A stretch of DNA of 64,000 nt from Macrostomum lignano (GCA_002269645.1 NIVC01001564.1:1-64000); one strand, 5' to 3'. Counted from the first letter of the stretch, positions 1 through 64,000 are shown. Numbers and translations are program-made. The notes: generated by a model from the letters alone, not told the origin.

Positions 1-2400
1 CCAGGTCGTCGGCATAGCCCAGCAGCGACAGTCTCTTCTCTGGATGGTGGCTGCTCGTGCGCTGCAAGCATGAAGCCGTCGGCGTCGGATGGAAGCGCAG
101 TCCGCAGCACCCAGTCGAGGACCAGCACGAACAAGAAGGGCGCTAGCGTGTCGCCCTGCAGCACTCCAGATGTTGTACTGAATGGTCCGACAGCCCGTCG
201 GGCGTCACCACGGCGGCTTGAGTGTCCTGGTAGAGCGCCATGACTGCGCTGACCAGGCGCTGGGGCACGTGGTAAGCCCGGAGCACCGGCACAAGGGCGC
301 CGCGCGCCACCGAGTCGAACGCTTTCTGAAGTCAACGAAGACACAGATCAGCGTCGCCTGGCGGGTGCGCGCCTCCTCGATTGTCCTCCTGAGGCAAGGA
401 TCTGGGTCGCTGTGCCCCGGTGTGGCCGGAAGCCGTTTGCTCGTGCCGCAGAAACGGGTCCAGCACCGGTTGCAGCCGCGTCAGCAGGATCTTGTTGAAG
501 AGCTTCGCGGCGCAAGACATCAGCGAGATGCCCCTATGTTCTTCTTTCCGAGTTGTGCGGGCTTCTTTGGGATGGGGATCATGTGGGCCGTCGTCCACTC
601 AGTTGGGGCTGCACCCCGTCAAGTACGCGCGTTCATCACCCGGCGACCGCACGGGCCACCGGCAGGACTCGCAGCGCCTCGACAGGGATCTCATCCGGGC
701 CGGCCGCTTTTCCACAGGGACTTCTTCGCCTGCAGCACCACCTCGTCAGAGTAATGGGCTGACGTCGAAATCCTCCTGCCTTGGCAGGGCCACTTCCGGC
801 GGCAGCGGCATCTCCGCCTGCAGCACGGCGGCGGCGCGTTCACGATGGCGCCGAAAAAAGTCCCGCAGCTCGTTCCGGCGGGCCTCCGCCGTGTCGCCGG
901 GGAGGTTGAGGCTCGTGCGGCTCTTCTCCCGGTCAGCGCGTTCACAGCGCTCCACACGGCGCGGCTTGCCGTCGTGCCCTGCCGTTGTCACCGTCCTGAT
1001 GGTCTTTCTACGGCGGCCTGTTGTCCTTGCTCATAGGCGGCTGCGAGGGCCGCCTCGGCTTCGTCCACCTCCGCAGTCCTGCCCGCCCGTCGCAGCTGCT
1101 CAAGCCTCAGCTCGCACTTTGCACTTCCGGGTCCACCTCCCAGACCGGCCGACCTTTCTGCAGGGGCTTCACCAACTAGGGTCCACTCCGCAGCAGATTG
1201 GACGGCCGTGCAGATCTCGGGGTAGTCGGCTTCCTTCTTGCCGTCGAGGGCATCCACAAACGCGCGGGCGAAGTGAACCTGGGTCGCATCGTCACGCAGA
1301 GCCCGGAAGAAGTGCTTCGGCTTCCGCTTGGGCGGCCGTAGAGCGGGTCCTTCAGCTTGATGTCGCAGAAGAGCAGCTTGTGGTCGGACTTCGGCGCCAA
1401 TGGCAAGATGGTATCGCAGTTGGTCACACGGCCACGCTCTCGAAAGTGCAGCAGCACGTGGTCCAGCTGCCAGCCTCGTCGTGGCATTCGGCGCGGTTGT
1501 TGTTGCGCCGCGGCCGCTTGCAGCCGGCAAAGGTTGCCAGCCGCTGCTCGGGTTTCCGGAACCACGTGTTCATCGACACCATGTCATGCCGAGCCACGAA
1601 GTCGGTCAGCGCCTCGGTGTTGGCATTCTCGCGCGGGTCACGAAGGGGGCCCGGTCTGACCTGCGCATGACAGCGTTCAGATCACCGAGCACGATCACCG
1701 TGTCCCGTTGTGCCACAGCCTCCACCTGCCCGGACAAGAACTCGAAAAAGACACGAGCTTCATCGGGGTGGGCAGCTGTCGGCGCGTAGGCGCAGAAAAT
1801 GTGGGCGCTCCGACTCCTCAGCCGCAGGTCGATCCGCAGCAGCCGAGGGGACAGGCTCTGGCAGCACACACTCTGTTGCAGCTTTGGCCCGACCAGCACT
1901 CCTACTCCTCCATGACCTCTCTCGTCCGCTGATGTGTACAGGAGGCTCCAGCCAGCTCCCAGCTCTTCACGCTGGAGGCCGGGGCCGGCCACGATAGACA
2001 CCTCCTGCAGAGCCACCAGGTCCATCTTCGTCTCCTGAGCCAGCTTTGCCAGCAGGCCTGGCGCCAGTTCTCCTTGAGGGTCCGGCAGTTCCAGGTTGCC
2101 AGCCAAAGGGGGTGCTCTGGTACGGCTGGGGCCCGATGCTGTTGGGGCCTCGTGGTCCCGGCGCCACCCGGAGGATCCAGGGCCTCGGCCTCCCGCCTGC
2201 CTGCGCGCTTTGCTGCTTGGGCACGACTGCGCCGGTTGCGCTCTCTGCGCCGCTGGGTGGGCGGGCAGCACTGCGCTGGCCGCGGGGGTCTTGGCCTTGC
2301 CGCTGTTGGCTGCCGCAGCTTGAGGGCGCGGCACTCCGAGCCAACCTTGGCTATGCTCCGGGGCGATGCTCTGCCCAGGGGTGCCAGGAGGTCGCGGCAT
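1..2400 (-). mobile_element. Non-LTR retrotransposon (LINE, RTE-like, single APE endonuclease + reverse transcriptase ORF); runs off the left window edge; frameshifted as assembled
   Basis: Minus-strand APE motifs LATWNCRTL, MDLVALQEV, VIVLGDLNA, QLDHVL and SDHKLL. RT motifs GISLMSCAAKLFNKILL, FVDFRKAFDSV, GVLQGDTLAPFLF and GYADDL (at about 2-20). Pieces lie in different frames, separated by single-base losses. Confidence 0.95.
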
Positions 2401-4164
2401 ATTTATACGCCAGGGGCGTATAAATAAGATGGCTCTTATTTATCTCTCATAAGTATACTTATGCTTATGGTGTTGCAGCAGCTTCAAAAATGCTTATACA
2501 GTTACAAGGCCTTTTTGCTGCCCATTTTAATTTGAAAATGCAGAAAATATGAAATTATTCGGAGATATTCAAAAGAGACTTGCAGTCGATGTACTTGTGC
2601 ACTGATGTAACTGCACTCTCATACAAGAAAGTGCAATAACTATATGCACTAATTCAAGGCCTCTGTGTACACCCTGGGATATTGATGAGCGCTGTACGTA
2701 CATTTACACATATTTACTACTGGACTGGATTATACCGAAAGTGTAATAATTATTCAATATAAAAATTATAAATACGCTTTCTTTCCAATTCATCCGCAAC
2801 CGATGCTTAAAAAACTATTTCTTGTCGAGATCGCGTCCATGAAAGAAGTGTTCGAATGGGAACCTTGATCGATAATTTCGACCCAGTCCTGTCGAATATC
2901 GTCCGAAACTGCGTGACGAACAGACTCCCCTGGAAGTCAGATTCAATTACTTTAGCACAAGATGGGCGATGATTACATGTAGATGTTTCTGAGGCATGGA
3001 AGAACTCAGTCAGCACTATCTGTTCTCAAAGGTGCATAACATGCATTTGCAAATTACACGTAATTATAATTTACATGAACGCTCGTATAGAATACAATTT
3101 ACATGTACCAGAGGTCCATCCTCTTGAAGCTTATAGCAGATCAAGCATTAATATAAGATTAAATATAGTTTTTAATAATAATTAATTAATATTTAATATG
3201 GCAGGCTGTACAAACATTTATTTTTACCTGCGCAATCGAACGCTACTATTAGTAGTTCTGATTTGAGGAAATGTACAATTGCCAATCTCAGTCTTGGACT
3301 GAACAGCCGTACGCAGCCTTGCACAATTAATAAAATAAGTCTTTGTCACAAGCAGCAGAGATCTCGGACTAAACTCTGCAAATAAAGATAATTTTGCGGT
3401 TACAAATATTGATTGAATTTTACTGCAATTCAGTCAGCAGTGAGGCGCTGTCAATCAAACCACCTCGCTCAGTCGGTAATTATTATTATTTATTTATTTA
3501 ATTATTATCGTAAGCGAGGCAATCCGTCGCGGCAAAAATCACACAGAAAATTTTAATAAAGAAAAATCCGGGTCGGCGAAGCTACGAGGTTTTTTTTGAA
3601 GCGGTGTCATTAAACATTAAATTTAGGAGTTACACTCCAAGCGGCTACTAACAGTAGCAAGCCAAACAAATCCGACCCGAAATTGTTCTTCATTTAACAA
3701 AAATCTACTGAGCGCCAATTCAATTGTAGTGCGTAGACGTGTTTTTATTATTTATTAATTAGTGCATTGTTCAACTATGTTATCTCGGGTAGAACTATTA
3801 ATACAAGCCATCAGAGGATCAATCCTACCTGCAACTTTCTGGACACACAGAGCCAAGTTTGCAATTCTAAAACCAGGCAAGCAAGTAAAATGGAGAGAGG
3901 TTTAACAAAGCGCGATGTTTTGCAGGAAAAAAACTGAAGCAACAACACAAACAGTACACGGTTGCTGAATATTATCATAACAAATAACAGCGGTATAACT
4001 GCGATGAGTCGCTTGTTAAGAAATCAGAATTAAAACAACACAATACGAAGCCAGACAAATTAACTGAAAGCAGAGAATGACAACAAAAAAAATTTAGTTG
4101 CACAACATCTACGATACTCTGAAAAGTTATCGTCAGACAAACCAATGGAAAACTACTGATAAAT

Positions 4165-4522
4165 GTACGTTGTGGGTAGAGGCGGGGGTAAGACAGCGGG
4201 AGTGAGGTGGGTGGCATTGACTGCCGATGAATGTGCATTGGGGTAGAGAGGCAGGGTTAAGCCGGGGGAGTGAGGTGGGTGGCATTGACTGCCGATGAGT
4301 GTACATTGGGGGTAGAGGGGCAGGGAGAGACAGGGGGAGTGAGGTGGGTGGAATTGACTGCTGATGAATGTACATTGGGGGTAGAGGCAGGGTTAAGACA
4401 GGGGGAGTGAGGTGGGTGGCATTGACTGCCGATGAATGTACATTGGGGGAAGAGAGGCAGGGGTAAGAGAGGGGGAGTGAGGTGGGTGGCATTGACTGCC
4501 GATGAATGTACATTTGGGGTAG
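4165..4522. repeat. Tandem repeat, ~60-bp G-rich unit (gggggagtgaggtgggtggcattgactgccgatgaatgtacatt...), 5-6 copies
   Basis: Directly visible periodicity. Confidence 0.9.
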
Positions 4523-5584
4523 GGGGTTCCTTGGGGCACTTAAGGAAATATTGATTCAGGAGTTTTCCATTGAGTAACCAGCCAGACCAATTGGAGTTCA
4601 CGGTGATTTTCCAACCCCCCAAAGCTGAGAGACGATAGTTTCAGGCCTACAATAATATAAATATACATATGCATCGATATCTAAACGAAAGTACACAGGT
4701 GTTGTTGGGTTTTAAAAGGCTGGTGCAAAAATAAATAATAAATGAATAAAAATCAAATATGACATACAGACGTATAATTTATATATAAGAGAGAAATTAA
4801 TACGAGAACGACATAGCAAGATTTAGTCGCGAACAGAATGAAATAAATTATGATAACCGATGCGAGTAATTAAAAAACAGCAGGCTTTTATATTGAAATT
4901 TAATAAAGCCAGGTGTCTTCTCGAAGCACAGAGGAGTGATGATTGAAAATAAAACAGTTATAGTATGGCATAAAATTTAGATATAAAAATGATGATATTT
5001 CACACAACACACGCACTAACAAAAAGAGGGACTGTTATCACAGAGAAAGCAAATTAGCTGAATACAAAGACACTGCCTGCGTTCTAAAGTTTTATTTAGT
5101 CTTTTATACATACCCACCATAATTTTTCTAAATAACATACATACTACTTGCCGCTAGTAGTGCAACAGCCTCGTTACCTATCAAGAGAAACTTCACAATA
5201 CAGCCCCCAGTATTTTGTATACATATTGAAATTTGTTAAAAAATGGAAAATTGCACACTTAAATCTAATTAAAATGAAACAATAGAGCAGAGTAATACTA
5301 AATTAACTTGGATTTGCAAGGTTAGCTGACAACAATAAAACTGATATTTTGCATTACAAGCTCGCTTGAGTTTGGCTAAGCCTACATTATCCCACTCAAA
5401 GGATTGCATAGGGGCGAGCATTTAAAGATTTTTTAAAGATGGCTTTTATAAAGCCGAAAAATTAAATTAGTAGCAATAAACACAAAGTATAAAATATGTT
5501 AACCGGAAGAAATATGCAGCTTTGAGTAGCCAGTTGCTATGCAATGGATCTCATCTGACTGAGTCGGGATCAGCCTAATTCAAT

Positions 5585-6056
5585 AGAGATGTGATCTCAC
5601 TTGAGTCTGATGAGATCTCAGTCGAGTCTGATGGGATCTCACTAGAGTCTGATGAGATCTCAGTCGAGTCTGATGGGATCTCACTAGAGTCTGATGAGAT
5701 CTCAGTCGAGTCTGATGGGATCTCACTTGAGTATGATGGGATCTCACTGGAGTCTGATGGGATCTCACTGGAGTATGATGGGATCTCACTTGAGTCTGAT
5801 GGGATCTCATTTGAGTCTGATGAGATCTCATTTGAGTATGATGGGATCTCACTCTTGAGTATGATGGGATCTCACTCTTGAGTATGATGGGATCTCACTC
5901 TTGAGTATGATGGGATCTCACTCTTGAGTATGATGGGATCTCACTCTTGAGTATGATGGGATCTCACTCTTGATTATGATGGGATCTCACTCTTGAGTAT
6001 GATGGGATCTCACTCTTGAGTATGATGGGATCTCACTCTTGAGTATGATGGGATCT
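5585..6056. repeat. Minisatellite: 21-bp unit (gagtctgatgggatctcactt) grading into a 23-bp unit (gagtatgatgggatctcactctt)
   Basis: Directly visible; explains ORFs 5580-5881. Confidence 0.9.
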
Positions 6057-6392
6057 CAAAGGAGTGTGAAAGAATCTTATCTGCGAAGGCTGGGATCTTA
6101 CCCGAGTGGGATGGGATCTTGTCTGAGTGGGATGGCACCCCACTCGAATGTGATGGTATGACCTGATGGACTTGGGGAATCAGTTCCTCATTTTGGTACG
6201 CAGGTTTGGGTTAAGCCTAGAGCCTGGATTAAGCAACGGAAACAATAAATATTTAATAAATAATATAATAACCAACAGAAATGTGATTAAAAACACAAAT
6301 TATAAACTGAATAAGTAGAAGTAGATTAGCGCCTGGCTGATATGAAGCGGCAAAACATTGGCTCAGTGTCTTACTTTCCCCCTCCCCAAATT

Positions 6393-9300
6393 TCAATCTT
6401 CGGCCTCAGACTCGGCCGGGTTGCCGTGCAGAAACGGGCAGGTGTCACCTTTGAAGCACTCGCCAGCCGACCAGAACTTGCAGATGACCCGGTTGAGGTC
6501 GTGCGCGAACTCGCAGTCCTCCTTCTTGCAGCGGCCTCGCAGTAGAAACGAACAGGCCCGCTTAGACTTCTCAAGCGGCGTCATCGGCTGCCGGCGAACC
6601 GGAGTTGGAGAAGTCTGCTGCTGCTGCTGCTTCTGATCCGGCTTGGGCGGCACCGGCTTCCGAGACCACATCTGGCAGCGAAGGCGGTCCAGCTGGGTCC
6701 ACTGAGCCATGCGGCCCAGCAACTCGTTGGCAGGCAGGGCGACTATGCCGGTTGCCATGGCAACTGTTGGTGGCTTAGCAACGGAGACACTAGACGACGC
6801 GGAGACGGAGGCTGCGACAGATGCAGCAGCAGTGGAGCTGACCGAGCCCTGATCGCTGGGGCGTCCGCTGCAATGTCGTCAATGTCGAGCAGCGCCTGCG
6901 GCAGCAATTCCTCCTCTTGGCTGGGCAGGTTGTCGAAATCGTGATCGCTGAGCAGCTGCAGATGGGGGATGGATGGGGCACTGACTGACTGACTGACTGA
7001 CTGACTGACTGACTGACTGACTGACTGACTGACTGACTGACTGACTGACTGACTGACTGACTGACTGACTGACTGACTAACTAACCAACAAGCCAGGTAT
7101 AGCATACACACCTCAGCCTCATCCTCCATCAAGGACATGCCAGTGAGCAGTCCGCAGTTGGTATTAACGGCACCAATAATCTGCTCGCTGTCGGGCAAAT
7201 CCAGCGACAGAGGCTCCGACAACCGATTAAGAAGAAGTCTGTCGGGATCTGCTTTGCTGCTACTAGAAGCAGGTGCGGCGGCAGCTGCGGAAGCCAATTC
7301 GTCTTCAATCTCCCTGTTGAAGCTGTGCAGAATGTGGCTGACGAGCTGAAGGATCTCAGAGCCTTCGCTAGTGACGCTGACAGCATCGTCTCCGTCTTCA
7401 TCTTCCTCCTCAGCCTCCACAGCTTCATCCAGTTCCTTCTCGTCAGCTTCCAACTCCTCTTCCAGCTCCTCATCCCCGAGGTACTCGTCGCCCTCTAGGA
7501 AGCCTTCGTCGGTGGTGACGGCCGTCGATGCACAGGAGGCCACAACGCGGCGTTGTCGGCGATGAAGTCGACGGCCAGGCAGCCGGCTCTGGTGCTGCAG
7601 GCTGAGCGGCGGGCCTCTGCAAGTTCAGTTTGAGCAGCGGGTGAGCAGCACGATTGGGACGGACTTATAAATAGACGACAGTTTAAAGTAGGGATTCATA
7701 GAAAGATGCCTTTGTAAGATTCTTAGAAAGATCGTTTCTTAAAGTAGAGATTCTTAGAAACAGAGCAACTTTTAAAGTAAAGCTTTTTGGCAACAAAGCG
7801 ACATTTTTAAAGTAGAGATTCTTGGCAACAAAGCGACATTCATGAAGTAGAGATTCTCGGAAACAAAGCGACATTCATGAAGTAGAGATTCTTGGAAACA
7901 AAGCGACATTCATGAAGTAGAGATTCTTGGAAACAAAGCGACATTCATGAAGTAGAGATTCTTGGAAACAAAGCGACATTCATTAAGTATTGATTCTTGG
8001 AAACAAAGCGACATTCATTAAGTATTGATTCTTGGAAACAAAGCGACATTCATAAAGTAGAGATTCTTGGAAACAAAGCGACATTCATAAAGTAGAGATT
8101 CTTGGAAACAAAGCGACATTCATGAAGTAGAGATTCTTGGAAACAAAGCGACATTCGTGAAAAGTCTGTAGCTGGTTTCTTACAAAAATGTAGCGATACT
8201 TAGAAAAAACTACAGTTTAACAGTTTAATCATCCATATGTTACCTCCCCAGCCATACCTAGCCCAAGCTGAGCCGGCATATCTGCCGGAGCCGTCGATCG
8301 GTTTATTCGCAACTCTACTAGCAGAGCCTCCAGCGGCCTCGAAACAGCCGTCGCGCCTCAGCGCTTCGGCCAGGGCGGGAAAGGCGCAGACATAGTCCTC
8401 GGTGGCGGCGGCGGCTGGAGCGGCAAGCTCCTCAGGCGTGCTGGCCTGGCCCGAGTCCGTCACATCGATATTCGCTCCACTGTCCTCGTCGGCAGTGCCA
8501 GCAGCAGCAGCAACAACAACTGTAGGCGAAATTCCATCAACAATGTCTTCGACTTGATTGGTTGCGCTGGCTTTGACCCGGAATCGGAACTCGCCGCCAG
8601 CGCCGGGACTGCCGACCTCTTCTTCGGCTAGCTGAGGCAGCCGCTTGGGGTTTGGCTGCAGAGCTGCGCCGCCTGTGGCAGCGTTGAGCCGCCTTAGGCG
8701 GTAGCAGAGCTCGTCTGTAGTGGGCGAACAGAGACGGAATTTTAAAGGACTTCTTGAACTTTTATTAAAAGAATTCTTGAACTTCTATTTAAGGACTTCT
8801 TGAACTTTTATTAAAGGACTTTGTGAACTTTTATTAAAAGAATTCTTGAACTTCTATTTAAGGACTTCTTGAATTTTTATTAAATGACTTTGTGAACTTT
8901 TATTAAAAGACTTCTTGAACTTTTATTTAAGGACTTCTTGAACTTTTATTAAAGGACTTTTTGAACTTTTATTAAAGAACTTTTTTGAACTTTACTAAAG
9001 GACTTCTTGAACTTCTATTAAGGGACTTCTTGTCCTTTTATTAAAAGACTTCTTGTCCTTTTATTAAAAGACTTCTTGTCCTTTTATTAAAGAACTTTTT
9101 TTGAACTTTACTAAAGGACTTCTTGAACTTTTATTAAAAGACTTCTTGAACTTTTAGAATGGCATTTATAAAAACTCTGTTTAGACTACTTGAGTTAGTA
9201 GGGTGTTAAGCGCTAACACAAAAACTTTTGGACGACTCTTTTACAATTCTGAAACTCGTTGAGTTGTTAAAAAGTCGCAAGAGTCGCTGGAATCACTGGT

Positions 9301-11938
9301 GAGTTGTTTGCAATGACTCTAGCGGTTCTTGTTATGGAAACGTTGTCAACGGGCACCGTTATTTTGTCCAATAAAGACTACCTCCTATCACTTCAACACA
9401 GCCTTACCAATCAACTCGTCCAATTCGTAGGGGTCATTGCAAGCCGACTGCAGGCATTGCACCGCCTCGGCCCGCTTCCTGCTGCTCACGCCGCTGGCCA
9501 GCCCGATGGCAGCTTCGCTTGAGGAGTCGGAGAGCAGAGTGGCTTGCTGCTGCTGCTGCTGCTGCTGCCTCCTGCGCCTCGACTTTCGACCAGGCCGTTT
9601 GACTCCGGCGGCAGAGTCCGACTCCTGATCGGAGACTTCGCTTCTGCGCGAGTTTGCCGGGTTTGAAAATCAATGAGTTGCTATATAATATTTATGCCTG
9701 TTTATTAACATTAATTATTTACTATTACAAAGACGGTTGCATTTACCAAAACTATTATTAAGTAAAACTGCCATAGACATGCTATATAGCTGCGTATCGT
9801 ATACTCGTACTCGATTCTATTATATAGCAAATGGATTAGCAATCCTTTAGAATCCTTCATCTAGCAGATATTGGTAGATTAGCAATCCTTTAGAATCCTT
9901 CATCTAGCAGATAGACTAGCAATCCGTTATAATCCTTCATCTAGCAGATAGACTAGCAATCTGTTATAATCCTTTATCTAGCAGATAGACTAGCAATCCT
10001 TTATAATCCTTCATCTAGCAGATAGACTAGCAATCCGTTATAATCCTTTATCTAGCAGATAGACTAGCAATCCGTTATAATCCTTCATCTAGCAGATAGA
10101 CTAGCAATCCGTTATAATCCTTTATCTAGCAGATAGATTAGCAATCCGTTATAATCCTTTATCTAGCAGATAGATTAGCAATCCGTTATAATCCTTTATC
10201 TAGCAGATAGATTAGCAATCCTTTATAATCCTTCATCTAGCAGATAGATTAGCAATCCGTTATAATCCTTTATCTAGCAGATAGACTAGCAATCCGTTAT
10301 AATCCTTTATCTAGCAGATAGATTAGCAATCCGTTATAATCCTTTATCTAGCAGATAGATTAGCAATCCTTTATAATCCTTCATCTAGCAGATAGATTAG
10401 CAATCCGTTATAATCCTTTATCTAGCAGATAGACTAGCAATCCGTTATAATCCTTTATCTGGCAGATAGATTAGCAATCCGTTATAATCCTTTATCTAGA
10501 AGATAGATTAGCAATCCGCTATAATCATTTATCTAGTAGATAGATTAGCAATCCATTGTGATCATTTCTTTTAGTTTATACTCGTATAATAAAAGTTTGA
10601 GATCACCTAGAAAGAGTTACTAAATATTTATTCCGACTAAGGCATTATTGCATTAAATTTGCATGGATGCACGAAGCCTAAGGCTACTTAAAAGGCAGCA
10701 AAAAGATAAGATAAAGATATCTTGGGTATAATATTTATAATTCATTCCGACTGCGTACTTTAAAGGTACACGTCCAATGTACATTAGAGAAACTTATCCA
10801 TGTGCCAGACCCTAAAATCAGCATGTCTGGCACAGCTCTACATTATATAATAGAGTTCTGCTTATCCATGGCAGCGTAGACTATCCTAGCTAGTAACAAA
10901 AATTTAACTTTTAAGATAAGTGATCTGATACTAACTGCCAAGTGAAAGGTAAATCTTATAATGCAAAATTATGAGGATTTCTAATTTTAAACTTGACATG
11001 GTTGCTATTTTAATTAAGTTTAGCACAGCCTAAAAATAGTACGGTATCAAATACAGAACTGGAGGTCTTGGAATAAGGATCTGGGAGGCTGGCCCAGCAA
11101 CTGAGGATCTGGGAGGCTGGCCCAGTAACTGAGGATCTGGGAGGCTGGCCCAGCAGCTGAGGATCTGGGAGGCTGGCCCAGCAGCTGAGGATCTGGGGGC
11201 TGGCCCAGCAGCTGAGGATCTGGGAGGCTGGCCCAGCAGCTGAGGATCTGGGAGGCTGGCCCAGAAACTGAGGATCTGGGAGGCTGGCCCAGCAGCTGAG
11301 GATCTGGGAGGCTGGCCCAGCAGCTGAGGATCTGGGAGGCTGGCCCAGCAGCTGAGGATCTGGGGGGCTGGCCTAGCAGCTGAGGATCTGGGAGGCTGGC
11401 CCAGTAACTGAGGATCTGGGAGGCTGGCAACTGAGGATCTGGGAGGCTGGCAACTGAGGATGTGGGAGGCTAGCTGCATAGCAACTGAGGATGTGGGAGG
11501 CTAGCTGCATAGCAACTGAGGATGTGGGAGGCTGGCTGCATAGCAACTGAGGATGTGGGAGGCTGGCTGCATAGCAACTGAGGATGTGGGAGGCTGGCTG
11601 CATAGCAACTGAGGATGTGGGAGGCTGGCTGCATAGCAACTGAGGATGTGGGAGGCTGGCTGCATAGCAACTGAGGATGTGGGAGGCTGGCTGCATAGCA
11701 ACTGAGGATGTGGGAGGCTGGCCACCCAAAAGACATGACAAGAAGCGCACGCAGAATGAAGCAATTCCCTCCGCAACTTACCGTTCAAACTCGGCATCGT
11801 CCAGCTGCAGCAGCGAGATGAGGTACCGAGAGTACACAGCCGGATCAATGCCCCGCATATCCAACTGAGCTTCAAGCCAGCCAAACAGCCGCTGAGTTGA
11901 GGGGCCGGGAAGCCGACGACTGTGCAGAGCGGAGCCAT
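6393..11938 (-). CDS. KIAA0232: KIAA0232-like protein with C-terminal tandem CCCH zinc fingers. Exons 11938(or 11966)-11782, 9643-9408, 8714-8258, 7616-7112, 6955-6393. Apparent 1-nt frameshifts near 11905 and 6860
   Basis: All four GT-AG junctions are phase-consistent. Peptides MAPLCTVV, WLEAQLDMRGIDPAVYSRYLISLL, RAEAVQCLQSACND..LIDELCYRL and DYVCAFPALAE resemble, in order, my recollection of the human KIAA0232 N-terminus (MYPICTVV, WLGQELEKCGIDAMIYTRYVLSLL, QAAVQCLRSAS..LVEELCSRL, YYEAFPPLSE). The C-terminus CSFLLRGRCKKEDCEFAH-DLNRVI-CKFWSAGECFKGDTCPFLH contains two CCCH fingers. Confidence 0.8.
6980..7078. repeat. (GACT)n microsatellite in the last intron of the KIAA0232-like gene
   Basis: Direct. 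Confidence 0.95.
7690..8158. repeat. 35-bp minisatellite (aaagcgacattcatgaagtagagattcttggaaac), intronic
   Basis: Unit starts at 7865 and 7900. Confidence 0.92.
8743..9157. repeat. ~23-bp AT-rich minisatellite (aaggacttcttgaacttttatta), intronic
   Basis: Direct. Confidence 0.9.
9835..10555. repeat. 37-bp minisatellite (tagcaatccgttataatcctttatctagcagatagay), ~19 copies, intronic
   Basis: Unit starts at 9917 and 9954. Confidence 0.93.
11075..11722. repeat. Two abutting related minisatellites: 28-bp (ctgaggatctgggaggctggcccagcag) then 31-bp (ctgaggatgtgggaggctggctgcatagcaa)
   Basis: Periods measured at 11101/11129 and 11521/11552. Confidence 0.93.
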
Positions 11939-39680: not shown

Positions 39681-42600
39681 GCTGAGAGAGCCGGCCTTTA
39701 TGACCAAGCAGGAAGGAAACGAAGAGCCGCTATGACCAAATGCCATGACCAATATCAGAATATCATGTTCGATCGCAGAGATTGATCTTACTGTATGAAA
39801 AAATACATGTAGTGCCCGCTTCATACAAGCCTGCTGTCCTCTGAAAAAGCAAAGAAATATATAAATATAATGTGTATGTAAATTACAGTACATTTACTGT
39901 GTGATTATGAATGTATGAAATCGATGGGTCGGAAATCTGATCAAGATCTTACACGCATGGGAAAATTTAAGCCGGATCGAGATGTAGAGAAAATCTAATT
40001 ATTTTTCATTGTTATATTAAATACACTGATACAAAGTTTAGTGAAAAAGTTTAGTTGCAGCGAAAAGAGTTTTTGTGTTGATTGATAATATCAAAATCGA
40101 TCCGGTTCGGATTTCAACATGCATGCCTACTGCATGTACGACCTACATGATCGTGCCCGCATGTAATTGAAATGCGAAAATACAAATGAATTCGCTGTGT
40201 ACAGTACATGTACATTATGTGTATTGAATTACATGTTGATCATGATACTTGTTGCAAGCTAGAATACTACATTTGTATAAGCAAATCATAGCGACTTTTT
40301 GTTTATGTAGACACTGTGGTACATGTATGTGTAAATTTAAATTATTTTTACATGTGCATGTATAATTCTCATAGTCAACTCACATTTCACGTTAATATCT
40401 GTTAGTGCGATATCGCAATATCTACAAACTATCACTATGTCATTAAAAATTGCTACGTCATGTGTACATGTGTATCTGTATGTAATGTATGTGATGTCTA
40501 TGTAAGGTACATGTGTATTTTTGCACGGACTTGCACGGACTACTACACACTATGTAATTTTAAATGGCTTTTGGGTTCTCACGTTCTGTTGTGGAATTTC
40601 TACACCATTCTTATTATTATACTAACCTGAGTGAGCTATATTCAATATAATTTACCTCTGAACTTCTGATCAAAATTGGAGCCAAGAAAAGATTGTAACA
40701 TCAGCAAATGGGTTCATGTACATGTACGTAGGTATGATGTTCAGCGTTTACTAACTAATTGTATAAATGAAATTCTGTGTCTCTGAAGGCTTTTTACAAT
40801 AAACATACATAATTTTTATAAAAATATTATTGTTTTAACTTCATTTTTCCCAACAGAAAACTCGGAAACATTTGTTAATCTTGCTGCACAATTGCATCAA
40901 TTGAAACGAAGGGGTCTCCCTAAAACACGCCCCGCACCGCCCCAGCAGCGCTACACGTTATAACAATTTGGTTTGTAAGACTTTGCAAAATAAGTTTTAT
41001 GCTAAGATAAAAATTTTAATTAAATGCATTTATTTTATTAGAAGTAGAAAATCCTAAGTTTAAAGAATTTTTAGCAGAAAGCGCACTAGACTTGTCAACA
41101 GGTATTCAACTTTACCGTGTTACATTAGTTTGTTGAATCGTGAATAGAAAATAACACGTGCTTATATAATACGTTGAATCTAATACACTTATACACGGTC
41201 ATTTTGTTAGGAGCTCCACTCATGATGAAGCTCTCTGAATATCTAAGCTAACGCCAACGGTAAAGTAATTACATTAAGACAATTCTAAACTAACCAACAA
41301 GCAATATACACGCTTCAAGTATCTAACCAAAGAACTAGAAAACCAACAAGTCCAGGTAAGCTACTTTAGTCATCTAGCGTAGCAAAGCGAAAGTAAAGCC
41401 GTAGGCCCCCACAACAGTGTCAATAACTTAATGTATCTTTGGTTCTCTTTCAACAAGAAATACCGTCTGCCTGCTGAGTAAACGAAGTGGTTGTAACTAC
41501 ATTTCATCTGCTATTTAATAGCATAACTTGGTTAGCCTAGCCCTAGGTCTAGGTTATAGCCAAAATTTCACTCGAATGTTGTTACAAGCCTTTTTTTAAT
41601 TTAGCGGCAGATTTTGCATCTTTAACGCCCCCAAATTTTCTGGAATTTTTTTCACCTACACTTGCACTTTTTTACTCTGAATCTCTGATGTTATTTTTTA
41701 TTATTTCTCCTGCATTTGATTTATATTTAATGTCTAATGCATTATTCGATTGTATATAGTATTGATTATAGTTGGCTCATTTCATTTTTCAGACACTAAA
41801 CATAAATAATTAATTCAACAATATGCCAGTAATAAAGTACATTTTTATGATAGTAACAAATTAAAACAGCATATTTTTTCAAAGTCTATATTAACCAATA
41901 TAATTAGATGGCTTAGAAAAAATACACAGTAAGCAAAATAGCACATATTCCAGATTGAAAAAAGGACAAGTTCTAATAACAGGGAACACAAAAATTAAAA
42001 AGTAACAGGGATATATTAGAATTTAACATTTCAAGAGAACAAAAAAGTGCTTTTCAAAAATGTTATAACAGAAAAAGTTGTAACAGTGCCATTTACTTAA
42101 AAACAAGAAAAAACATTATTAAACTAAAAGACTATTTACACTTAATTAGATCTTACTCTTTTAAATTTGGAAAAAAGGCAAAAATGTTCAAAGTTGCAAA
42201 AAATATTGTTTTTTTATTCTCAAATAGACAAGTAGGCAAAATAGGCAAAATGGATTCTCAATAGACAAAATAGAAAAAAGTAACAAATAGTAACATCTGA
42301 TGCATAAAGTGCCATTTTATATGAAATTTTTCTTGCTATATTGAAAGTAAAATAAATGTTGGCATTATAGCAATGAAGTAAGTTGAACACTTAATAATAT
42401 AAATAACTTTAAGCATACAAACAGAAAAGGTTTAGACATAAAAAGTTTAAGTAAATACATAGCCATTTTCTTATCAGCAAACAATTTAATAATAATATGA
42501 TGATTAGCTATAAATGAAAACCTCTAAACTATGATCTCATTGCCATTACCATTATGACATGGTTGTGCATTGTGCACTCTTGGAATTCACTGTCCTTAAC

Positions 42601-43049
42601 ATTTTCATGCAAACAGACAGTTCAAAAGCACTCAGGTCCCAATACCTGACTCAGCACCCCTATCTAGCCTATCTATTCTCCATACTCATGAACATTATCA
42701 TGTACTCAATGTACCAAAATCTGTTTCATCAGTCAATAAATAGGCACTGCCACATGCTTTTTTCACCTTAGTGAAACAAACTTACCAAGAAACAGGAATA
42801 CAAACACAAGCTCATTGCTATACTATATACTACAAGCTATTTTTCTTTTAATCTATTTCACAGATTCACACAACTCTTTATTCAAAGTCCACTTCTTGCA
42901 GGGCTTTTTATGAAATGTAAATGCCCATTTGAAAATAATCATCAGTACTCTGCTATATATAATAAACGAGCTATGCTAGAAATTAGCTAAATTATTATTA
43001 CCACAGGACGAAAATACAACAGTTTCGTAGCTTCAGAGTTGATAGAAAA

Positions 43050-46000
43050 TTAACCTTTCGGCTGACGTTTGTATATAACTAGTCGAGCATCTGACGAAAT
43101 ATTTTTCAGCAAAGACGTAGAAGTGCTTAGCTCTGTGGTCATTAGATCGTCCAGCAAGTAGCATATGTCACCTTTTGATGGAAATACATAAGCGACGTAA
43201 TGACCTTCGTCGACTCGTTCTCCCAGGTGCACAATCACACTTTGGAGGCAATAGCGCTGATTGTTATAGTCAATTTCTGGCGTTAAATCGAAGCCCACTC
43301 GGTTCTTGACAATAGTTGCCTGGCTTCTCAAGAGCCTGTTCACGACGAAGCACAGGAGAGGTGGCGCATTTTGAGGAGTTCTGCTATGAACGCAGCTACT
43401 TGTCTGACAGGCTGTGCATGTGATGTCATCAGACTCGTCCGGTCGTAGTGCCGCATTCACAAGCTGAATCAGCTGCTGTCCTTCAACTGGTTGAACCACC
43501 ACGAATGTTTCATGCAAACTTTCAGTAGTCGCGGCATTATTGCACCGGAGACATAGGGTGGACCCGCCGAGCTAAAATAATAAAGCCAAACAGCTGAGAC
43601 GGAATTGAAAACATCGATTTAAAGTGCCTGTACTCTCTTACTGCCATCTATGCTGTACGTGTCCGATCCTGGATTCATATTTGTTTACATGTATTTGCCT
43701 CTTTTTACTACATTAGTTCCCTATGATATTGTCGTTTCAAATGGTTTCCGTTCAAAAAGTAAAGCAAGTTTCTGTACTCGTAAGTGCTTTTTGAAATTTA
43801 GAAACGAGAAGTATTACCTGAATTCTAAACTGGCGACGAATAGTCTGCAGCTTTTGAGAAATGAGCACGAAAAATTCAAAGCAGTCGTTATATTCGTTGG
43901 TATTTATTTGACCAGCCGTACAGCATTCTTCCAATGCAGTGTTGTACAAATATTCGCTGAATCCAGATCCGCTCGAAATGTTGGCCAAGAGTCGTATAAG
44001 AAAGGACGAATTCACGGCTGTTTCAGAAAAATTTCTCCCTGACAATGCCGCACCAACTGCGTGAAGACTGGCGTTGAACCAACAGAGTTTTCCATTACGA
44101 TTGGGTAGGCCGAATGGACGATAGCCTGATGTCGATAGCGCCGAAGCTTCGACAGTAACAAAACTGGCGACATGATCAGAACAATCAACAAAAGCATGAG
44201 CGGCTGGCTCGTTTATCACTGTTGGCAGTGGCGGATCTAGGATTTTATTTAAGGTGGGCGGTCCAAGTTTGTGGCGCAACATGAGTATGAGGGGCGCCAA
44301 TTTTTAAGCTAGGGGCGCAAAAAATGCGTGTAGGGGGCGAAAAATCAAGTTTAAAGGGCACAAACTTAGGTTTTTTGGGGGGGGGCAATATGTTTCATCC
44401 AGCTGTTTCGGGGGGGGGCAGTCGCTCCCCCCGCCCCCCCCCCCCTAAATCCGCCCCTGACTGTTGGTATTCGTGGAAACTCACCATTGCTACGGTTAGC
44501 AGACTCACAAGTTATAGATTCATGTGCACGTTCATGACGCCAAAGCTTATTTTGTTCGATGCGTTCCTCTCGAGAAAATCCTTTGCGTCGACGTCCCTTA
44601 TTCGATCGAGAAGCTTTTAAGATTTTGCCGATTCCTACAGGCTTCTCGGCAACTCGGGGCAATCCAATTTTTCGTCTAACCGCTGCGATATGCGAACACG
44701 ATTGAGCAGAGACACAAGAACACGAAGCAACGCCGTTGCTAAATGTCACAACATTATTTCGTCCGGCAACGTTAGTCACTATGAAGTTACCAAGAGTAGG
44801 GTTGAATGAAACTTTATGTTGCTCACTAAGCAAGCTGATCCGTGTCGACTGTTCGTTGTCGTCTAGATCGACATTAACTCGCACAGATTTGTGGCTAGAT
44901 TCTCCAACGGGCTGGTGAACAGGAGTACCAGTAGCATCATTGGACAATGAAGGCCCCGTGCCACCTGACTCATTGCTGTTGCTATCATAGAAACTCATGT
45001 TGGGACGTATGACAGTCACTTTAATCGCACCAATTTCTCGAATTTCTCGAGTCGCTGAAGTCTGAGAGTGCCGGCGTTGAATGTTCGCAGCTATTTGTTC
45101 TAACGACAACGATGGAGAGAGTGTTACAGTTTCGGGCGACTGTTGTAGATGTTGGAACTCCGGCTTTAGTGTGTAGTTTCCTTGGCCACACAAACCACGA
45201 AGAATTTCGTTCCTGTAGTATCGAGAAGTTTGGTAAAGTCCGACAATGCAGTCATCGATCGTTGCATCCTTGAAGTTAAGCACACGCTTGAGCATTGCGT
45301 TTATTGATTCTGATTGGTTCTGAGTTACACCGGTAACTGGGCAGTAGTGCGATTGTAGAATCCACTTTGCAAAAAATTTAGGGATTAATGGGTGAATTTG
45401 ATTGTCAAAATAAGCGGCAAAACTTGGATTCCAGTTTTTTTTGCAGCTTGCATACTGGGCATTGTACTGCTCGATGCTGTCTGTTTCTAGCAGGGAGAGT
45501 AGATCTGCTGAAATCATGTCTTCATCAGCCGATGTTCCACCGTTCTTGCGAATCCAGAACCGGACGTCCCGCTTCAGATGGTTCCAGCATCCCAAAAATC
45601 GGATATTGGGGAAGACAGAAGCCATCGAATTTCTCAGCCCAATTTCTCCATCCATAACGCATGCCACATTAGTAGTTGCCAATGCAGGAAGCGAGGATTT
45701 CACTTCTTGCCACAAAAGTTTGTGGCGAGCCTCGAGCTTTCGATGGTGAATGAGAAAAAAGGCTGGGCAAACCGGATTGTTAATGAAAATTGGTAATCGA
45801 ATTACAAGAGGTGAGACTAGTGCTCTTGTCATCTCAAATCCAGTATCATACGACAATAGCTGATTCCTATCGTCCAACAATAAAATGCGATTTAGCAAGT
45901 CCAGAAGCTCAGGACAGCCAGCTGGAATAGCTAAGTCAGGAAACGTCTGGATTGTACGAATGAATCCTGGTAGTTCATTGGCAAGAATGTGAATGTTCAT

Positions 46001-47980
46001 AATTTCGTCTTTTGAAAGCATATTTGGCATAGAGCTCTTAAGGTTCTCGACTTGCTTTAGATTCCGAGGATTACGCACTGGGTTGCTGCTCTGACCTAGA
46101 TAAAGTCGATATGCTTGCGAAGGAGCAAGGGTCGAAAGTTCGGCTCGAAGATTGCCGAGCACCGATGGGCTAGTCCGCATAAAAGTTCCACAGTGCTTGC
46201 GGTTTCCGTGATACACCATGTTAGCAGGTGGTTGCACTGATGGATTTCCGATATAGTGGATCAGTGTCTTGCTGAAATAAGAACATTAGAAGCAGTTAGT
46301 ATATTAAACTGTCAAAAACAGGATGCTACACCCGATTTTATTCAACATTTTATAATTTATATTTACCTTGAATCTTTAGAGCCATTAGAATTGATTAATT
46401 GATACGCTTGTCTGATGAACAAGCGGGACATTTGTCCAGAGGTGTCTCTGGACAAATAGCGGTACTTATATAGAGTTGGACGTATTCTAAAAAGTTATTA
46501 TTAATTTTGTCAAAAATTATAATTTGCTAGATTAAATTCGAAAGCGCAAGGTTTTATATTGTATATATGTAGCTGTAGCATTTTATAAAAAAAAACATAA
46601 TATTGTTCTTAAAGAACATACCAGAAACAACTTGTTTGGTGTTATAAGCATATCTTATGGCTATGTCAATGTGTTAATGGATTTATGCATATTTCAATAA
46701 GTTGATTCTAAAAATAATTTTTATATATTATTTTTGGAGACAAAATGCCAATTATTTTAACAAAACTTTTATACTTTTGGATGGAAAAAACGTTTTGTAT
46801 GAATTTATATGAGGAATTTGTTTATAAATTATATTCTTATTTTATTTAAATTAGTTCATGTACTACACTAAAGCCTATAACCTATATTATCTAAAATAAT
46901 TTTGACTTTGCTAATAATCTAGCCCCACTCTAATACAAGCTTATTTGCATAAAAACATTCAGAACAGTCAAAATCAATAGCTTTAATTGTGGCAGCAAGA
47001 ATGTACACAACTGGCAACACCAATGCAGCCACACTGGAAACCACCCAACCTTATCTAGCTGGGGTGGGGTGGTGCATACCAAGCTAGTCGGCTTGCTAAG
47101 TCGGGGCAGGAGGGGGTTGGCAAAGCCTATCATGCCACACCACCTTTTTGTACCTCCCTAGGCCCCTCAATCTTGTGCTTTTAGTAATTTTACAAATATA
47201 CATACAGAGAAGCACAAACTCTTCACTGCCATTTTATCTATTGAAATAAAAAGACCTTTTGTCTCCAGCTATTGTATACCAACATCATGCACAGGCCTTA
47301 ACAATTAATCTTATTATCATTTACAAGAGACTATTTTGTAGGAGCTAAAATTAGTTTTATAACTTATCAAAGCCTATATTAACACAATCAATTTTAAGAC
47401 TTTTAATGAAGTATTTATGGGTTAACCAATATTAATATTAAAAAGAAAGATTGTGTCAATATTTAAAATATTTATTCAAAAAAGAAAATATAATGCAATG
47501 CTAGTAATAAGACATTTACTAATAAAAAATCTGAAAATATCCAGTTTTATTGACATTAAGCAGCAAGAAATAATGTTTCTATGATCTATCTAGATCATTG
47601 GAAGCAGAACCTTGTCACAGGTATACAGAATTTACCTATTTACTAAAATTCTACATTTAATTTTACATTACATTTTATATTTAATATATAAGATACAGCA
47701 AACAAATGCTGTATAACCTAATAGAAACTGTTTCAGTACCATTTGAAATAGTGCTTTTAGACCTATTGTGTCTGGATGATCAGAATTTTTACCTCGGCAG
47801 TCGGTCTCGTCCTCCGTCTTTCCATAAATAGCCATCCGCCTTCCAGTCATCTGACTCGGACGTCGATTTAGGTTTATACAGATAAAGGGACTCTGTGGGT
47901 CTATATACAGGTGAGTCGATAACACAGGCTTGGGAGGAGTGCTCTTTTAATAGCTTTAAAGCAATAGCTGTCGATAGCAT
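43050..47980 (-). CDS. MULE transposase-SWIM-USP (peptidase C19-like) fusion, predicted ~1005 aa. Exons 47980-47793, 46486-46367, 46271-44485, 44218-43818, 43571-43050
   Basis: All junctions are GT-AG and phase-consistent (total 3018 nt). MULE triad SYDTGF / VMDGE / NQSESIN plus CWNH. SWIM CSCVSAQSCSH. USP Cys box GLPNRNGKLCWFNASLHAV, NDCFEFF box, CLRC...CTAC zinc pair, His box YCLQSVIVHLGERVDEGHYVAYV and YLLDD. Confidence 0.85.
44226..44459. mobile_element. 234-bp hAT-type MITE nested in the transposase-USP linker
   Basis: TIRs cagtggcggatctagg / cctaaatccgcccctg. Exact 8-bp TSD actgttgg at 44218-44225 and 44460-44467. Confidence 0.92.
46989..47260 (+). repeat. Dispersed repeat copy 2 (CpG-decayed), nested in transposase intron 1
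   Basis: Colinear with 16064-16340. Confidence 0.8.
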
Positions 47981-48429
47981 TTAAAACTTTATTAAGAATA
48001 ATTCATTTCTTGCAATAAAATAAAAATTAAGCTGCTTGACACGCAAGTTGCTGGCATGCACGTGCAGCCCCCATACGATAAATTTAAATGATGGTAAGTA
48101 TCAATGTTCGCTCTGATTAAAAAATGTATATATATATATAAAATTATTAAAATAGTTATTATTTTACACTAACATCAATCAGTTTTCTCAGCAATCAAAC
48201 ACTGCATTGACAAAAACGTTATAATGTGTAGCGCTGCTGGGGCGGTGCGGGGCGTGTTTTAGGGAGACCCAAACGAAGAATGTTTGACTTGCAAATTTCT
48301 GCATGCTTTTACATTTTTAAACTTATAGCCCTCTTAATGTCGTTGGTTTTTGTTGCTGTCTTATAAAAATAGAAGTAGCATACTTGAATAGAATTTACTG
48401 CCTGCTTTGATTGCATTAAACCTATCACT

Positions 48430-51400
48430 ATGTCATCGATCGATGACTTGATTCGCGAGTTGTCACGAAGTTTTGAACTTCTTTCGGATGGCGAGGCCAC
48501 GAGGTTCCAGCGAAAAAAGTCTTTAGAAACAATTTGGACAAAATCGAAGGAACACTTTAGCAGCCTCGCATCTGATCGCGACGCTCAACAAGAACAGACG
48601 CAGCAATTTCTATCGTATTCTACAAAGTTTTTGGCCAGTAGCTTCTCAGACCAGACGGAGTTGATCCGGGAGAAATCCATTGATATTGTGACCTACTTTG
48701 TACAGAATACTGAAGAACTTCCACAAGCAGTGTGCACCACCATTGTAAACATTCTCGTTGGCCGTCTGGGCCAGAATCAGAAAGATGTTGTCGAGCCATC
48801 CGAGGAACTTCGGCTGAAGATGTCAATCTTACTTGATGCACTAATCAACAAGCTGCAGAAGAATTCGCACCTGTACTTGTCAGAATTTACCCAGGTGATT
48901 GTCCAGATTCTTGACGACGCCTTTCACGAGGTTAAAAAGCAAGCTTGCAACACACTAAGTAACCTGGCTAAGCTGACTGAAGGCTATTTTCACCCATTCA
49001 CGGAGAAATTCATTAAGCCCTTGCTACATAATATTGCTCATCAGCATTCAAGAGTGAGAAAGGATGTCATCAGAACCGTTGGTGATGTCATCCAGTATGG
49101 ATCTGGAAAGCATGTTGATGATGTGCTCAGTCATTTGGCTCAAAGATTATTTGATGATTCACCCTTGGTTCGAGAAGAAGTCATTAATGTTGTTGGTACA
49201 TGGCTTTTAGATTTGCCTGATCGCTATTCATTTTTCCATAAGTTGATCCCTTTGCTTCTAACTGGACTTTCTGATGAGATTCCATCAATTGTGGAAAAGT
49301 CTGAGGCTTTTTGGAATGATATTGGTAAGTTTTTCAATTAGAATATTATTAACTAACTTATTTTATGTTTTCTTTTTAAGAATTATCTTAAATAGGCCCC
49401 TATATGAAAAATATTATGTTGTTGTATAATAGAAGATTTGCACAAGTTTATTATATTGCCAAAAATATAACTTTTTATCATATTTATATGAAATACCTAT
49501 TTTTTTGTTTCTTGGCTTATTGATTACTTGGCGCATGACCAAGACCGCCACACACCAAGACCGCCACAGCTTTTACTGGCTACTGGAATTGAGGGGGAGC
49601 TACTAATCTTCCAGCATTGCTATTGGTTGTGATGGGTTGTGGAGTTAGATGAGGAGGAAGCGTCCCAAGATTGGTCACGAATAAGTGGCCCAAAACAATT
49701 GCAAGTCAACCAGGCAATTTTAACAATATCTTTAACAAACCACAATTTGTTACTTTTAGCAGTAGATGAGCATGAATAATGCTTTTGAGAGCAAAAGCTT
49801 GAGTAATTAGATTTAACTTCACTTTCAAAAAAGCGCCTCTCAAAATGCAATTGCAGGTTGCTGTAATTTGAAAAGTTTTTTACGAGCTCGCACATTCGTA
49901 TATTCGGCGTCTGGGTGCGTAGTGCATTACGGACAAACAAATCTAAGTGTCTTGATATGTGCTATGGTATGTGGATTTAGAGGTGTCATTCATTTTGACG
50001 AAGGTTTACATGTATTTTGACGAAAGCAAGTTAACAACTATCGTTCACTCACATAACAGAAAAAGCGCATCTTAGGCCCAATGCCTATGATATGTTACAT
50101 GTCTGGAAATGTACGAGCACGAGCACTGTGTGTATTTCATTGTGTACTCAAAGCCGGGAATTTCGGAGAAAGCAAAGGGAGGGGATGAGAGTAAATTTAC
50201 ATGCACATGTAATGAGAGAATATATAGAGAGGGGTTAAGAGATCTCGATCTCTCTCACTCTCACTCTCTCTGTCTCACTCATTTCACACCCACTCCCACA
50301 CTGACACACTCTCTTACTCACTCACTCACTCACTCACTCACTCACTCTCTCACTTTTAATTCACTTCTGAATTTCAGGCACTATAATAAATTACAGAATT
50401 TTTCACACATTTGATCTTTTGCCTCCGATTTTTAAATGCAAATATCCTTTACTCTCGCGCACTGCGGCAACTTTGCACAGGTACAGTGTGAGCTACATGT
50501 ACATGCATTTTTCAAAGGGTACTGATCGATAAATACTGATTTTGACAATTCTGACATCTCTTCAAAATATACCAAACTTCTTGATACATTTAATGTAATA
50601 AATGTAATACAGAGATGCACGTATGTGCATATGAGTGCAAGGTACATGTACATGTACACGTTTTCCAATCTATCTGTGACGTTTTTTCTAGCCGATCAGG
50701 AATTATCAATAGCAGTCAAATTTTTGCAGCTGAAATCACATTCAGCGTTATGCAAAAAGGAAATATTTGCGAAATCAAAAAGCCGTTTTTAAAGCACTGC
50801 AAACTGTGGTCTGAGCCTTGCCGCTCGCAAATAAGTATTGCGGTGTGATGCGCTCCATTTATATTTCGGGAGTCCATGCGGTGGAGATGCTTGAATTAGG
50901 TGAAAAATATGCAAACTTGAAGATATCAGTGGATAGGGCAGATCGAAGGGAGATTTGCAAACAAATTGTTAGAAAACAATGGTTGCATACTTTTGCTAAA
51001 TGCTTGCATTCATCTGTTAGTACAGTTGTAGCTAGTATTGGACATGCGAAATATGCAAAATACCATAAGATCGGACCAATGGCACAATCATTTTTTATTT
51101 TAGATAGACTTCTTTTAGTCCCATCAAAGTTTGCATGTACTTCTGAGGTCATGACCTCATGCTCATGCTGTACTTGGCAGATCCAGGTTTTCGCTCCAGG
51201 GACCTCGCTTGGTTGCACTATTACACATGGGAACACCAACTGCAATATAGATGCCACGCCCACATACGCTCGTATGTTGCTCAGAATTTAATTGAATTTA
51301 ATCTGATCACACTATATTGAATACCCGCAGCTATTTTGAAATATTTGATAGCTATATCTCTAACGCCGGCCCCTCGTAAAAAATCCGTTACTATCCAAAT

Positions 51401-54400
51401 CTTTTTTGTGCCCTCCTTTTGAACTCAGTACATTAATTGGAACTCACAGTTATATATACAAACAGTTTTTTTAAGCTCGACTCGAGTCCATGCAGTTCAG
51501 GGGTTGCACCCAGAGGGGGAGGGGTCAAGGGAGGAAAATTCCGGGGTCTGCCCCCTCTTGCCAGTGCCACCTCTCTCCGTAACACCCCCCCCCCCTAAAA
51601 TTTTTTGAGTGTGCCCCTCGTTCCGTTTAAGATTTATGGCTTGGTATTTTAAAAATGCACGGCCGTTGCATGTAGCCTATAAGCGATGAATTTCAGAACC
51701 TATAAGAGATAACAAGTTAAGTACAGCTGTTTTTGTTACTATACGATCTATTCGTGGTAACTGGGTGGAGAGTATTTGCTTCCTGTCTTGATTTAATAAG
51801 AACCCTGAGACAGTTGGCTAACCAAGCAAGCTGTCAATGCATTCATTCTAAAAAAGTGATAAATTTTTGTTACCTTGCCTGACAATATGCTATTGCTGGA
51901 GTAGCTAATTTATGATAGTGTTATGCAAAGCTGGAAAAGAAGTCGCTTTGATTTAAACTATCAGAAGGAGAGACAAAGATGTAGTAGAGAGGGATCACAA
52001 ACAGATGGGGTCGTGTATTGAAATTAAATTTGAACTTTTTTGCGCAAGCTATTCTGTGCGCAGTTTAAACAGTGATTATGCAATCTACCTCATTAGTACA
52101 TGCAGATATAGTAATTTTAGCATATTATTTAGTATATTTAGATTAGAGATTTAGTATATTTAGACTAGAGCGCTATGGACAAGCAAACATACAAATCTTA
52201 GAGATTTAGTATATTTAGATTATGGACAAACATACAAATCTTAGAGATTTAGTATATTTAGATTATGGACAAACATACAAATATTAGAGATTTAGTATAT
52301 TTGGATTTTAAGAAAATCGGTCAAGGACAGTGAGCTCTAGAGCTTTATGGACAAGCAAGCATGCAAGCAAACAAACCTTAGAGATTTAGCATATTTGGAT
52401 TAGAGATTAAGTATAAATAAGTGCCACATGGAGTTCGGGCTCGAGATGACCTATGGAGCTGGCAGCACATTTCGCTTTAAGCACGGTGTAAAAGTTTAAG
52501 ATCTTGTTATTCGCGCTCACAAGCCAAATGTGCCCCCGCCTCCACAATCCAGCAGGGGGTGCAGTGAAATAAAACTGGAGGGGCAGTGGATAAGATGCAA
52601 GCAAATTTAGCAAATACGCAGATTTTTTCTTTTTTACCTGTGGGCCGCATATGGACTGAAATAAAAGTGCAGAATGTAATGGCATGCGAAAAATGATGGC
52701 ATTTAGAAGGTAATAATTAATAGCTTTACCTGTGCGCCGCATATGGACTAAAATAAAAGTGCAGAATGTAATGGCATGCAAAAAATGATGGCATTTAGAA
52801 GGTAATAATTAATAGCTTTACCTGTGCGCCGCATATGGACTGAAATAAAAGTGCAGAATGTAATGGCATGCGAAAAATGATGGCATTTAGAAGGTAATAA
52901 TTAATAGCTTTACCTGTGCGCCGCATATGGACTGAAATAAAAGTGCAGAATATAATGGTGTGCGAAAAATGATAATGAGGGAGCTATTTGCTAAGCAAGC
53001 AATGAATTGAGATTTATAACTCGATTTAAGTAAAATGGTTAATTATTAAAAGTTTCCACTTGAATCAGGCAAAACAGAGAGATCACGATCAATTCTGCTG
53101 CGCATCATCCTCGCCCTCTTGCTGCCATCCAGGTTGCGCATGAATATGGCTGCAGGCCTGGAGAAATGCAGCAATCGACATAGTGCCCTCTCTCAGGTGT
53201 CGGCAGAATGTCTCAAAGCAGACATTCACTCGCACGTACCTAGCATGTACTTGCTGGTGGTGCGTGACAGCTTGGCCTTGATGAACTTGCAGCTACTTGC
53301 TGCAGCAGACGTTGCACCCGCTCTGCATCACGCTGAAGCAGGGTCAGCAGAAGATAGAAATTAAGCGCTTTCTTTCCACGCTTGTTGAGCTGCGCGTGCC
53401 AAGCCTCCACGGCATTGTTCGTCCTTGTGAACCGCTCAAAGACACAAATGGCATCCCGGTCCCACACAGGGTGCTGTAGCCAGGTTGCACGCACGTATTC
53501 CGTTAGCTCTAGAAGGTGCTGATTCTCTCCTGCCATTGCAGTGCAGGCTGCAAGGCCATCTAGCATGCAAGGAGCCGGCAGACAAGGAATCGAAAGCAGC
53601 ATGCGTACTAATAACTTTACCGCAGGGGAAGTCGCATACTGCACCTGCAATCCAAGAGACTGGACTCGCCTGAAAACAGCCTGGCAGTAATGAAAAAAGC
53701 AGCCACGAACTTGGGCTGCTGGATAAACTAGCCGAATGGCTCCTCTCCTCTCCTCTCCTCTCCTCTCCTCTCCTCTCCTCACCTATCTCCTCTCCTCTCC
53801 TCTCCTCTACTCTCCTCTCCTCACCTATCTCCTCTCCTCTCCTCTCCTTTCCTCTCCTCACCTATCTCCTCTCCTCTCCTCTCCTCTCCTCTCCTCTCCT
53901 CACCTATCTCCTCTCCTCTCCTCTCCTCTCCTCTCCTCTCCTCTCCTCTCCACTCTTCTCTGTTCTCTCCTCTCATCTCTCCTCTCTTATCATCTCCTCT
54001 CCTCTCTTAGCTCGTATCAGCTCTCATCTCCCTTTTCCTCTCCATTCTCTTCTCCCTTCCCTCGTTCTCTCCTCTCTCTTATATCTCGACTCTCCTCATT
54101 CATCTCCCCTCTCCTATTTTATCTCTTTTCTCGTCTACTCTCTTCTCCTTTATTCCTTAGCCTCTCCTTTCTCCTACGATCGTACTCGTATAGTTCTCTT
54201 CTCTATTCCCTATCCTCTCCCTTCTCTTGCCTGCAATCATCAGGGACTCCTGGGCACGTTTCGCTTAGGGGGCCCACGGAAGCAGACCCAGAAGGGCAGT
54301 CATTGCGCCACGCTAGGTTCTTAATCTGGCCCTTGAGGTAAAAAGTTTGCTGACCCCTGCACTAAAAGCACTAGGCTTAGGCACATTAGATAAAACTGTA

Positions 54401-57400
54401 GTGAATGGGATTGAGAACAACATTAACTATTATATCAGCCCTTAGCTTCCAAGACTCAGAAAAGCCAAAGCCGAAAACCGGCCGACACTTGCTTAAAATT
54501 CAAAAAGGGCACTTGATGGATCATGCTAAAAAGTGGGGGGGGGCTCCAGCCCCCCGTGACCCCTGGTTCCGACCACCCCTGACCTCGAGAGATGATTTCC
54601 TGATCCAATTTAGCTGTACAGAGCATGGATATACATGTATCTATCACACAATGCGCATACTGTGTACCAGGTCGATCATTGCCAATTGATTGCATGGTAA
54701 ATTAAAATCAAGTGTAGCGATATGACTGTCCGTCTGTTGTATGGTAGGGATCAGAACTGCATGTTACATGCACGAGTATACACTGGTAGCCAATGTGATG
54801 TACAGTACAAATGTACAATTGTAGCTAATATTCGTTTAAATAGTTTTAGAACGTATTTTTTAATAAACAGGGAGAACATCCGAAATCAAAGTAAACGATT
54901 ACTGTACATGTGATGTGCATGCATTTTCGTGCCATACATTTTGATTGTATTAAGAGCGATTAGAGTAACTTTTGAGTGAGTGATCAGTGTGCAAGTGAGT
55001 GAGTGAGCGAGTAAGATACATGTAGAGGGTGAGAGAGTGAGTGAGTTAGTGATTGAGTGATTTAAAGTGAGCATGAAAGCTGCTTATAACAGGCCTCGTA
55101 CAACTCGATCAAGGCCCAGCTCGTACAAATCACGGACTACTTTAGTGTCGTTTTTATAGGAAGCCTGTACATGTACACGTAATAAAAACGGTATGGCTGC
55201 ACGACTCACCATCCCGTAACCTCTAAATACAAGTGCATGTTAGCCTGCCTGCCTGCGATCGAATTGGCAAATTTGCATTGGCAATCGGACATGCTCGAAT
55301 CACACATGAAAACTCACATTATAACAAATTATAACAATGATAACCAACTCAAGGACCACATTCGAAACTGCGAATTAAGAATGCAGTTAAGTCAAGAGCC
55401 TTTTTTCACAGCTTTCTACTAATAGTAGCTGTTTATTTAGGATTGATAGTTCCTTTACAATTCAAATTGAATGAAAAAACGAGGAAGGCTCACTCAGGTC
55501 CGCCCGGCCCGCTCACCGGTTCCTCTCTCGCGGCCTTGTCGTCCCCATCTCACCCCTCCCCCAGCACCATCCAATAACATGGCGAGCCAAATTCCTCCCC
55601 CTAGCTCCCCCAAGTGTGGCAGTCTTGGTGTGTGGCGGTCTTGGTCCTACACCGATTACTTATATGTTTGATCTTTTTATTTTACCTAGCTTATATAAAG
55701 AATAAATTGATATACTTTTGGTATTACTTTAATATATAATATATTTATGTAAAGATTTTAAAATAAAACTTTTTTATATATATCTATAGTGTTTATTTAA
55801 TATATTTATTGCATTATATATATTTATGCTTACTTTAATTTATAATTATATATTTTATAGTTTTTAGTTTGAATGAATTTGATTCTTGTATTGTTTTTGT
55901 TGGTCTAGGCCTATTAAAAATTCTTATATTTTTTTTACTAAAGCCTTGGTTAACGATCATCAAAAGTTCAATAATTAAAATGCTAGAATTGAACTATAAA
56001 ACCTATCTATATTACTAATTTAAAAAAAAATTTTAACTATGCTTCTAAGTATAAAAGTAATATTAACTATACTTTTCTATCCTGTTAGGTTGATCTATCA
56101 AAATTAGAATAAATCAGTCATCTTAATTTTATATAGGATATAAAATTGTCTATTATATAAATATACTACTCTTCTTACTACTAACCAGGTGCCAAGTTTG
56201 AGGCTGAGAATGAAGAGGACCTAAAAGACAAGCAGGACTTTGCTACCTTGTGTCCAGAACACTACCCAGTGCCACCAGCTAAGCGACCAAATCTTGGCTG
56301 CAGAACTTTGGTGAATCGCAATCTCTCGAAGGTTGGTAATTACAAGCATAATTAGAAAATCGGCAATCTGCTTTACAACAGAGTTTTAACTTGGGGTTGA
56401 AATAAGTAATGTAGAAAATAAAGGACTTCAGCTGTAATCTACAGAGCTGGTTGAAAACTATACCTCACATTCTAAGTTAGAAGGGGCAAAAAACAACTTT
56501 CAAGATTGTCATAGGGGGGGGGGGGCAGAAAACCAGCTTCCACGATTGTCAGAGGGGGCGGAAAACCAGCTTTCACGATTGTTAGAGGGGGCGGACAACC
56601 AGCTTTCACGATTGTCAGCGGGGCGGACAACCAGGTTCCACGATTGTCAGAGGGGGCGGACAACCAGCTTCACAATTTTCAGAGGGGGTGGAAAACCAGG
56701 TTCCATAATTGTCAGGGCGGAAAACCAGCTTCCACGATTATCAGAGGGGGCGGACAACCAGCTTTCACGATTGTCAGAGGGGGCGGAAAACCAGGTTCCA
56801 CAATTGTCAGAGGGGGGCAAAAAACCAGCTTCCACGATTGTCAGAGGGGGCGGAAAACTAAGCAGTCAGCGCGCTGCCCCCGCCCGCAGATCCTGCCGCC
56901 CCTATCCCGCGACCTCACCGACTGGGTGGCCTCCACCCGGCTGAAGTCCGCCCAGCTGCTGCCGCACCTGATCCTGGCGGCCGAGTCCTACACGACGCAG
57001 CACCTGGAGACGCTGCTCACCGCCGCCTATCGCGCCGCAGCTGACGACGAGGCCGGCGTTCGCCGCGGCGTCGACCAGGCAATCTTCTACGCCAGCCACT
57101 TCGCCGAGCCGTCGCTCTGGTGGCGCCTCGTCGGGCCGCACGTCAAGCGGTCCGCGGACGGCAACCGGCAGCTCGCCAGCGCCCTCCGCGTGCTGACTCG
57201 CCTGCTGGCCGGTGCTGAGCCACGCCTGGCCCGGCCGCTGCTGCCCGAGGTGGCCGCCGCTCTGGCCGCCAGCGATGTCGCCTGCGGCGCCTACGGCTTG
57301 GATACTAAATGGCGCCTGTTGAAGTGCTTGGATAGTCTTGTTGGAGTGTGCAACTCTGCGGCGGTTAGTGACTGCGGTTTCATGGGCCTTTTCACCCGTT

Positions 57401-60400
57401 ACTCTCCTTATCACCCTGTCACTCTCCCTGTTACTCTCTCTCACTCTCCCTATCTCTACTTGTCACTCTCCTTATCATCCACCCTGTCACTCTCATTAGC
57501 ATCTCTGTCATCACTCTCCGTCTCTCTACTTGTTACTCTCCCTATTATCCACCCTGTCACTCTCCCTGTCACTCTCCCTGTCACTCTCCCTGTCACTCTC
57601 CCTGTCACTCTCCCTGCCACTCTCCCTGTTACTCTCCCTGTCACTCTCCCTGTTTCTCTACTTGTTACTCTCCCTATCATCCACCCTGTCATTCTACTTG
57701 TCACTCTCCTTATCATCCACCCTTTCACTCTATTTATCAGCCTCCCTGTCACTCTCCCTGTCACTCCACTTGTCACTCTCCTTATCATAATCTCTGACCC
57801 ACCCCGTCAAACTATGTGTCACTGTGCCATCCTTCACTCTATCGCAGCCCCAGAGCACTGGCACTGAACCAACACCCGCAGATAGAGGAGATAGCCGAGC
57901 CGGTCTATTACACCATACTGGCCGTCATGACTCTGCCCAACATCAAGGACGATGCCGCTGCTGCTGTTGATCCTTGCGAAGGCACCCAGCCGCCGCAGCA
58001 GGCCCTGCTGGCCGAGTGCCGGCAGCTGCTCGGCCGCCTGTCCGAGAGGCTGGGCCTGCCCGACCCCGCCTGCCTCGCTGCGCTGCATCGGAAGTACTTT
58101 GGCACCTGCCTGGCCAGGCTCAAGGTGGGCTGGCGAAGTGGGGATGAGACTGAGAGGGAGACAGAGAGAGGGAAACTGAGAGAGGGAGACTGAGATGGAG
58201 ACTGAGAAAAGGAGACTGAGAGAGAGGAAGACTGAGAGAGGGAGACTTGTAGAGGGAGACTAAGAGAGGGAGACTAAGAGAGGGAGACTGAGAGGAAGAC
58301 TTAGAGGGAAACTGAGAGGGAGACTGAAAGGGAGACTGAGAAAGGGAGACTGAGAGAGGGAGACTGAGAGGGAGACTGAGATGGAGACTGAGAGAGGGAG
58401 ACTTGTAGAGGGAGACTGAGAGAGGGAGACTGAGAGAAGGAGACTGAGAGGGAGACTGAGAGGAAGACTTAGAGGGAAACTGAGAGGGAGACTGAAAGGG
58501 AGACTGAGAGGGAGACTGAGAGAGGGAGACTGAGAGAGGGAGACTGAGAGGGAGACTTGTAGAGGGAGACTGAGAGAGGGAGACTGAGAGGGAGACTGAG
58601 AGAGGAAGACTAAAAGAGGGAGACTGAGAGAGGAAGACTAAGAGGGGGAGACAAAGAGATGGAGACTGAGAGAGGGAGATTAAGAGAGGGAGACTGAGAA
58701 GGAGACTGAGAGAGGGAGACTGAGAGGGAGACTGAGAGAGGAAGACTAAGAGAGGGAGACTGAGAGGGAGACTGAGAGAGGTAGACTGAGAGGGAGACTG
58801 AGAGGGAGACTGAGAAAGGGAGATTGAGAGGGAGACAGAGAGGAAGACTTAGAGGGTGACTGAGAGAGGGACACTGAGAGGGACACTGAGAGAGGGAGAC
58901 TGAGAGCGGGAGACTGAGAAAGGGAGATTGAGAGGAAGACTGAGAGGGGGACAGAGCGGAAGACTGAGAGGGAGACAGAGAGGGAGACAGAGCGGAAGAC
59001 TGAGAGGGAGACAGAGAGGGAGACAGGAAGACTGAGAAAGGGAGATTGAGAGGGAGACAGAGAGGAAGACTGAGAGGGAGACAGAGAGGGAGACAGAGGA
59101 AGACTGAGAAAGGGAGACTGAGAGGGAGACAGAGAGGAAGACTGAGAGGGAGAGACGTGGCCCACGGTTAAAGTGAAATGATCAACACGCGGTTCCAACC
59201 TCATTGCAGCGCACATTCACTGACTGGACCAAGCACAGTTATGAGAGGGCCATATTGGACACCCTGTGCTTGGAGGCCGGGCCCGTGGTTGGTGCCCACC
59301 TGCCCGACCTCATGGAGGTGTTTCGGGTCTGCCTGCATGTGGACAAAGATGTGGAACTGCGGCTGAAGCTGTTCTTGCTGCTGGCCAGGCTGTGCGCTAG
59401 GAGTGCCGAGACAGTGGACTCCTGTGTGAGTGTCCTGTGCTTGTCTCCTCGGTAGTTTTTCGGTTTTACATTCGGTAGTTTCCCAGTGTTACATTCGGTA
59501 GTTTCCTATGTTACATTCGGTAGTTTCCCAGTGTTACATTCGGTAGTTTCCCAGTGTTACATTTGGTAGTTTCCCAGTGTTACATTCGGTAGTTTCCCAG
59601 TTTTGCATTCGGTAGTTTCCGAGTGTTACATTTGGTAGTTTCCCAGTGTTACATTCGGTAGTTTCCCAGTGTTACATTCGGTAGTTTCCCAGTTTTACAT
59701 TCGGTAGTTTCCCAGTGTTACATTCGGTAGTTTCCCAGTGTTACATTCGGTAGTTTCCCAGTGTTACATTCGGTAGTTTCCCAGTGTTACATTCGGTAGT
59801 TTCCCAGTGTTACATTCGGTAGTTTCCCAGTGTTACATTTGGTAGTTTCCCAGTGTTACATTCGGTAGTTTCCCAGTTTTGCATTCGGTAGTTTCCGAGT
59901 GTTACATTTGGTAGTTTCCCAGTGTTACATTCGGTAGTTTCCCAGTGTTACATTCGGTAGTTTCCCAGTTTTACATTCGGTAGTTTCCCAGTGTTACATT
60001 CGGTAGTTTCCCAGTGTTACATTCGGTAGTTTCCCAGTGTTACATTCGGTAGTTTCCCAGTGTTACATTCGGTAGTTTCCCAGTGTTACATTCGGTAGTT
60101 TCCCAGTGTTACATTCGGTAGTTTCCCAGTGTTACATTCGGTAGTTTCCCAGTGTTACATTCGGTAGTTTCCCAGTGTTACATTCGGTAGTTTCCCAGTG
60201 TTACATTCGGTAGTTTCCCAGTTTTACGTTCAGCAGTTTTTTGTTTTCCAATAAAAATCCTACATCCGCATTGCAGTTTCCAATACCTACATCGCAGTTT
60301 CCCTACCCTACCCCATCCGCAGGGCCAGCTTCCCGAGCACATCCCGGACATCATCGGGCAGCTCATTCTGCCCAACTGTCGCTGGCGGGCCGGTCGCACA

Positions 60401-62313
60401 GCCGAAGCGATTCGCCGAGTAGCCGTCGCCTGTCTGTGGACCCTGCTGTCTGCCCAGTCCACTAACGACTCGGATTCAACGATGTCTGAGTCCTTGAAGC
60501 CGGTTCTGGACGAGTTGCTGACCGCCTTGGGCTCCTTAATGGAGGACGACTCGCAGGAGACGAGGCACCTGGCTAGCCGCTGCCTCGGCAAAGTTCTGGC
60601 CACCTCCGGCCCGGCCATGGACGCCGACAAGGTGCACCAGTTCTACCCGAGCCTGGTCAAGCGCCTTGACGACTCCAGCGATGCTGTGCGGCTGAGCGCC
60701 TGCGAAGCCTGGCTGGCCTGGCTGGGGGTGACCGCTCAGAGCTTCAGGAGCTCACCCGATCTCTATGCCGCTCATCTGCAGGTGAGAATGGACTAGGGTA
60801 TGAGATTTTGATGGTTCGGTGTGAGATTTTGGTGGTTCAGTGTGAGATTTTGGTGGTTCAGTGTGAGATTTTGATGGTTCCGTGTGAGATCAGGGCGTGA
60901 GATTTTGGTGGTTCAGTGCGAGATCAGGGTATGAGATTTTGGTGGTTCAGTGTGAGATTTTGGTGGTTCAGTGTGAGATTTTGGTGGTTCAGTGTGAGAT
61001 TTTGGTGGTTCAGTGTGAGATTTTAGTGGTTCAGTTTGAGATTTTGGTGGTTCAGTGTGAGATTTTGATGGTTCCGTGTGAGATCAGGGCGTGAGATTTT
61101 GGTGGTTCAGTGTGAGATTTTGGTGGTTCAGTGTGAGATTTTGGTGGTTCAGTGTGAGATTTTGGTGGTTCAGTGTGAGATTTTAGTGGTTCAGTTTGAG
61201 ATTTTGGTGGTTCAGTGTGAGATTTTGATGGTTCCGTGTGAGATCAGGGCGTGAGATTTTGGTGGTTCAGTGTGAGATTTTGGTGGTTCAGTGCGAGATT
61301 TTGGTGGTTCAGTGTGAGATTTTGGTGGTTCAGTGCGAGATCAGGGTATGAGATTTTGGTGGTTCAGTGTGAGATTTTGGTGGTTCAGTTTGAGATTTTG
61401 GTGGTTCAGTGTGAGATTTTGGTGGTTCAGTGTGAGATTTTGATGGTTCCGTGTGAGATCAGGGCGTGAGATTTTGGTGGTTCAGTGTGAGATTTTGGTG
61501 GTTCAGTGCGAGATTTTGGTGGTTCAGTGTAAGATTTTGTTGGTTAAGTGTTAGATTTTGATGGTTCCGTGTGAGATCACGGCGTGAGATTTTGGTGGTT
61601 CAGTGTGAGATTTTGGTGGTTCAGTGCGAGATCAGGGTATGAGATTTTGGTGGTTCAGTGTGAGATTTTGGTGGTTCAGTGTAAGATTTTGTTGGTTAAG
61701 TGTTAGATTTTGATGGTTCCGTGTGAGATCACGGCGTGAGATTTTGGTGGTTCAGTGTGAGATTTTGGTGGTTCAGTGCGAGATCAGGGTATGAGATTTT
61801 GGTGGTTCAGTGTGAGATTTTGATGGTTCAGTGTGAGATCAGGGTATGAGATTGTGGTGACTTAATGTGATATTTTGGTGGTTCAGTGTGAGATCAGGAT
61901 ATGAGCAGGGTATGAGATTTTAGTGGTTCAGTGTGAGATCAGGGTGTGAGATTTTGGTGTTTCAAGTTTAGAACAGGGTGAGATTTTGAAGACAGTTTTG
62001 AATCAAGATGAGATTTCGTGAATTAGAGCCTGTAGCAGAACAGTGATTGCTGAGTTCTGGGTGCTGAAAAGTTCAAAGGGTTTCCAATCCCATCAAATTT
62101 CACTGCAAGGACATCTACCGCGGACTACTAGTACACCTGGACGATCAGGATTCGCGCATTCGCTCGGCCGTCTACGGCGTCCTGGCCGTTGCCGGGCGGC
62201 TGCACAGCCGCCTGCTCGCCGAGGAGGTGCAGCGGGTGCGGCACAAGCACCGAGACGAGGCCCTGCTGACCCGCCTGCTTGAGGAGTGCCAGCGCGACTC
62301 TCCCTCTGAATGA
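48430..62313 (+). CDS. DNAAF5: Dynein axonemal assembly factor 5 (HEATR2), ~877 aa. Exons 48430-49324, 56189-56331, 56890-57363, 57882-58124, 59210-59425, 60323-60781, 62110-62313
   Basis: HEAT-repeat protein with family-typical peptides [79 protein letters not shown] and [13 protein letters not shown]. All junctions are phase-consistent. Confidence 0.93.
52130..52410. repeat. ~43-bp AT-rich tandem repeat (ttagagatttagtatatttagattatggacaaacatacaaatc)
   Basis: Direct. Confidence 0.8.
52633..52975. repeat. 92-bp tandem repeat, ~3.7 copies
   Basis: Unit starts at 52725, 52817 and 52909. Confidence 0.9.
53090..53738 (-). pseudogene. C-terminal MULE transposase fragment, 5' part lost at a CT-rich tract
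   Basis: [21 protein letters not shown] and [15 protein letters not shown] motifs; frameshift near 53250. Confidence 0.85.
53739..54359. mobile_element. Truncated hAT-type element with a CT-rich interior (one end only)
   Basis: Ends in aaaagtttgctgacccctg, like the right end of 25357-26396, and has a similar CT-rich interior. No left TIR or TSD found. Confidence 0.55.
56480..56860. repeat. ~33-bp minisatellite (ggcggaaaaccagcttccacgattgtcagaggg), DNAAF5 intron 2
   Basis: Direct. Confidence 0.9.
57410..57790. repeat. 12-bp minisatellite (ctccctgtcact), DNAAF5 intron 3
   Basis: Direct. Confidence 0.88.
58135..59150. repeat. 12-14-bp GA-rich minisatellite (gagggagactga[ga]), DNAAF5 intron 4
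   Basis: Direct. Confidence 0.92.
59450..60228. repeat. 23-bp minisatellite (cggtagtttcccagtgttacatt), DNAAF5 intron 5
   Basis: Direct. Confidence 0.95.
60795..61990. repeat. 21-bp minisatellite (gtgagattttggtggttcagt) with higher-order blocks, DNAAF5 intron 6
   Basis: Direct. Confidence 0.93.
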
Positions 62314-63834
62314 ATTTGCCTATTAACCAACTTGTAATGTCTTCACCTTGGAAACGTTACCCTGACAAGAAACGCTAAAGAGTCATTGCAAACAACTCAC
62401 GACGTTCCCACAGTGGGTTTTCTCAGTGAGTTGCAGGGTGCCGCTGGTCCTGGCCACAGACAGCTGTGGCGGCGGGCATTCCGCGGATAGCAGATTGCTG
62501 CAGAGCAGGTTGGGTTGGAGGTTGTTAAGCGACTCTTTGACGACTTTTACCGCAAAATTCGTCGTTTTTAGAGTCGTCTAGAGTTAAGTTACTTCTTTCC
62601 TGTTTTACTTGTGTTATCTGCTCCATCTTTTTTCTCCGTCCATTCAACCCCATGAGCTGTAGTGTGTTTTGCTGTTGTCTGCTATTGTCCCATTTTATTA
62701 GCCGTGCTTAATAATACTTATTGCTATTAATAATAATAATGATTTTCTATCCTTAAACAAATTTAATAAGCTACTGCTGCCTAACACATCTTGAAAGTTG
62801 ATCAACAAATGGAGCTTAGCTTAAAGTGTTATTATATTTAATTTCTTGTTGTAACCCGGGTCGGTTTGGGTGCCCAGTCCCGAGTACAATATATATTATA
62901 CGTGATATAACAGGCGTTGTCACGCTCTGTCTGTACTTTTATGGATACGAGCAGGCGTGACGACGCTCTGCGATAATAGTTCGATCCCTCTGGTGTTGTG
63001 TCACTCAGAGTTCACGCTGCGACTTGAGGTGTGGTGACACTCGAGTGCTTCTAGTCTCAATACTGTAGGTTGTACACACTATATAGAGTAGACGGTACAA
63101 TACTACAAAAAGCTATATGATCTCCCGGCGTTATGACGCTCTGGCAAGAACTCAGCCTAACAAGCTCCCAGAAAAGAACGAACTCAAGCAGCAGCGGCTT
63201 ACCAGTGGCCAAATCGCCGTTCGTACGTTTATTGCTCGTAGGTCTCAAGCGCAGGTTCGCACGTTTGTTGATTGGCTCTGAGGTCTCAAGCCGGCTTCTA
63301 ATTTCTTCTCAATTCTCAGGCTCTTTTCAAAGACTGACTTCTCAATTGAGTTCTCGGGTTTCTGTTATCGTAGGTAGCTAATGTCGCTGTTTCTTACTCA
63401 AGTCAAGTCTCGCGCTTGCTATCTCGGAGCCCACAAAAACACAAAAAGCACAAACAGAGCAAACAGAGCGAAGGGCGTGAGCAAGGCCCAGAGCCGCATT
63501 AAATAATAACCAAACCCTGGGGCCGATGGCCCCACCGGCTAAGCCCACCCAAACAAGCTACCCCAACAAAAAAGAGACTGGCCGCGCCGGCCAGCCAATC
63601 AAAACCCCGCCTAGGGGGGGAGGGGCCGCACCCACGCCAAAGCTGGCCCGGCCGCAGCCAACCAGCCCTGAGCACGGGGCAGGGGCACGGCTGGGGAGGG
63701 GCACGCGCAAAGCCCGGCCGGCGGCCAGACCCTGCCACGCCCGCCAACCACCCCAACCAGCCCCAAAGTGCAACGCGCCCTGCCAACTGACAAGGGCGCA
63801 CGCACTGCATCTACATTCTTGTTGAAAATTAAGT

Positions 63835-64000
63835 ACTTCCATGGATCCCTCATTGCAGAATGACTTCCATCCCTCATTGCAGAATGACTTCCATCCCTCA
63901 TTGCAGAATGACTTCCATCCCTCATTACAGAATGACTTCCATCCCTCATTGCAGAATGACTTCCATCCCTCATTGCAGAATGACTTCCATCCCTCATTGC
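63835..64000. repeat. 24-bp minisatellite (catccctcattgcagaatgacttc), runs off the right edge
   Basis: Direct. Confidence 0.92.

What the first reader, a model, noticed from the sequence alone, without database searches (positions are those of the whole stretch)
40912..48270. Apparently intact Mutator-like transposon whose transposase is fused to a USP/C19 deubiquitinase domain
Seen: 45-nt identical TIRs, an exact 8-bp TSD (aaacgaag) and a 5-exon minus-strand model of 3018 nt with no internal stop. The model carries the MULE D-D-E triad (YDTGF, MDGE, QSESIN), CWNH and a SWIM finger. It then continues into a USP-type Cys box (GLPNRNGKLCWFNA), a zinc pair (CLRC/CTAC), a His box (GERVDEGHYVAY) and the Asp (YLLDD). 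Established: MULEs are known to carry ULP1/C48 SUMO proteases. A C19 ubiquitin-specific protease in the same polypeptide as the transposase is not something I recognise as described. Inference: a young or active element that may protect its transposase from ubiquitin-dependent degradation, or strip chromatin ubiquitin marks (H2Aub/H2Bub) to resist silencing.
Basis: partly seen in the sequence, partly recalled or inferred. Interest (0 to 1): 0.92.

Follow-up and report, generated by a model that had tools for sequence, protein, structure and literature searches.

The report
Mutator-like transposon with a deubiquitinase domain
This is a real 7.4-kb Mutator-like DNA transposon whose transposase reading frame runs straight into a complete ubiquitin-specific-protease (USP) domain, a pairing I could not find described for this superfamily, but in this copy a small nested transposon interrupts the frame between the two parts.

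Summary
The 45-nt identical TIRs (61 nt at 93%), the 8-bp TSD AAACGAAG and the 3,018-nt GT-AG model without stops are all present. The C-terminal 300 aa is a genuine USP/C19 domain. It scores 42.6 bits on Pfam UCH against a cut-off of 23.9. Its AlphaFold model (pLDDT 87.6) matches USP30, USP18, USP12 and USP21 at E~1e-20. The Cys, His and Asp residues and both CxxC zinc pairs are conserved. The transposase belongs to a divergent MULE family: 22 of 24 members hit PF10551, and one relative carries ULP1 in the same C-terminal position.

One correction matters. Removing it leaves one uninterrupted exon from the transposase into the USP Cys box. So the fusion is ancestral and does not depend on a splice model. 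This copy, however, is interrupted. Unspliced, it encodes a complete transposase that lacks the USP.

No MULE+USP architecture turned up among 23 relatives, 150 USP relatives, 18 related loci or the literature. UCH domains are already reported in Helitron-like elements. I rate it a new variant of a known kind, seen in a single copy, with function untested.

The parts
40904..40911 (.). Left target-site duplication, AAACGAAG
   Evidence: Identical 8-mer abutting both TIR ends.
40912..40972 (+). Left terminal inverted repeat (outer 45 nt identical to the right TIR)
   Evidence: the repeat finder pair I1, 61 nt at 93%. The 45-mer occurs exactly twice in the window, with 0 expected. Alignment.
40973..43049 (-). 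About 2.1 kb of AT-rich (GC 0.30) non-coding 3' region of the element. It has no ORF of note.
43050..43571 (-). Last coding exon, the C-terminal two thirds of the USP domain. It holds both zinc CxxC pairs (43553-43542, 43418-43407), the His box with the catalytic His (43202-43200), the DD motif (43151-43146) and the stop codon at 43052-43050.
   Evidence: The Pfam UCH match spans the exon junction.
43572..43817 (-). Genuine GT-AG intron inside the USP domain (246 nt, GC 0.35)
   Evidence: Read-through gives a stop. The spliced product aligns continuously to UCH and folds with pLDDT >90 across the junction.
43818..44225 (-). Linker plus the N-terminal third of the USP domain, with the Cys box (44111-44070) and catalytic Cys (44084-44082). 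Ancestrally this was the 3' part of the large transposase exon.
44226..44459 (.). Nested 234-bp MITE of hAT-like appearance (16-nt TIRs, 14/16 matching, GC 0.55). Its 8-bp TSD ACTGTTGG lies at 44218-44225 and 44460-44467. The MITE interrupts the transposase-USP reading frame.
   Evidence: The TIR pattern occurs only at these two places in the window, with 0.05 expected.
44468..46271 (-). Main transposase exon. It carries the DDE triad (D245 at 45847-45845, D310 at 45652-45650, E424 at 45310-45308), CWNH (45589-45578), a SWIM-like CxCx5CxH (44722-44690) and a basic NLS-like stretch (44599-44579).
   Evidence: Fold search of the modelled core: best hit is ISCth4 transposase.
46272..46366 (-). 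Intron 2 (95 nt, GT-AG)
   Evidence: The junction is supported by continuous alignment to the relatives P0001, P0003 and P0005.
46367..46486 (-). Exon 2, part of the N-terminal DNA-binding region
46487..47792 (-). Intron 1 (1,306 nt). It contains a ~290-bp dispersed repeat at 46972-47257.
47793..47980 (-). Exon 1, with the start codon at 47980 and the motif DDWKADGYLWKDGG (47851-47810) of the family's N-terminal CG-1-like/WRKY-like DNA-binding region
   Evidence: CG-1 E=0.068; relative P0173 passes the CG-1 cut-off.
48210..48270 (-). Right terminal inverted repeat
48271..48278 (.). Right target-site duplication, AAACGAAG

Best explanation
Shown: positions 40912-48270 hold one copy of a cut-and-paste DNA transposon of the Mutator/MULE superfamily. 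It has 61-nt TIRs and an 8-bp TSD, and it sits about 150 bp upstream of the start codon of a DNAAF5 gene.

Its single gene (minus strand, ancestrally four exons, 1,013 codons) encodes these parts in order:
- an N-terminal CG-1/WRKY-like DNA-binding region;
- a DDE catalytic core with CWNH and NQSESxN signatures;
- a SWIM-like CxCx5CxH finger;
- a basic NLS-like stretch;
- after a disordered linker of roughly 70 residues, a complete USP/C19 cysteine-protease domain in the same exon and frame.

The USP domain has its catalytic Cys, His and Asp and both zinc-ribbon CxxC pairs. It occupies the same C-terminal position as the ULP1/C48 domain of a relative (P0005).

In this copy a 234-bp MITE has inserted into the linker. 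Unspliced, the gene gives a full transposase lacking the USP domain. The fusion protein is made only if a fortuitous GT(44484)...AG(44219) pair is used to splice the MITE out, at the cost of 8 linker residues.

Inferred: the USP domain is a tethered deconjugating enzyme for ubiquitin or a ubiquitin-like modifier, brought to the transposase or transpososome. By analogy with ULP1 in MULEs and with OTU/UCH in Helitron-like elements, it would reverse host modification of the transposase itself or of chromatin and repair factors at the element. That would favour transposase stability or access. I put about 0.85 on the anatomy and about 0.35 on this function; the single confidence value given here (0.7) weights the anatomy more heavily. 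Which modifier it cleaves is open, because the nearest folds include USP18 (ISG15) and USP36 (Fubi) as well as ubiquitin-specific enzymes.
For: - **TIR, TSD and model:**
- **MITE and restored ORF:** excising the MITE plus one TSD copy restores a continuous 3,042-nt ORF with no internal stop.
- **USP domain by sequence:** Pfam UCH scores 42.6 bits against a cut-off of 23.9, E=7e-11. There are 164 USP relatives at E<=1e-3 in 1.84 billion representative proteins.
- **USP domain by fold:** the AlphaFold2 model has pLDDT 87.6 and pTM 0.85. Foldseek top hits are USP30, USP18, USP35, USP12 and USP21 at E 5e-20 to 1e-17, TM about 0.74.
- **USP catalytic residues:** the columns for C46, H258, D275/D276, C141, C144, C186 and C189 are conserved.
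- **Transposase family:** 23 relatives at 28-39% identity and E down to 1e-82. 22 of 24 family members match PF10551, and several exceed its cut-off. All 44 invariant family columns, including the DDE triad, CWNH and CxC..CxH, are kept in the window protein. The best structural hit is the ISCth4 'Mutator family transposase' at E=1.6e-5.
- **Same C-terminal position in a relative:** P0005 has MULE at 300-395, SWIM at 612-642 and Peptidase_C48 at 806-904.
- **Composition:** GC3 is similar in the transposase (0.42) and USP (0.445) parts, against about 0.29 in the non-coding parts.
Against: - Only one copy is available, so mobility, copy number and selection on the USP part are untested.
- No transcript evidence is available.
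- The window protein itself is below Pfam's cut-offs for MULE (15.5 bits against 27.6) and Transposase_mut (17-18 bits against 21). Membership rests on transitive homology.
- The USP domain has unusual features: a one-residue insertion (R41) in the Cys-box loop, K instead of the usual N two residues before the Cys, Y for the conserved Q of the QQD motif, and C for the conserved W before the DD motif. It could be a weak or inactive enzyme.
- None of 23 relatives or 18 related loci carries a USP. It could be a one-off acquisition.
- This copy is interrupted by the MITE.
Confidence: 0.7

Rival explanations
1. Transduplication without function. The USP part is a host USP gene fragment picked up by one MULE lineage or copy in the Pack-MULE manner. 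It happens to be in frame but contributes nothing to transposition.
For: MULEs are known for acquiring host fragments (PMC6446971; PMC2528002). The USP part contains an intron (43572-43817), as expected of a genomic-DNA capture. No relative of the transposase carries a USP. The USP has several atypical residues.
Against: The whole catalytic domain is present, not a fragment. It is in frame with no stop over 924 nt, and the catalytic triad and all four zinc cysteines are intact. Identity to any of 1.84 billion representative proteins is at most about 33%, so it is not a recent copy of a sampled gene. Its codon composition matches the transposase. A relative has a different Ubl protease at the same position, which argues for a functional slot.
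Confidence: 0.15
2. The MITE is efficiently spliced out through GT(44484)/AG(44219), so this copy still makes a 1,005-aa transposase-USP fusion and is autonomous.
For: The donor is a consensus G|GTGAGT. The acceptor CAG| is supplied by the MITE's target duplication. The spliced frame is open and removes only 8 residues from a linker that the model predicts to be disordered.
Against: The donor and acceptor did not form an intron before the insertion, because they were 17 nt apart. The acceptor has a poor polypyrimidine tract. No transcript data are available. The unspliced frame terminates at 44366.
Confidence: 0.3
3. Gene-model artefact. The USP exons belong to a separate gene or transcript inside the element, a second ORF like mudrB, and are joined to the transposase only in silico.
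For: Many MULEs carry a second ORF (PMC6446971). A diatom MULE carries a separate E3-ligase ORF (bioRxiv 10.1101/2023.01.02.522487).
Against: After MITE excision there is no stop codon and no intron between the transposase and the Cys box: they form one exon. No ATG-initiated ORF starts the USP part on its own.
Confidence: 0.05
4. A domesticated host gene (transposase-derived protein with a USP domain) rather than a transposon.
For: Only a single copy is seen in 64 kb. The coding capacity is conserved.
Against: Perfect 45-nt TIR ends and a perfect 8-bp TSD flank the unit. It sits in the promoter-proximal region of an unrelated gene. It contains nested repeats.
Confidence: 0.03

Closest known systems
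ULP1-carrying MULEs (KI-MULEs/Kaonashi of plants; van Leeuwen et al. 2007 as cited in PMC2528002) and the animal-type relative P0005 found here
   Same: A MULE transposase with a DDE core and SWIM finger is followed by a C-terminal cysteine protease that deconjugates a ubiquitin-like modifier. In P0005 the protease sits in the same position after the SWIM finger and basic stretch. P0005's transposase is homologous to the window's (E=1e-47).
   Different: The protease here is clan CA family C19 (USP fold), not clan CE family C48 (ULP1). No PF02902 match exists in the window protein. In plants ULP1 is often a separate or oppositely oriented region. Here it is one exon with the transposase.
Helitron-like elements (HLE2/Helentron) carrying a UCH domain (HELIANO, PMC11417382)
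   Same: A transposable element stably carries a Pfam UCH/USP domain next to its transposition protein. Two such proteins (P0076 with UCH+DUF6570+Helitron_like_N, and P0143 with PIF1+UCH) are among the window USP's detectable relatives.
   Different: The transposition machinery is entirely different: rolling-circle RepHel against a DDE cut-and-paste enzyme with TIRs and a TSD. The Helitron USPs are not the closest relatives (29% identity over 215 aa, library E about 1e-4, against 1e-13 for the best hits). Nothing indicates transfer between the two.
Diatom MULE with a UBR-type E3 ubiquitin ligase ORF (bioRxiv 10.1101/2023.01.02.522487)
   Same: A MULE with a SWIM-containing transposase carries a ubiquitin-system enzyme.
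   Different: The cargo there is a ligase, not a protease, and it is encoded as a separate ORF in a diatom-specific family.
Zisupton/KDZ elements (SWIM + Ulp1, 8-bp TSD; from my own knowledge of Bohne et al. 2012, which is not in the searchable library)
   Same: They have an 8-bp TSD and a large transposase with a SWIM finger and a Ubl protease.
   Different: No match to Pfam KDZ (PF18758) was found in the window protein or its relatives, whereas the family matches MULE. The protease is USP, not Ulp1.
Cellular USPs (USP30, USP18, USP12/46, USP21, USP2, Ubp8)
   Same: The same fold and catalytic architecture, including the zinc-binding fingers.
   Different: Only 14-20% identity to solved USPs, and at most about 33% to anything in the protein libraries. 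The domain is fused to a transposase and has atypical Cys-box and QQD residues.

Membership tests
Mutator/MULE superfamily of DNA transposons | Transposase homologous to the MURA/IS256-type DDE domain (Pfam PF10551 / PF00872) | tested here: met
   The direct hits are below the cut-offs: MULE 15.5 bits against 27.6, and Transposase_mut 17.3-18.2 bits against 21. The protein is nevertheless clearly homologous (E 1e-82 to 1e-47) to proteins that pass: P0001 34.6 bits, P0005 31.7, P0004 28.1. 22 of 24 family members hit PF10551. The PDB profile search and the fold search both give the ISCth4 'Mutator family transposase' as best hit, at E=0.024 and E=1.6e-5 with TM only 0.30-0.35.
Mutator/MULE superfamily of DNA transposons | Catalytic D, D, E with a C/DxxH motif after the second D and an NxxESxN-type E motif | tested here: met
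   D245, D310, CWNH 331-334 and E424 in NQSESIN are all invariant across the family alignment.
Mutator/MULE superfamily of DNA transposons | Terminal inverted repeats and a TSD of 8-11 bp (range as given in PMC6446971) | tested here: met
   61-nt TIRs with the outer 45 nt identical, and the 8-bp TSD AAACGAAG.
Mutator/MULE superfamily of DNA transposons | Multiple copies and evidence of mobility in the host genome | not testable with these tools
   Only this 64-kb window is available. There is no second copy in it. The TIR was not found in the prokaryotic or viral contig collections.
USP / peptidase C19 deubiquitinases | Match to the UCH (PF00443) profile above the curated threshold | tested here: met
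   42.6 bits against a cut-off of 23.9, E=7e-11, covering profile positions 82-249 of 254.
USP / peptidase C19 deubiquitinases | Cys box with the catalytic Cys, His box with the catalytic His, and the Asp/Asn of the triad | tested here: met
   C744, H956 and D973/D974 align to columns that are 52/55, 58/58 and 52-54/55 conserved among 57 USP relatives. Deviations are a 1-residue insertion in the Cys-box loop, N->K at position -2, Q->Y in the QQD motif, and W->C before DD.
USP / peptidase C19 deubiquitinases | USP fold (palm, thumb and fingers, with a zinc ribbon) | tested here: met
   AlphaFold2 gives pLDDT 87.6 and pTM 0.85. All 50 Foldseek hits listed are USP catalytic domains, at E down to 4.5e-20 and TM about 0.7. 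Both CxxC pairs are present.
USP / peptidase C19 deubiquitinases | Isopeptidase activity on ubiquitin or a ubiquitin-like modifier | not testable with these tools
   This needs a biochemical assay.
ULP1-carrying MULEs (KI-MULE type) | Peptidase_C48 (ULP1) domain in the element | tested here: not met
   No PF02902 hit at E<=1 in the window protein. It is present only in the relative P0005.
Helitron-like elements with UCH | Rep/helicase (Helitron_like_N, PIF1) transposition protein and no TIR or TSD | tested here: not met
   No such domains are in the model. The element has TIRs and a TSD.
Zisupton / KDZ superfamily | KDZ-type transposase (PF18758) | tested here: not met
   No PF18758 hit in the window protein or in any of the 24 family members.
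Pack-MULE (non-autonomous, gene-fragment carrier) | No transposase; the cargo consists of host gene fragments | tested here: not met
   A complete transposase ORF keeps all invariant family residues, and the cargo is a complete domain in the same frame.

The most novel reading that the evidence does not exclude
A lineage of animal MULEs has an enzymatically active USP deubiquitinase built into its transposase, in the position where relatives carry ULP1. The domain is needed for efficient transposition, either by protecting the transposase from ubiquitin-dependent turnover or by erasing a ubiquitin or Ubl mark at the donor or target chromatin. Together with ULP1 in MULEs, CACTA and Zisupton, and with OTU and UCH in Helitron-like elements, this would show that removal of Ub/Ubl conjugates is a convergent, general counter-defence of eukaryotic DNA transposons. 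The MITE-interrupted copy here would be a natural 'USP-less' allele for comparison.
Probability: 0.3. Interest if true: 0.72.

Novelty: new variant of a known kind. Interest (0 to 1): 0.55.

Why it matters
Transposons of several unrelated superfamilies repeatedly acquire proteases that strip ubiquitin-like modifiers, and nobody has shown what these do for the element. A MULE whose transposase is physically fused to a USP, with a relative that has ULP1 in the same position, is a clean natural domain swap. It suggests that the element needs deconjugation itself rather than one particular protease family. It also gives a compact, testable construct: transposase with and without the USP, and a Cys752Ala mutant. 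For annotation, it warns that USP-like gene models in invertebrate genomes can be transposon-borne, and that an 'intron' with canonical GT-AG ends may be a nested MITE.

Tried and rejected
- **Close relatives of the USP domain:** the word-indexed search of 5.8 billion proteins found none. Only the exhaustive HMMER search found relatives, all at or below about 33% identity.
- **MULE+USP among the USP relatives:** none of the 150 best USP relatives contains the transposase. The long ones are tandem USP arrays, Helitron proteins, or kinase and PHD fusions.
- **USP domains in transposase relatives:** no PF00443 appears in any of 23 relatives. No tblastn or HMM hit appears in 18 related loci, including two loci with 10-kb flanks on each side. 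The closest-looking relative, P0002, lies on a contig that ends 60 nt after its stop, so it is uninformative.
- **Literature:** eight searches for MULE or MuDR combined with USP, UCH or deubiquitinase gave no description of this architecture. Two MULE surveys mention no ubiquitin protease. Repbase and Dfam could not be queried.
- **Host identification:** Rfam found nothing in the window. The element's protein is absent from the protein collection. The TIR is absent from the prokaryotic and viral contig collections. The host remains unknown: an animal-like genome with DNAAF5 and a rhodopsin-type GPCR, rich in microsatellites.
- **Rejected: the MITE region as an ordinary intron.** It has its own TIRs and an exact TSD, its GC is 0.55 against 0.26-0.35 in the other introns, and excising it restores the frame.
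- **Rejected: Zisupton/KDZ and Helitron membership** (see the membership tests).

Full report
**1. The observation**

The region 40912-48270 is bounded by an inverted repeat with arms at 40912-40972 and 48210-48270 (61 nt, 93%). The outer 45 nt are identical and occur nowhere else in the 64-kb window; 0 matches are expected from shuffles. The octamer AAACGAAG lies directly outside both ends, at 40904-40911 and 48271-48278.

All junctions are GT-AG. The length is 3,018 nt, giving 1,005 codons with no internal stop.

**2. The C-terminal domain is a USP**

- Residues 699-1005 hit Pfam UCH (PF00443) at 42.6 bits, E=7e-11, above the curated cut-off of 23.9.
- The word-indexed protein search found nothing. 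An exhaustive HMMER pass over 1.84 billion representative proteins found 164 hits at E<=1e-3, and every one I checked is a UCH-domain protein.
- An AlphaFold2 model built with 57 of these relatives is confident: pLDDT 87.6, pTM 0.85, with only the first ~30 linker residues disordered.
- All 50 PDB fold matches listed are USP catalytic domains. The top ones are USP30, USP18, USP35, USP12, USP21, USP36, Ubp8 and USP2, at E down to 4.5e-20 and TM about 0.74.
- In the alignment, the catalytic Cys (C744), His (H956), the DD motif (973-974) and both zinc CxxC pairs fall in near-invariant columns.
- Four features are atypical: a one-residue insertion in the Cys-box loop, K for the usual N at position -2, Y for the conserved Q of the QQD motif, and C for the conserved W before DD.
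- Sequence identity to any other protein is at most about 33%. It is an orphan branch of the USP family.

**3. The transposase is a divergent MULE**

The window protein alone is sub-threshold on Pfam: MULE 15.5 bits and Transposase_mut 17-18 bits. Membership rests on its relatives and its structure.

- It has 23 clear relatives at E down to 1e-82 and 28-39% identity.
- 22 of 24 family members match PF10551, and several exceed the cut-off.
- The window protein keeps all 44 invariant family columns. These include D245, D310, CWNH, E424 in NQSESxN, and the CxCx5CxH finger, which scores as SWIM in relatives.
- A model of the core (pLDDT 79.5) has the IS256-family ISCth4 'Mutator family transposase' as its best PDB match. 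The E-value is 1.6e-5, though TM is only 0.30-0.35. The profile search of PDB sequences agrees.
- No KDZ/Zisupton or Helitron domains are present.
- With the TIRs and the 8-bp TSD, which is within the 8-11 bp MULE range (PMC6446971), I file it as a MULE.

**4. Correction to the gene model**

- It begins CAGTGGCGGATCTAGG and ends with the reverse complement of CAGGGGCGGATTTAGG. This TIR pattern occurs only at these two places in the window, with 0.05 expected.
- It is flanked by the exact 8-bp duplication ACTGTTGG at 44218-44225 and 44460-44467.
- Its GC content is 0.55, against 0.26-0.35 for the real introns.

Removing the MITE and one TSD copy joins 'exon 3' and 'exon 4' into one exon that reads ...ANRSNGEFPRIPTVINEPAAH... 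with no stop. The result is a four-exon, 3,042-nt, 1,013-codon gene.

Two consequences follow:
- The transposase-USP fusion does not depend on a predicted splice. In the ancestral element the SWIM/NLS region and the USP Cys box were in the same exon and frame.
- This particular copy is interrupted. Unspliced, the frame runs into the MITE and stops at 44366. That product would be a complete transposase (DDE, SWIM, basic stretch) without the USP.

It could remove the MITE at the cost of 8 linker residues. Whether it is used cannot be told without transcripts.

The other introns are supported by homology. Junctions 1 and 2 align continuously to ORF-encoded relatives. The intron inside the USP (43572-43817) is required for a continuous UCH alignment and a confident fold. 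Intron 1 carries a second nested repeat at 46972-47257, 78% identical to 16046-16336. So 'young or active' is not established.

**5. Is the architecture seen elsewhere?**

- Among the 23 transposase relatives, none has a UCH domain. One (P0005, 1,039 aa) has MULE 300-395, SWIM 612-642 and Peptidase_C48/ULP1 806-904, which places a different Ubl protease at the same C-terminal position.
- None of the 150 closest USP relatives contains the transposase.
- None of the 18 related loci has a USP by tblastn or HMM. That includes two relatives examined with 10-kb flanks on each side.
- Two USP relatives are Helitron proteins: P0076 (UCH+DUF6570+Helitron_like_N) and P0143 (PIF1+UCH). This matches the published finding that UCH is stably carried by HLE2 Helitron-like elements (PMC11417382). 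They are not the closest relatives of the window's domain.
- ULP1 in MULEs and CACTA elements is established (PMC2528002). A diatom MULE carries a UBR-type E3 ligase ORF.
- Eight literature searches and two MULE surveys gave no MULE+USP report.
- Repbase and Dfam could not be searched, and the protein libraries are poor in animal genomes. 'Not found' is therefore weaker than 'absent'.

**6. Mechanism**

Shown: the anatomy described above, and the intact catalytic and zinc residues.

Inferred: the USP is a cis-tethered deconjugating enzyme that acts on the transposase or on chromatin and repair proteins at the element. The inference rests on the fusion, on the relative with ULP1 in the same position, and on the recurrence of Ub/Ubl proteases in unrelated transposons. 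The substrate modifier is open, because the nearest folds include ISG15- and Fubi-specific USPs. The atypical Cys-box and QQD residues leave room for low activity or none.

The main rival is a non-functional transduplicated host fragment. It is disfavoured by the completeness of the domain, the shared frame and codon composition, and the deep divergence from any sampled USP. It cannot be excluded from a single copy.

**7. Context**

The element lies about 150 bp upstream of the ATG (48430) of a DNAAF5 gene; Pfam TPR_DNAAF5 scores E=7.5e-92, and a further exon lies near 56.9-57.4 kb. This promoter-proximal position fits what I know of MULE insertion preference. The host is not identified. The window also encodes a rhodopsin-type GPCR fragment and a LINE-type endonuclease fragment, and it is rich in micro- and minisatellites.

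**8. Verdict**

The finding is real and the fusion is genuine. The description 'intact' is wrong for this copy, and the novelty is narrower than claimed. It is a new accessory-domain variant (USP instead of ULP1) of a known kind of element, seen once, with function untested.

- Interest: 0.55.
- Anatomy confidence: about 0.85.
- Confidence in the functional inference: about 0.35.

Noticed in passing
window 44226-44459: A 234-bp G/C-run-rich MITE with 16-nt CAG...-type TIRs and an 8-bp TSD (hAT-like features) is nested in the element. Its family and other copies are unknown.
   Followed up: partly
window 46972-47257 and 16046-16336: A ~290-bp dispersed repeat (78% identical) has one copy inside intron 1 of the element and one 31 kb away. 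It is probably a SINE or MITE of the host and was not classified.
   Followed up: partly
window 47810-47980 (protein residues 8-55); relative P0173 residues 19-131: The N-terminal DNA-binding region of this MULE family resembles the CG-1 domain of CAMTA transcription factors. P0173 (Ptychodera flava) passes Pfam's CG-1 cut-off (26.9 bits against 23.5), a second family member also hits, and the window protein scores E=0.068. One literature search found no paper linking CG-1 to transposases, so a possible transposase origin or relative of the CG-1 domain may be worth a separate look.
   Followed up: partly
window 48430-49341 and about 56887-57363 (+ strand): These are exons of a DNAAF5 (dynein axonemal assembly factor 5) gene, with TPR_DNAAF5 at E=7.5e-92 and HEAT_DAAF5 at E=2e-32. 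The transposon sits about 150 bp upstream of its start codon and could affect its promoter.
   Followed up: partly
window 32819-34039 (- strand): An ORF with a rhodopsin-family 7TM match (PF00001, E=6e-17), probably one exon of a GPCR gene.
   Followed up: no
window 1-2400: A very GC-rich stretch (0.64-0.66) holds an ORF (1606-2400, - strand) matching the Exo_endo_phos endonuclease family (E=1.7e-7). It looks like the 5' part of a non-LTR retrotransposon.
   Followed up: no
window 22500-23800, 25400-27900, 29300-30450, 38400-39450: Long micro- and minisatellite arrays produce spurious long ORFs in several frames, with strong strand skews (GC skew up to +/-0.6). Between 38417 and 39435, two pairs of identically sized ORFs lie 523 bp apart, which suggests a ~523-bp tandem duplication.
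   Followed up: no
L016 13299-14258; P0005 residues 993-1037: PHD-finger-like matches (weak) appear downstream of, or at the C-terminus of, two transposase relatives. This hints that the family's C-terminal region carries varied chromatin-related modules (ULP1, PHD, USP).
   Followed up: no
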